NCBI GenBank assembly: GCA_964036045.1
Contig: OZ038378.1
Location: forward strand, 175,708,001-175,772,000
DNA: 64,000 nucleotides
Source of the DNA: Eutreptiella sp. 'Long Island Sound 2002'
Taxonomy: Eukaryota > Protista > Euglenida
Reading direction: 5' to 3'
Part shown: piece after piece, positions 1 through 64,000 of the stretch
Numbering within the stretch: the first letter of the stretch is position 1
Layout of the letters: each line of letters opens with the position of its first letter
Notes under the pieces: model-generated
Database searches by the model: none
What the model was told of the DNA's origin: nothing
What the model saw: the letters and a program-made list of their open reading frames with translations, nothing else
Program-made: the position numbers and the translations under genes

Positions 1-191
1 CCCCCACCCCCCCAAAAAGGGGTACCCGGGTACGGGGGGGTATAGGGGATCATTTTCTCTCCTAAAATGATGATTTTACAAGGGGTTGGACATCCGGTAC
101 CATACCTTGGGGTATGGTACGCGAATGACCCCAAAAAAGGGGGGTATATGGCGTACGCACCTGCGCTTGATCTAACAACCCTCTTTGAGGT

Positions 192-958
192 GATTTTGTG
201 TAGACTAGCTGCCAACAGCCACAAACCAAGAATAGGCCATATCTTTGGCTACATGGCTCAAAACGCGATTCCGAGGGCACCTAATCCACTTGCAACCCCC
301 CACTTTTTGTGGTTTCCACCCCTCAGAATTGCCTAAACGGACGCCGAGAACCCCGTACCTAGGCCCGGTAGGCTGCGGCAAGCTGCAAGCTCAAGCCCAA
401 ACAGGTGGGTGCCCAAATGGGTCAATAGGGTCCCGTAGGGCCAAAAAGATGACTTTTCTCAAAAATGATCCTAGACCATGTGTGATGCTAAAACAAGTGT
501 TTTTGGACTGTTTTGAGCTTGGGGTGGCCCATTTTGGCCCTCCGAAAATCCCAAAATGCCTTGAAGATGCGCTGTTTTGGGACCAAAAATGGGTCAAAAA
601 TGGGTCAAAAACGCATTTTTCCAAACCTCATCCTAGACCATTTGGGGTGCACCAACGGGTGAAATGAGCCCATTTTGAGCCCATTTTGGGGGCATTTTGG
701 CCCCTCAGAAGTCCAAAAAAGCCTTGAAAGTGGGCCTTGTGGTGAACGGGATCACTTGCAAGCTGATTCCACCCTGTCAACGGACTTCAATGTGTGACTC
801 ATTGGTGTCCCTCACCATTCATAGCTGATGTTCCCTCCCCCACCAGCTCGGTCCCAATATTCAGTCTTGATTAGGGTTAGGGTCACCGAGCTGGTGGAAC
901 CAGTCTTGGTTTTATAACCCTCTTTAGGGTCTAGGGTGGACCTAACAGGTTTAGCAGC

Positions 959-989
<31 letters not shown>

Positions 990-3195
990 GCACGCGCGAA
1001 ATGGCTAAAAATCAGAATTCCGTCGTGGTGCTTCGGATTCGGGTGAAATTTTGGTGGATGATACCTATGGGTGTGAAGTACAATCACACAAAGTTTGAGC
1101 AAGAAACTCAACGGTGGCGGCCGGGAACGGGATTCGCAAGTGGCGGACCTCAGTTTCAAAAACTGCATTTTACGGCCAAAAACAGCCATTTTTGGGCCAA
1201 AAAAGCCCTGGAACACATTCAAAACGGCCAAACGAAGGGAAACGGTGGGTACACTCCACATGCAGCTTGACTTCCCCGTGTCAACGAGCTCTTTGCGGCC
1301 CTCTAACTCCATGATATGTCCCAGAAACGGCCCAAAAAGGCCCCCAGAAGCTCCAAATGCCGACAGCCACAAACCAAGAATAGGCCATATCTTTGGCTAC
1401 ATGGCTCAAAATGCGATTCCGAGGGCACCTACTCCACCCGCAACCCCCCACTTTTTGTGGTTTCCACCCCTCAGAATTGCCCAAACGGACGCCTAGACCC
1501 AAATACCTAGGCCCACTAGGCTGCGGCAAGCTGCAAGCTCAAGCCCAAACAGGTGGGTGCCCAAATGGGTCAACAAGGTCCAGTAGGGGCAAAAAGATGA
1601 CTTTTCTCAAAAATGATCCTAGACCATGTCCGACGCTAAAACAAGTGTTTTTGGACCGTTTTGAGCTTGTGGTGGCGCATTTCGGTCCTCCGAAAATCCC
1701 AAAATGCCCTGAAAATGGGCTGTTTTGGGACCAAAAATGGGTCAAAAATGGGTCAAAAACGCATTTTTCCAAACCTCATCCCAAACCATTTGGGTTGCAC
1801 AAACGGGTGAAATGAGCCCATTTTGAGCCCATTTTGGAGCATGTTGGCCCCTCAGAAGTCCAAAAAGCCTTGAAAGTGGGCCTCGTGGTGATGGGGTTCA
1901 CATGCAAGCTGATTTCACTTTGTCAAGAGCCATCAATGTGTGAATCATTATTGATGTCCCTCACCACTCATAGCTGATGTTCCCTCCCCCACCAGCTCGG
2001 TCCCAATATTTAGTCTTGATTAGGGCTAGGGTTCGGGTCACCGAGCTGGTGGAACCAGTCTTGGTTTTATAACCCTTTTTAGGGTCTAGGGTGGACCTAC
2101 CAGGTTTAGCAGCAGCAGCAACAAGCAGCAAGCAGCAACAAGCAGCACACGCGAAATGGGGGAAAATCAGACATCCGTCGTGGTGCTTCACATTCGGCTG
2201 AAATTTTGGTGGATGATACCTATGGGTGTGAGGGACAACCACACAAAGTTTGAGCCAGAAACTCAACGGTGGCGGCCGGGAATGGGTGTCGCAAGTGGCG
2301 GACCTCAGTTTCAAAAACTGCAATTTAGGGCCAAAAACAGCCATTTTTGGGCCAAAAGAGCCCTAGAACCCATTCAAAACGGCCAAGGAAAGGGAAAGGG
2401 TGGGTGCACTCCATGTGCGGCTTGACTTTCTTGTGTCAACGAGCCATTTGCGGCCCTCTGACTCCACCATATGTCCCGGAAACGGCCCAAAAAGGCCCCC
2501 ACAAGCCCCAAATTTTGTGCAGATTGGCTGGCGACAGCCACAAACCAAGAATAGGCCATATCTTTGGCTACATGGCTCAAAACGCGATTCCGAGGGCACC
2601 TAATCCACCCGCAACCCCCCTCGTTTTGTGGTTTCCACCCCTCAAAATTGCCCAAATGGACGCCTAGACCCCCGTACCCAAGCCCAGTAGGCTGCGGCAA
2701 GCTGCAAGCTCAAGCCCAAACAGGTGGGTGCCCAAATGGGTCAATAGGGTCCAATAGGGGCAGAAAAATGACTTTTCTCAAAAATGATCCTAGACCATGT
2801 GTGATGCTAAAACAAGTGTTTTTGGACTGTTTTGAGCTTGGGGTGGCCCATTTTGGTCCTCCGAAAATCCCAAAATGCCTTGAAGATGCGCTGTTTTGGG
2901 ACCAAAAATGGGTCAAAAATGGGTCAAAAACGCATTTTTCCAAAACTCATCCTAGACCATTTGGGGTGCACAAACGGGTGAAATGAGCCCATTTTGAGCC
3001 CATTTTGGGGCATTTTGGCCCTTCACAAGTCCACAAAAGCCTTGAAAGTGGGCCTTGTGGTGAAGGGGATCACTTGCAAGCTGATTCCACCCTGTCAACG
3101 GCCTTCAATGTGTAACTCATTGGTGTCCCTCACCATTCATATCTAATGTTCCCTCCCCCACCAGCTCGGTCCCAATATTCAGTCTTGATTAGGGT
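192..3195. repeat. Tandem satellite, ~1.15-1.17 kb unit, ~2.6 copies
   Basis: The marker 'acagccacaaaccaagaataggccatatctttggctacatggctcaaaa' recurs near 215, 1363 and 2534. The equivalent ORFs start at 245, 1393 and 2564 (periods 1148 and 1171). Units contain AAAAATGGGTC doublets and a (GCAA)n microsatellite. The third copy is truncated at ~3195. Confidence 0.95.
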
Positions 3196-3290
3196 CAAGG
3201 GTAAGGTTTGGGGGTAGGGTTAGGAGTAGGCTGAGGGTTGGGGTGGGCATTAGAGTCAAGGTTGGGTTCAAGGATAGTGTTGGGGTGCAA
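3189..3290 (+). repeat. Degenerate telomere-like (TTAGGG)n tract
   Basis: About 17 hexamers with period 6 (ttaggg tcaagg gtaagg tttggg ggtagg gttagg ...). The tract begins at the position where the other satellite copies have 2-3 TTAGGG-like units. Confidence 0.7.
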
Positions 3291-3399
3291 AGTGGACAAA
3301 ATGGGCAAGGGGAATGAAAAAAAATTTTCGGGCTCCTTCGGCGCCACCATATGTATGGCCAGTAGTTGTTGACCCTTGGCAACTAAGTTGGCCCGGAGG

Positions 3400-6300
3400 G
3401 CAGGGAGGGGGGGGGGGTCACGTACCAGAACCGAGGAGATGTCCCCCCCGTGGGTCTGATCCTCTGCCCCACGCAAGAAAGCCAAATGCATCCGGACGGC
3501 ACCTTTGCCAAAACTGGAGTGTTACGGGTGTTGAACGTTCGGAGCGCGCGGTCAACCCACACTTGCAACTCTCGGCAGCTCTTCATCAGGTCCTCAGCTG
3601 TAAGAGTCTCTGCTTCCAACTTCAGCACCTGAAAATTCCGCCAAGAATGCACAGGGATGCATGGAGGAAGCAGGGAAGACAGGCAAGGGGGCTGCATCGG
3701 AAGGGGAGGAGTGAAAAGCAGGGGTATGACGGAAGAAGGAGGAGGAGGAAGAAAGGGGGGAACAAAGGAGATAGGACGTTGGAATTGGGCACGCGAAGGC
3801 GGGAGGGAGGAGCGAGAGGGTGGGAAAACGACGAGAAAGGGCACGCGCACCAGCAATCTGCTGCGATGCAACCTCCTGCAACCCGAGCGCAACCACCAGC
3901 AACCTCTAGTACAACCTCCAGTACGGACTCCAGTGCTGAGGATGAGGCCGATCTTCCTGAGGACGCCCCGGTACGTGCGTGAGGGTCATTCCACAATGAG
4001 CACCCCTCCCATTATTGGAGATCACCGGAGGTTGCACTGAGGAGGCTGGACTACTGGAGGTTGCGCCGAGGGGGCGCACGCGTTTGTGCAAAGCCTGACG
4101 AAGTCACGGGGCGCAGGATTGTCAGAATGCGCAGGCTCACGTGCCCGTTGAGGACGTGGCCTGTCTCAAATGGTGCAGAGAGATCACGCGCGTTCACACA
4201 ATGCGCCGATGATAAACAAAAAAGCGACAAAATGCGAAACTGCCATATTTTCGTATATTCCCATTTCGCCAACAACGGTCCTGAATTGTTAGAGCAATCC
4301 AGAAAACGTTTGCCCAAAGATCTTTGCTCCATGCAACGTACTGCCATCATTAAGGCAGAACCGATGCAAAACAAATGCGACGATATGCGACAACATGCAG
4401 ATTGCAACCCCCACCCAAGATGACGTCTGGTTGTCTTGGTCAAAGCCATGATGTCAGGTTTTTTAATTAACCAGCACATGCCAGACTCACTCAGTTCAAT
4501 CGTGTTCAACATAACAATCTCAATGTTCTTTGCCTTGCTGCTCTGCAGCACAAACCAGACTTGCACCGGATGTTGCCGGTCTTGGTCAAGGTGGGGGGGG
4601 GGGGGGGTCACATTGAAATGCCAGTACCTTACCATACCTTCGCCAGAGCATTGTCTTTGTGGTCGCCATTAAGACAGCAGCACTGTACACAGGTGTTCCA
4701 TGGCCCGGCCACCATTATCTGGAACGACTTATCACGCAGGAGGGCGCATTGCCAGGCACCATGCGTCCAGGGAGGGAGGGGGGGGGGGGGGCTGGGTGAA
4801 TTTGTGAAACAGCAGTCATCAGCCGCCCAGTTGCACACGACAAGTCAGCAGCAGGGGGGGGGGCGGGGTCCTGGCTGCTTTGCTTTATACCCGTAGTGTA
4901 CCCTCTGTCTGCCAGTGATTTTCGCAAAAGGCTTGGACCCCCCCTTGTGCAATAGGCAGTAGCACATGGTCGATGGCACATGGTCGTTTGCGGATGGCAC
5001 CATCCAGAGTGCCCTCACTCGAGGGGCTGGGGGTGGCGGGTGCCATTAAGGCCCACTAAGTGTGCCGGCTGGTACTTCCGAGTGGACGCACTGGCTCAGG
5101 AACTACCACCGCCCAAAGGGAGGGGGAGTGCATTTCCCACCCCCAGAACATGCCTGTCAGCCACTATTCAGCAGCAATGAACGTCAGTCTTCCGGATGTT
5201 CCGTCCACTGGTTGTCTGCCGGCCGGATATGTCTGACCTGGCTTGAAAATGGTGCTTGCAGTTGTACCGGGTGTGTGTAGAGGCTTCCGTGTGCCCTTGT
5301 GGATCCCCCCCTCCCCTCCCACAGAGGATCACGCATTTCAAAGGGTCATCGGGGGACAGCCGGATCAGATCGAGTTTGCGCGCATTTGCGAGGCGCATGC
5401 CCAGTCGCCGTGCGCCACCGACGACCGTCGAGAAAAGAAGAGATATGAGCCCCCGCCCCGCGCGCCTGCCCAGCCCAGAAGCAGGCAACTGAACCTCAGA
5501 CCACCGATGCAGCAGCACGCACCAAATCTTTGTACTGCGACCAGTCAAACTTGTCACCTTGATCAATGTGTTGCTTGCCGTGCAGGATGTCCCAGAACAT
5601 TGGGAGCCTGGCTCGTCTGTTGGCGATTTCAAAGGGATCACCTCGCTCGCTGTGGTCAGCAAACGCCGTTGTCAAGCACAAGTGTGCCTAAGCAGCGGTG
5701 ATGGTGCAGGGTGATGGCACAGGATGATGGTCTAGCGTGATGGAACGACGGCGATGCAGTGATGGTATCCCGTGATGCGAGTGACGGGGTAGAGCGATGG
5801 TGTCCGGCGCGGAAAGGATGATGGGAAGGCACAATGGCACAGGGCGATGGCATGAGGCGATAGTGTGGGGTGATGGCGTGGGATAATGGTATGGAGTAAA
5901 GGCATACGATGAGGACATACAGTCATGGCGTACAGTGATACACAGCGCTGGCATGGAGCGATGGACTCAGATGTGCTCCCATTGTCACAAGATGATGCCC
6001 CAAGCCGGCCCAAGGCCCCCCCTAGGCCATTGCAGGCTGCCCCAAACAGGTAATTTTTCAGCCAACCCATGCCGGCCTGAAAACGGATGGGTCTCCACCA
6101 TTGGGGTCCAACATGGGGTATCAACGGTACCAGAGATAATGACCTGGGACCCCAACCCGCGGTTACGGAGGTCCATTTCGAAGAAAACAAGTCGAATTCT
6201 ACCTAGGCCTGGACCGACGCACAGAGGCTGCAATACGCCAACCAAGTTTCTTCCACCACCCACCGTAAGGCTTTTCAGTTTCGGGGGTTTGGGAGGTCTC

Positions 6301-7700
6301 CAACCAAACCCTCAATGAGGGATACTTTTGTTGGGTAATGTAAGGATTTCATATGGGCTCGGAATTGAAACCCTTGGGCCATGGTACGCCAATGGGTCCA
6401 ACAAGGGGTAGCCCCAAAGGGGGGGGGGGGGGGCTATGTGCATTGGAGGGCGGGAATAGCGCAGTGGGGGTTGTCTGGGCTGGAGGGGTTATCGAAAAAC
6501 CGCAGGGGTTCGGCTGCCGGGGTTGGTTGGGGGGGGGGGGGGGGGTTGGTAACCGGGGTCATGGAGGAGGACCGTCATGGAGAAGGACCTGTCTATCCCC
6601 GTGCCTCGTGTCGAGGCTGACACAGTCTGCTTGCAGGCCCCGGGAGAGGTGATTCCAAAACATGGTTTGGAGGTAAAAAAAAATGGAAGATAAAATTTTT
6701 GAAACCCCATGTCAGCCTCTCCTCCAAAGAGAGTGGCACAGCCAGGGTGAGGGGGGAGGGGTCGATGGGTCAAAGTCAAAAAGTGCTGCTACGGACACTC
6801 TTGGGTCCCACAATGATGATTTCACAAGGGATTGCACACCAGTCTCATTCCTTGCGAATGCTGCACAAATACAAAAAAGGGGAGGCGGGAGGGGGGTATA
6901 TGGTGCTCGCGCCTGCTCGTGATCTCACAACCCGCTTGGAGGTACTTTACTGGCGAGAATGTCCAGACTGCTGGTGTTCGCTGTTCGTTCCAGAAGGCCT
7001 GTGTGTGCCCGTGACGATGCACCGGACATATCTCTGGCATACGCTTCACAATTAGGCATGTGACCGCCACCATGCTGCGCCGCCCAGCCCCTTTGCACAG
7101 GCACTTGGCCGGTCCTGGGACATTTTGCTGGCAATATGCCGGGGGCGTTGCCGGCCCGGACACCAGCCAATCGGTGCAGGCACTCTCTGGTGGTGGCTTC
7201 GCAGGCGCACGGCGGCTTGGCAGAGGGCCGTATTGAAGGGCGGGGGGAGAGGAGGGGCCGCGCCGGCGCTCTTGCGTACCATAGTGCACCTTCGCAAGGG
7301 CGTTGTCGGGTTGGGCGGGGGGGGGGGGGGTGTCTGCTGGGGAACCAATCCTCCAGAACGCTGAGATCTTGCAAAGTGCATTTGTCCGACAATTGCTGTT
7401 GAAGCATGAACATCTGATTCCAGGTTTTACAGCTCCAGGAAGGACTTGAGAATTGTCGTGGGTGTAAGCATCCCTCCGAGGGTGATGACAGCGTCGTTGG
7501 GTCACGTCCATGGTGTTAAAGAGTGCATGTCTTCCACCCTTTTGCCTGTGGGGTCTGGGAGCCTGACTGGAGTTGCAAGCCCGTGAAATGTAGAGTCGCA
7601 TCCATCTGCGGGGAAATGTGCGGGCTGCTCGCCAGGCACTGCGTGGCAGGGGTCTCGGACTGTGGTAGTGGCAGGTGTGGGGGCACATGTGGTTGGATTT
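3400..7700 (-). pseudogene. Decayed coding remnants, possibly non-LTR retroelement(s)
   Basis: Frameshifted coding-like segments. APE-endonuclease-like fragments 'AIDHVLLP' (~4950) and 'PDIMALTKT' (~4440) occur, but in non-canonical order. The peptide DNALAKVx(Y/*)GT appears twice with synonymous differences. No clear RT motif. Confidence 0.3.
5698..5960 (+). repeat. Degenerate GTGATGGC-type minisatellite
   Basis: Repeated gtgatgg/gcgatgg/atgatgg units at ~10-14 nt spacing. Confidence 0.7.
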
Positions 7701-10668
7701 TGGTCACCCATTTTCACGATACTTGACCCTGTAAACGTCTGGTAAGAAATATCGTTTGAACAAAGAACTGGTACGATTTGGGAAGGTGCGCAATTTCAAG
7801 GCTCCCTTTCCCTGAAGGTCGGCGCCATCCCTGAATGGCGGTAATAAGTAAATTGCGAGGGCCATAAGACCCATTCACCGGTGCGCTCGCCGTTCCGCCC
7901 CCCAAAAGTCAAGGCGTTGTTACCAAAATACCAAAATGGCCACATAACCCCCCCGCGTTCCGGGGTCCCCGAAGAGAGATATCAGCATGGCCACAGAACC
8001 CCCGCCAAACAGACCAAAGGAGCCATTTAGAAAGGTTTCTGGGACCAAACCCCAATCAAGAACGTGGCACTGCAAAGCAAAGCACAACATCGTGATGATC
8101 CCCCGATGTTGCGATTTTCGGGGGCTTCAAAAGACCCTTCCCACCCCCCCACCCCGGGCTCCACCACCCGCCAATGGGGGTTTTGAACCCGAGTTTGGAC
8201 ATCGGGGTCCCAGCTCTGGCCTTTTGGTTGGTGACAGGGCCCCGTGAATGGGCCCCATGCCCCGAAATACCCGCCAACCGCTGTCAACTCCGCAGCGACT
8301 ACCGTCAGGGACAGGCAGCCACAGACCGCGCGCAGTGTTTCGAAAGGACCGCGCAAAAAAAGAGCGTCTGCTTCCCGAAATACCGACCAGAGAACACTAG
8401 GGAATGAGGGATGAAGACAACACCTGATACAACTTGAATCGGAACTCCAGTGCGTTGTCTTCCCTCAGTGTCTTTTGAAAGACGCGCGTGATGACGGGGT
8501 TCCTGCTTTCAATAAAGCCTGCGAGAAGCGCACAAAGGGGAAACGCATGGTGTTGGGTGCACAAAGGCAAATGCTCCGCAGGCCGAGCCCAAACCCAAGG
8601 CGAATCCGACGCCGCAGCCCCACGCGCCCCGGCGCGAGAATCGACAGCACAACGAGGCGAGCCTGCCGCGCCGAGTGGCCGCGGCGGAACCTGAAAACAG
8701 CGGCTCTCACCCATGGGACAACACGTTCCCCCTGACTTCCTTCACCCGACCAGACACCTGCACACACCGACCGCCTTCCCAAGCAGAAGGAACCCCGCAG
8801 ACAAGCCCACAAGCTCCTCCATGAGTCACACTGACGCGCCAAGCCACCATTCCATCCATCCACCACCGGTACCATCGTCCTATACCGTCACTCTGCCCCG
8901 TCACCCTGTACCACCGCTGCCCAACAATCACCCCAGTCATTCCCGCCATTCTCGACTCAGGAAACCGACGCTGGCGATGATGGACCTGGCCCGTTCCAAC
9001 CAGTTTCTTGCGAAAGATGTTTGCTCCCGCCAGACCTTTTCAGGGCCAAACAACATGACAGGCGGCAGACCATGAGAACATAGTCCACGTCAACCCTTGC
9101 GGTTCCCATGCTGCCCCCAGCCAGTCCCTGAACATCAAGCCCTGATAAGACTGCCGCAAACCAGCATACACAGACACAAAGTTTTTGTGCTGTTCATGGC
9201 TGCTTCATGATCCAAAGAAGTTCTGCACCGAGAAGGTCGGAGGAGCAAATTAGGGGAAGGAGGGGTGAGTGGGGCTGGTCAGGTACAAAGACCGGTAGAG
9301 CCCGGATTCTCGTCCCTCTAAAGCCCTGTGGATCATCTTCAACCCCCTAAAAATTTTTGCCTCGTCAACCCTCCACAGCCCAACGCTACTTGGGGGGAAG
9401 ACTGTGGATACCTTTCATGCAATCAATTAAATTGTAATGAATGATGTACTCGGTAAACCAATTAATCACTACATTCAGCTCCTCTTCTGCAGCAGTGTCG
9501 AGTTGGACAGCCATGGGTGGTGATAGGCGTGGTCTAAGAACAAAGAGATGGTAGCCCAATGATCACCCGCCTGCCCTCATTCCTTGTTGGGAGGATCAGC
9601 CTTCCGTACAAATGCAGCCGTTGCTTTTCATAGCACCTCCCTTCCTCCACACACTTCAGGCCTCGGCCCCTCTGAGACAGCGCACAGTGAGGACGGGAGT
9701 GACCGAATGGAATCAAGCCATTCGTCGGACAATGTGTGTGACATGGGGACTCCCAGTGGAAGCCTTATGGACCCATGGACACACATCGGATGAGATACAG
9801 TTACAAAGCACATATGGGATGAGGGACGGACCCCAAGAGAACGGGAGATATCAGCAATAACATCGCCAATACTGTGACTGCCACCGTAGCTGCCGCTGTA
9901 GGGGTGATAGTGTCTGGCAGCTGTGGAAAGGGCCAAGACATAGGTGTTTTGAGTTGTGTGCTATGGTCCACATTGCTTTTCAAAGCACTACGCAGCCGAC
10001 ACCACAGGGAGAGTGCGACAGGCAAGAGTGACAGAAGAAATTCACAGCACAGATTTAAGAGAGAGCAGTAGAACCCATTACACAATGGAGCTCATTTTTC
10101 GATCCTTCCGAAGTTGTCACGCATAGCCGTCCAACAACTGAATTGCTCTGAAAGCTTATCGGATGAAAGCAAACAAGGCGAACCTGCAGGGCAGATGGCT
10201 TTTCCATACCCACTGTGTACATGGCCCACCACAAGCATCCAAATGGCATTCCCTGGCATTGGTCCCAAATTCTACCAACATGGCCAAAATTAGTGGGCCA
10301 GCAAGGAATGGAGCCCAAATCGAACCCGTTGATCATCGTTGTGGAAGGCTCTACTGCACTCTGGGGAATGGGCGTCATGCGCATGGCAGTAATGCGAACC
10401 ATTCCCCGATGCCATCACCAGATTTACCTGGGACAGTACTCCGCCGTCTCCAATACAAAATTGCCCGTATATTTTGAGAAGCCATCGCGCTGTCGTGCAT
10501 GCTCTTACGCGACAAACCATGCGTGTGCCTACTTGCGCCCCAGCTGGAATCTTGGCGTGCCAAATTGGTTGGCACCTCACAGAGGAACCAACCTGTACTT
10601 AGGCAGGCCAGCGGGCGCGCGGCTGCGCATGCACTTTAGCAAGCAAGCACCGGGTCCATACTGTAAAT

Positions 10669-10736
10669 CTGGGGTTAAAGTCGGGATACTTAATACAAAG
10701 GTAGCGCGCATGGTACGCGCTGGGCAAACTTTCCCC
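10669..10736 (+). repeat. Interspersed motif with GGATACTTAATACAAAGGTAGC core (copy 1)
   Basis: The 22-nt core at 10684-10705 is identical to 47890-47911, and the flanks are similar. Confidence 0.8.
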
Positions 10737-10897
10737 CTGTGCAGCTGGCACCTCCTGGGGTGGGTTGTGCAGGTGCTGCAGGAATTCTTGAAGACCACGG
10801 ATGGAAGCAGTGGGATAAAACAAACCGTCTTCTATCTTACCCCCCTTAAAACAAAACCCAATTAAGACTGGATGTTGGAACTGAGCTGGTAGAGCAG

Positions 10898-11100
10898 GCA
10901 CACTGTGCAATGTGCAATGCACATTCTATGCACGGCACACTGCACAGTGCAGACTATGCACCCCTATGCGCGTTGTGCCCTCTGCACATTGCACTGTACA
11001 CTCCGTTTCTTGCACACGGCGCACTCCACAGATCACACGGTGCACACTGCGCCGATGCACCGCGCACACTGCTGGGTAAGCACTGTGCAGAGCAATGCAC
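10898..11100. repeat. TGCAC/GCAC-rich low-complexity repeat
   Basis: Dense degenerate tgcac/gtgca units. Confidence 0.7.
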
Positions 11101-12299
11101 ACTTTTTTTTTTGCTGACACCACACTGAGTTCAGGTTATCTGGCCTCCGGTGTGCGTGGGCATTCAGGCCTAGTGAGTATGTACAGCATGAATTGGGTAA
11201 CCTACAGCTTCATGCGGGCGAGGCATGTCTCCATGCAAGGGACGCTGCGGGGGGGGGGGGGGGGCAATTCGTAGCTACTGCACATGTTATGCAGTGGTGC
11301 AGTGGTGCAGTGGTGCAGAGCAACATACAACAGATGACAGACCGCATACAAGAGACAGCAGATGTTACACAGCAGACCACAAATAGCAGGCAACAGATGG
11401 CAGTTCCGGTCTGCAGCTTGATGGTCTGATGTGGTCTGGAAGCGAACACAACCCCTTTGCCCTTTCTCCCTTCCCCTGTGGCTACTATTTGATTGAATTG
11501 TAGGCGGACGCACGCAGTGGTGCAGCTATGCAGCCATGTTCCTCAAGGGTCAGCACGGCATTTCTCAGTCTGCGCTAATCCTCTTGCCCCACTGACCTCG
11601 ACCCGTTGATATTTTTGGCTTTTGGGATTTGCGCAGGTTTTAGGCAGCGGTTTTGGGGGTCGCCACTGTGTCTTTTCTCGATAACTTGCCTTCCCTCCTC
11701 ATTGACATTTCTGCGCCCAACCGCTGTGACAATCCTGAGCCCATGCCTCAGACTCTGCTAATGAAAAAAAAGACAATGCTTATGATGCGTGAAGCTCCAG
11801 CCCCGTTACTTGGTAGAACTCAGTGCGATTTTTTTTTCTCGTGGTCCGCTACACCACTGCTGGTTCATGGCGCGTTGGACGGAGCCCCGCACAATTTGCA
11901 GCTATTGTGTATGGTCTCTGGTTTCAATGTAGTTATTCTCGGGTCAGGGTGGTGTCTGCAGCACCCCTGAAGTAGCCGACGGGTTACCAGGCGGCCACGT
12001 TTCGTGTTTTTTCTCAACCGCTGGCCTGCCTGAGGAGGGGAGTGTGGTCGGCATACAGGTGTGCTGAGCTGGACTCCGCAGATCGCGCCTATCTGCGCAA
12101 TGCAGAGTCATCAGGCAGGTTGCATGGTCACAGAGAACTGAGAAGTCAATAAGTGTAATGATTTGCAGATGTCTCTAGAAAGTTTTATCATTCAGATCGC
12201 AGTGCATGTGTGATTGCACGATGCATCCCTTTGTTAAGTGTCGGTCTTAACAGTGATTCCTGTTCTGTACAGGGTTCCCCTCTTTGATATGTTTTCGGA

Positions 12300-14189
12300 C
12301 TTTCAGACCTCGAGGACGTGGATCGCATCAAAGGAGCAATGATTGTATGGTTGTAGTGCCAGTGCTCTGTCTCTGTTGTGGGTCCCGCAAGCAGTTGTGG
12401 ATTTCAGGAGAAATCAGGAAACAAAGCAAGGCTGTTTTAGTCTCTATTCCCTGAAGGAAATGGCTGATCAGTCCTTCACATGGACGTTGTCGCCACCTCC
12501 CACCAGGTGCCAGTAACAACACAAATTCGACGAAATTGACTGATTCAGATGTGTCTCTGTCTTGTTTGCGGTACCATCAGTACAACAGCCAGCGCCAGAA
12601 CTCTCCTTAAAATGCGTTCTTCAATCTTGCTCGTCCTTTGGATTTGCTCAGCCAACAACATCCCTGATCCCCCCCCCTTGCCCTGTCGACCTTCCCCTGA
12701 TTTCGCCTTCAGGTGGACGTTGTTCCTGCCTCCCAGGTGCCAGCAACGACTCAAGTTCAACGATGCTCAAATATGGGCAAGAGAGGTCCAGAAGCGCCAG
12801 TGCGGCTGCTGTATCTGCATTCTTCAGGGTGTCAGTAGTTCAAGAAGCTTAAGGAGGACCTTCTGTCACTAAATGAAATAATCCAGATTACAATTGGTTT
12901 TTTGGTTTCGGTTCACCACCACAAGTGCCAGTTCAGTGTTCTGCATCCACAGCACCCTGTATCCTCCGCCAATCATGCGTGCTGACACTCCCCACAGGCA
13001 CCTGCACAGACAATTAAACCACCGGCACAGGCACTTTCAGGGGCAGTCCGATAATCGTACTCACCTCTCAACAGGATCCATGTCAATGCACAAATACCTC
13101 AACGGCTTCCCAAATGCTCATCGCAAGCAAAATTTGCGAACAACAGTCGCGTCAGCCAACATGAAGGTGAGCTCAAACTGATTGCCTTTTTGCAGTACCA
13201 ACCGTTCGGGTTTTGTTTTGTTTGGGTCATGTCACCGTCAGACTACATTTTGCGACATGTTGAAACATAGCAGTGACCCAAAGACATGTATTTTGCATGC
13301 TGTGCACTTACGACGATGGCGCAATGCTGGACTGTTGGTTGCCTTTCCACTGTGCTGCTGTTCAAGCTGCAAGTGTTGCCTTGATGCTGAGAATCTGTCC
13401 ACCTCAAAGCACATTGCGAGTTGGGGCTGGTTCTTGATGCCGCCAGATGAGATTCATCGGGCAGGTAAGCCGTCATCACATGGCAGAAAGGCAACCACAT
13501 CAGATCAGGAGCCACTGAAATGCACGCCACTAAAATCGACGTGGATCAATACCAGTACAAATGTCCCATTGCCCTCCAGACACGATTTCAAAACCAGCGT
13601 TCACGATGTTCATGGTCATGGTTCATGGTCAGCCATGCAAGATGCCAATTGTAGCCCAGAAACAGTGCACCCAGCTCACGGTTTCTTCGAAGCATTGCAT
13701 GCTGCCATACACAATTTGTCAAGCCCAAACATTCAAACAGGCTCAAAAAAAAAAAGAGCGCCTGCAGCATGGGCCCTTGTTCGCTGCTCCCATTTGTTGC
13801 GTCTCAACGCTTCCAGCACATGATTAAAGAAACGATTCCCTGGACCCTACAATGGACGTCCTTGTACCAAAGCTGAGGGCCTAGCAGGAAGGACCCTATG
13901 AGCCCAAGAAACTCTATTCGCCTCAATGCTGGTGAATGACAGGATGCAGAATGTATCCATACAGTCGGGTAGAACACGCATTTTCAGGAGAAGAGAATGA
14001 TATGCAGAGCATCTCTGTTCGACTCTGGTCATTATGGAGCTTGAAACTGGTGACCAGCAGTAACACAGCATGGGACCTTGCAGAAAGTTGCTGCAACATT
14101 GCATTCCTGTCCCACCAGGAAGAAATTCCAGCTGAACTTTTCTTCTCTAAACTCTTTGTTCCTTGTTGCTGTTGTTGCGTCATTATTGC
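12300..14189 (-). pseudogene. Coding-like, stop/frameshift-broken continuation of the glycosyltransferase gene
   Basis: The frame stays open 88 codons past the TGA (includes HAVLLLVTSFKLHNDQSRTEML). Further coding-like pieces follow (GPGNRFFNHVLEALRRNKWEQRTRAHAAGALFFFEP; YLCIDMDPVER). A clean 63-nt GTGAGT...TGCAG intron lies at 13064-13002. Confidence 0.35.
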
Positions 14190-15437
14190 TCACCGTGGAG
14201 GCAACTGTGCTGTAATATTGCGGATCATTTTTTCTCTGAAGGTTCGGTTATAGGTGTGACTGAACAGGGCAGGATGCACCAGCAACTGAAGCTTGACGAG
14301 TCTCTGAATCGACTTCCCAGACCTCCAACCTGCCTCCTTCTCAGACGGCCTGATATTGGGCAACATGAATAGCCTCTCACAGTCCAGCGCTTCCCAAAGG
14401 CGGTTGTTTTCAATGTGCAGCTGGGCATTGTGCACCCACTTCGTCATGTTTTTCCCTAACATTGCATGCGGATCCTTGTCGACAAATGGGATACTGTATG
14501 AATCATCTTGAATCTGTTGGCATTTCACCAATTGGTCAGTTGCCAGGTATTGCTTTGCAGATGCAACAAATCCTGACTTGTAAAAGGCCCCGTATCTGTC
14601 GCCCTTTTCTCTGTTCATCCTCTCTTTCGGGGTACTGCGTTTGCGTGAACAGTGGTGATGCGTTGTAATGATGGTCTTGCACGGGTTGAGCACCAGTACA
14701 CCTGCACTCTTGAGCTCATAGATGACACGGTTCTCAGCTCCCCAAAGATTCTGTCGAAACTGCAACGTCTCCAGAAGTTTGCCAGGCAGCGGGCTGACGA
14801 ATGCAAATGCGTCATGTGATCCGTTGTAATCCTCACACTGTTGCCTCTCACTGCACTTTTGGTCAGATTTCGCCTGGGGATCTGGATGCCGGGAGAGTGC
14901 GTAGACCACATTTGGAGACAATTGTTGGAGGTGTTGCGTTGATGCATTGTCCCACTCAATATCAGTGTTTTGGATGATCACAATACTACCGGCAAAAGTG
15001 TTGGCCTGCCTTACCATCTCCGCATACGTTGGCTGCTTAGAAACCGGAATAACGTGTAATTTGTCGTGCTGAGGGAGACTTGGCCGAGTTTGATCTCCGT
15101 GCAACTCCAACAACAAGTGCACCGCATCAATATGAGGGTTGTGCAAATTTGCCGAAGTCGTTTGAAAGAGCTCCAAGCTTCTTGATTCAACCGACTCGTG
15201 ATAGTAAGAGGTCAACAAAATCACGTGCCTTCGAGCAACAAAAATCTCCTTGGGAGGCTCGAAACCGCCCACCACAGAAATGGCCTTATCATGTCCCATT
15301 CGCCGTCCTTCATGGGGTGCGGAGTGATTTTGTTGATTCGCACGGCCCATCAGCCGTTGATGGTAGATGTAAATATATGCCAGACTTGCACAGCAACATA
15401 GCAGCAACATAGCAGTGGTCCAGACAACCGAGGGCAT
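14190..15437 (-). CDS. Type II membrane GT-A-like glycosyltransferase (415 aa; 3' end may splice onward)
   Basis: Long ORF with an N-terminal hydrophobic anchor (VVWTTAMLLLCCCASLAYIYIY). Motifs NxHNPHIDAVHLL, QPTY, IIIQNTDI (DxD-like), YALSR, SHDAF, GAENR, NPC and HHH. Polypyrimidine tract and AG lie 23 nt upstream of the ATG. The stop overlaps a GTGAGC donor-like site. Confidence 0.8.
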   Translation of the reverse strand: MPSVVWTTAMLLLCCCASLAYIYIYHQRLMGRANQQNHSAPHEGRRMGHDKAISVVGGFEPPKEIFVARRHVILLTSYYHESVESRSLELFQTTSANLHNPHIDAVHLLLELHGDQTRPSLPQHDKLHVIPVSKQPTYAEMVRQANTFAGSIVIIQNTDIEWDNASTQHLQQLSPNVVYALSRHPDPQAKSDQKCSERQQCEDYNGSHDAFAFVSPLPGKLLETLQFRQNLWGAENRVIYELKSAGVLVLNPCKTIITTHHHCSRKRSTPKERMNREKGDRYGAFYKSGFVASAKQYLATDQLVKCQQIQDDSYSIPFVDKDPHAMLGKNMTKWVHNAQLHIENNRLWEALDCERLFMLPNIRPSEKEAGWRSGKSIQRLVKLQLLVHPALFSHTYNRTFREKMIRNITAQLPPR

Positions 15438-16291
15438 AATACATAACGCAAAGAGATTACCTTTAGACAGAAAAAAAAATTAGTGGATGCTCGGAAAGTG
15501 ACCAACCGCATGGCGAGTGGGGACCTTGGGAACCAGGCCAAGGACAAGAAGTGGTAGGAAGGGGGTACATTTGGAAACGGAGGTCATCGAGTCACTGTCG
15601 TTGCAGTGGACGTAGGGTGGGATGAGAGAGGTTTTGAAATACTCAGCAGGATCATACCATCATAACCGTTTATCGAAAGGGGGGGCGGGGACATGCTGTT
15701 TGGGTGGGTGGCCTACGCTGGTGCTTTGTCGAGAGCTAAATACAGTTGTGTATGGTGATTGGTGAGGGCTGTCAAGGCTTGTGATGGCTTGTGACGTATT
15801 GGTATTGTTGACGGTCTTGAGTGGTTGTTTGGGTATGGATGGTCATGAGGACTTGGCGAGCATTGTTAGGGCTGTAGAGGGCTGTGGAGGGTTGTGAAAG
15901 CTTAGCTGTGAAGGATTTTTGAGGGGTGCCCCGGCTATTTGAAGGCTGCTGACGGTGAAGATTGTGAAGTTTCGCCGAGAGTTGGTACGGATTGTTGAGG
16001 GGTTGTGGAAGGCAGTGGGCTCATGAGCCGTGGGCACCCCGTGTGCCCCACCCCCCAACCCCAGGGAGGCCCGAGGACGGTCATCATGTGACGGCAAGTC
16101 TTTTGGAACCCACCTCTGGTATGTCTTTTGTAGGATAGAGGTTTCCAGCAAGCTATGATTCATGCCACAAACACCAAAAAAAAAAAAAGAAACAAGAAAA
16201 AAAAAAGCAATGGTGCCTTGTGTGTGCATTGTGGCCTTACAAAAGGGATGGCCCCCCAGTGGGGTGCGGGGCTTAACATTAGATTCGGCGG

Positions 16292-16293
<2 letters not shown>

Positions 16294-16348
<55 letters not shown>
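16294..16348 (+). repeat. (GA)n microsatellite, ~27 units
   Basis: Perfect GA run. Confidence 0.98.
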
Positions 16349-16349
<1 letters not shown>

Positions 16350-19300
16350 AATGGTCGCTTCTTATTGACTGAATGCCCCCGCCATAAGCACTTTCAGCCC
16401 CTAGTCCAATAATGTGTGTCCTTCACACCGCGCCAGGGGGGATGGGGGGCATATATGCAGGGTTCTTGAGGAATGTAAAAGGCTGTGAAACGTTGTGAAC
16501 ACTTGTGGAGCCTGGCATGGAGTCTTTCACTTGGCAACCAATGCCCCTGCTCACAGGCAGTTGGAGTCCCCCCACATCAGTTTGCATTGTGAAAGAGCAG
16601 TGCACAGCAATGCTTACATTCAAACTCGTTCCGAATCATGAGGAGGGTTGTGCAGGATTCTGGCCAGGATGGCTGTGAATGGTTGATGAGGGCTGTTGAG
16701 GGCTCGCAGCAGTGAAGGATTATGAAGGTTTATTTAGGGGTCGCAGTTACTTGGAAGGTAGAACGGCATGGAAGACAAGTCATTCAGGGCACAAACAATC
16801 GCCAAGCAATGGCTACGTGACTGGGTTGCCGAACGTCCCTACAGTATGGTGGTCTACCACTGAAATCAGCGACCGGCCATGTCACACGGCAGACCCCCGG
16901 TGCGACCCTTATCAAGCGTTCACAACCCTGAAATCGGCACAAACTTTCGAAATACTCATCAACCCTTTTCCATCTTTCAAAGTCGCCCTCTCTCCAGTTG
17001 CAATAGCGCTATCCATGGAAAAGATAGATCAGGTAAACGAAAAGTGCGTCCCACACCTAGCTAGCCTTCACACTTCTGCAGCAACATCGTTTTACACTTG
17101 CACTGGCAGGCATACTACAGGCATACTACGCCACGCCTCCACAACTATGAACTTCAAACTCATATTCAGTGTTGTGTTTCATGCACATAAAAAGTCTCAC
17201 AAGCCCAAACCACCCACACCCACGCCTATATTGAACTCCGGAACAACACAGCTGTATCCAACAAACGTATGGATGCATTTACATACTTCAACTCACGCTT
17301 GATGGTGACTTCTTCACAGGCCAGATACAGCCACGCCTTGATCAGTCCAATAACTCGCCGACTTGGACATTCCCGTTTCATTAAGGAAAAGGTGGTGGGG
17401 CAGGGGCTGCCAAAGACCGAATCATTGCCGAGTTGCGCCGCCTCTCACTCTTTCTTGACCAAAAGCAGTTCTGCTGGCGTGCCCTAGTGCGCATGATCTA
17501 GCAGAGCCATGCAGCATCGGTGCCTTGGTGAAATACCGGGTTTGGTTGATAGCATTCACAACGCCATCACAGCCGGACGGCCGCAGAGCACTATACTGAT
17601 GCCCTCATGCCAGATCCACAGCCAAAAATGATGCACAAGAAGTGGAACTGCACTTATGGCGGCCAGCCCATGGAAACCAAAGACTGCACACCAGACATCG
17701 CTTCCTTTCAAAAAGACTATGCATGTTACTATTCTGCCAAGAGACATCATATGGCCTCAACAATGCTCAACATCCCTCGATACCCTTCCACAATTCTCAG
17801 ATGAAGGCTCCAAACAAAATTTGCAACTACAACGTGTTGTCCCAACTTGCCTTCAACTGAAATGACATGCCTTTCCACGCTTCAATGGAGCTTCCTTTGC
17901 CCTCTAAAGCTGCTTGGGCCTTAGATGTGATCGAGATGTGCAAGGCCCAAGAAATACAATTAAGTCAGTGGCGTAGACCTCCTCATAAATATGCTGTTGT
18001 GGCTTTAGGCTCGATGGTCATTACCACACTCTAGTTCAAGTAAATAGGTCAGAAAGCACACCACAAGGGATGGGGAGGATTTCCTCCCCGGCGTCTTGTT
18101 TTGTTGTTAACGGAGAGGCCTCGTTGTCGCATAGTCTGCACACTTTGGAAACTATCTATCTAGTTCTAGCCCCGAAACCTCGCCTGAACCAGGAAGGGCT
18201 GATGGGACTTGTGAAGGATGGGATAGGCCTTTAGGGTGCTATGCTGTATTCCTCCCAGAGCACCCGCCAAGCACCCGTCTGATTTTGCTGGAGAAGGCAA
18301 CGGCGGCTATATTCTAGTCCATCCTACAGAAAGGCTCGGCCTTCAATATGAACCAAATTGGGCCAGCAGATGTTAGATGCTTTTGGAGTTGTCACTTGTT
18401 GCGACAATCAACGCGAAATGTCTCTTGTGACCCGATATTGATGTACATCCGTTTCCTCCTGTTCACCATCTTTTTGATGTTGTTTGTGCTATTCACCATC
18501 TTTTTGATGCTTTTGAAGGGTAGAGAGGATTCTTTTTTGCAGTTACCGGGTGCCCAACCATCTCGTGTTTGGAATCACGTGTTTGGAACCAAGGTTTACG
18601 ATACCCCAAACCATGCACAACAATACATCCCAAAAGGCTCCTCATTGCACACCAATGGCGGCAGAAGTGTCAAGTAATTGAGGTTGCAAAGAGGGCTCAA
18701 CTCAAGCACTACCTCATCTCGGGAGGGGGGACCCTTACAACAAAATCGCCACAAGGGATATTTTGGAGCCGGTATGAACCACCCTCTCCAAATTCTACTT
18801 CTCTTGCCCATGATTTGAGGGTTGCTGTTGTGGCAGGTATGAGCGTGGCATAGAGGTGTGCGAGCACAAAGCTTGACTCGAATAGCGACGGCAAGGGGAC
18901 AGAGCCATGAAGCTATGTGTCCTTATCATCAACTATCTTCAGTCCAAACTAACTCTATCTTCCTCTTGTAGCTAGCACGTATTCATCCAAGTGATCAAGG
19001 GTAGGATCGTAGCAGGGTGGGGGACGCTAATTGGCCTAACCCCCCTTATCTTCAAGATGGCTAAAAGCATTTCGGTTAGGTTGGTGGGTGTGGAATGGGC
19101 ATGCCTCAAGTCAAAGAAGGCGATTTGAGCACTACAACTGCATGTTGCGTCCTAGCTGCACCCTCGAAACGTCCAAACCCCAAATATGGGCTAGTTTAGT
19201 CTATGTGTTGTCAACTCCACATACTCGCAAGCCGAGCAACCTCCCCGTGACAAGTGATGGTTTGTAACCACTAGCAATTTTGTTCAAACACTCTTCCACA

Positions 19301-19909
19301 AAAACCACATCACGATGTAAAGAAAAGCAACCACAAGTGCTCTCCAAACCGTCTTCGATGGTCTTCAAGGATTTATTTCCCAGCCCGTCCCTATTTTAAT
19401 GTAGCCTCGTAGTTCTACCCTGCACAAAGCAACAAAATGCGCGCAAAAAAAAGGCGAGGTGGCCAATGGCCTGCACACATGCGGCAAGGTGGACAAGTGA
19501 GAGGGTCCCCTCCAAACCCTCCGAGTCATGGAACGAGATTGTTCACCCCCTCTTCCATCCAAATTGCCCAAGGGGTAGCGATGGCCGGCGCACCAAGCTC
19601 GGTCAAAAAGGTGGCTCTGGCTCGCCATGAAACCACACATGTGTGGCAACGAACATGCCAAACAACCTTGTCGCTTTGCCCGCATCAGTTCGCGTCCATC
19701 TCTCTCGTTCGTGCAGCACGTAGTGAACGGATCGCTGATCTACGGTTGAAACCCCCTCCCTAGTTTGAACCATGGATTACGGATCACCTACCCCATCCGC
19801 CCCCCCGTTTCCCTACCCCTTGGTCCGCGGTTTTTCTTGACCACCAATGCGCACACGCGGACACTCCTAGGGGCTGAACAAGACACTCCTAGGGGCTTGG
19901 GAATTAGCT

Positions 19910-20070
19910 GCATGTCACACTAGGTCACTAGGTGCGTTTTGAAAAAAAAAAATTTCAAGATGAATTGGTGGTTCATTTCTTGGCTTTGTAGTTGCATGTC
20001 ACACTACGTCACCGGGTGCGCCTTGAACAATTTTTTTTTGAAGATGAATTGGTGGAATATTTCTTTGCTT
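19910..20070. repeat. ~84-bp tandem duplication
   Basis: 'gcatgtcacacta.gtcac..ggtgcg...tgaa...aagatgaattggtgg..atttct' occurs at 19910 and 19994. Confidence 0.85.
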
Positions 20071-23000
20071 CTTCGGTGCGCCACTAATTGGCAAAAAAAA
20101 ATTGTTGAATGTTTAAGCAAGGGACACAAAATTGATCCACAAGAGCATGTACATATAGTTGGAAGTGTAGTCATACACTTGGAGAATTGACGCGAAATGG
20201 TCCACAAATGATCCATGGATCACCTTTCCTCGAACCCCCCCCCCCCCCTTCAGCGCCCAACGTTTGGATCAAAATTACCTACCCCATAAACCCCCCCCCC
20301 TCCACTGCTTGCCGCACTTCATATATAAATTCCTCCGAGTGAATTTCAATGGCAAGCAAGCACGTGCAATCCCAACGGTCCCTAACGGTCCCAAGTAGTG
20401 ACCGAAAATACCCCCAAAACGTCCCTTGTGCAAGTTAGTTGGACCCGGTTTTCGACAAATCACATCGAGAACGACAATAGGACCAATCAAACGCAACTTG
20501 CTGGAATCGTAGCAAAAGGAAAGGGCAACTCGGGCCAAAAATGTCTGAGAGGGAGGCGGGTATGGTGGGTCAAATCTGGTTGAAGGGGCACGAAAGAACG
20601 AAGGATGGTGGGGCCTGGAATCTACACGGGCTCGCAAGGTGACCCAACATTGTCGGTCGTGGCGTCACGATGACGAGGACGATGAGCACGTCTAGGCTAC
20701 TCATCGAAGCGGGGGCGATCTTGCGCCGGTAGCGAGACATTGAGGACCGCGTGATAGGAGGCAAACGTGTGTCGTTATTTTGTGTTTTCGACATTTGAAT
20801 GAGTTGCACGGAATGAAGCCGAAGTGACTCCAATGGTACACCTTTCTTTGTAATGGGATCTCAACAATGTTGGTGACAATCATATCGGGCTGGCAATCCA
20901 CCGAGTATCTTGTTCCCATTTCGCCAACTTTTGCTAACAAGTGCCCCCTAATGTTTTCGATGTCCGTTTTAACCGACCTCCCATGTTCATCTAACCAACT
21001 AAAGTCTGTTACTTTTCACGAGGAGTGCCGCACAATCTCCGAATCCAAAACAACCTGTTTGAGGGCCACGTACGCTGATCTTTTTCTTTGGCCTCTTCGT
21101 GCCACCAAACTGTTCCTCAATTGTTCCTTTCGGCGTCAGATTGTGCTTGCAACTTTTGCATGGCTTCCATCGAGATCGTTTTAATGACAGCATTATGATC
21201 AGCTTGTTTTGCACACGTATCGCAATGGGTAGTCACAATGGGAGCGAAGTCGTCACTTATGCGGTTGAAGACAACGGGCAGTTTATCGTTGCGAGAGAAT
21301 TGCCCCAACGGTAACTTTAGGCCTTGGACTCGTGCGCCACATTCTAAGCACTCAAATTCACAAGGTTTCTCAGACATTGGATGAACCACCTAAGTGAAAC
21401 GTAGTCGCACTGCGGAGCACTGCGGAGCAAAGCATTACGAGAACACTTGTCCAAAATCTACACACACAATCAAATACAGACCAGCACATTCGATGGCAAG
21501 ACGTGGAGGTCTCTTCGTCGGAGAGAGTTTGTTGCACCATGAAATTGGTTGCCCGAACGTTTGTCCACGGGGTTTCCGACCCTAATACTAAAAGCAACGC
21601 TTGGTGCAAACAAGTGAAAAAGCCAAATTAGTCTTCAGTGGTACAGCAACCATCCCGATCCCTACGTTGGCTAGTGAAAGGCACGAGGAGGCACACAACG
21701 TTGATGAGGTGCCACCAGGATCAAAGCTTTTTGGCGCACAACAACTATGGGGAACTATGGGGAACTATGGGGATTTAGGTGAGAAAAGGACGAGAGCAAG
21801 TAGCGAGTGGTAGATAGAGTGGATTTTTGTGGCTATGGTTCAGAGCGTACATAACGCCTTGCTTGTGAGGGAGGCCATGTGTGAGCCTTCATGCCTTGGT
21901 CGGAAAGTAGATGCCGCCATCCACTCCGCCGGCAAACACCCATACCCGCTGCACGTTGGCCATATGCATATCTCAGGCCTCGAGACCCAAAGACCGACCA
22001 GTGCCGATCCAGTCCGGTGCACCCCTTGGCGGTGCGCGCATGCGGCAATCCCATGTGTTGCTGAACGAACGGACAGATGGGCAATGTTGGGGATATGAGC
22101 TCGTCGTGTCCCAAAAATTTCAGGTCTGAGTCACAGTCGTTGCCTGTGGAGGCCACTGTTTGGCCTCGACCCGGTTAAGTCTACAGCATCCACACCGTGG
22201 TTCGTTGACAGAGGAGTGAACGAAATGGTCTGTTGCTTTGGTGATGCGGGAACGATGCCATCATCATGCTCTTTCCCGTATCTCGTCAAGTGATGGCACT
22301 AGCTTCTTCATTTTAAACCGAAGATATACGGGGAAAACCTATAAAACTATGGCGACAAACGATCACTTCTAACAAGGAGTGACATTGAAGGCACGCAAAC
22401 TCCAAACTCTTGGAAACTCTTCGCGCTGCCAGGGCACGGCTCACCGCCCACGAGTGCTTGTGTATTGCTTGTTACATGGTGTGTGGCTCAAATGGGCAAT
22501 TTTTTTGTTCCCGAAAGCATGTGTCACATTGTACTTCACAAAGTGCTATGGGCGCAAGCCATTATTCCTTTGTTGCTTTCAACATCCTGCTTGCTTAAGT
22601 CCTGCTGACGAGGGTACCCAGGAATAGTATTGCAAATATTGGGAAATACCCAAATCCTGACCGCTACTCACTTCATTTCAGCTTCGTGCTATCGTGGGTA
22701 GTGGAGGAGGTAAGTGCCATTTGCGCGGGCGTATGGTAGCCTCAAGGAATTGCATATGCAATTGACGGAAAAGGCATCACGACATGTGCATATATGTTGC
22801 AACATATACATATATGTGTGTGTGTGTGTGTGTTGCATTTACCGCCTTGATTGTGAGCAAAAGGGTTTCTTTGCGGGTACAAGGAATCTCACTCGTCTGC
22901 GATTGCCGCGACTGTGGGCACCCCCAATGCGGTGTCATAAGCAACACTCGTGTCCTCAGCTTTTGCTACATTGGGTTATGCTCGGCCCTTGGTGAAAAAG

Positions 23001-24191
23001 CGGTCACTATGGCGGAGAATGATATCGAAGAGGTTGCGGTATGCACGGCACCCTAAACACAATGCTTCGCGTACATCGTGCGCATGCTACGTACCCGCCG
23101 TGTTGCACATGTGTTCCGGTTGCTAAGCGGTTGTCATCAACTTTTGTGTTGAACATGCTTGTGTTCGTTGCGTTACAAAGGACAACCATCGACAATCTAG
23201 AAGTTATTTGGTCAAACCTTTTTGTGTTGCTATTTGTTAAAATGGTACACGAGTCGAAAGGTGAATTGATTCTAGCAGCTAAAGTGCTTTTGTGATGAGC
23301 CACACAACGCTAGGATGCAACATATGTGACTCAATATTGTGAAGCGTTCATAGCAACACACGAAAGTTTAACACACCACAACATAACACCGCAACACAAA
23401 CAAAACAAAGCACACACGGCATTCAAAAAAGTGTCGCCGTTCGGGCTTCGAAGACTTGTATGGCTATGCGTTTTGGTGCGACTTTTGATCTTGAATTGGT
23501 AATTGAGCAATATTGTGTTGTCGAACCTGTGATTTTGTGAATCATTTTGGTTTGTGATGGTTGTCATTTGTTTTCTTGATACAAAACAATCCCCCGTTTC
23601 GGATTCTGCTGCATTTCACCGTACCGTGTTGTTTTGCCGATTGGGCTTCGGACAAGTCTTTTTTTCCTAACATTCCCCGGATGCCGTGTTTGGTCATATT
23701 TGCATGCACCACAATGACATGACATAACACGACACCAAACAATACAACACACCACACCACACCACACGACAACACAACGATGCACAACTTGCAATGGTTT
23801 CACATGTACGTGGTAGGCATGTTTATGCGTAAAAAAAAAAAGATGTGCTTGTGCGGCACCATTCGATTAGGAAGAATAAAAACACACAAGAATGGGTGGG
23901 TGATGCTTGACACAATTCGCGCGTCCCGATTAGTCCACGATCATTTCTAGGCAATTGTTGTTTGGTGCATGTTGTTAAATTACTTCACCCGCCAAGGCGC
24001 TCGTGGAAAATTGAGAGACCACGAGCCATGACTCATTACTTTATTGCTCGTGATTCGAGCAACTACAGTTGCAACAAAACTGTCATGTCACACCCCCCCC
24101 CCCCCACCGTTGCTAAACGTGTGTACATTTCGTACTCTTTCGAGAACCCTTTCGCTATAGTATACCACAGATTCGCACGATACGCAGACCC

Positions 24192-27100
24192 ATGAAGCGG
24201 AGCATTCGTCGGTCTCTCGCTACATCCCTCTTCTTCTCGGTACGAAAAATCTGACCTCCCCTGCCTTCACAACGGTTTTCGAGAAAAGGCCCAACGTGTG
24301 TGCAGGCGCCATCCAAATTCGAAGGTCCCAAATACCTAGCTTTCAAGCAACTCGTCCAAGGTGTTCTCGAAGATGCGGACAAGAAGCTTGCGACGTCACC
24401 CATGTCACCTCATGAACGACGCGTGTTCGGGATCGTTTTGCCACGCCCAGACGCTCGTCAACTCACGATGCAACCAACCCTGCAGCCGTCGATAACGTCA
24501 ACCACAAATGCGTATTTGAGGGCCATGCAGACGTTCATCTCTAAAGAGGAGCAAGTGTGTTCCCCAAGCGCGCCCTCGTGGTGTGTGTGGGATGGTGGGG
24601 GGTAACCGTGCCTATTGACGAGACTGGTGCACACGAGTCTCAATCGTGCTGCCTCGTGCGCAAACACCGTCCTACACACGTCCTTTTTCATCATAGATGA
24701 AGGTATCGAGATCTATTGATGAGTTTCTCAAGCCTGGTGGCGAAGGTGAGACGTTGTCCAAGCACTACCTAGACAACGCCAACGACGGCACCTGGTTCGA
24801 TAGGTGCGTGCGCGCGCTGCTCAACCGCCCATCGAGCGCGCAAGGGCATCAATCCAATGTGCGTCGCATCGGCCCATTCGTCACCAAGAGGGTATCCGCG
24901 TTTGACGCGCGTGTGTAAGTCTGTGCCACACACGTGCCTAGGACCACAGAGTGTGTGATGCATCATGTTGCCGTCATCTTGCCCGAGACTACGCTAGTTG
25001 CGCGTTGCTGTGCATGTGTCTTTGCAGGATCAATCTCGATCGACAGCTGGAACAACGGCATTCGCTCTTCTTGAGCGGCAGCCCAGTGATCCTACTCAAC
25101 CCCGACCCTGTTGCGTCACGGAACACGCAGCTTGAAAGGGCTGCCAAGCTGTGCTCAGCCATGCTGAACGTCAAGGTGTCATCAGCCTATGCCCCACAAA
25201 TACGAGCCGGGGATTTCTCTCTTTCAACACGGGGGTAACCCTTCGGGGGCAGTTGGATTGTTCCGGCATCCTGTCAGAGATTTGCACACACCATGTGTGA
25301 TTCCCATTGCGATTGATAACACACAAGTGGTTAGCCTCCGTCATTTCTTGTCTCCATTGATGGTTTTAACCAGAACAGTTTATGCTGCTCGTTACTCGGC
25401 GGGTAAGTTACCTTCGACCTCGGGAGCCATGCAGCGTGCACGCGGTGGGCCCATCCTTGCTCCCAGGTGGCCGTGGATCACGCTGAAGGCCTCCCAGGCA
25501 AGCGCAATGAGCGAGTGCGTGGATTCCAATGCTCCCCGATGCTGTTCAATTGCACGCAGACCCCGGGCGTGGACAAGGACAGCCTGAGCATCCATCACCG
25601 CAGCGGCCATATCTCGGTGGCGTACAACGATTTGTGGTGGTATTTCACGGCCATGCACCAGCACGACGGCAAACCGCACAGCACGTGCGAGGTGTGCTTT
25701 AAGGGGGTGCTTACCACGCCAGTTCCGCCAGGTCACACTTTGTGCGAGTGCACCTGGAGCCATGGACTACTTGCATGAGCACAGAGTGCCGCTGCGTTCT
25801 GGACGCTGCCTGGGTCCGGGGTGCGGGCTCTTGGCATATGCGTGGGGCGCAGGGGGATCGAGTTCAACCAACGAACACGTCAGTGCCCCCCCCCCCCCCC
25901 CCCCTAAAGGAATGGCAGCTGCTGTTACGCCTGGGGGAGTCGAGACTGCATCGCTGTTTGCGCTCCTGTAGAGCCGCGGGGCACTCCGCCATGGCAGAGT
26001 GTTTGCGCTCCGCACTGAAGAGTGTTGCCACGTGGACCCATAATGCGTTGGTGCCGCGACCCGCCACCGATGGAGAAACGGAAACGGTGGGCCAACACAG
26101 CGGCTTGGTGGATCTTCGTCAGTGGCGAGATGTCGATTGACGCCGCCAACTGCCAGGAGAGCAGCAACAGCTCAGGGCTTTGTCCCAAGCCTCCCCCTTC
26201 CCTCCAAGACAGCCATTGTCTCACCACTCGCCCCAACGTCATTGACCTTTTGTGCAGAATGGACCCCACCAATACTACCAACATTAGTCCTCCTGCCGGA
26301 ATCGATGATTGTGCCCCAGCCCCCTTTGGACCCTTCAGAACGAAAAGGGAGGAAGTCCCCCGGCCCCCAGGGACTCAGACCCAGGGGGAGCAGAGTGGGA
26401 GCAGGGGTCCCTTGTCCAGCGTGTGAGGGAAAGGCTAAGGGCGGTTGGGCTGTGGGATTTCCCCCCCACGACCACTTCATGCGCGCCCCCATCGAAGAGG
26501 CGAAGGCAGGGAAAGAAGGGAAGGGGAGGGAGGCCCGAGGAAGGGCGGGTCGCTGACGCTCGTGCCCCGGAGGGCCATCAATACATCAGTTCCGTCGTCA
26601 TCACCATCTGGATCATCATCCTCCTCCTGATCTTTATCACGATCGTCTTCAGGCCCAGTTTGAAGTGATGAACCAGACGTACGGAAAGCCTGTGTTGGCC
26701 TTGCACTTTTCATAAGGAGGAGGGTCGCCCCTCCCCTTTTCAACCAGACACCAGCCCTCCTCCACCTCCTTTGAAGCGCCCACCCCGACCCCCCCCGCAG
26801 AATAAATCCATGGCGTTCATTTCCAGCAACGGACGTTTGGGTTTGTGTCTCTGCAGATCGAAGACACGCTGCTGGCCTTGACGCAGGCCACGTCGCCGTG
26901 GGCGAACCGCACCTTGAGCCAGCTCATCGGAGGGGACGAGTCGCCCCCTGAACCGAACTCCGATGGGTCCCCCATGCTGGAGCCCGCCGCCGCGGGGCCA
27001 GAGGCGGATCGTGAGGCCACGCGCAGTGCGGAGCCGCTGAGCCCGGACAGCAGCGACGGCCGGCCGGACGCCTTTGGTCGGAAGGAGGTCAGCGCGGGGA

Positions 27101-30100
27101 CGTGCCTCGCATTGATGAGCGGCGAAGACCCAAGTCCCGCGATCGGGTCGCTGACGTGGCTTGCCCGAGACAAATGGGCCAAGGTCCGGAATCAGATGCT
27201 GGAGTTCCCGACAACAGCGCGCAGCCTGGACCGCATCGAGTCCTCCATCTTCACGCTCGTCCTCAGCCCCGAGTCCCCCGAGCCCGGGTCGCTGGAGGCG
27301 ATGCGGGTCATCGCGCATGGGACGGGGCGAGACCGCTGGGGGGACAAGGCGCTGACGCTGGTGGTGTGCGCGAACGGCGTTGCGGGCCTCGCAGGGAACG
27401 CGCTGGCGTACGACTACCAGCAGCTGCATGCGCTGGCCACGCAGGTCTGGCACGCCTCGAACAACGATGAGTCTGTGGCGGCGGACCGAGCAGAACGTAT
27501 CGAGCGCAGAGAGCGGTGCTGTGGTGCTTTGCAGGGGCGGTCCGTTCGGGGGTTCGGTTTGGTTGTCCGACCGCCGAAATGCATATCACTGGGGATCTGG
27601 CGAAGATGGTTGCGTTGTTTTCCGAATGGGCCTTGTCTAGGCATAGAATCTTCGTCTGACCGTCGTTTTTGCTGATTTCGCGCGTTCTTCCGCAGGGGGG
27701 CAGGGTATACCATTCCGCAGCCGAAATGATCCCTCAAAATGGACCTTTCTACATGAACTCAACATTGCACTGGGACCCCTGGCGTCATGATATTTTGCCC
27801 CTTTTTGTGCGTTGAGTTTTGTGTTTGACCTCTGACATCAAGCTCCCCCAACAATGGAGCCCGGTCGACCACGCCCCCTGGGCAGGATTTTGAGGCCTGC
27901 TCTGGGGATGAACGTTCACTGGCATTTGACGCCCGTTCGGCAATACAAATTGAAGTCGTCGACCTTCGTCATATCTCGTGTTCGGTGTTCATGGATGAGG
28001 TGGAGCGCAGCCTGCAGATCCATTCGCCTTCAGCCGCTCTTCGTCCAACCAATGCGTTGGCCTGGGTGGCTTGTCCATTGGCACATTCAGCGCACCGGGC
28101 CTGCGAGGGAAACATCTTGAGATCGGGGGAGGGGGGGGGGGGGGCATCGGAGCAAGGCGCCTGCACCTGCATTCCTGGAACAAGTTGAGCTGTGCAAAGA
28201 TTGCGTCAACTCACAGGCATTCCAGGGCTGACGTAATGCTGTTGTGTGGCTGTGCGTGGCGCCGGGTGGATTTCCCATAAAATAAAGATAAGAAAAAATG
28301 TTTGCGCAAGTGCGGCCGGAGTAGCCCAGACCTGGCGGACCAGCCTCTGAGTTGCCTTTTTACTGTTGCTCCGACCGCGATGCAGCATGTCGGCTGGCAC
28401 CCTCTGCCCCAGCACCACAGGAAGAGTGAGTTCCTGCGTCACACTCCCGACAAACATGAAGGAAGCCGCGTGTTTTCGCCAGTAAGTCACCATCATGGGT
28501 CGCGGGCCCATTTGTGGGCAGCAGATACTTTTCATAGGACCTCCACAAGCCGTTCTCCCTGCGGAACAAACACGTCTCGAACGGTGGATCCTCCAGTAAT
28601 CTGCAGCAATCTCCAGAAACCTCCAGCAATTTTCCGCAACCCGCAAAAATCCTCAAAAACCTCCAGTGCAACCCCCAGCAATGTTCGGCAACCTCCGGTG
28701 CAACCCTCTGACGCCTGATTCCAGAGAAAAAATAAATTTCTGAGACTTTTTTTTCAATCAATTTTAATGCCACAAGTACCTCGAAACCCCCCCCCCCATT
28801 TCAAGGGTTGGAGGAAAATGGGTTGCATCACACTTCGAGGGCAATTTGGATCACATACAAATGAAACAACATACTAGGACATCGCGCGCATTCTTGTCTG
28901 CACCTACAAAAAAATTTTCCTCTTTACGCGCACGTGTTTGATGCTTCTCACCCGCACTTCCTCTCTAGAGTGCAGAGACAGAAAGAGCAAAAGAAGGAGG
29001 AGGAGAGGCGACGGGAGGAGGAGAGAAGACGGGAGGAAGAGAGGCGAGAGCGCGAAGCAGAGGCCGAGGTTGAGGCGCAGAAGGGCAAAAAGGGGGCGAA
29101 GGGCAAGCCTAGCAAGCCCCCAGCCCCGCCCAAGAAGGGTGACGGGCTGCTGCCGCCGGGCCGCACCAGCATCGTATCGGCAGTAAGCGCCTACCATGAC
29201 GGGCTGCAGATGTTCAATTCGCAGCAGTCCGTCGTCGAGGAGGAAATTGAGGTTGCTGTGCCCCGTGGTCTGCGTCTCGGAGTTCTTGTCCCGCGAATCC
29301 TCTTTCCCTCGCGAGCAAGCCCGCTTTGTCGCCGATTCCGCCAGACCTCGAGGATTCGGGTTGAGAACGAGAAAGAAAGCCCCAACGGGCATTGTCCGGT
29401 TGAAGGGGGAAGTATCGGTTGTTGTGTACTGATGAATGGCGAAACAGAGGCCAGTGACGAAACACCAGCTATCACCGGCGGCTGAATGGCGAAACAACGA
29501 CAGATCCTCACTGAGCTCCAAGAGGCGCAGCATTGCAAGCTGGTAAAACAAGCGGTGGAGTAGCGAAGTGACGGTCATGGTTTTTCCGGGACGCAGGTTA
29601 CTTTATTCTCGGGCCCCATGTCTAAGGACAGCCTGAACCGCACGCGGTCGGCGCGCTCAACAAGCGCCCTTCTGGATTTTCCATCCCGCACGCAGTCCTT
29701 TTGCTGCTGCGCATTCTCTTGTGATGCTGCAATCTGCACCTGCATGTTTTTGCGCTGCGGCAATCCCCCGCTCCATCCCTCTGAAGAGGTGACACCTAAA
29801 GGGGGGTGGAGGGGGCGGGCCCACGCCTCCTCAGCGGTAAGTTGCAGTCAACCGGCAACAGTTGGTGGTCAACCGACACCTGCAGTATCACAAGAGCATG
29901 TGCACACAGACTACAGAAGAGGGCACATAGCGCAAGAGCTGGGTGTCCCTCCTGACGCAAGGCTGCAACAACAGGCCCGAGGACTGCAGCGCTCTGATGC
30001 ATAGCCCCCCTCCCTCACCTGTGCCCTTGTGCTTTCCAACCCCCTTCGGTGAGTAGTGAGCACCCACTGAACCTCACGGCTGGTTTGGGATGCATGTGAG

Positions 30101-33100
30101 GCCCGCGCCGGGAGGAAAGTGGACGCCGTGGGGGACAGAGCGCGCGGATGCAAGCAGTGGCACCAGGAGGCACATGGAGTACCCTTTTGTGACATTTTGA
30201 GCCAAATGGGTGAGTGCTGAGGGCCCTGGAGAAGCACGTCGATGTCGCTTTGCCTTGCGGACTGGTCAGGAAGCGGTGCGGAGATTTGCGTACGCAGGGG
30301 TGCGCGCAGCGGAACACATGGTACAACGAGGCACAGAGGGGAGGGCAACACCGCACGGGGCCCCTGGCATGGGCTTCCTTGCGACCAGCCCCCTTGCTGC
30401 ATCACCGAGGAGTTGGAAGAGCGGTCTTGCGAGGGCTTGGCTTGGGTTGGAATGCTTTAGGTTTTGGTATTTTGCACCCGTCAATGAAAAGGTGGAAGTA
30501 CGGTATCCTGCTGCGGCTCGGATTGGTCCCTGCCCTTGTTCGCAACGTCAGATAGGCTTGTCTCTCACCCGCCACCACAGTTTTCTTCAACTGCATTTCA
30601 TCCGCCGCCAATGCTTCACATAACCATACTGCAATAGGAGTTCAAACCCGAGTTCGGGACTTTGGAGTGGGACCTGTCGCTTGAAGTGCGCCAGGCTATC
30701 GCAGGGGCGCAACGCTCCTGCGACCGCTTGTTCTTGAAGGGCGAGGCTGACGAGATCAGTCTGGATCTCGGGGAGCGGCAGCTGCGCGCAGCGCAGGTCA
30801 TCCCGGCTGCAATCATGCAGTTGGCGGTATGTGTTGTGTGTTGTGTTGACGGCGGGTGTTTGTGTGGCTGTGGCTCCGTATTCCTGAGTGCTAATTGCCC
30901 AAATGCAGTGCCACATAACCAGTCTTGCTGCTGGCTCCACTGACCCAGCCAATGTGGATGGACTCCCCGTGGTACGCCAGCGGGAGAGCTGTTGTTGCCA
31001 AAGCAACCAAACTTGGACGGAAACACACATTTTCTGGTCCAAGTGTCAAGCCATTATGCCCCATTTAGCGGTTTTTTTTTTTGCGTGCTTGTATTTCCTA
31101 ACAGTTACAATTTTGCACGTGACATTTACACTGCTGCACACCTGCAGCATGCGGAGAGCATTCTCATGGACGTCGAACATGCTACTTTCACACATTTGCC
31201 ACCCTGTCAATGGTACGCAGTCATTTTGGGCTGTGATTTTGAGGTGGGGGGGGGCTGGGGGGCTAAATCCAGGTATGTGGGTAACCTTGAAATATACCTT
31301 GGGGGGTGCAGGACACACCATTCGCACACGGTGTGTGGGGATGTGCATAAGTTCCTGGTCCCTATTGTTTGACTTCGGCGCTGTCCTATGAGGTTCCTTT
31401 TAAACAATAGCTCTCAGGGACGGTTGCAATTATGCCAACACGGTGGGTTTTCAGGGGTCGCTGCCATTGTTGCCTCATTTGTGCCCACTGAGTGTCCCGT
31501 AGGGGTGGGTATAAGGGGTATATTCCGAAAGCCCTTGAAAAGGGGTATTTGGAACACCCCAGCTCTGCATGCTGTACTGACGATATGTTTGAGATTTTCA
31601 TCCGTTTTGGACGGTGCCTGTGTTTCTTGCTGCCTCTTTTGTCAGTAGCTACCATGTCCACATACAAATTCACGCCTCGTGCTGTTGCCACCCCCCATGC
31701 ACCAAAAAACCTTTGGTTCGCAAAAGGGCACGCTTTGGGGGTGTAAAGTGGGTGCAACCGACTCGGAACAAGCCTGGTAGCCGCGCTAAAAGGCCTCATG
31801 CTGCCATTTCGAAGCAACCTGCATGTACCCACAAGGAGCACCAAATTCTGTCTACTGCTGAGGCCACCGCTTTTGCAGCCCAGTTTTTGGTTTGTAAAGT
31901 GCACCCAACGAAGGGTTCACAGCAGGAGTTTCTGGCCACATGCATTGGCATTGATTTGGAGAAGCATGTCAAGCATGCACAGTGGCACAAATAAACTAGA
32001 AAGAGGGGGCATCAGACAACTTATTTCTTATCGTACCATATCTGGACCACCAGCAGACCCCTGTTTTGATCGGAGATGACACAATAAAATGGTTGGATTT
32101 CGGTATGACACCTGATCCTCAGAGCCCTCAGCCCCATCCTGGCTTTGTCTGGGTGAATCAGGGTACAGTGCATGGCGCAAGGTCCGGGTCACCAAACAGC
32201 GAAATGTGGACGTCACAACTGGCGGCCTGTGGGCCCTGCCTCTCAATACAGGGTGGGTGCCTGTGAAGGCACGCAGGCTGCAAGATTGGGAGCACGGGGG
32301 CTGGCCCTGGCCGGGACCCGACCCCAAAGGGAGGGGGGGGGGACCCCCCCCCCCTCTACGGACCCCAAAATTGTCGTACGGAACAATGTGCTTTGTCGGC
32401 GCCAGAGGCGCCGGAGTTTTTGTTTTAGGCATAGGGCAGGGGGAAATTTTTTTGTTCGACCCTATGTGTCTGCACTCAAAATACTCAGAATTTCGTGGAG
32501 AATTCAAAAATGGCTAAAAAGCACAAAAAAGGATTTTGACCCCGACCCGGCCTCCGGGTCGGACCTTGGCTGATGGGAGCCTGAGTTGATGGGCAAATTT
32601 TTTTTGAAAAAAATTTTTACCTCACATGTGCATATTCAAAATGATCAGCGTGTCATGGGGATCATTTTGAGGTATGTATGTTGGGGTACCCACCGACCCC
32701 CCCCGGGGGGCCCGGCGGCTGACCGCCCGACCCGCCGACCCCCAAGGTTTGGGTCAACCAAGGGGGGGGGAGGGGTCCCCCCCCCCCCCCCCCTACAGCC
32801 CCCCAAACTGTCGAACACCCCTCGGGGTCACACATTGGCTGGCGCCAGCCCCCGTGATTGGGAGAAATTGGACAAATATGTTCCCATTCACAAGCCCAGC
32901 GATGTGTGCTCCAATGAGGTCCCAGCCCTTGTGGAGGGGGACCACAATGGCAGCGATTCGCATTCGGAATAATCAGTGGGCCCCTGTCCATTGCTCCGTC
33001 CCATGCGTTGTCAAATTTCCAGCTCTGTGCTCAAAAATGTGAACACCTACCCCCCCCCCCCCACCACCAAGGCCTTGTGCCAACCCCCTCCCCCCCCCCC

Positions 33101-36100
33101 CCCCCAAACCCATACGTTTCTGAAACGGCCTTTCTCACAGATTTCAAAAAGTATCCCCCCCCCCAAGGGAACGACATTTTGGCGCATAGGACTAATGGTT
33201 CAAAAAACCCAGGAAAAGTGCCAAAACCCACCGAGTTGGCACATTATGAATGTCTCCGAGAGATATTTGAGTGCAGGGCAATTGTTCTGCAACCAGGAAG
33301 GTTTTGGTGCTTCATGCATTCGAATTCCATGCATGCTATTCCTATGCAACCATTGATTTCTCCACACTTATGGAAATCCCGGGATGGCGGATGTTATGTT
33401 GCCATATTGATTCCTGTCTGCTTATGGGTACCCTGAGCTGGCAGGGCATATGTTACGCGAGACCATTCCGGTCTTGTTGCGCATGGAGGAGTTTGTATCT
33501 GCCTTATCGCCCATGGCCACACGTCCCTGAGGGATGTTGGGCCATACCCGGTGGATAGTGTCCGTCTTTGCAAGGCGTTGGGCTGGCACACCTGATGCCC
33601 TTTTCCCCGCCCACCTGCACCAACACCCCAAAGGGGAATGGGGCACGGTGCGCGCAACTTGCGCACCGTTTGGGGCAACTACACGGCATTTGACCTCAGG
33701 TTCACCCTCACAGAAAAGCCCGGGACAGCACCATGGGCACAAGGTAACGACAAGGAAATGTCATCTAATCATGTTCTGAGAGTCTAAGCCACCAGTCTGC
33801 ATGCTTTGACTCCTCCGCGACCGCAGGTGCAGATGGCGTACTACAAAGTGCATAGTGCACCCTGTGTCGTCATGGAAGCCGTGAAGATGTTCCGGCAGGG
33901 TTCGATCCAGCACGTCCCCACGGTGACCCACCTGTCCACCAGTTTCTGCCGCGCCGCGTGTGGCATGGCCCGCCATGAGCACAGCCTCCAGGACATGAAC
34001 TCGCTGCTGGGCAATGCGGCCACGCAGCTCGCCCACGTGCTGCAGACTGCAGAGCGGTCGTTGTCGTGGTCCAGCCACCTGATGGCGTTGAATCAACTGT
34101 CCCAGGTCCTTGCCCTAGTGTCCCCGGTGCTCGTTTGCTGTCTGCGGTCTGGTTCACGTGCTGTGCTGCGCTCTTCCTTGAACCCATCAGTATCAAGGTT
34201 GTGCATCCGAATCACATACACACACGCCGAGGCATCCTCTGCAGGAGCGGGGGGGGGTCCTTCGTCAGGGAACAAGGTCGTGGGGAAAACTTAATTTTTC
34301 AGTTTGGTGTCGAAATTTTCCCCACGACAATTTGCGCAATTTGGGGCATTTCCTGCTCTTTGTGGATCCTCCGTGGCGGCGGTGGTCAGGTATTGTCGCG
34401 TTGTTGTGGGCAGTCAGTCTGTTTGTCACATCCGTTGCTTGGGAGTGAGAAGTTGCTCTTTGTTAATCTCTGATGAGTTGGTGTTGTTCAAATTTTGGGC
34501 CTGCCAAGTTGCACACAACTGATTGTCCACAAGGAACCGAGGGTTGGGGGTGTTGAAGTTTCCCGCGTCTGGTGGCCCTGCACCAAAATTGGAGGTGTGT
34601 CGAAATTTTCCCCTCACAAAGTCTTCCCCGCCGACATTGTCCCCAGACGAACCCCCCCCCCCCCCCCCCCGTGTATGTATGCCCTGTGCCCTTTGTATGC
34701 CATTTGTATGCCCCGAGGCATGCAAAGCCCGATTATGCCAACAAGAACCTCTGTCACGGGGGTGAAACTACCTCATGCCAACAGCAAGCCCTGTCACACC
34801 AACGACCGAGGGTAGGTTTTGGATGCACATGGCTTACAGAGGGCATGCACAGGGCACAGACAGACTCAGGGCACGACACGCACAGGGCATCCTGAGCTGC
34901 ACAGAAGTTGCACAGGGCATACAAACGGCATACAAAATAGACACCGGGCATGGAGAGGGCATGCAAAGGGCGCACACAAAGAACACACAGGGTCCACACA
35001 GGTCGTAGCTGCAACGCACCCGCCACGCACAGGGCCATGTCTGCGGCCCCCTGCGGATGCACGGAGTCGGTATACACTTTTCCAGGTCTTGACCTTCCGC
35101 GTGGCCACACAGCGTCAGGTGAAGGAGTGGTGGGCGCGTGACCACGACCAGGCAGAGGCCCGCAAAGAGGCCCGCGTCATGGCCCGGGCCAGGCAGGCAG
35201 AGCTGCTAAGGCAGCAGGAGGAAGAGCGCTTACGGGAGCTGGAGGCCGCGGCCGCGGCCAATCAAAAGGGGAAGGCCGCGAAGGGTAAGGCGCCCGACAA
35301 AGGCAAGAAAAACTCCCTTCGAGAGAATTCCTTTCAAGAGAAGAGCGTTGCCGCAGCGGCGGCGGCGCAGGCGGCAGCCGCGGAGATTGCTGATGTGCTG
35401 GCGGGCATCCCGCCCCCGAGGTATTCACGAGGGACCCGCGCCCCCCGGCCCAGGGATGCATCGACAGGGGCGCAATGTGCAGGGGGGACGACATCCCCCC
35501 GCAGAATTCCACTCCAGACCACGAGGGGGCGCACGTGATACCGCCAACTGCCAGACCCCCAACCGGTTTTGCAATTGTTTGAAGAAAAGGAGGGCTCCCG
35601 CTCGGGTCAAGGCGCCCCCCCCCCGCCCCTTTTGTGGTTCCAACAAAATTCCTTTTGGGGAAAATCAAATGTTGTAAATGAGAAATTTTTGGCCACAGGG
35701 CCTCAGGCTCTCGCCCTGCCCCGTTTCCACATTAAGCGTTTGGACAGCATTCATCAAAGAGCGGCTGCAGCCTGCAGTCGGGGCTTTTCCAAAGCACACG
35801 TACGCAGATGAAGCAGAGCTTGGCCTGCCGGTGGCCGCGAACGACCACCGGCACCTTCTTGTTTGCACGGAACAGCAGAGGAAAGAGCTGAAGAGGCCAC
35901 ACAGGCCCTGGCATAGTTTTTGGCAGTGATATACACGTGTGCTGCCGTCCTGTTTCTACGGACACTTAAGATCATGCCGATGACAACATGAACAGTTCTT
36001 CAGGGCAGCATACTTCAGTGGCTCAAGATGGAGCGCCCTGATTGGATGGCCATAAAAGCTGAAGGGCGGGGGCCAGGGAGGACCAAGGGCAAGGCGCAGG

Positions 36101-38498
36101 ACAAAGAACTCGCCGCTACCCCAGTCGTACAACAGGCACCCGTCAGGAATGCTGTGCCAAGACACTGGGATGCGGAGTTGTGTGCATGAGGGTGTGGGTT
36201 GCGACACCACGGCAAGGAAAGGAAGGTGAGGCGATTGCCCTTTGGTGTTGGGTGCTTTTGTACCATTTTGATCACACCGTCTGCCTGCCCAACCCTGCCC
36301 CACCCAAAGACCCTGAGGTTCTTCAGTTGTAGAATCCATGGTGAAGGAGGAGGGTGGGAATTAGGACCATGGGGCCTGGGATGGGGATGGACGGGGCAGG
36401 TCACAGGTTTGTTTTGGTCAGGCATTCTGACCCTGTGCTTCACTCGTGACTCGGACAGGGGGTCACAAAAAGGCATTCGCATATTTGTAGATGCAACACT
36501 ATCTCAAAATGACCACCTGTCGTCTTGTTGTTTTATGAATGAGACATCTCGGGCTCTCTCCCGGGACTTCAAAGTCTTTCCTCAGGTGCCCAGCGGGTTC
36601 AACCCCCCCACTTCCCCTGCTCCACGGGTGCAGCGGTGGGGGGGAGGTTTGCAGAGGTTCCCCGCCCCCCTGCACCACGAGCCTTTGTGGGAGAGGGGGG
36701 GGGAGGTCAGATATGCCCTGCCCTCGTGGAAAACACGTATTGCTCGCGGCACGACCCGCATCTGTGAAGAGCACAGTCTTCCGCACTCATGCAGTGGGCA
36801 TTGTAGCCCTGCCAGGCCCAGCAGGGAATGGACACGTGACCAAATGCTGCAATGCACGCGTACGCACGCACGCACGCACGCACCGAAGACAACCCGTTTG
36901 ACTCAATTCGTTTTCCCGATGAGTCTGGGAAGGGGGTTCAGTGTGTCTATCCCTTGGAGTATTGCAGCCCCATGGCTTGCCATTCAGCCTGCTTCCCAAC
37001 CAACTTGTGGTTTTCTCAGGTCGCCAATCCAGAGCTCCAAGCAAGCCCTGGGTGTTACACCCCCCGCGCTCTTTTCAGACTCCACGTACCAAATGCTGAC
37101 GTCCCCAATGCTCACGTGTTTCTCATGCCCGGCCACCCCAGCCATTGCAGCCATGTTCATGACACCCAAGCCTGTGAAGCAGGCCATGACCGTCACTTAC
37201 AGTGTTGATGCCCGGTCCCTGAAGTTCGGCCTGTTTGCGCTGGGGTTGGGCCGTGGAGAGGTATGCCTGGAGCAGTGATGTACCTTCAATGTCCTGCACC
37301 CCTTTGTTGTCCCGCAACTGCTAAAGGACTCAGCAGGGACCTGCCTGACTGTGAAGTAGAACAGACAGTTGGCCAGGAACGGTCTGACAAGCCGACGTGG
37401 GACAGCCACGGCGGTGAGGAATGTGTTTTCAGGCGCGCGATGTTTTGAGGTTTCCGTCGCGACCAGACTTCGGCAACGCTCCGTCATCTCCCGCCTCATT
37501 GTTCGCGTTGGCGCCGCTCCCTTTTCGATGTTGTTGGTTGCTCGTGTGCCCCCTCGTGATGCCAATGGGCGTGAGTTTTGGTTTGATCGTACCAACCGAC
37601 AACCGACAACCAATCACCGAAATCACGTGGCCAACCATTGAGCGTCTCTTCTTGCGGTCCTGTCGGCCAATGGGCCAGAGGTTGCATTTTCCCCTGCAGT
37701 GCCAACGTGCAGCATCCCGTTCCCATGATCTCCTGCCCCCTAACAGGGCTCCTTTTAACAACTCGGCACCACTGGGGGATGGAGGTGGAGTGGGGGGGGT
37801 CCCACACCACCCACCCACCCACCCACCCCGCCTTTAGAAGATTGGGCCAAATTTTCTTCCGGGCCTTCGACCAATCAAAAGTTTTCTTCGGCGCCTTCGG
37901 CGCCTCTAAAAACTCAGCACCGCTGGGGGGAGGGGGGAGGGGGGAGAGGGGGAGAGGGGGACCACTGGGCTCCGCGAACGCGGAAACGACACCAGCAGGA
38001 GCACCGGCCGCAGCGGCCAACAGAAAGCAGCAACCCGACGCAACATGCGGAGGGAAGAACGGGTGACTGTCCAGGGCCCCGTAAAGAAACAACAACCAGA
38101 CGGAATGTCACATAGGGGGCTGACCCCCCCCCCCCCCCTAGACCCACCCACGCACCGCCCCGCCTTGAAAGGGGCCCTACCCCTAAGCCTTTCCCTGTCG
38201 CACCCTTGCCATCCCCCTCCCGTTCACACAGCTCAAGGCGTTCTCCCGGGCGCTGCATGAGTCTCTCAACACGATTTACTACGAGTACATCACCCGGGGC
38301 GCACCCACGAGCAAGTGCGTCGCCACTGACACCCATGGCCGACGCGGGCTGGTCATCAAGAAGCCGCCGGCACGTCCATTTTCCAGCCCCGTGTCCCTGC
38401 AGGCTTTGTCGATGGGGGGGTCGCCTCCACTGCCCCCCGTGCCCCTGTCAGCCAGAAGTCCCAGCGGATCTCCTGATCACAGGGGTCTTACTTTCTGA
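24192..38498 (+). CDS. Choline/carnitine O-acyltransferase-fold protein, probable pseudoenzyme with charged inserts (multi-exon, ~1,050-1,150 aa)
   Basis: Hand-built GT-AG exons: 24192-24239, 24306-24554, 24697-24803, 25028-25175, 25467-25691, 26857-27444, 27886-28065(?), 28976-29251, 29597-29646(?), unresolved gap, 30638-30826, 33827-34105, 35086-35420, 37020-37260, 38232-38498. Family landmarks occur in the correct order: TTNAYLRAM, QLERAAKL, LFNCTQTPG, DKWAKVR, SLDRIESSIF, DRWGDK, LEWDL, IMQLA-VQMAYYK, PALFSD, AFSRALHESL. Confidence 0.85.
24306..25691 (+). CDS. Acyltransferase-fold gene, N-terminal exons 2-5
   Basis: Phase-consistent exons give AYLRAMQTFISKEEQ|MKVSRSIDEFLKPGGEGETLSKHYL...R|INLDRQL...TQLERAAKLCSAMLNVK|VAVD...PMLFNCTQTPGVDKDSL...HISV. 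Confidence 0.85.
26857..27444 (+). CDS. Acyltransferase-fold gene, catalytic-site exon (His replaced)
   Basis: ctgcag acceptor; encodes RDRWGDKALTLVVCANGVAGLAGNALAYD. This aligns to the family pattern NRWFDK...NGxxGxxxEHSxxDG. Confidence 0.88.
28976..29251 (+). CDS. Acyltransferase-fold gene, charged coiled-coil insert exon 1
   Basis: RQKEQKKEEERRREEERRREEERREREAEAEVEAQKGKKGAKGKP..., flanked by AG and GT. The exact acceptor (28969 or 28976) is uncertain. Confidence 0.65.
30638..30826 (+). CDS. Acyltransferase-fold gene exon
   Basis: caatag|EFKPEFGTLEWDLSLEVRQAIAGA...IPAAIMQLA|gtatgt matches the family segment PxxLxW...SPDxxxQxAxQLA. Confidence 0.85.
33827..34105 (+). CDS. Acyltransferase-fold gene exon
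   Basis: ccgcag|VQMAYYKVHSAPCVVMEAVKMFRQGSIQHV...SLSWSSHLMAL, equivalent to QLAYY...YESxxxRxFxxGRTE...GxGxDRHL. Confidence 0.88.
34679..35040. repeat. Intronic inverted CACAGGGCA/GCATACAAA arrays
   Basis: 34692-34713 is the reverse complement (21/22) of 34915-34936. Several cacagggca units lie at 34841-35040. Confidence 0.75.
35086..35420 (+). CDS. Acyltransferase-fold gene, charged coiled-coil insert exon 2
   Basis: ttccag|VLTFRVATQRQVKEWW...RQQEEERLRELEAAAAANQKGKAAKGKAPDKGKK...IPPPR|gtattc. Confidence 0.75.
37020..38498 (+). CDS. Acyltransferase-fold gene, last two exons (37020-37260, 38232-38498)
   Basis: PALFSDSTYQMLTSPMLTCFS...VTYSVDARSLKFGL|LKAFSRALHESLNTIY...GLTF*. Splice phases are consistent. 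Confidence 0.82.
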
Positions 38499-39463
38499 TG
38501 TCTGAGTGGATTGATACTTCATTCAGAAGTCAAGGACCCCCCTTCCGAGGGATGCACGAGAAGGGAAGGAACCCCAGAGGGGTTTCCAGAAGCGGTTAGG
38601 CAGGTGCTTGGAGAAGGTTGCCAAGCCGCTGAGACCGGTTACTGTCGGTTAGAAATGCCACGTAAGCCTGCAGTGGCGGTCAGGAAGAGAGCAGCTGGGC
38701 CAGAGGCTGAGGGTTCTGGGGGGAGGGGGGCGACCTCCCGCCCTTCCATTACATCCCTGCCCCTTCCCGTAGTGCGCCCCAGCCCCAGTGCGCCCGCCTC
38801 GAAGCCCCTCAGGGAAAATTATTTTTGTGAGAGAAATATTTTTTGTCTGTTTTTAGTGCACGCACCTTTCCCCCGCCCCAGTTCCAGCACATGCCTGCCC
38901 GGTGGTCACGTTGTTTCTGACCCTGTACCCTTGCCCGTGCCCCCTACCCTGACAATTCAGCCGGACAAATCTCTTGGATATTGATAACCAGTGCCGATTT
39001 GGTGCCTCACAGTCCTCCGCAGCAGCAGGCCACGGCCCCCACGGTTCGTGCACAACTCTGACTTGCCCTAACCTGGCCTGGCCTGACTACATGCGCCTGA
39101 TTATCCTCCCACCCCGAATGCAGGTGTCACATCCACCCCTCGACTTGGGATCGATTGAAAGGCAAGGGACTGGCTTTGGGACGGCCTACCAATCCTGCGA
39201 GCCGCCCCCTCCGCAGCGATCATCTCAAACATCGAAGGTCAGTCTCAGTGGGTCCGTCGGTCAAAGAGGCCGAGGCCTAATGGGCGCATCGGTACCTTTC
39301 TTTTTGTAAACGCTGCAGAACAGCAGAACAGGGGCTGGGGTTTCCGTGGACCGTCGTCCGCTACCGGACACCGCAGGTGGCATACGGTGGGTTGCGATGT
39401 GATGCGCTGCATTGTGGGGCAGCATTGTGCTGTGTTGTGTGGTGTTGCGTGGTGGCCTGTCAC

Positions 39464-39621
39464 CTTCACGGCGCTGTTATGCAGCGGTGCGAGTGATTTG
39501 GGCACGTCCATGCTCATGGGGTCGTCCTTTGCGCCTGCTTTTGCGCTCACCCCGTCTGGTGGCCGCACATGGCAGAGGTACCTGCCACCTTCATTGGTGA
39601 TGTTCCAGGCCAGCGCATTCT
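39464..39621 (-). CDS. Isolated coding-like exon of a possible convergent gene
   Basis: AG...AAG|GTGACA-bounded segment encoding ENALAWNITNEGGRYLCHVRPPDGVSAKAGAKDDPMSMDVPKSLAPLHNSAVK. Other exons were not resolved. Confidence 0.3.
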
Positions 39622-42600
39622 CTTGCACGTTTGTGCGTACGGGGGGGGGGGGGCGCTAGTCAGCGTTGAGTGGGATACTTATGCGATTTCCGTTCCTGTG
39701 CACATTTTCATAGTCAATCGGCATGCACTGGAACGTTTGGCGGAGGTCCTTGCGGGCTGTTGAGCTGCCCTGCGGGGCTCCTGGAGGTTGAGGTCCTACT
39801 TCGGTCGATCACACCTTTCTAGCCTTCGGGATCGGAAAATGTTGTTTTTTTTTTAATTTGAATTTTAGTATTGTCAGGTTGTTGCGTCCGTCTGGACCAC
39901 AGAGATTGTGCCTCTACCCTTGCGTACGGGTGCCCTCCCTTCACATTACGCGCATCATGCTCTCCTCACGAGGGTTTTCTCAGAAACTCAGAGAAGCAGA
40001 TGGTACTAATGAGACGCGTAGGGCAAACCACGGAACGATGAGGATAGTCGTGCCCTGGCAGCTCATGCCTGTGCTGCATGTCTGCAGTTCAGCCGCACTT
40101 GCTGGATTGCCACCGCTACTCTTTTTTTGTATCGCACGACGACCAATGCTTCCAACTCCGCCACCACACTTCGCTATGTAATGTTTTATCTCGGCCGCCG
40201 GATCCGCTAATTAATATCTTTACATTTCTTGATTTACTGTTTGTGGTATGTCGTGTGCCCAAAGGTTGTCCGTGCCGTGAGACCGCATTGGCTCCTGAGC
40301 GTTGTGTGGAATCTCACCCAGTGTCATGGCTGGGCTCTGCAACGTTACATTACGATGGCTACATTCTATTCCCCTGAGCTTTCATTTTTGTGTCACATTT
40401 GAGCATGTCCGAAGTGCAAAGATGTATGTACCGCTATTGAGGGAAATTGATTGGTTGGGGGCATTGCGATCTGTGTAGCACTGGTATGAGATCTGTTGGA
40501 CGAGGGATGGGTGCAGGTACCTTGCCCGCCCTTTGGAATCACGACCCCCTCGAAATCCCATTACTTTGTGCGATGATTGCAGATGTCAAAGTTGCCGAAG
40601 GCAATATTTTCGAGTCTGTACTGCAAAGTACCGGGTGGTTTCGAGGCAATGATTGATTGGATGGAGGGGAGCTATCGCACATACAGTGGGAGGGAAATCT
40701 GCCCCTTTCCGCAGAAGGAAATTGTGGGAGTGGTTGTTGGTACTTTTGTGGTTTTGTTTTTCATATGTTCCCCTTGACTTTGCATGAAGTGCGCTGCGTT
40801 CTGTATGTTCCATCCCTCTGTGTTGCGAAGTTGCACTGATTGTGCTGTCGAGTATGTTTTTCTGGCGCAACGTATTACTTGCCTTTGCACTGTACAGCAC
40901 GTCCAAACTGTAATTTATTTTTACTGCTTTGTAGCCATGTTCTGAATTGTTTGTTGAATGTCCTAACATTTCTCGCATCCAATGCAAAAGTCACCCTTCA
41001 TCCACAGAATTCGTGCAAATCAACGGGGGGCGTTTTCTAGGAATCTTCCCTGACGCACACACACACACACAGGGAAAACACACACAACCACAACATGTAT
41101 TGAGGGATTGGCATCTTTGATTGTTTTCCACTGAGTGACTTTGATTCTCCTCTCCAAATGAATAAAAAAGTAACAAAAGATTTCAGCTCGTGCGCAGAGG
41201 AGGTATTCAAAGTATGTCAGCAATGTTGATCTGCTTGGAACAGTGCAACAAGCTGCGGACAAGGGCGAGCACGGCACTGGTCCTGTGTGCTTTCTCCGCA
41301 CTTTCTGCTACCTGCCATAAAGTGACCGGAATGTAGCATTTTCTTTTTTTTTTGCGATTCCTCCGGTTTCTGTGTTCTCGAGTCACTGCAAATATTCTGA
41401 AGTCCTCCCCCTCTGCCCGCCTACCTCTCTCCTCCCCTATGAACACTAAGGCATCCCATCAAGAAAACCAAAATGATCAATATGCAGTTACCCACACGTC
41501 TCTGCACAGTTGGTAATCTGCATAGTGCTGCAGATTACCAACTGCAAATCAGCAGTGGGCATGGAAAGCTAGAAACCAGGATAGTCTCAATGCAGTGACA
41601 TTTTGGTCCCATACTGCATCTGAGGAAGATGCTGCATGCTAGTCCAGATGCATGACACTGAAGCAGCAAGTCTGAGTGGCAGCCGCCCTGTTTCCATGTG
41701 GTAGATTGCATGTGCCGCAAGGGCTTGGCCGCAACACCAACTCTTGGGTTACACACAACAGGACCCACTTCAACACCATATGCTGCCTCCTCATGTACTG
41801 CACTGCTCTAGCAGGGCTTTATATGCGCTCAAAAAACGTGCATGAAGCTGCTTATGGTCCGGGAAGGATTTCAGTCTGGAATCTGGGGGATTCACCATCC
41901 GTCAGCATGGTATTTGCTGTGCAAATTCCTCTTGCGGGCCTTTTGCATGCCCTCCTGCCCTCAATGTGCGTATTACACACTGCAGTCAGTAAAAAGGCGC
42001 ATTTGTCTTATTCTGTTTCGGTGCATGCAATTTTCCGGTTATAACAGGGCGAACTATTCTCCTGCCCATCCACTACACTGTTTGGTTCCTCTGCACCGCT
42101 GCACCTGTTGCTGTAACCTCCTCTCGTTAACCCAAAAAGTATCCTGTTCTGCGTTGAGTGATGCGAGTTCCAAATATTATTCCGCCCCACTCACACAATC
42201 TATCAAGACCATGGGACGTGACAATTCCCTTTTTGACCCCGTTTGCGTTTGGTTGCTCTGTTTGCCTCAGGTTGGAGCAGTTGTGGAGGTGAGACTGCAT
42301 GCGATGTATTGAGACATCATTCCAAGGATTTTTTTCCGGGGGTTGTGTGAGGCTTCTGTACAACCATAGCTCATGAAACACAGCAAAGTCCAAGCACTTG
42401 AAATCCTGAAACTGCACAGGTATGTGCACAACGAAGCTGTGGCACAAAAGTACCCAATGTGGTCACAATGCCTCCAGGAGCATACTCCAACAACGCACGC
42501 AACAGCTCACTGGGATGACTGGACTTTCAGCCCTAGATGTCTAGTCTTATGCAAAGAGCCTCCAGTATGAGGATTGGATCACCTGCCATAATGCCGAGTG

Positions 42601-43182
42601 CCAAATGCCAGTACATGCACAGCATTGCCATCGCCCCTCCACCTTATTGATCACTGGTTGCATGTATGTGGTAATGCAATGCACCCACACACAACCCATA
42701 CATGCCAAAGTGTTTTGTGCTAGGGGAGTGGGCAAGAGGGGAGGCAACACCACAAGAGAGTTTCAGATTGCTTTTGGCAAGGAAACAAAACAGAGGAAGG
42801 TAAGAGCGGCAAACCATCACAATTCATTCGACCCAATAGATGTCACAAGTGAAGTTGGTTACCAACAAGTACAATCACCTCAGGGGACCATCACACACCC
42901 AGTGTGTGTATGGGGGGTGGACAAGTGGGGTGGCTTTGGTAATGGCTTTGAGTCTTACCTTGATTCAGGTCATGGCCCAATCAGAGTCTCCTCCCTGTTT
43001 CCTGTTTCGTGTGTCCTGCAACCACACTAGGTCCCCTGCATTTTCAATGGTGGGTGAAGGAGGGGCACCACAGCCCCTCTGGTTGGAGCATAGACCAATG
43101 GGCTCAATTGTTTGGTGAAAAAAAACTCAAAGAGTTGTGCTCGCGGCTCAAATGATGGAATTGCATTATTTATGTTTATTGG

Positions 43183-43937
43183 GGGGGCGCCCTTAGCGCA
43201 GTGCGGGCGCAGTGCAACTATTTGGGCATCTAGCCGTACTGGAGACCCATACTTTGTGATACTAGGGGCATCATTGTTGCCCCTAGCATAGGTTTTGATG
43301 CTTCTTCCACATGGGGGGTATGGCATTTTTGGATTTTCACCAACTTTCACCCATTTCTACCCCTTTTCACAATTTTTTTGCTCATCTTCACCATGGACTC
43401 CCACACTTTGGTATGGGCCCTTGAGTTGGGGTGATGGACTCCCATGCTTTGGTGTGGCCCCTCGAGTTGACGTGACGGACTGCCCGGTTTTTGCTTGACC
43501 ACAGTCGAATGCCCTATGCGAGGCCGCATCCCTGCTGATGAGAAAGCATGGTTGTACCACAAGTTGAAAACAGAGGTTGACGTGGATTCCCTCCTGCAAG
43601 AAACTTTGCCCCCCGGTCCAGTTGAGGATGGGGTGGGCACATACGCGGCTTTGGAACTAGCTGGTAGGGTGAGTGAGCTTTCAATTGAACAAAAAAGAGG
43701 ATATGTGCGTGGCTTTCAGCATTTTGCATGATGTCTTATATAAAGGGAAGGTAGCTTGCATGTGTCTTGAGCTCGGGTAGTTTGAGTGACTGGAATTTAG
43801 GGGCATTTGGGTAGCTAGGGTGGCCTAATTTTGAGGGTGTTTGGACGGGGTTGGCATGGGGGTTCTTCACAGGGGAATCTAGTCTAAAAGTAGCGCGCAG
43901 TGCGCGCGACGTGCGCGCGCACTGCAAGGGTTCCCCC
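43183..43937. mobile_element. Non-autonomous TIR element, 3-bp TSD (PIF/Harbinger-like), copy A
   Basis: Imperfect TIRs GGGGGCGCCCTT... / ...AAGGGTTCCCCC with TGG on both flanks. The first ~180 bp and last ~115 bp are homologous to 56047-56773. Confidence 0.75.
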
Positions 43938-45903
43938 TGGGTACACCGCCACCCATCCCGTGATTCCACAAAGTGGAAGTCAAACTGCCCATTTTATGTG
44001 AGACATCCGAGGCAACAATTGGGTGCATGCACTAGCCAAATTGGGGACCCGTGCCCATATACACCGGAGATTCACTCGCGGGCATCTGCCTACAAGGCAC
44101 CGAGGCCCCCACACCGGCAAAAAAGTGGATCAGCTCAGTTTTCCTGGGTGTGCATTGGGCTACATGGCTACATCTATGCGGAATCGGGTGCTTGCTGTGG
44201 CTCCAATGGACCTGGGGCAATGTGCAACGGTTGGGACGCGGGTCCACCGTGGGAGAAGTCCTTGATCAAGTGCACGCTATGACGTAAGTGGAACTCTAGC
44301 ACCCTACGTGGGAGGCCGGTCCAATGCTAGTAGTGGCGCGACGTGTTCCTACGCGAATGGGTGAAGATATGGGGTCCATGTGAATTCTATGCCACAGCTT
44401 GGATGGCCTTGGCAACCGCGGAAGAAATGCTACGCATCGCTAATCACCGAGCTAAACCGTAGCCTTTTGCCCAGGGGACGAGGGGACGGTCATGTACTGT
44501 CCCAAACCATGTGTTTCAAGTGCCGAACAATGTCGAACACTTGTCAATGGTTTCGGACGGAACAAAAAAAACGTACGCATCACTAAGCTCCGCATTCCAC
44601 AAACCTCAGTGGCGAGGTACCAGGTGCAAGGACAAAAATGCTCCACTGCGTGCTCCGGTCAACGCGGGTCCTTTGTGCACTGTTTTGGCTTTGGCGGTGG
44701 CCTGGGGTGGCGGTGTCGGGTTTTTTGTGCGTTTTGCTCGACCAGCCGCCCCCCCAAGTAGGGTGCAGGGCTATGATGCCAGACCAACTCTGTGGCAGTG
44801 GCGCATGAGCGCTACGCCTTATTGCAACATTCGTTGTACCCCCCCCCCCCCACGAGTTCTTTGCCCTGGTGCCGTTTCCATGAGGGGAAGGCGAGTGATG
44901 GCTGTGCATCCGATTGAGAGCTAGTTTTGCATTTTATTTTTTGGTCACTTTATATTGCTGCAGGCCTAGGGCCTGCCCTTAGGGCTTTTGTCAAAGCGCT
45001 ATTGCCTAGAGCGCCAATTGCGTCGTGCTCTGCGCGCCTGCAAATGTGGCTGTTTCAAAGGGGGAGTGTTAGTGTGCCAGGCACGCTCAAGGCGCGCGCC
45101 GGGCATCTTGTTTTGACCATTCCCCACCCGTGCTTGTTTTTGCCCCCCCTCACTAAACAATGTGGAGAACCTTCTCGGCGTGTCTAAGAATCTGGCCCAT
45201 CCTTTGCACCCAATTTATGACGATGGCAAGGGTGGTGGTTGGAAGTGGTGGGAGTGATGTTTTGTGTTGTTGAATTCTCATATTTGGGCTTATGCAAGGT
45301 GCCTTGAATGAAAGGTTTGAGTCAACTGCGGTCTACTTGGGGGAGCGGCACGCATTGTGCGCGCACAGTGCATGCACCCTGCATCTTTTTTATTTAGATA
45401 ATTTACTTGACGCCATTGTTTGTCGTACCGCCGTGAGGAGCCGTGTTGCTGAGCTGGTGCCCTATTTCACCCTGCATGCCTTGAGGACTGCATTGTACAT
45501 GCTATCCCTTGGTCAATAGCAACACAATGTCTTTGTCTTGGGTTTGAGCCGTACCCCTATCTTCTACAACCATAGTTGTGCAAATGAGCAGGATCCCGCT
45601 ACTATTCTGGGTCCCTCGCAACACCCGGTAATTACCTACGCATTCAATATGAAGTGAATGGGAAGGTGGTGATTCATGATGTTGCTTCGCTGCACCGCGT
45701 CGAGTTCCACATTCGAAGCACATCCCCATCACCTTGAACGTCTTCCAAACCTGAACTTGATGGTCAAGGCACACCTGGGAACTTGATGAACCGCATGCTT
45801 CCATGGATGGCGAGGATGCTTCCCTGTGGATATCTATATGTTGTACATCAATCATTTTGTGTGTACAATGCAGATTCAATTTGGGGTGCAAGAAACTCAT
45901 GTA

Positions 45904-46937
45904 CCCCCCCCCCTTGTATAAGCTACGCCCTTGGAGGCGGAGGACATGGAGAGTGCGTCCACTTCGAGTGAGGGATCGGAAGGGGGGGGCTCGTCGTCAG
46001 GCTTCAGCACGGATGTCAGCACTAACCCCAAGAGGCGCAGAGGCTGAAAGTGCACCTGACCGATGGGAGGGAGAGCAGCACTATCTGTGGCGGCGCCGTA
46101 TCTGTGCACGATCTGTGGCGGCGGCTTCGCCGCCGTATTGATGACTATGCACGTTTTGAGAGCGTGGGTCTGTCATTGGGGACCTGTCGCTGGACTTTCC
46201 ACCGCTCATGGATAAGCTACGCCCTTGTCCAAGCTACAGTAGGCGTAGGGACCGTAATAATTGTGTACGTAATTTTAACTACGTACAAGTGCGGCCACAT
46301 AAGACATGGGTTTGTCGTCATGTTTGCCAATTACATGGAGCCATTGACACATTTGTGAGTCTTTGCCCACTTCAACCCACATGGCTCTGAATTTGGGAAT
46401 ATTTGTGCTTTATATTCCCCTTTCTTGCATCAGCTCACCATGCAATCTTCTCTTTTTGAACCTGGGCGTCCAGTTATTTTCACATGTTCCACCGGTGACC
46501 GTGTGGATGGTACAATAAAGGGACCAATTTGCGGTGTTGGAGTACATGAAGGGTGGGCAGATGGTCACACACCCTTGTGCCCCCCTCCCAAGAATTGAGT
46601 TCAGGCATCCTCAAGTGGTGAGCACGTGCAATTGTTCCGCATGGTGTATGATCGAAAGAAGGGTTTCCAAGCCAAACATTTGTAGGCTTCGCATCCTTCA
46701 TTGCTTGTGCCAACATGGGAGTGAACCTGAAATTTTCATGTTCCCAAGGCTTCTTGTGTTTGCATGCTTTTGGAAATTTGGGTGGAGGTCAAGGTGCACT
46801 CATACCATGCGCATGCGCACGTGTGTGCCAGTAGTTGTATGTGTTGCGCGCAAGCTACGCCCTTGTCCAAGCTACAGTGGGTGTAGGGACCGTAATAATT
46901 CCGTACATTGGCGTAGCTTATACAAGGGGGGGGGGGG
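45904..46937. mobile_element. 1034-bp non-autonomous DNA transposon with poly-C TIR and TA TSD
   Basis: TA|C10-TTGTATAAGCTACGCC ... GGCGTAGCTTATACAA-G12|TA. An internal ~50-bp direct repeat lies at ~46214 and ~46853. Confidence 0.88.
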
Positions 46938-47094
46938 TAATACCCATTTTCTGGCTGTATTCTGGGTGCCAATGTTGTTGTGTAGTACCTTTTTGTGAGG
47001 GTCCAATTGGGGGGTGAAAGCTGTGTAATTGCCCCAAACGGCGTGCACCGTGTGCGCGCCGCGCACGCGTTCCCACCTTGGGGGTCTTCCCTAT

Positions 47095-47859
47095 GAGGGA
47101 AACGAACGCGCGGTGCGCGCGGTGCTATGCGCGGTGTGCGCACGGTTTGGCGCGTGTTGTTTTATTAACCCACCATTTTTTCATTTAGTCACTGCGGGCT
47201 GTAAACACCACTCTCCCACAAGCATAAGTACAGCTTGTGGGAGGGCAGCGGGATCAAAAATTTGTGATCATCCACCTCCTTCGGCAAGGGCAGGCACACC
47301 CGGAGACCGTCGCCCCTGACGATGATGGGTGTGGAGTTGTGAGCCCAGCACCGCAGAAACCAAGGTGCTGAATCCTACTTTTCAGATTGGCTACCTTCAC
47401 TCCTTTGGTTCTTTGCATTACAGCTCACATCTCTTTTTTTGCTATTCTTGTGCAATGCCCCAACATTGTGAAACGAATGCTTCATAGGATTGGGCACCCT
47501 ATGGGGCACCTCACAGGAATGAGCACCCCGTGAGGTTCGAAACGCGAAACGTGTCGAAACGAATGCTCCGCAGGTTTGGGCACCCATGCGGGGCACCCTC
47601 CTCGGTGGTGGGCCGTGCCGAGGAGGTCTCTTTGAGCTCAACGCCCCCCCCCGGCAGGGGGTGTGGGCAGCTACAACCACCATTGCAATGGTGAGGAGGA
47701 TGGAGTGGAGGCCTCCGTTGTTGTATGTGAACCCCTGAAGCCACCGTGTTTCTGCCACACTGAAAATCAGCCAGAAGTGCATAAAACAGCAACCCAAAAA
47801 CGAGCGCGCGGTGCGCGCGCGGTGCTATGCGCGGTGCGCGCGGTGCGTTTGTTTCCCTC
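47095..47859. mobile_element. 765-bp MITE, 15-bp TIR, TAT TSD (Tourist/Harbinger-like)
   Basis: TAT|GAGGGAAACGAACGC ... GCGTTTGTTTCCCTC|TAT (14/15 inverted match). GCGCGGTGC subterminal repeats occur at both ends. Confidence 0.75.
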
Positions 47860-47876
47860 TATGTGAGGATGAACTT

Positions 47877-47932
47877 GGGGCTAGAGATAGGATACTTAAT
47901 ACAAAGGTAGCACGCCCGGCAAACATTCCCCC
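47877..47932 (+). repeat. Interspersed motif with GGATACTTAATACAAAGGTAGC core (copy 2)
   Basis: The core is identical to 10684-10705. Confidence 0.8.
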
Positions 47933-48085
47933 AAAGGCCAATATGGTTCCCCTTTCTGGTGGCCCTGATTTTTTTGGGGGGGTGCATGAATGGATGTCCG
48001 TCTTTATCGGCTTCCTGTTTCGAGGGATGAAATTACGTTTGGCCTGCCGTCTGTAGGAATATCCATTCCTTCGCATTAGGGCCCC

Positions 48086-48430
48086 GAGTGGACTGCCAAC
48101 TTCGACTTGAGTTTGCATGCTGCTGCACAGAGGAAGGGAGTGTAAATTGTAGTTTCCGGTGAAACTAAAGTTTAGGTCAGTCTTTGGATCTGCTTGTTGT
48201 ACTGTCATTCCCACTATCTTGTGTTTTTGCAGTTTGTTGTGACTGTGTCCAGTCGGTTTTTCATTTTGGGATGGAGGGACCCACCCACCCACCCGAAAAT
48301 CGGTATGTTTCCACGCATAGAGGAAATTGCGAAAGCGACTAGTGGAGCCGCATGAGGCACTGCGGGGCCTGGAGTGGACCGGCAACTTTGACTTGAGTTT
48401 GCATGGTGCTGCACAGAGGAAGGGAGTGTA
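48086..48430 (+). repeat. Local 59-bp duplication (48086-48144 and 48372-48430)
   Basis: gagtggac..gcaactt.gacttgagtttgcatg.tgctgcacagaggaagggagtgta occurs twice. Confidence 0.9.
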
Positions 48431-49170
48431 GACTTCCCCACGGGGAGGTGGCACGCCGTCGAGTTTAAATTATGCTTGTTTGTCATGTGCTCTGCGTGTC
48501 TGTGGGTATTATTGCTAAAATGCTCAGTCCTTTGGGCAGGTTGCAGTGGTTGTCTAGGCACACATTACTGGCCTGTTTCATGCTATGTGCCTACCACACG
48601 GTGTACAAGGGTATAGGTCGCTTTGATAGGTCACTCATTAGAGCAATAGCTCCAGTCCTCATGTTCGCACTCACTCTGAAGGTGTCATGGCATATGAAGG
48701 CATAATGTGTGTAACTTCAGGGCGGCCACCAGCTGCCCAAGGATTTGAATGCGCATGTTTCCGACTTGACTGATCTCACTTTGTTTTGTACCGAAAGGCT
48801 GACGAGTTATCAGCCTAACAGATTTTGGTTTCATGCAATAATGTGCATGTGGGCACAACAGGAAACCCCCTGCTGCAGGTGAGGAAAATGACAGCTTTCC
48901 TTCAGGGTTATTGGTCTGTGTGTTGGAAACTCTACCTCAATATGTGTGAATCCTGCCTTCCTTTGTATAGTTCACTGCGGATCTATTCGGGGTCATTTTA
49001 TATCACCACACAATCACCAAGCTACACTCGTGCACAAGTCCCGGGAAACATAGGCATCCTGAGCCCCAGGAACCGGACAAGGGGGGTACGTGGGTTGGTG
49101 CATCCTGAAGGCATTATGGTTGCTTCATTTTTGCTTGCTTTGTTATCCCTCTACAAGATTTTGCATCAGT

Positions 49171-52100
49171 ATGGCCAGGATTTTAGCCGCCGATGACGAC
49201 CGGCAATCGATTTGGAAGGCATTTCGGTTCAAATCTCCTGACAAGGAGGAGCTTTTTGTCAAGAGATATGAGTCGTCATTGGTGGGCGCCCTCCAGATCT
49301 GGTGTCTGACCCATTTATTCTTCGCGGTCACCATCCCCTGCACCTTCATCCCTTGGCAAGTCGCCTGGGGCTTCTACTTGGCATACGTGCCAAACGCTGT
49401 GATTGCCGCAGTGGCCTTTTGCTCAGTGACGTTTATTCCACGTGCCTTGAAGTACACTCCCCTCATCATAAGTGTTGCAGTTTTCCTGATGACCATGGCC
49501 TCTGCCTTGACCGTACACTTGCATACCCAAGTATGGTTGCAGCACGCATACAGCACTGGCCTTGATTTGGTTGTCCCCCTCGTGAACACCCCACAGGCGA
49601 AGGCTCAACTAGACTGGTATTTGAGAGATAAAGTCAGTGCTTCCGTTCTGAACGCGCTCTTGGCCTTCCAAATGCCGCAAATGATGCTGCTGGCATTCGT
49701 GGGGTTGTATCAGAGTACCACTGTGGCCACCATCTTGATGCCTGTCGGCTTCATTCTTACAGTGGTGTTGTCGCCGGAGGTGCCCATCACGGTTGTGTTG
49801 CTCAGAGGTGCAACCTTCATCATCTTTGCATCGTTTTTGTTGGCTATCATGACAAGTGTCACCATTGGTCGACGCCACTCCTTTTCCATGGAGCGGTTCT
49901 CCGAGGCCTCCTTGCGGCAGTCGGTGGAAGCTTCCAGGGCATTGGAGGTCGCGACGGAGGCGTCCCGAAAGGCCGACAGCATTTTGAATCACACTCTGAA
50001 AAATACAATGGCTGATGCAGCCGGGGAGATCGATTTGTTTTTGGAGAACGGCCCATGCGACGAAGTCGCGTGTGCTCCGCTCCGTCAATCCGTTGCATCT
50101 CTCCGCAGAGGCATGAGGTCGTGCCGCCACCGCCAAGCATACTTGCAGCTCGTGGCCCACCAATACACTCCATCACTGCAACCAGTGGGGCTAGTCAATT
50201 TTGTCAACGACCTCACCGCAGGACGACACATGAAACTGGACGTGAAGGATTTCACGGCGTGCTTTGATGCGACGTTATGCAGCCTCATTTTGGACAATGC
50301 TATTAGCAACGCGTTCAAGCACGGTCATCCGAAGACTCCCAACGTTCAACTGACCATCAAGGACGTCCTACCCGAAAGCGGACCTCGTTCACTACCGGAG
50401 CCGGCCGTCCGACTGAAGTTCATCATCACCAATGATATCAACCCAGCCAGACCCAAGATCACGGAGGATTATGTCAACAAGGTGCTGTATGGGCGGGTGG
50501 GCGAAGGCACACCCCTTCCCGGCGGCAGCACCGGCAACTGCCGATGGGACAGCAAACGACAACCGCTTTACCCCCTCCACAATGCCCCCCCCCCCCCCCC
50601 CCGGAGGTTTAGGCCTGATGATTCCTGTTGGACATCTGCTCTGTGGATCAGCTGCGAGAATTGCCGCGCGTTGCTTCATGTGCGTACCAGGATGTGCATG
50701 TGTCCAGCGTTTTGCCGTGCATGCGGCCAGAGGTTTCAGCGTTCGTGCCACAGACCAGAAAGGCTTATTGCCCCCTCCGACACCATCTGACCGTGATGAC
50801 TGGAAGTACCATGTCTAATCCGGTGTGACGTTCCTGTTCGTCTGTGTTGGTGGGAACCCTCGCAACTGCTGCGGTTGATCCTGAAAGGAGCAGCATATGG
50901 GCTGCTGCTGAGCATATGGCATGAGCTGTGTTGCTTTCCTGTGCGGCTTGTTCTGATAAGAGCTTGTGTGCAGCCATTCTGCTGTGCCATTGTTGCCTCG
51001 TTCCTGGTTGGTGAGGTCTATTTTTCTTGGCCTTTCCTCCATGGTTCATCAGCGCCGTCCCGACTACAACCACCATTTTGACTGTTTTGCATGATGTCTG
51101 ACAATTCAGAAGTTCTTGTTTATTGTCGCAGGCTTGTGTTGGCTAAAAGCTCTCCTAAATATCACTGGGAAACCGTATTTGGTTGGCATTTAACTGGGTG
51201 CCATCAGCCGACAAATGGCTGCACCTCGGATAGGTGCAAAGCTAGGGCTGACGCGTGTAGACACGCAGGAGGAAGAAATGTGCAGGGAAGTAGGCTCATG
51301 GCTGAGAAACAGAATGGCGCTTGTTGTTTTAAGGCCACATGCAGGCGGCACCCATTCCAATTGAGTGCATCTCCACAACCCTCCCACACCCTCAGGTGCT
51401 GAGTGGCAAGGCTCGACCCGCGACCTCTGCGTTGTCAGACCGCATTGGCTTGCAGCATTCCTTCTTGGCGGCAGAAGCCCAAGGCATGTTGGTGTCCCTC
51501 ACGCAACAAGGCGGAAAGGTAGTCTTTGAGGCAGAACTGGATGTGGAGGTTGTGGCCAGCCAGGCTGAGGCCAAAAACACGCAGCTTGAGGAGGACCTGA
51601 CGAGGTTCCCCCAGGGCTTGGCCATCTACTGTATTGATGACTCCGCTTCGGCCCGACGGCTGCTGCACCACAATTTGATTACTTGGGCCAACACGACCAA
51701 CGTGCATATGTTTGGGCGAGACGAGCTCGAAGTGAGCCGGTTCACGAGCGCTGCACTGGCAAACGCCGATATCGCAATCCTGGACCAACATCTTGAATAT
51801 GGGGGGGAGACCAACATCTTGGGAACGGATCTGGTGGCGCAGCTCGTCGAAGGTGAGTTCCAAGGGCTCATCTGCATGCGGTCCGCAAACGTAGCAAAGC
51901 ACGACCGAACCAAATATGCCCAAGCAGGAGCGCACTGCACGTTTGGGAAGGATGTGCTCATGAAGCAGATGGTGCAGGAGATGAAGGCGGCGTACGTGCG
52001 GTGCATTGTGAACAGCACGTCGGCGTGCTCAGATTGTCTTACCACGGCCGAGGATGACGCGGATTTCCCAACGTTGAACCCGGGGGAGCCTTCGGATTTA

Positions 52101-52181
52101 TGGGTTCAGCCCCTGGATTCTGCCCCGCGACCCACGTCACCCCGTCAAGTGGCCTACCAGATGCAAGTACTGTCGCCGTAG
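49171..52181 (+). CDS. Multi-TM hybrid sensor histidine kinase-response regulator (~698 aa; exons 49171-50481 and 51396-52181)
   Basis: About 6 TM helices, H-box ADSILNHTLKNT, N-box LILDNAISNAFKHG and degenerate G2 box SDRIGL. The receiver has CIDDS, ILDQHL, MRSAN and FGKD. A phase-0 GT-AG intron joins the two track ORFs. Confidence 0.9.
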
Positions 52182-54353
52182 CCGTCTGTTTGAATTTGAA
52201 GAGCTTTGGAGCAAGTCCTTGTCGACTGCTGGGCGATGTTTTTTGTATTTCGGCAACGCCTCAAGAGCCGTGTGGTCCCTATCCACCCCCCGAACCCCTA
52301 CCCCACCGGAGGATGATGCAGCCACACGGGGGTCCTTGCGCTGCTGGCTCTATGTGCTGTGGTGTTGGTGCCGTGTGGACGGCGGCGTACTGCCGGCCAC
52401 ACATTTTTGCACGTCGATCGCAGGGATCGCGCTCGCCATACCCATTGCACTGCCACCGGTCAATGGTACATGGTGACGTCTGAGAAAGCAACCTTGTGCG
52501 TCAGGTGGTCATGTGACGTTATGACGGGGGACTGCCCCCTTTTGCATGATGTGCGCGCTGATTTACACTTTGAGGCTGGATGTGTGGGTGGGGACTGCGT
52601 TTGGGGTTTCTAGCCTCCGGCAGCTTTTTGCCGTTGCAACGCAGCCCTTTAAAAGAATGGATTAATGCGCCAACTCACTGCCATGCTCGGGGACCGCTAC
52701 CCAATCCTGCTAAAGTATTGCCTGAGGTGGATACGCTGTGCCCGATTGTGGACTTGTGAGCTTTTCCTCCTGCAGAGTTCGGGTGTGTCGCTGGCAACTC
52801 TGTTGCACACAATGCGCCAAACCTGCGACGTCACACCGCAGGCGTTTGATTCCCGGTTTCTCAAGGTCGCAAATTTTTTTCATCTCGACATTTGCTCCTG
52901 TACAGAAAGTTCGCTGAGTCTGCAGTCATTTGCAACGAAGTCTGCTGTCAAACAGGACAGACCTACCCTCAGGTGATCATGTACTCTGGCCCGGCCCTCA
53001 CCCTGGTTCAAAGTGACAAGTGCACTTTTCGTTCAACCCAACAGATGTAGCACAGATCATCTTGCTCTGATTAATTTGCGACTGATTTCTGATTTGACCA
53101 TCAGAGATTCTTCTTCCTGATACAATGATCTGATTTGGCTTGGGCGCAGCAGTGGTATACTGCAATGCTATGCATCAGATATTATGTTTGACCATATGCT
53201 CCTGGCATTTGGTATTCTGCAATGGGCCTACCATTGAATGGAGCATGTGGTGTGCGCGACTGATATAGCCCTTCCCAGGTGCGATAATGTAATCTACTTT
53301 GTACAACCGCTGCTTTCAAGGACAAAGTACCGTCTCCTGCTCGATTGACTGGGCTGTTTGGATATGAACCATCTGCGTTTCAATTGGTCCGGGCACCGAA
53401 CTTTGTTTTTTTTTTTCTGTTAGTGGCTTTGGTCGGCTGGTATTCAAACGAAGGTGCCTGAAAGCCCTCGGCAGCCTCGTGCAGATCAAGAAGATGGGTT
53501 TGGAGCACCAATCGGGTGCCCAAAGATTACTTGGCAGAAGGTTGGGGTGTTGGGGTCGGTAGCTGCAGGTTTCAATTGTACAATAGCAAGAGCCGGACCT
53601 TAGCTTTGCGGAGGAGGAGGTTTCCACTACAGTGTGCCCCCCTGCCAAGCTGTGCCTTATTGTATCTTGCCCGCCACACCGTGAGGTTTTACGCCAGCTC
53701 CTGATTATCTCCCTCCGTCCATCTTTGGGTTATCGGTGAGGGTGCCGCCCGCGCGGTGCGCACGGTGCGAACAGTTCACTCAGGCATTCGTGGACGGCTG
53801 CATCCATGAGCCCTGATGTGCATGTCGCGCTGCAAGTCACCACGTCGCTCCGTTTCAAGGCCTGGTGCCATGTTCAGCAGCATGGCGTCACAACCCGGGA
53901 TACTTGAAGAACGTAGTGTGCGTGGTGCGCGCGGTGCGCGGGCGGCACCCGTTGTGCTACTCCGTATCTTCCCAATCCTGCCCTGACCCCCCCGGATTCC
54001 TTTGCGTATCACTGAAGCTGCCTCTTGATGTACTCCACCTGTCTGTACCACCACGGATTGGCGTATCATGAACATTGGTACTGAATCCATCTGCTATGTG
54101 GGGCAAGACTAGGGCGCGTAGGTGGCACTCCTGTTGGACCCCATCTGTATTGTGCTTGAACAATCTTTCACTGGGGCATGGGCATAGGGAGTGTGAGGCA
54201 CAGGGACTGGCAGGAAAGACAGGCTTGGCGTGTAGTCATTGACTCATGCGACTGAGCGTGTGACTGATCCTGTGCAACCAGCTCTGATGCTCATGGCTGT
54301 TTCCCTGGAGAGTGCAACTTGCCAAGGTATCAGAAAAAAAGGACATGAGGACT

Positions 54354-54587
54354 ACAGTCATTGTGCCTCATGCACGCTGGGAAGCCTGCAGGCCTGGCAG
54401 TCTCCCACTGCATAACCTGGTTTCAAACTCAGCTAATCCTCACTGCGTGTTAGATCCGCTACCACAGTCATTTGTGGGATCATCGTAGCACTGGACAGCT
54501 CTGAACCTTGATCCTGAGGGGTTACCTCGAGTACTGTGACGCGAGCAGGCTACGCCAGCTCATCTTGGTCTGAGCCAAAAAAAAAAA
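54354..54587 (+). mobile_element. 5'-truncated poly(A) retroposon, copy 1
   Basis: Ends in A11. GGACATGAGGACT flanks both sides (54341-54353, preceded by A7, and 54588-54600). Homologous to copies 2 and 3. Confidence 0.85.
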
Positions 54588-54761
54588 GGACATGAGGACT
54601 CTCTGCCCGCGCGACATCAAAAACAAAAAACAAATCTGATACACAAAACAGTCAGTTCAGTACTTGCTTTTCTGGCATGTCTGGCCATCAGGGAAATGAG
54701 CCCTGATGCTGTCAGGCATTCTGACACTTTGGATTGATAAACAGCGTATAGAGTGTGTCAC

Positions 54762-54927
54762 TTTCAGACTCAGCTAATCCTCACTACGTGTCAGATCCGC
54801 TACCACAGTCATTTGTGGGATCATCATAGCACTGGACAGCTCTGAACCTTGATTCCGAGAGGTTGTCTTGAGTACCATATGATGAACAGGGTACGTCAGC
54901 TCACCTTGGCCTGGACCAAAAAAAAAA
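54762..54927 (+). mobile_element. 5'-truncated poly(A) retroposon, copy 2
   Basis: Ends in A10. A 26-bp direct repeat flanks it (54736-54761 and 54928-54953, 3 mismatches). Confidence 0.85.
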
Positions 54928-56046
54928 GATAAACAGTGCATAGCGTGTGTCACAACTTGTAACACCGCCTTTTGTGGTGCGGAGCTCAACGCTTGAGAGC
55001 CGATGTCAGTCAGCCAGGACGCGGCAGACCCAGTCGAGATAACATACCATTCTTCATTCTTCTTTCATTGATGTGCCCCCATGGCGTGGCAGCAACATAT
55101 CGCTGCACCGACAGGTGACAGGAAACCAGAGTCCAAATATTCGTCCCACCGCCACAGGCGGCATGCGAGCGTCGGCTCACACGGGACAAATATGTTGTAC
55201 TTTGACTGTCAGGGTGACCCGGTCTGTCTGACCGAGCACTTACGAGGCACACGTAAGTCTGAGCAAAAAAAAAAGTAGTGTTGATCCAGGTTGTTCAACC
55301 GGGATCGTGGTAGCCGCGGATACATAGATGTGCTAGTCTACACCCAAGTCTTGCCCCCTGTGGTGTCCTTCTTGGCAACACACCTAATCCGTGTGAAACT
55401 ACAGGTTCCAAGATGGAGGCTGTACATGGTTCTGGAGCCAATGTTCATGCGCGCTCGTGGCTGTGGACCCGTTGAGGGGCTGCTGCACACGCCTAGTGCC
55501 GGAACACACAAGAAAAAAGATACCTACTCTGCTAGGCTGCTGCCACACTACATCCAAAACCCCCAACATTTCTACGTTTTTAATCGAAATTATGGCACGC
55601 CACAAGCCACTATTGACAAGAGCTCTTCGGTAGCATGCTCTCTCTCTTCAGGTTGGCACAGAAACCCCCCCCCCCCCCGACCCCCCCGGGCTGATTCCCG
55701 GACCCACTTCAACCCCCTCATGCTCGCTCTCAAGCAACCAGCAGATCTTGCGGTGGAACATGAGCGCACTGACGGCGGAAACGGTTGTCGTCTGTTGCAT
55801 TTGCCGTATGTTACGAAACCCCTTTTGCAGAGAATTCTCTTCCTCCATGATGATAAGTACTGTGTGCGCTCTGGATTTCCCCGTGGATCTGCCAATGGAT
55901 GTCCCCCACCCAGTGTTCATGTATGAAGCATTTTTCTTGCTAGCGGTGGTGACCGTGATGGGTACCAACCGTTTCTTTGACATTCTTTGTCATTGATTGA
56001 CACTGCTGTGCGGAAATGGGCAACAGCGAAACAACGAAGGGTGTAT

Positions 56047-56773
56047 GGGGGCGCCTTAAGCGCAGTGCGCGCGCAGTGCAACTATTTGGGCGTTTGGTTG
56101 TAGTAGAAACCCATACTTTGTGGTACTTTGGGCATCATTGTTGTTTGATAGTAGGTTTTGATGCATTGGGGATCTGGCATTTTTGGATGTTCGCCCTGTT
56201 TCACCCATTTCTACTTTTTTGCACACATTTTCCCCCCATTTCCACCACATCTACTCTTTTTGACGGTTGATTGACATGGTGATACACTTTGAGGGTGCCT
56301 GCTACGGGACATCATACTTCCCTCCTCATTTCTCAGGCCCACTTTCTCCATGGATCTCAGTTTTGGGGGTAGGGTGTTCTACACCCGCTCCAATGGCCTG
56401 CGACCTCCTGCCACGGTGGTTGGGACGGCTGAAGACGGACTCCTCCACTTGGAATACTACCAAGATGGGTTGAGAGTGGTGAATTGGCAATGCAAGAAGG
56501 AGTCCATCTCCTTTGCCATCCCAAGTTCAGACTCGCCACCTGACTACCCTCCATCTCCGCCGCCCAACACACAGTCAAAAGCCCCCCCCCCCTTGTTTCA
56601 CCACTGCCACAAGGACCGGGAAGGTCCCCCTCAAGGTCCCCTCCAGTCCAGTTTGGGTCGCCTAATTCTAAGGGTGTTTCCGAGGGGCGTGCCTAGGGGC
56701 TCTTCGGGGGGAACATAGTCTAACAGTAGCGCGCAGTGCGCACGCAGTGTGCGCGCAGTGCAAGGATTCCCCC
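56047..56773. mobile_element. Non-autonomous TIR element, 3-bp TSD (PIF/Harbinger-like), copy B, carrying a short ORF
   Basis: TAT|GGGGGCGCCTT ... AAGGATTCCCCC|TAT. The ends are homologous to 43183-43937. Confidence 0.8.
56350..56718 (+). CDS. Short ORF inside element B: small beta-barrel-like N-terminus plus Pro/Ser tail
   Basis: MDLSFGGRVFYTRSNGLRPPATVVGTAEDGLLHLEYYQDGLRVVN has an SH3/Tudor-like strand pattern. There is a possible frameshift in the C11 run at 56582. Confidence 0.4.
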   Translation: MDLSFGGRVFYTRSNGLRPPATVVGTAEDGLLHLEYYQDGLRVVNWQCKKESISFAIPSSDSPPDYPPSPPPNTQSKAPPPLFHHCHKDREGPPQGPLQSSLGRLILRVFPRGVPRGSSGGT

Positions 56774-58694
56774 TATCACAAGGTGCGCCGCGCTAAAAGA
56801 CGACGTGATAGTGATGTGAGTTCCTCCACATCATCATCAGACTCTAGCACCTCAGGTTATAGTGACAGCACAAGTTCAAACTCTTCAAATTTGTCTGTCA
56901 GTTCTGACAGTGATTCAGAGGGCAGCACGGACCTTGCCTGTGAAGTCGAGGAACGCGCCAGAAGTGTTGCAACGACATTGGCGCAAGATAAACAGCAACC
57001 CGTGTCACAGCCACCCCCTGAGACACTTGAAGGACCAGCGGTTGCAACCTCAGCACCAATGGACCATCTGTGGGATTGGGTTTTGGCATCAGCACCTAAT
57101 TCAGTCAAAAAATATCATGAAAAGCTGAGGTGTAATGGCTTTGACACTGTCTGTGCCATCACTTTGCTTCGTCCAGAAGATTTCCAGAGATATGACATGC
57201 CTTTTGGACACCGTGCTCAGTTGGTCCATCATGCCAAGGAGACCTGAGGATTGAAGTAAAGAAAGTCAGTGTGCGGCCCATCTTCTTGCTTTGTTGCGTT
57301 GGGGTATGCATCTTGTGGTTAATGGTTTTCTGGATTGCTTACGATGGGTTTACAACGGAATATTCGTCGCTAGGGACAACACTGCCCCACCCCCTGTTGC
57401 ACAAGCACAGCCTTGTCTAAGTACGACGACCGTGGCCGTGGCTCCGCCGCGTTTGCTGGACATACGAACAGTGATTTCCTGCCGGTGGGATACCGGGGAT
57501 GGCGGCCATCGTCGGATTATGGCTGAGCATGACGGCCCTATGTTACTATTACTTTTGGGATGCCAATTTCGTGGTCCAGAGTCTCACATCACAAGAATCG
57601 TTGTGCTTTGGTGCAAGCCATTTTGCTTGGTTTTCCTGTGGTTTGGCGGGGTATCGCATATGTACTGTGCATCCCTGGCAGCCTGGGGTCTCCACGCCTT
57701 TTTTTTCCAGATAGTTGTGTACTGCTTGACAATGTACAGCCCACTAAGGCATGATTGTGCTTCATACCATACCATATGTCCTGCGCTGCACCAATGTGTG
57801 CTGTATCACACCATGTTCCATCAGATCCACCTCTGCTAATTTCCAGAAGGAGCATGTGAGGTGACTCCTCATTAGACTTGCATGTTGCGAGCAGTTGGTG
57901 CCCCCCCTTAAATCTCCTGCGCCACTGGTATCCACAGGGCATATAGGTCCCCCGTCACGTTCTGAAGGACCCGAGAGAAGTTTCAATCATTGTAGGAGGT
58001 TTTTTTTTTGCAAGATTGGCATGATTTTAATTTGTGCCATGCACTTAATTCGGACAGGACCTGTGGCCATGAGGCATACTCTGGTCATCTTTCTTCCTCA
58101 ATTAATGGCATTTTTGTCGGCAGTGCAGAGCGGGGGCGAGAAAAGAATTGGTCAGCAAATGAGGTTTATGCTGCCTCACAGACAGTGATATTTGATCAGT
58201 TTTGGACCATGCTTCTGCCGTGGAGGCTCTCACTCCCTTGTGGGTTGGTACTTCAAGCGTACAAGATGTAGCCTCCTGCAAAGGTTTCCTGGCCTCCAAC
58301 AACACATATCTCAACCATGTCCAGAGGATGCAGATGACCAGTTGTTGGGTGCAGGTCTAGGACAAGAGATAGCATCGTTTTTGGTTTGCAAAAGTGCAGA
58401 CTACTCTTTTGCTTACCAATCTGTTTATCCGTGTGTCAGCACTTTGGCGGTCGGCCCCGGATGCGGCTTCGCACAGTTTCTGCCTCTCAACCCTCTCATT
58501 TTCCATTTGTGGTGCACATTCTCATGTATTTTGTCACTTTTTGTGGGTGCAATGCAAGCTTCAGACATTTGGGGACAGTGCTGTTGTTGTTTATGCTGGT
58601 TCTTTGATACAATATATACTATGCCCCCCCCCCCCCCCCTCTATATCTTTGTTTGTGCCCCAGAATGCGAAAACTGAAACTAAAAGTCATCCCC

Positions 58695-59011
58695 CTCCCT
58701 CTCTGGTGCTGATAGTGTATGAAATGCAACCCACTGATTCATCTCAGCCTTCAGTCTTCACACCGCTGTCTTTTTCAGCCTACAGTCATTGTGCCTCGTG
58801 CACACTGGGAAGCCTACGGGCGTGGCAGTCTCCCACTGTATAACCTGGTTTCAGACTCAGCGAATCCTCACTACGTGTCAGATCTGCTACCACGCCATTG
58901 CGGGATCAGCGTAGCACTGGACAGCTCTGAACCTTGATCCCGAGAGGTCATCTCAGGTGCTGTGAAGCGAGCAGACTACGCCAGCTCATCGCAGTCTGAA
59001 CCCCAAAAAAA
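58695..59011 (+). mobile_element. Poly(A) retroposon, copy 3 (longest)
   Basis: 58783-59011 matches copies 1 and 2 and ends in A7. The 5' boundary and TSD are uncertain. Confidence 0.75.
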
Positions 59012-59461
59012 GACGAAAACCAAAAGTTGAGTTTAAGTTGGGCAAGGGGATGGGAGGAGGGCTCCTGCTGTCTTTTTGTTCGTGTTTGCTGTTTGTGCAT
59101 CGTTGCCGTTGTGGTTATTGTGTAGGCTGTGGTGGCCGTGGTGGTGGCACTGCCACCCTGATCATGCAACATACCTTGACAATTGCGATGTCTGGCATTG
59201 CATGCCCTGTTTTTGTGTGATTATTGCCCTGGTGCCCTGTTGCGTGAGGTGTGTGTGTGGGGGGGGGGGTTGGGACACAAGCTGCCAAGTGCAAAGCAGC
59301 AAGAGCCAAACCCATAGGAGCGAAAACCAACTCAAATGAAACAAGGACAGCTTCATATTTGACTCGCCAGGTGGCTTCCACCCCTTTGTGAACAAGATCT
59401 GTGTTACAAGTGATACATGTGCAAGAATTTGGGAAATCCATATGGACAACAAGTCTATTGA

Positions 59462-59865
59462 GCACGTAATTTAATTACGTACGAAATGTAGTGCGGCCAC
59501 ATAAGACATGGGTTTGTCGTCACATTTGCCAATTCCATAGAGTCATGGACACATTTGTTGTGAGTGACCACGTGCAAGGCATTTTCATTCCCAAGAATTT
59601 GATTTTGCCTGAGCCCAAACCAGCCCCTAAGCCTCGGCCAAAGGCATCTTCAAGTGGTGAGCATGTGCAATTGTTCCGCATGGTGTATGATCGCAAGAAG
59701 GGTTTCCAAGCCAAACATTTGTAGGCTTCGCATCCTTCATTGCTTGTGACAACATAGGTGTGAACCTGACATTTTCATGTTCCCAAGGTTTTGTTGTGTT
59801 TGCATGCTTTTGGAAATGTGGGTGGAATTGTGTACATTGGTGTAGCTTATACAAGGGGGGGGGGG
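59462..59865. mobile_element. Partial (right-end) copy of the poly-C TIR element
   Basis: Homologous to parts of 46265-46925 and ends GTACATTGGTGTAGCTTATACAA-G11|TA. No clear left TIR. Confidence 0.85.
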
Positions 59866-61414
59866 TACAACAATTGAAAGCGTGGCTGGACTTGTGCATG
59901 GTGTTGCCTTTCATGCTGACAAACCATAACCTATGGAAGAGTGTTGTTGATTTCAAAACTTTTTTGTTTTGTTTTGCTTTTTGGTTTCATGATGTTGGGG
60001 TATGTAATAGGGAAAACAGAGTAGACAATGGTTTGCTAAATTGAAGCGAAAAACATGTGTTTTCTCCTCAAAGTGACAAGGTTGACAAGGGACACATCTA
60101 TGCATGTCGTTCATACTCATCTATCGGGTCAACCACAACCTTTCAACATTGTCACTATCTTGCTTATCCTGCTCTTGGTTCTCTAGGCCAACAACCCAAA
60201 TTCTTCATCATCTTTTGTGGTGCTTGTTTCTGGGCCTCTTTATTGTGAACCAAGAGGTTGTTAGATCAAGTACAGGCACAGGCACCATCTACTACTAGCG
60301 CAAGCATCATGCTTTTTAAACATTCCACATGAGATATAGGCCACTCAAAGAATGTAAGTAGGGCCGCTTGCACTGCCACGTTAAAATGAGCAAAGTGCCA
60401 CTGCGGAAAAACCAAAGGATATCTAAAAGATTCAATGAGCTAATTGGAAAAAATGGAAACACAAACGTCTGCCATGGAAAGTAAGTACAAATATGTGTAT
60501 TGTTACACCAGACTGTTTCAATGCGCACCAAGTGTGAATGTGCATCAATGATGAGTTGTGGTATTTCATTGCCATGTTTGATTATTGCTTTTTTTCTTGG
60601 GAGGAACAAAACGGGCCCAAAGGGAGCAAAAGAAAATTTTGGGTGGAGGGCAATGGTACCAACCCGGAGTGCCCCAAATAAAAAAATAGTGCCAAAGACG
60701 CGACTGCCAAATTTTCAATTGAAAAAGGATGCGAGACACGGGTCATCATTATCAAAAGATGCGGACTCTAGATGCTAACACGAAATTGGACCATTATTAT
60801 TGGTGATTTTAACCCCAATTTTGCATTAGATAGTTTCAAAAGTGAGGTGGCCTAGCCCACTGTACCGTTGTGTAAGACTTTAATAGCGGAGCTCAAAGGG
60901 TGGCACAGAATTGAGATATAGCTGCGCTTCCGTGCGGCCAATTTTTCTGTTCTCTCGAACGATTTTCCAGCGTGTATTGAACGGTTTTAAACCTGGTTTT
61001 GTAGCGGAGTCTACCCAGCAGAGGCTCATTTACCGGACACGACCGCCGCTGCAGCTGCAGAGGCCCAAATTGGCTCGGAATTCAGCCCCGATTGGGCCCA
61101 TAACCCGAGTGCCGACACCGCGTGCAAAATTTTCTTGACAGTTCTGCATCCCGTACCAGCACGCGAGTTATGTAAATTTAAACTATGTCTATGCTAAAAA
61201 CTGCATGACCTACCTGCGCGTCAAGGATACTCCAGCGGTGGCATGCATTTTTTTGGCTTCGTGGTTGGAACCTCGCTATGCACGGTCTGCATTTCGGTTC
61301 CTATCGCCTCACAACTTTCGCAATCTCAGTAGCACCACAAGCTTGAAAGTTAGAGGCGAATTCAGTAACATTGTACCTCGTCCTCAACAACGTCATATGC
61401 CAAACGCCATCACC

Positions 61415-61500
61415 GAAAAAATTACGTTGAAGCGGGATTCGAACCGGCGACCCACTAACCGTTAGAGGAACTTGCGAGCCGCAAACATGCTTCCAAATTA
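61415..61500 (-). other. tRNA-like relic (B-box/T-arm plus T6), not a full cloverleaf
   Basis: The minus strand reads GGGTC-GCCGGTTCGAATCCCGC-TTCAACG...TTTTTT. Anticodon and D arms could not be folded. Confidence 0.3.
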
Positions 61501-61710
61501 TGTAGTAGCTACCAATGATACACCGTCTATACCTAAAATCAGCATCTTCGATGGTACATTCAGAGGAAGGGCAGGTTACTCCATCTTTCAAACTGTATTG
61601 ATGCATCCCCACCCTATGGGGACTCCAATATCTCTCGCCTGGTATGCCCCGTAAACCAAAAATTGGGCTTCCCATAGATTCCAGCCCGTGACCCTCAAAA
61701 AAAATGTATT

Positions 61711-61860
61711 GACCCCTTGCTTGGGATTTCGGGCGTCAGGGACCCCCCCCTTGTTTAGGATTTCCGGCCTCAGGACCCCCGCTCTTTGGTATTTCTAGAG
61801 GCAGAACCCCCCTGCTTGGGATTTTTGGAGGCAAAAACCCCCGTGTTTGGGATTTGTGGG
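61711..61860 (+). repeat. ~30-bp minisatellite, 5 units
   Basis: Units of the form (g/a)accccc..tgcttgggattt..g.ggc(a)g. Confidence 0.85.
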
Positions 61861-62443
61861 GGCAGGACGGGTGTGCGTTTCCGGCCTCGGCGTCTCAAAT
61901 ACTTCGGCAGGTGTTGGCAGATGTGCTGCTGCAAGCGCTGCTGCAATGAATGTTCAAGTGCACCCTGTAGTTGCGAATTCTGGGCAGCAATACGGCAGCT
62001 CCGTGCAAGGAGCAAGGCGTTGCTGTCGAGAAGGTTGCTGATGGTGCTCACAAGCAGTGCTGGGGCGGCCGGCTGCAAAGGATCACTCATGAAAGGCTAT
62101 GCCTATTGAACGGTGAGAATGGTGCATTGGGGGGTGTCGACAGAAACGTGTAGCACAAAACGACCCGAATCTTGCACAAATATGACCGAACACGGCAGGC
62201 ACAAGCACCTGAACGGGTTTTACTCCGTCGACACCGATTCGCTTCGAGTGCGATCATCGAACCAATAATTGGAATATACTCGAATATATTCTAAAACCCA
62301 GAAAAGGAAGTGGGATCACCCAAAATCGTAGTGTAAAACTCCCAAACCTATACACATTTGATCCAATTGGCTAAATCGCGACAAGACTGTCGCATGCGTA
62401 ACGGACCCTTTTGCACGGTAGAGGGGGAGCTAGGTGGGTATTT

Positions 62444-62560
62444 GGCTTAAGCCAGTCCGGCGATGGCTTAAGCCAGTCCGGCGCCTGGCTTAAGCCGCAG
62501 CGCCGCGGCTTAAGCCAGCCGGCGCCGCGGCTTAAGCCAAAATTAAGCCGCGGCGCTGCG
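62444..62560. repeat. Phased GGCTTAAGCC palindrome array, probable transposon subterminal region
   Basis: Copies at 62444, 62465, 62487, 62507 and 62529, plus a partial one at 62543. A perfect 18-bp inverted repeat pairs 62496-62513 with 62543-62560. Confidence 0.9.
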
Positions 62561-62885
62561 CCTGTTCAGCCGCTGAAGTACCACAGACGAAAAATGAGAA
62601 CGCAACAGAATTTAACAGAAATTTCGATGTAAAATGGTTAACGCATTCATATCAAACCATGAATGATTGTGTTTCGACGAATATACCCTTGATTGGACGA
62701 TGTAACCATATCTTGACACCATTGTTTGAAATTTTGGAGATACATTCATCAAGTCACAAGGACCATTGGGCAATGCTACATACCCAGTTTCGCAGCCGAA
62801 CCATGCATGTACAAGGAGTTATTTGAGGTCGTTTTTTTTTGCATTTTGTGCTTGTTATGTGTTGTATCTTTGATATTTAGACCAC

Positions 62886-64000
62886 ATGGAGGGCCCAGGA
62901 GGTCAAGGAGTCATTGAGGAAGAAGTGGAGTATGAGTCCTCGGATGATGATGAGCCCATCAAGCAACAACGGGTAGGAACCGAGGCAATGCAACGGCCGC
63001 AGTACCAAACCCCGCAATTTGTTAAGCAAATAGACAAGATGACCCGGGACAAGCTTGGTGAAAAACAAAAGATGGTGAGACCTGATTTTGTAGTGCCCTA
63101 CACCAACCTCAATACCAACATGCGTAATCATCCCTTATTGTATGTGGCTCCAATGATCTATGTGTGGGATCCCCCAAGTCAATATGGTGTTCAAGTGAAG
63201 TGTCAAGGAGGTGATCACAAGATGCACTTGAACCAATGGCGTGATTGTTTGGCATATGATCTAGGCGGGCCCGTGTACCTTCGGAGGAGATTTTTGAAAT
63301 GCCAAAAGGCCACTTGCAAGGTCGAACCCAAGACAATGACCGTTCGGGCGGAAGGACTAGAATTTTATCCTTTTCTACACACCGCCAAGCGCGCGTTCAC
63401 GAAGCGCTTGAGCGACTTCGTGATCGCGGCTTGCGTGAACGGGACGCCACTCTCCAAGATTCAACAAGATATATTGGAAACCCAAAGGCAAGAGTGGTTG
63501 AGGAAAAAGTTGGAGTTCCAAATGAACTTCACAATGACTCAAACAGAAGGGGAACGCCGCGCAATTTTCTTGGGCCAAGAAATCCCGTATCCGGAATTTA
63601 TCAAGTTCGAAGATTACATGTACGTCCCATGCCGTGCATTAATCAAAGAAATTATTTTACAACATTGGGAGCGGTACAAATATTTCTACTTTTGGCACAT
63701 GGCAATGATGGGTGCTGACAAGTGTTCGGCGGACATGACATTCAAAAGGGCTAAATTCATCGTCACCAAGCAAGGAAAATGTTATGCACCCCAATGGAAA
63801 GGAGTTTACCAAATCCTCAACGAAGCCGGCATGGTCATTAGTTGGGCATTCACTCGAACACAAGCCACCCAAGTGTCACAAGTATGTAGGTGAATCCTTA
63901 CGGTGTTTGTTTTCTTCTACATCATCATGTAACAATGTTTGTTGGTTTGCATTAGGTGGAAGAAGTTGCCGCGCGGCCCAATGTGCAAAGCAATTTGGAG
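62886..64000 (+). CDS. MULE-like DDE transposase, 3'-incomplete (exon 62886-63881, intron 63882-63955, exon 63956->64000)
   Basis: 332-codon exon with IYVWDP, C...C/H zinc-finger-like residues, YPFLHT, CSADMTFK (first catalytic Asp, DxTFK type) and ILNEAG. A GT-AG intron follows and the frame stays open to the window edge. Confidence 0.7.

Follow-up and report, generated by a model that had tools for sequence, protein, structure and literature searches.

The 64,000-nt window, by which we mean the whole stretch of DNA that was analyzed, carries on its + strand a gene that runs from an ATG at 24192 to a TGA that ends at 38498. We modeled this gene with 12 exons, in which 11 of 11 introns are of the GT-AG type, and the spliced coding sequence of 3,030 nt codes for a protein of 1,009 aa with no internal stop, no frameshift and all splice sites intact. 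Among the long ORFs of the window no conserved genes were found. Exon 1 (24192..24239, aa 1-16, MKRSIRRSLATSLFFS) contains the first ATG and was placed by its GT donor and open frame. Exon 2 (24306..24554, aa 17-99), placed by its AG/GT sites and frame, starts the N domain and aligns with the LPxLPVP...YL region of canonical members of the protein family discussed below, as well as with that of two Euglena relatives. Exon 3 (24697..24803, aa 100-135) accounts for a loose end of RNA before 25026 that corresponds to 24772-24801, and the intron that follows it reads GT..AG once the RNA joint is shifted by 2 nt (24803|25028). The 5' RNA contigs from three runs reach exactly 444 nt upstream of 25026, which leaves 90 nt over after exons 2 and 3, an excess that would fit exon 1 plus a leader.

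The central part of the gene is defined by RNA contigs from estuary runs. Exon 4 (25028..25175, aa 135-184), exon 6 (26857..27515, aa 260-479) and exon 8 (30638..30826, aa 574-636) each have RNA joints on both sides, with additional contigs lying within exon 6. Exon 5 (25467..25691, aa 185-259) is bounded by joints 25175|25467 and 25691|26857, each observed in three runs, and exon 7 (28969..29251, aa 479-573) is bounded by joints 27515|28969 and 29251|30638. A sixth joint, 30826|33827, leads into exon 9 (33827..34105, aa 637-729), where a loose end of RNA past 30826/8 continues from 33829 onward; this exon was also found by tblastn using the E. gracilis and E. longa relatives as queries. Overall the locus is transcribed, and 6 of its 11 introns are seen correctly spliced in RNA contigs of four runs that match the DNA with 0 mismatches. 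This confirms the mRNA in part, as RNA covers six of the 11 joints and does not extend to exons 10-12. Contig depth is low, at 2-10, and in JGI metagenomes no cDNA contigs were detected by either a protein-pattern scan or an exact 36-mer from exon 11.

The remaining joints (exons 1/2, 2/3, 9/10, 10/11 and 11/12) were modeled from splice sites and frame rather than from RNA. Exon 10 (35086..35420, aa 730-841) was placed by its AG/GT sites, its frame and its alignment to a Euglena insertion, and these 335 nt are required for the frame of exon 11 because skipping exon 10 gives a stop. Exon 11 (37020..37260, aa 841-921) has AG/GT sites and an open frame, and is matched in tblastn searches by the E. 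gracilis relative (E 1e-8) and by the E. longa relative (E 1e-7). Finally, exon 12 (38232..38498, aa 922-1009 plus the stop), which codes for the fold's final helix and then for a tail rich in Pro and Ser, was placed by its AG acceptor and by its frame to the TGA at 38496-38498, and is matched by the E. longa relative with a tblastn E value of 0.001.

The encoded protein belongs to the carnitine/choline acyltransferases, which are textbook metabolic enzymes. Specifically, the Pfam profile PF00755 (Carn_acyltransf) matches the translations of four exons collinearly, at profile positions 71-116 (exon 4), 211-331, 347-403 and 403-495, with 77 bits for exon 6 (E 1.6e-21) and 33.4 bits for exon 9 (E 2.6e-8) against a cut-off of 22.3. 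Several structural motifs are retained, namely RW.DK, NG.AG, P..F.Q.A.Q.A and HL. This collinear match, together with the 11 GT-AG introns and 1,009 open codons, bears out an earlier note on this DNA, which described a conserved scaffold with an open frame and clean splice sites.

The same note had listed five replaced family motifs, and all five are present in the window protein. The catalytic EHSxxDG is replaced by NALAYDY (aa 440-446, nt 27397-27417, + strand), in which the catalytic His has become Ala441 (27400-27402) and its Glu neighbor has become Asn; this motif lies in exon 6 together with the RW.DK and NGVAG strands. Exon 9 codes on the + strand for MEA in place of YES (aa 652-654, nt 33872-33880), where Met652 and Ala654 replace Tyr and Ser, for GSIQ in place of GRTE (aa 661-664, nt 33899-33910), where Arg, Thr and Glu are all replaced and the Thr is now Ile663, and for SLSWSSHL in place of GxGxDRHL (aa 714-721, nt 34058-34081), where the Arg of DRH is now Ser719. 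Exon 11 codes on the + strand for Thr-Cys-Phe873-875 (TCF, nt 37114-37122) in place of the carnitine-site STS, and also for MTPKP in place of GFGPV. From CrAT structures, we take the Tyr and Ser of YES, the Thr of GRTE, the Arg of DRH and the Ser of STS to be the residues of the carnitine/choline site and of transition-state stabilization.

The site for CoA has fared no better. In CrAT numbering its residues are K419, K423, D430 and E453 (PMC11852590). At the start of the C domain in exon 8 of the window gene, K419 is replaced by Glu619, K423 by Arg623 and D430 by Ala630, so that Glu653 (E453) is the single CoA-site residue kept, and this in the window protein alone. The K419 to Glu replacement, a charge reversal, is seen in all three of the proteins that make up the window protein and its two Euglena relatives. 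At D430 the Asp is found in 95 of 97 canonical members, and this trio has Ala, Val or Met there. The SPD motif and Tyr452 are also replaced in the three proteins. Overall, canonical members have 97 columns with a conservation of 80% or more; 55 of these columns are altered in one or more proteins of the trio, and the 55 take in all of the known catalytic and substrate-binding positions. The changes are not a matter of chance, and loss of the His is rare in the family: among 148 other members its column shows 138 His, 8 gaps (at least 7 of them in fragments) and 2 residues that are Gly or Arg. From the pattern of replaced residues we infer that acyl-transfer activity has probably been lost.

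The two Euglena relatives are the only close ones among 1.84 billion representative proteins. They are E. gracilis EG_transcript_1861 (EukProt EP00667_P001862, 956 aa) and a cluster from E. longa (GGOE01053583.1.p1, EP00668_P040695, 912 aa), and both carry PF00755 and no other annotation. These two proteins are 69-73% identical to each other, and their identity to the window protein is ~39% in the core (about 570 columns) and 27% in the insertions described below. Both are full length and share with the window protein the active-site losses and three insertions, which bears on the search for euglenozoan orthologues that the earlier note had suggested. N-termini differ, being Arg-rich in the window protein and acidic or short in the relatives. 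A phylogenetic tree groups the three into a clade with 100% support and a long stem (1.5 changes per site), and the window tip (0.55) is of ordinary length relative to the median tip of the tree (0.73). With Eutreptiella as the source of the DNA, the window protein would be an orthologue, not an old paralogue, of EG_transcript_1861. Word-index searches and an exhaustive search of representative proteins returned no database copy of the spliced window protein, just a 276-aa genomic ORF, and a literature search found no papers that mention EG_transcript_1861 or its E. longa relative. EG_transcript_1861 is likewise absent from the examined parts of the supplements to the mitochondrial proteome (PMC7403612), the plastid proteome (10.1101/573709) and the genome paper (PMC6366073).

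The position of the catalytic His depends on how the proteins are aligned. When aligned pairwise by HMMER to CrOT and CrAT, the proteins pair without gaps and the His falls opposite Ala; with phmmer, Ala441 lies opposite the catalytic His of mouse CrOT, and in a pairwise alignment the E. gracilis relative likewise has no His opposite that of human CrAT (1nm8). A MAFFT alignment instead uses a 23-residue insertion to set on EHS a DHS motif that lies 23 residues downstream in the two Euglena proteins. Deleting these 23 residues raises the HMM scores of the Euglena proteins by 10-15 bits, which is about the cost of such a gap, and lowers that of the window protein from 113.1 to 107.5 bits. Thus the two Euglena proteins might carry a His at the catalytic position by way of their DHS motif. 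The window equivalent is DES, which we tried as a counterpart of the catalytic EHS and rejected, as it has Glu in that place and the ungapped register scores better. The window protein therefore has no His at the catalytic position in either register, an outcome in line with the earlier note, which had named another His there as evidence that would count against its reading.

The three insertions (A, B and C) are common to all three proteins, total about 350 residues and are the most distinctive feature of the protein, one that the earlier note did not mention. Insertion A is disordered and lies in exon 6 (about nt 26890-27115). Insertion B (exon 7), with 69% charged residues, is a helix rich in Glu and Arg and then a linker rich in Lys, Gly and Pro, and insertion C (exon 10) is a long charged, Ala-rich helix with a linker, so that each of the two insertion helices has a single exon to itself in the window gene. 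We considered B and C as duplicates of each other and rejected this, as BLASTP gives E = 49 and their likeness is limited to a short KGK.AKGK stretch. The structural model that we used is the AlphaFold2 model of E. gracilis EG_transcript_1861, not of the window protein. In this model of the relative the two-domain alpha/beta fold, with the tunnel where the domains meet, is kept, as the earlier note would have it, with a core pLDDT >90. Helices span residues 448-504 (57 residues, pLDDT >90), which correspond to insertion B, and 691-755 (65 residues), which correspond to insertion C, and the former catalytic loop at residues 420-446 has a pLDDT <50. Foldseek searches of the PDB with the E. gracilis model returned CPT2, CrAT, ChAT and CrOT with E values of 4e-30 to 3e-24 and TM scores of 0.76-0.84. 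The window protein has no membrane-like hydrophobic segment (its top 19-residue Kyte-Doolittle mean is 1.6, in a core beta-strand), and it has neither an N-terminal hydrophobic segment nor the two-TM regulatory domain of CPT1. As it lacks both a membrane anchor and a conserved targeting signal, the protein is probably soluble.

Judged from its sequence, this gene quite probably codes for an expressed, intact but catalytically dead member of the carnitine/choline O-acyltransferases, of a lineage so far found in photosynthetic euglenids only, which likely acts as a non-catalytic scaffold. That it is a retained non-enzyme is indicated by the two Euglena species keeping the same dead form. Specifically, the chemistry of acyl transfer would have disappeared a single time, in an ancestor along the clade's long stem, and the protein may since have stayed under constraint in a role other than catalysis. 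Its rigid, inactive core would then most likely form the body of a scaffold or adaptor, from which both helices, together with flexible linkers rich in Lys and Pro, extend to binding partners; this scaffold role and this use of the helices are conjecture. We lean somewhat toward a lineage-specific structural or adaptor part without catalysis, such as one that tethers a larger assembly or is a subunit of it, dating at least to the common ancestor that this marine or estuarine euglenid shares with Euglena.

The earlier note had proposed a repurposed fold, either as a scaffold or as an acyl-CoA sensor. Repurposing gains support from transcription, from the Euglena relatives, from the long-stem clade and from the fold kept in the E. 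gracilis model; the sensor option is disfavored. In a sensor, the former tunnel of the dead core would still take up an acyl-CoA, malonyl-CoA or acyl-carnitine, and the protein would signal the level of this ligand to partners, for which the tunnel-forming scaffold kept in the E. gracilis model, an Arg623 that stays positive where K423 contacts the CoA phosphate, and the sensing precedent of CPT1C in the same family (PMC6927751) all speak. But the charge reversal at K419 in all three proteins and the loss of D430 argue the other way, and an acyl-CoA sensor is less likely than a scaffold because the CoA-site residues are replaced too. Furthermore, the window and Euglena proteins have different replacements for SPD, Tyr452, the Arg and Thr of GRTE, the Arg of DRH and STS, which argues against a conserved small-molecule pocket, and the N-terminal membrane helices and regulatory domain of the CPT1 type are missing. 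We thus regard a ligand sensor as unlikely.

Catalysis by other residues, or of another reaction, is quite unlikely. Candidates would be the D(H/E)SVA(A/V)DR motif, whose Euglena DHS version can be aligned to EHS, or the Trp in LxWxxHL, and the positions newly fixed in all three proteins do include Trp717 along with Gln141, Thr873 and Pro890. However, the window version of the first motif has Glu in place of His, pairwise HMMER uses the ungapped register (113 versus 107.5 bits in the window protein), and the former active-site residues vary between the window and Euglena proteins, unlike a conserved catalytic center. A transcribed pseudogene on its way to being lost is very improbable: the RNA depth of just 2-10 and the failure to find EG_transcript_1861 at the protein level in the examined parts of the proteome supplements would suit such a relic, but 12 exons with intact splice sites and no stop or frameshift, and a core conserved more than the insertions (39% versus 27%), do not, and complete full-length ORFs in two species at 39% core identity indicate that the losses are old and that the frame has been kept since.

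A retained scaffold of this kind would be a new, testable pseudoenzyme case in organisms amenable to RNA interference and proteomics (E. gracilis). A further consequence is that annotators should not enter euglenid PF00755 matches as enzymes of fatty-acid import when they reconstruct metabolism. The family here supplies a clean natural case of a fold that is kept while its catalytic, carnitine and CoA sites are erased and ~350 residues are gained, in at least three euglenid species.

When compared with known systems, the protein resembles CrAT, ChAT, CrOT and CPT2 (PF00755) in the two-domain fold of the E. gracilis model and the collinear Pfam match of the window exons. It differs from them in that the window protein has Ala for His343 and replacements of Y452 and S454, of the Arg, Thr and Glu of GRTE, of the Arg of DRH, of STS, of K419 and of D430, as well as in its 1,009 aa versus about 600-650, with three insertions and two long helices. 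The E. gracilis and E. longa relatives share the clade, the losses and the three insertions of the window protein, and differ from it in their ~39% core identity, in DHS versus DES and in their N-termini. CPT1C, to our knowledge the only widely discussed inactive member of the family, retains both the catalytic motifs of the family and the membrane anchor at the N-terminus of CPT1. In contrast, the euglenid protein is motif-erased, has no hydrophobic anchor and has helical insertions; its trio stands as a separate clade to which CPT1C is not specifically related. What the two have in common is that CPT1C, too, is believed to work without meaningful acyl transfer, and this mammalian brain isoform has been called a pseudoenzyme and a malonyl-CoA sensor (PMC5934389, PMC6927751). 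Thus the earlier note's remark that no such protein had been described stands in that no published description was found, and gives way in that CPT1C, its motifs kept, already goes by the name of pseudoenzyme in this family. If our reading is true, the euglenid protein would be the first family member shown to be wholly converted to a non-enzymatic role.

The gene at 24192-38498 on the forward strand is a eukaryotic split gene whose stop-free segments translate into collinear pieces of a choline/carnitine O-acyltransferase, with Pfam PF00755 recognized on four of them (profile positions 71-116, 211-331 with an E value of 1.6e-21, 347-403 and 403-495). Joining these pieces at GT..AG sites gives 12 forward-strand exons (E1 24192-24239, E2 24306-24554, E3 24697-24803, E4 25028-25175, E5 25467-25691, E6 26857-27515, E7 28969-29251, E8 30638-30826, E9 33827-34105, E10 35086-35420, E11 37020-37260 and E12 38232-38498) that total 3,030 nt, or 1,009 codons with no internal stops. 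Exon 11 is in frame only when exon 10 is included. The ends of this model agree with the span proposed in the earlier note, and the intact frame and clean splice sites described there are also recovered.

A search of public runs with a 10-kb stretch, of which exons make up ~21%, revealed 12-15% of its sampled words in four RNA libraries whose labels describe them as estuary metatranscriptomes. When RNA contigs of these libraries were compared with 24900-30899, spliced joints were observed without mismatches at 25175|25467, 25691|26857, 27515|28969 and 29251|30638, with the loose contig ends falling at 24772-24801 upstream and from 33829 onward downstream. The mRNA is thus confirmed as spliced RNA for six introns, all of which are GT..AG once shifted slightly at repeated bases, while the E1/E2, E2/E3 and E9/E10 to E11/E12 joints are not directly seen in RNA and are based on splice sites, frame and homology. 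In three runs the contigs reach upstream of 25026 by exactly 444 nt, which is 90 nt beyond what exons 2 and 3 provide, and these extra 90 nt fit exon 1 plus a leader. Within intron 5, the interval 25882-26174, beginning at a C19 run, is covered by RNA contigs of 1.8 kb that are unrelated and have far higher depth (17-22), align with 1-3 mismatches and run on into other sequence at both ends. This interval resembles a piece of an expressed repeat or transposon. The 64 kb contain 66 homopolymers of 7 or more G or C versus ~8 expected from base composition, for example at 25886 (C19), 34652 (C19), 32777 (C17), 6529 (G17) and 50585 (C18). More than 20 are in introns of this gene, and its exons contain a single short one (G7 at 38414); such tracts seem to characterize the non-coding DNA of the Eutreptiella genome.

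All five motif replacements listed in the earlier note are present in the encoded protein (the window protein), specifically NALAYDY at residues 440-446, MEA at 652-654, GSIQ at 661-664, SLSWSSHL at 714-721 and TCF at 873-875, all encoded on the forward strand. A phmmer alignment places Ala441 opposite the catalytic His of mouse CrOT, a column where His occurs in 138 of the 148 other family members retrieved. Relative to a profile of 25 full-length canonical members (ordinary PF00755 enzymes), Glu-His is changed to Asn-Ala, the Tyr and Ser of YES to Met and Ala, the Arg-Thr-Glu of GRTE to Ser-Ile-Gln and the Arg of DRH to Ser. The CoA site has changed as well: of the residues that a recent review (PMC11852590) lists there, K419 is replaced by Glu, K423 by Arg and D430, kept in 95 of 97 canonical sequences, by Ala.

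When exon 6 was searched exhaustively with HMMER against 1.84 billion representative proteins, only two strong matches were returned, the genomic ORF of this locus itself (P0001) and P0002 (E 8e-39), a 912-aa Euglena longa transcript product. The remaining matches (E > 1e-15) are confined to the conserved half of the exon, and the catalytic His is present in nearly all of them. Among them P0130 (570 aa) and P0109 (460 aa) carry Arg and Gly, respectively, in place of this His, and P0130 also has QY for the RH of DRH and STI for STS. Both are unrelated family members that branch within canonical groups, so they may represent independent losses of activity elsewhere. A word search added P0151, the 956-aa Euglena gracilis EG_transcript_1861; no further full-length relatives were found in a 5.8-billion-cluster collection or in JGI metagenome contigs. 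The two Euglena proteins lack the same residues as the window protein, with Ser-Ala and Gly-Ala as the catalytic pair and AQ, GLWQ, LQWP.HL and ITLY at the other sites, and they share its three insertions. Canonical members show at least 80% conservation in 97 columns. Across this trio 42 of these are unchanged, mostly in structural motifs, and the 55 altered in at least one of the three include every substrate-site position.

The window protein is no closer to one Euglena protein than to the other, with 39% identity to either over ~570 core columns and 27% in the insertions; the core identity between the two Euglena proteins is 73%. A quick maximum-likelihood tree groups the trio as a clade with 100% support. 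Its stem measures 1.5 changes per site, and its tips are ordinary (0.55 for the window protein versus a median of 0.73). These branch lengths are consistent with activity loss in one burst of change and constrained evolution thereafter. The equal distance from both Euglena species and the restriction of the RNA matches to estuary metatranscriptomes fit a marine or estuarine euglenid as host. In that case the gene would be orthologous to EG_transcript_1861, and the dead lineage would date back at least to crown photosynthetic euglenids. Were the genome instead that of E. gracilis, the gene would be an old paralogue, again implying long retention.

We also considered whether another His occupies the catalytic position. 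The modelling alignment places a DHS of both Euglena proteins, located 23 residues downstream, onto the family EHS. In an HMM test the Euglena proteins score about equally with this register and without the gap, the window protein scores worse with it, and independent pairwise alignments follow the ungapped register. The window protein has no catalytic His in either register, since Glu occupies its DHS position. For the Euglena proteins the structure model cannot decide the register because the former catalytic loop has pLDDT < 50. This region contains a motif common to the trio, N-x-D-(E/H)-S-V-A-(A/V)-D-R (27460-27486 in the window, residues 438-447 of P0151 and 395-404 of P0002), that directly precedes a long Glu/Arg helix and carries Glu in the window protein where both Euglena proteins have His.

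That model, of P0151 from an alignment of 52 sequences, stands in for the window protein and has a mean pLDDT of 76 with most of the core above 90. Foldseek matched it to rat CPT2, human and mouse CrAT, ChAT and CrOT in the PDB (E 4e-30 to 3e-24, target-normalised TM 0.76-0.84, 12-16% identity), which together with the four PF00755 segments bears out the claim of a conserved scaffold. Added to this core in all three proteins are a disordered stretch of ~70 residues (insertion A), a Glu/Arg-rich segment of ~100 residues after the catalytic strand (B) and a charged segment of ~110-130 residues after the DRHL helix (C). Insertions B and C open with long helices (residues 448-504 and 691-755, pLDDT ~90-97), each followed by a disordered return linker, and are encoded on separate exons of the window gene, exon 7 for B, which has 69% charged residues, and exon 10 for C. 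No similarity between B and C was detectable (BLASTP E = 49); in the window protein both end in similar Lys/Gly motifs, QKGKKGAKGK (29084-29113) and QKGKAAKGK (35263-35292).

Overall, the window protein is most likely a pseudoenzyme, expressed and conserved, that keeps the carnitine acyltransferase body with both substrate sites dismantled and, judging from its residues, is most likely incapable of the His-dependent acyl transfer of the family. Of the repurposed roles suggested earlier, scaffold or acyl-CoA sensor, we favour the first, in which the protein would act as a scaffold or adaptor through its surface and through the helices and linkers it has gained. A CPT1C-like sensor with a conserved small-molecule pocket is less likely because the substrate sites are dismantled and the residues replacing them differ between the window protein and the Euglena proteins. 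A new enzymatic activity is conceivable, and a decaying relic is very unlikely given that the frame is intact in three species. Regarding the location of this protein, predicted exon 1 (24192-24239) encodes MKRSIRRSLATSLFFS, an N-terminus rich in Arg and free of acidic residues that resembles a mitochondrial presequence. The two Euglena relatives begin in other ways, one with an acidic N-terminus and the other with a short one, so the three N-termini show no evident conserved targeting signal. The window protein has no membrane-like segment. The E. gracilis mitochondrial proteome includes three CPT1 and one CPT2, and EG_transcript_1861 is absent from the examined parts of its tables (PMC7403612) and from the examined plastid proteome tables (10.1101/573709).

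Full-text searches found no paper mentioning EG_transcript_1861 and none on a motif-erased member of this family, in line with the earlier note's view that no such example had been described. That view needs one qualification, however, as the same searches show CPT1C to be described as a pseudoenzyme, the sole family member so described. What is new here is a probable pseudoenzyme that belongs to a well-known family and carries helical insertions specific to its lineage.

Follow-up and report, generated by a model that had tools for sequence, protein, structure and literature searches.

A gene of the euglenid Eutreptiella sp. 'Long Island Sound 2002' encodes what we consider, with a probability of about 0.6, to be a dimeric receptor in the membrane, built as a hybrid histidine kinase and signalling through a phosphorelay. 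The gene belongs to a family of at least ~170 paralogues in the same genome, and its 698-residue product has four parts: a six-transmembrane (6TM) module, a DHp domain, a CA (ATPase) domain and a receiver (REC) domain. It lies in a 64,000-nt stretch of DNA, hereafter the window (assembly GCA_964036045.1, contig OZ038378.1, positions 175,708,001-175,772,000, forward), and coordinates below are those of the window.

The gene is bounded by an ATG at 49171 and a stop codon at 52179-52181 (+). These bounds had been recognised in a preliminary description made from the letters alone, which left the intron unstated; the open reading frame listing shows two frames rather than one, joined across a GT-AG intron (Table 1). 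The gene is intact, transcribed and spliced. RNA contigs span 49157-50479 at 100% identity for exon 1 and 51394-52387 for exon 2, an estuary metatranscriptome contig shows exactly the 914-nt skip from GT to AG at 100% identity, and the exon junction agrees with full-length homologues. Contigs from two metatranscriptomes both have their 5′ ends at 49157, with four unaligned letters each, and the mRNA body begins ~13 nt upstream of the ATG; together with the pyrimidine-rich tract read at this point, the contig ends make trans-splicing at 49157 probable. The intron borders carry an 8-nt direct repeat (AGGTGCTG). An introner origin was rejected, as the complete intron sequence occurs just once in the genome and the dispersed repeats within it amount to just two pieces of ~80 nt each.

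Table 1. Coordinates of the gene, its transcript and the encoded domains and motifs within the window.
Feature	Position	Strand	Content or basis
Pyrimidine-rich tract ending AG (49156-49157)	49118..49157	+	Probable spliced-leader trans-splice acceptor
Exon 1, coding	49171..50481	+	437 aa: 6TM sensor, DHp, first two thirds of CA
Pre-TM1 cytoplasmic motif FRFKSPDKEELFVKRY	49222..49269	+	Glu invariant in family; aligns with pre-TM1 motif of AC9
Six TM helices	49276..49884	+	Hydropathy, AF2 model, fold matches
H-box NHTLKN	49987..50004	+	H, K, N invariant in 37/37 rows; helix continuity in models
N-box DNAISNAFKHGH, canonical	50293..50328	+	Both Asn invariant
G1-box equivalent TNDINPARP	50428..50454	+	Motif conservation, hhalign, model strand 172-182
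Intron, 914 nt, GT-AG	50482..51395	+	Splits CA domain between G1 and G2 boxes
Exon 2, coding	51396..52181	+	261 aa + stop: ATP lid/G2, CA end, linker, receiver, variable tail
G2-box equivalent SDRIGLQH	51435..51458	+	S, G invariant; L, H nearly so
Receiver domain	51612..52040	+	Pfam Response_reg E 0.002 (window copy); five key residues invariant
Acidic pair D518/D519 (CIDDS)	51630-51644	+	Invariant in 37/37 rows
Putative phospho-acceptor D567 (ILDQHL)	51777-51794	+	Invariant in 37/37 rows
S600 (RSANV)	51879-51893	+	Invariant in 37/37 rows
K622 (FGKD)	51942-51953	+	Invariant in 37/37 rows
3′ UTR, at least to 52387	52182..52387	+	RNA contig 51529-52387

Pfam searches with the window gene gave zero matches for exon 1 and only the receiver for exon 2 (E 0.002, below cut-off), and phmmer searches of each exon against the PDB returned noise only. 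The assignment of the kinase core comes from structure. We modelled DHp and CA of an intronless paralogue (P0003, 44% identical), the relative on which the statement about the CA fold rests, and obtained an AF2 model with a pLDDT of 87. Foldseek found 262 matches to this model in the PDB at E<=0.001, of which the best 50 are all histidine kinases or relatives (probability 1.0); with VIA-align, 351 chains reached Z>=8 and HK853 aligned at Z 16.4 (rmsd 2.7 Å, 156 residues). The DHp hairpin is formed in the model by helices 2-52 and 60-86, with His33 in model numbering. In the window protein, His274 (codon 49990-49992) is the putative phospho-acceptor and lies ~36-40 residues past the membrane exit, within an unbroken helix. 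The N-box matches that of YycG in a profile search (E 0.02) and aligns with its counterpart in a canonical histidine kinase encoded by this genome (hhalign). A DHp hairpin with a conserved His and a Bergerat-fold CA domain with an N-box thus support, in the models, a histidine-kinase fold. Together with Pfam receiver matches in relatives, these results bear out the hybrid architecture proposed in the preliminary description, and every motif quoted there (H-box, N-box, G1 and G2 equivalents, receiver residues and N-terminal motif) is present.

Family membership in Pfam terms is less conventional. At a threshold of E<=0.1, HATPase_c was found in 17 of 38 family rows (best E 4e-4) and none of HisKA, HisKA_2, HisKA_3 or HWE_HK in any of the 38; for the HisKA-type and HATPase_c models, no member is shown reaching the curated cut-off. 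The H-box of the family, H-x-x-K-N, is one that we take to resemble the HisKA_2/HWE motif. Membership in HisKA_2/HWE is not supported: the 38 rows hold no such Pfam match, and EL346 (Z 13.9) is no closer to the core than are HisKA-type kinases.

The nucleotide pocket is remodelled, and this holds family-wide rather than for the window copy only, as do the atypical G1 (TNDINP) and G2 (SDRIGL) that had first drawn attention. Judging by strand register in the model, Asn421 would occupy the position of the G1 Asp. The G1 loop is Gly-free and four residues longer than the canonical one, with a family pattern of N-x-A-N-P (Asn in 37/37 rows), and a DxGxG with the adenine-contacting Asp is lacking throughout. 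The family G2 reads S-D-x-I-G-L-Q-H and retains just the final G-L of GxGxGL. The His is followed by Thr in place of Glu or Asp. With a pocket so altered, the chemistry may therefore depart from that of textbook kinases.

In GHKL ATPases, replacement of Asp by Asn at the G1 position usually abolishes ATP binding, and the N-box Asn holds the Mg-nucleotide. It is possible, if on balance unlikely, that the CA domain does not autophosphorylate and that the protein is a sensor-controlled phosphotransfer or phosphatase node like ChpT, Spo0B or RetS, with His274 and Asp567 mere relay sites that accept or remove phosphoryl groups originating with the canonical kinases of the cell. The Asp-to-Asn change at G1, the Gly-poor lid and the lack of an acidic residue after the His would all fit such a node, RetS holds Foldseek ranks 1-5 with plant phytochrome A also among the best matches, and ChpT has the top identity (17-18%) among the Foldseek matches listed. 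Canonical histidine kinases, numerous in this genome (at least 109 canonical HisKA matches), could supply the phosphoryl groups. The N-box, however, is perfectly conserved, and among sequences only 30-50% identical the changed residues of G1 and G2 (N, NP, RP, S, G, H) vary little or not at all, which argues that the pocket is under selection rather than in decay.

The N-terminal sensor has the features of a 6TM anchor: six transmembrane helices (residues ~37-57, 66-88, 96-116, 159-178, 183-201 and 210-232 by hydropathy), short loops, and a TM6 that extends as a cytoplasmic helix and, in the models, becomes the first DHp helix without a break. The TM3-TM4 interval holds a helical extracytoplasmic hairpin, the membrane exit motif is RRHSF, and both termini would be cytoplasmic, given the location of the cytoplasmic kinase. 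Neither a HAMP nor a PAS domain occupies the TM6-DHp interval, and the module directly precedes DHp, CA and receiver, with no nucleotide cyclase catalytic domain following it.

We compared the AF2 model of the sensor (pLDDT 94.6) exhaustively with 48,161 PDB representative chains using VIA-align. Ranks 1-3 are the 6TM anchors of ImcA (Z 15.0, rmsd 3.8 Å, 215 of 255 residues aligned), AC9 (Z 12.3, 3.1 Å, 193 aligned) and AC5 (Z 11.4, 3.4 Å, 207 aligned), which exceed the next rows, designed helical proteins, by 2-5.6 Z units on a scale where chance Z for helical bundles can reach ~14; Rv1625c aligned at Z 8.2 (4.7 Å, 156 aligned). Matches in the ESM Atlas were to 6TM cyclases, GGDEF and MASE8 proteins (TM-score 0.67-0.73, ~215 residues). 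In sequence, the family profile matches the first TM region of AC9 (89-311) at E 1e-3 (bias 7 bits), and register is kept all the way from the pre-TM1 motif to the R..F after TM6; the rows below AC9 are plainly spurious TM matches (E 0.02-0.1). The models support a cyclase-anchor-type module at the level of fold only, the sequence evidence by itself being weak. The cyclase-like membrane module of the preliminary description therefore stands as a fold but is not specific to adenylate cyclases, since the 6TM module is also common to diguanylate cyclases.

Convergence on a generic six-helix bundle, with neither ancestry nor mechanism in common with the cyclase anchors, is an unlikely source of this resemblance, although several searches would agree with it. 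Foldseek with the 6TM model against the PDB gave nothing at E<=0.001 and only GPCR-like noise, and it took the exhaustive VIA-align comparison to bring out the anchors. None of 28 sensor domains compared with Pfam matched a family significantly (best MASE8, E 0.17, one member), and the AC9 match carries the bias noted above. A sensor HMM was also run against six-frame ORFs from the 30 class III cyclase loci that score best in this genome, each taken with 1.5 kb on either side; nothing matched at E<0.01, and the module was therefore not exchanged recently with those cyclases. Convergence is harder to reconcile with the fact that the best three chains, well clear of the remainder, each come from the 6TM anchor of a dimeric nucleotide cyclase, that the ESM Atlas again returned cyclase, GGDEF and MASE8 proteins, and that the AC9 alignment stays in register across the domain, including the cytoplasmic motifs on either side of the membrane region.

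The receiver was matched by Pfam Response_reg in 18 of 38 family rows (best E 1.4e-7). A search of the genome for HPt partners, as the preliminary description had advised, found two loci above the Pfam cut-off, both with an AHSLKG motif; judged by their MGCGNS start, the two HPt proteins look lipid-anchored. The same genome also encodes further receiver proteins. Co-folding of the receiver with HPt gave an ipSAE of 0.43 against 0.01 for the best control, a pass that possibly stems from model memory of solved complexes. The mark is reached by 51 of 78 solved complexes and 2 of 108 mismatched pairs, and passes at or below 0.60 are rare among true pairs (5 of 78); the co-fold thus lends the REC-HPt pairing weak support.

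The exact motif ILNHTLKN occurs in 168 copies in the 2.28-Gb genome and in none in the control. Of 1023 candidate loci, 150 were scored, all at E<=5e-66 (150/150), and the scored loci mostly have intact frames of 650-830 aa and lie in tandem arrays. Among 99 relatives, all those with an organism name, or with a transcript prefix that presumably denotes Euglena gracilis or E. longa, are euglenid; on these sequences, the family is known from euglenids only. The His, the N-box Asn, the G1-position Asn, the G2 Ser and Gly and the five receiver residues are invariant in 37/37 aligned rows; the motif set is far beyond chance. Mean pairwise identity is 22% for the sensor as compared with 50% for DHp, 42% for CA and 45% for the receiver. 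By this measure evolution is much more rapid in the sensor than in the transmitter, a pattern typical of receptors.

It is highly improbable that the window copy is a decaying or transposon-captured pseudogene: it is one of few intron-split family copies and is flanked by MITE-like elements (43183-43938 and 56047-56774), but both frames are open, all family-invariant residues are kept, two environmental RNA libraries contain its spliced mRNA at 100% identity, and the flanking elements are separate direct copies of one short element rather than ends enclosing the gene, on which grounds we rejected pseudogene and transposon cargo alike.

The phosphorelay receptor that we favour builds on the three folds, the conserved motifs and the HPt genes shown above. 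The receptor would be dimeric, and its sensor would bind a ligand, probably a membrane-associated one. As TM6 and DHp form one helix, movement of helices within the membrane would reach His274 directly. The CA domain would then phosphorylate His274 with a bound nucleotide; the receiver of the same protein would accept the phosphoryl group at Asp567 and hand it to a small HPt protein, from which it would reach response regulators. A bolder version of this proposal, which we regard as unlikely, is that the 6TM cyclase-anchor module constitutes a euglenid chemoreceptor repertoire, with hundreds of fast-diverging paralogues signalling through a His-Asp-His relay and a re-engineered pocket that may employ a nucleotide other than ATP, such as GTP, or another catalytic mechanism. 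If true, it would provide natural evidence for the 6TM fold as a ligand receptor and no eukaryote would be known to have a larger histidine-kinase family.

It has long been asked what the 6TM anchors of adenylate cyclases sense. In the euglenid proteins this fold appears naturally wired to a different output, and no other part of them evolves as fast across their very large set of paralogues; such divergence is the pattern expected of ligand-binding receptors, and the proteins could serve as readouts in ligand screens. The family also conserves a kinase pocket that textbook rules call dead, which bears on whether the adenine-binding Asp of GHKL proteins can be replaced. In the sampled Euglenozoa of Kabbara et al. 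2018 (Leishmania and T. brucei; euglenids not included), there are zero histidine kinases, in agreement with the absence of two-component systems from kinetoplastids that the preliminary description had mentioned. The euglenid genome, by contrast, combines this one large family with many canonical kinases, HPt proteins and receivers.

One sentence of Ebenezer et al. 2019 (PMC6366073) mentions that in Euglena gracilis a REC orthogroup with an 'H-ATPase domain' is expanded. With EG_transcript proteins, presumably from E. gracilis, among the relatives, this is very probably the same family; its membrane module, motif changes and copy number are not described there. Like the hybrid histidine kinases HK853, CusS and YycG/WalK, the family has a DHp hairpin with a central His, a CA fold with an N-box and a C-terminal receiver with DD/D/S/K residues, in a genome with HPt genes. 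It differs from them in having no Pfam HisKA-type match, an Asn and a longer Gly-free loop at G1, SDxIGL at G2, a Thr after the His, and no HAMP, PAS, CHASE or GAF domain. In number, its H-box motifs (at least 168) greatly exceed the histidine kinases per species (0-51) of the species sampled from Table 1 of Kabbara et al. 2018.

With the class IIIa cyclase anchors (AC9 6r3q, AC5 8sl3, Rv1625c 7yzi), the family has in common six short TM helices with cytoplasmic ends, a pre-TM1 motif of the F..E..F/Y type and an R..F exit after TM6 with a long helix onward; its output is a histidine kinase rather than a cyclase, and sequence identity is ~9%. The best structural match of the sensor, ImcA of Pseudomonas aeruginosa (8wcn), is a homodimer of 6TM and GGDEF, and GGDEF/MASE8 clusters of the ESM Atlas reach TM-scores of 0.67-0.70; the output domain of ImcA and MASE8 proteins is unlike that of the family, and the Pfam MASE8 model gave no significant match. 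A design of the same logic, compared by description, is that of the quorum-sensing kinases CqsS and LqsS, in which a 6TM receptor without an extracellular domain leads straight to DHp. CqsS is bacterial and has a canonical H-box, unlike the euglenid family (Beltz et al. 2016). The same study showed that a class IIIa cyclase can be driven by a CqsS-type receptor, whose 6TM domain clusters with the cyclase anchors.

Sequence searches barely recognise this gene: its exons gave almost no Pfam detection, and PDB sequence searches were likewise almost blank. Among 38 aligned family rows, Response_reg was detected in 18 (best 1.4e-7) and HATPase_c in 17 (best 4e-4), and no HisKA-type Pfam model matched. 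We modelled with AlphaFold the His-bearing hairpin (DHp) and ATPase domain (CA) of P0003, an intronless paralogue, using 28 family sequences as input (pLDDT 87), and this model matched 262 PDB chains at Foldseek E<=0.001. The best 50 of these 262 were all histidine kinases or relatives, with RetS, ZraS, phytochromes, HK853 and ChpT near the top of the list, and VIA-align superposed the model on HK853 with Z 16.4 and rmsd 2.7 A over 156 residues. Membership in HisKA_2 was supported neither by Pfam models nor by structural comparison.

The phospho-His, N-box and receiver residues named in the preliminary description are present and invariant across the family (37/37 rows for the His, Lys and Asn of the H-box N-H-T-L-K-N, for both Asn and the Gly of the N-box, and for the five receiver residues). 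The description was also right that the G1 and G2 boxes are atypical: an Asn occupies the strand end where canonical kinases carry the G1 Asp, and the G2 equivalent reads S-D-x-I-G-L, the Asn and the Ser and Gly of the latter each being invariant in 37/37 rows. These changes are therefore a family trait and not decay of the window copy. Profile alignment against one of the genome's own canonical hybrid kinases pairs the N-box and the helix that follows G1, and the G1 loop of the family proves longer by four residues; strand register would equate the canonical F-A-V-H-D with F-T-V-I-N. The Asn for Asp, the loss of glycines and the Thr after the His argue against textbook catalysis; that these same positions and the N-box are kept invariant speaks for a functional pocket.

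The gene is split and transcribed. The ORF listing gives two plus-strand open frames (49090-50790 and 51339-52181) rather than one, and the intervening DNA has GT at 50482 and AG at 51394-51395. The frame is maintained when 50481 is joined to 51396, which yields ...EDYVNK/VLSGKARP..., where full-length homologues read ...DYVKKVLSGEARR... or similar, for a product of 437 + 261 = 698 residues. An estuary metatranscriptome RNA contig makes the same joint, skipping 914 nt with GT..AG ends, at a position shiftable by 2 because 8 letters are common to both sides. RNA contigs from two metatranscriptome libraries cover 49157-50479 and 51394-52387 with zero differences, none in these libraries covers the intron, and a DNA-like run of organism A contains the entire stretch unspliced. 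In both libraries the 5′ contig end lies at 49157, immediately 3′ of a pyrimidine tract and AG, and carries four unaligned letters; 49157 is thus probably a spliced-leader acceptor, which would make the ATG at 49171 the first of the mRNA. Both intron borders (50480-50492 and 51394-51406) carry the same 8 nt, AGGTGCTG, as a perfect direct repeat (85% over 13 nt), such as intron gain through insertion and target duplication would leave. Yet as a whole the intron is single-copy in the genome, just two ~80-nt pieces recurring elsewhere at ~80% identity. Having an intron within the CA domain makes the window copy unusual in the family.

Two MITE-like copies, 76-87% identical over matched pieces and ~12.85 kb apart, flank the gene; each is a direct copy of the same short element in its own right, and they do not form a single element enclosing the kinase gene.

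Other features of the window, and two-component genes elsewhere in the assembly
Feature	Sequence	Positions	Strand	Remarks
Part of acyltransferase gene	Window	26845-27675	+	ORF piece; Pfam Carn_acyltransf, E 1.6e-21
MITE-like element, ~750 nt	Window	43183-43938		Begins GGGGGCGCC..., ends ...TTCCCCCT
Direct repeat, 166 nt	Window	54421-54586 and 54762-54927		86% identity, 341 nt apart; downstream of kinase gene
MITE-like element, second direct copy	Window	56047-56774		Begins GGGGGCGCC..., ends ...TTCCCCCT
ORF, 335 aa	Window	62886-63893	+	Weak DUF6729 match, E 4.8e-4, under cut-off
HPt	L001	1321-1923	-	~200 aa; over Pfam cut-off; AHSLKG; MGCGNS at ORF N-terminus
HPt	L002	1312-1974	-	~200 aa; over Pfam cut-off; AHSLKG; MGCGNS after 17-residue extension from upstream GTG start
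Canonical hybrid histidine kinase	L005	1015-3312	-	SHELRTPL, DTGAG, GTGLG; two receiver domains; chromosome-scale contig

The family is large. Exon 1, used as query in a word search, brought up 99 proteins, the named matches being Eutreptiella gymnastica and Euglena species, the latter recognised from the prefixes of their transcripts (EG_transcript, and GGOE01, taken to be E. longa); the remainder come from ENA and JGI. With P0010, a transcript protein of E. gymnastica, as query, intact frames at 93% identity appear in the assembly, which places this genome with a Eutreptiella-like euglenid, in keeping with the estuarine origin of the RNA. Across these 2.28 Gb, a kinase-core profile search gave 1023 first-look candidates, and the 150 that were scored all reached E<=5e-66, nearly all as uninterrupted frames of 650-830 aa and frequently in tandem arrays. 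The octapeptide ILNHTLKN, searched for as a degenerate DNA pattern, is present 168 times in the genome, versus 0 for the reversed control.

We modelled the sensor from the first 255 residues of the window copy with 28 family sequences (pLDDT 94.6, pTM 0.88). In the model six helices cross the membrane, a helical hairpin links TM3 to TM4, and TM6 continues as a single helix towards the DHp. Foldseek found no significant match to it in the PDB. In an exhaustive VIA-align comparison with 48,161 representative chains, the first three ranks were ImcA, a 6TM-GGDEF homodimer (Z 15.0, rmsd 3.8 A, 215 aligned residues), bovine AC9 (Z 12.3, 3.1 A, 193) and human AC5 (Z 11.4, 3.4 A, 207); designed helical proteins followed from rank 4 at Z 9.4 and below, and Rv1625c ranked 10 (Z 8.2, 4.7 A, 156). 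A whole-family HMM matched residues 89-311 of AC9, its TM1 domain, from the pre-TM1 motif through the R..F after TM6, at an E-value (1e-3) that is weak alone: bias accounts for 7 bits, and the membrane proteins next in line at 0.02-0.1 are plainly spurious. A shape search of the ESM Atlas retrieved, at TM-scores of 0.67-0.73 over ~215 residues, bacterial 6TM clusters of the Guanylate_cyc, GGDEF/EAL and MASE8 types, together with a ciliate cluster in which a similar module (TM-score 0.73) is fused to a protein kinase domain of the Ser/Thr/Tyr type, a further eukaryotic reuse of the 6TM fold. No Pfam sensor family matches the family's sensor sequences, and a sensor HMM found nothing adjoining 30 of this genome's cyclase genes. 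We take the module to share its fold with the 6TM anchors of dimeric nucleotide cyclases. The adenylate-cyclase-like character proposed earlier holds as to fold, but the relationship is remote and not confined to adenylate cyclases.

No other domain varies nearly as much as the sensor (mean pairwise identity 22%, against 50% for DHp, 42% for CA and 45% for REC), a pattern that marks receptor families diversifying their presumptive ligand-binding part. The sensor's only invariant residues, a Glu in the motif before TM1 and an Arg and a Phe where TM6 leaves the membrane, lie on the cytoplasmic face and suggest a conserved coupling device. The H-box His follows ~36-40 residues past the membrane exit on the same helix, with no intervening HAMP or PAS domain.

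A genome search for phosphotransfer partners, as proposed in the preliminary description, found two HPt proteins over the Pfam cut-off, paralogous to each other. Their MGCGNS motif looks like a myristoylation/palmitoylation signal, and a lipid anchor of this kind would place the relay protein at the membrane. Co-folding the window receiver with one HPt protein gave ipSAE 0.43 (best control 0.01), which lends weak support to their pairing. The variable sensor, the direct helix to the His and the HPt genes make a ligand-gated His-Asp-His phosphorelay the most likely mechanism. The genome also holds at least 109 matches to canonical HisKA kinases and at least 51 receiver proteins, and the canonical hybrid kinase at L005 means that this euglenid has textbook two-component proteins too. 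Class III nucleotide cyclases form a very large family (554 first-look candidates genome-wide); all 150 scored loci were over cut-off, many with frames of 600-870 aa.

Kabbara et al. 2018 record no histidine kinase in Leishmania or T. brucei, in agreement with the earlier remark that kinetoplastids are generally held to lack two-component systems, and their sampling included no euglenids. For E. gracilis, a single sentence mentions an expanded REC orthogroup with an "H-ATPase domain" (Ebenezer et al. 2019, PMC6366073); our literature search found neither the membrane module nor the motif changes of the euglenid family described. The euglenid 6TM-kinase design has its closest precedent in CqsS, a bacterial receptor kinase whose 6TM receptor clusters with cyclase anchors and can regulate a class IIIa cyclase (Beltz et al. 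2016).
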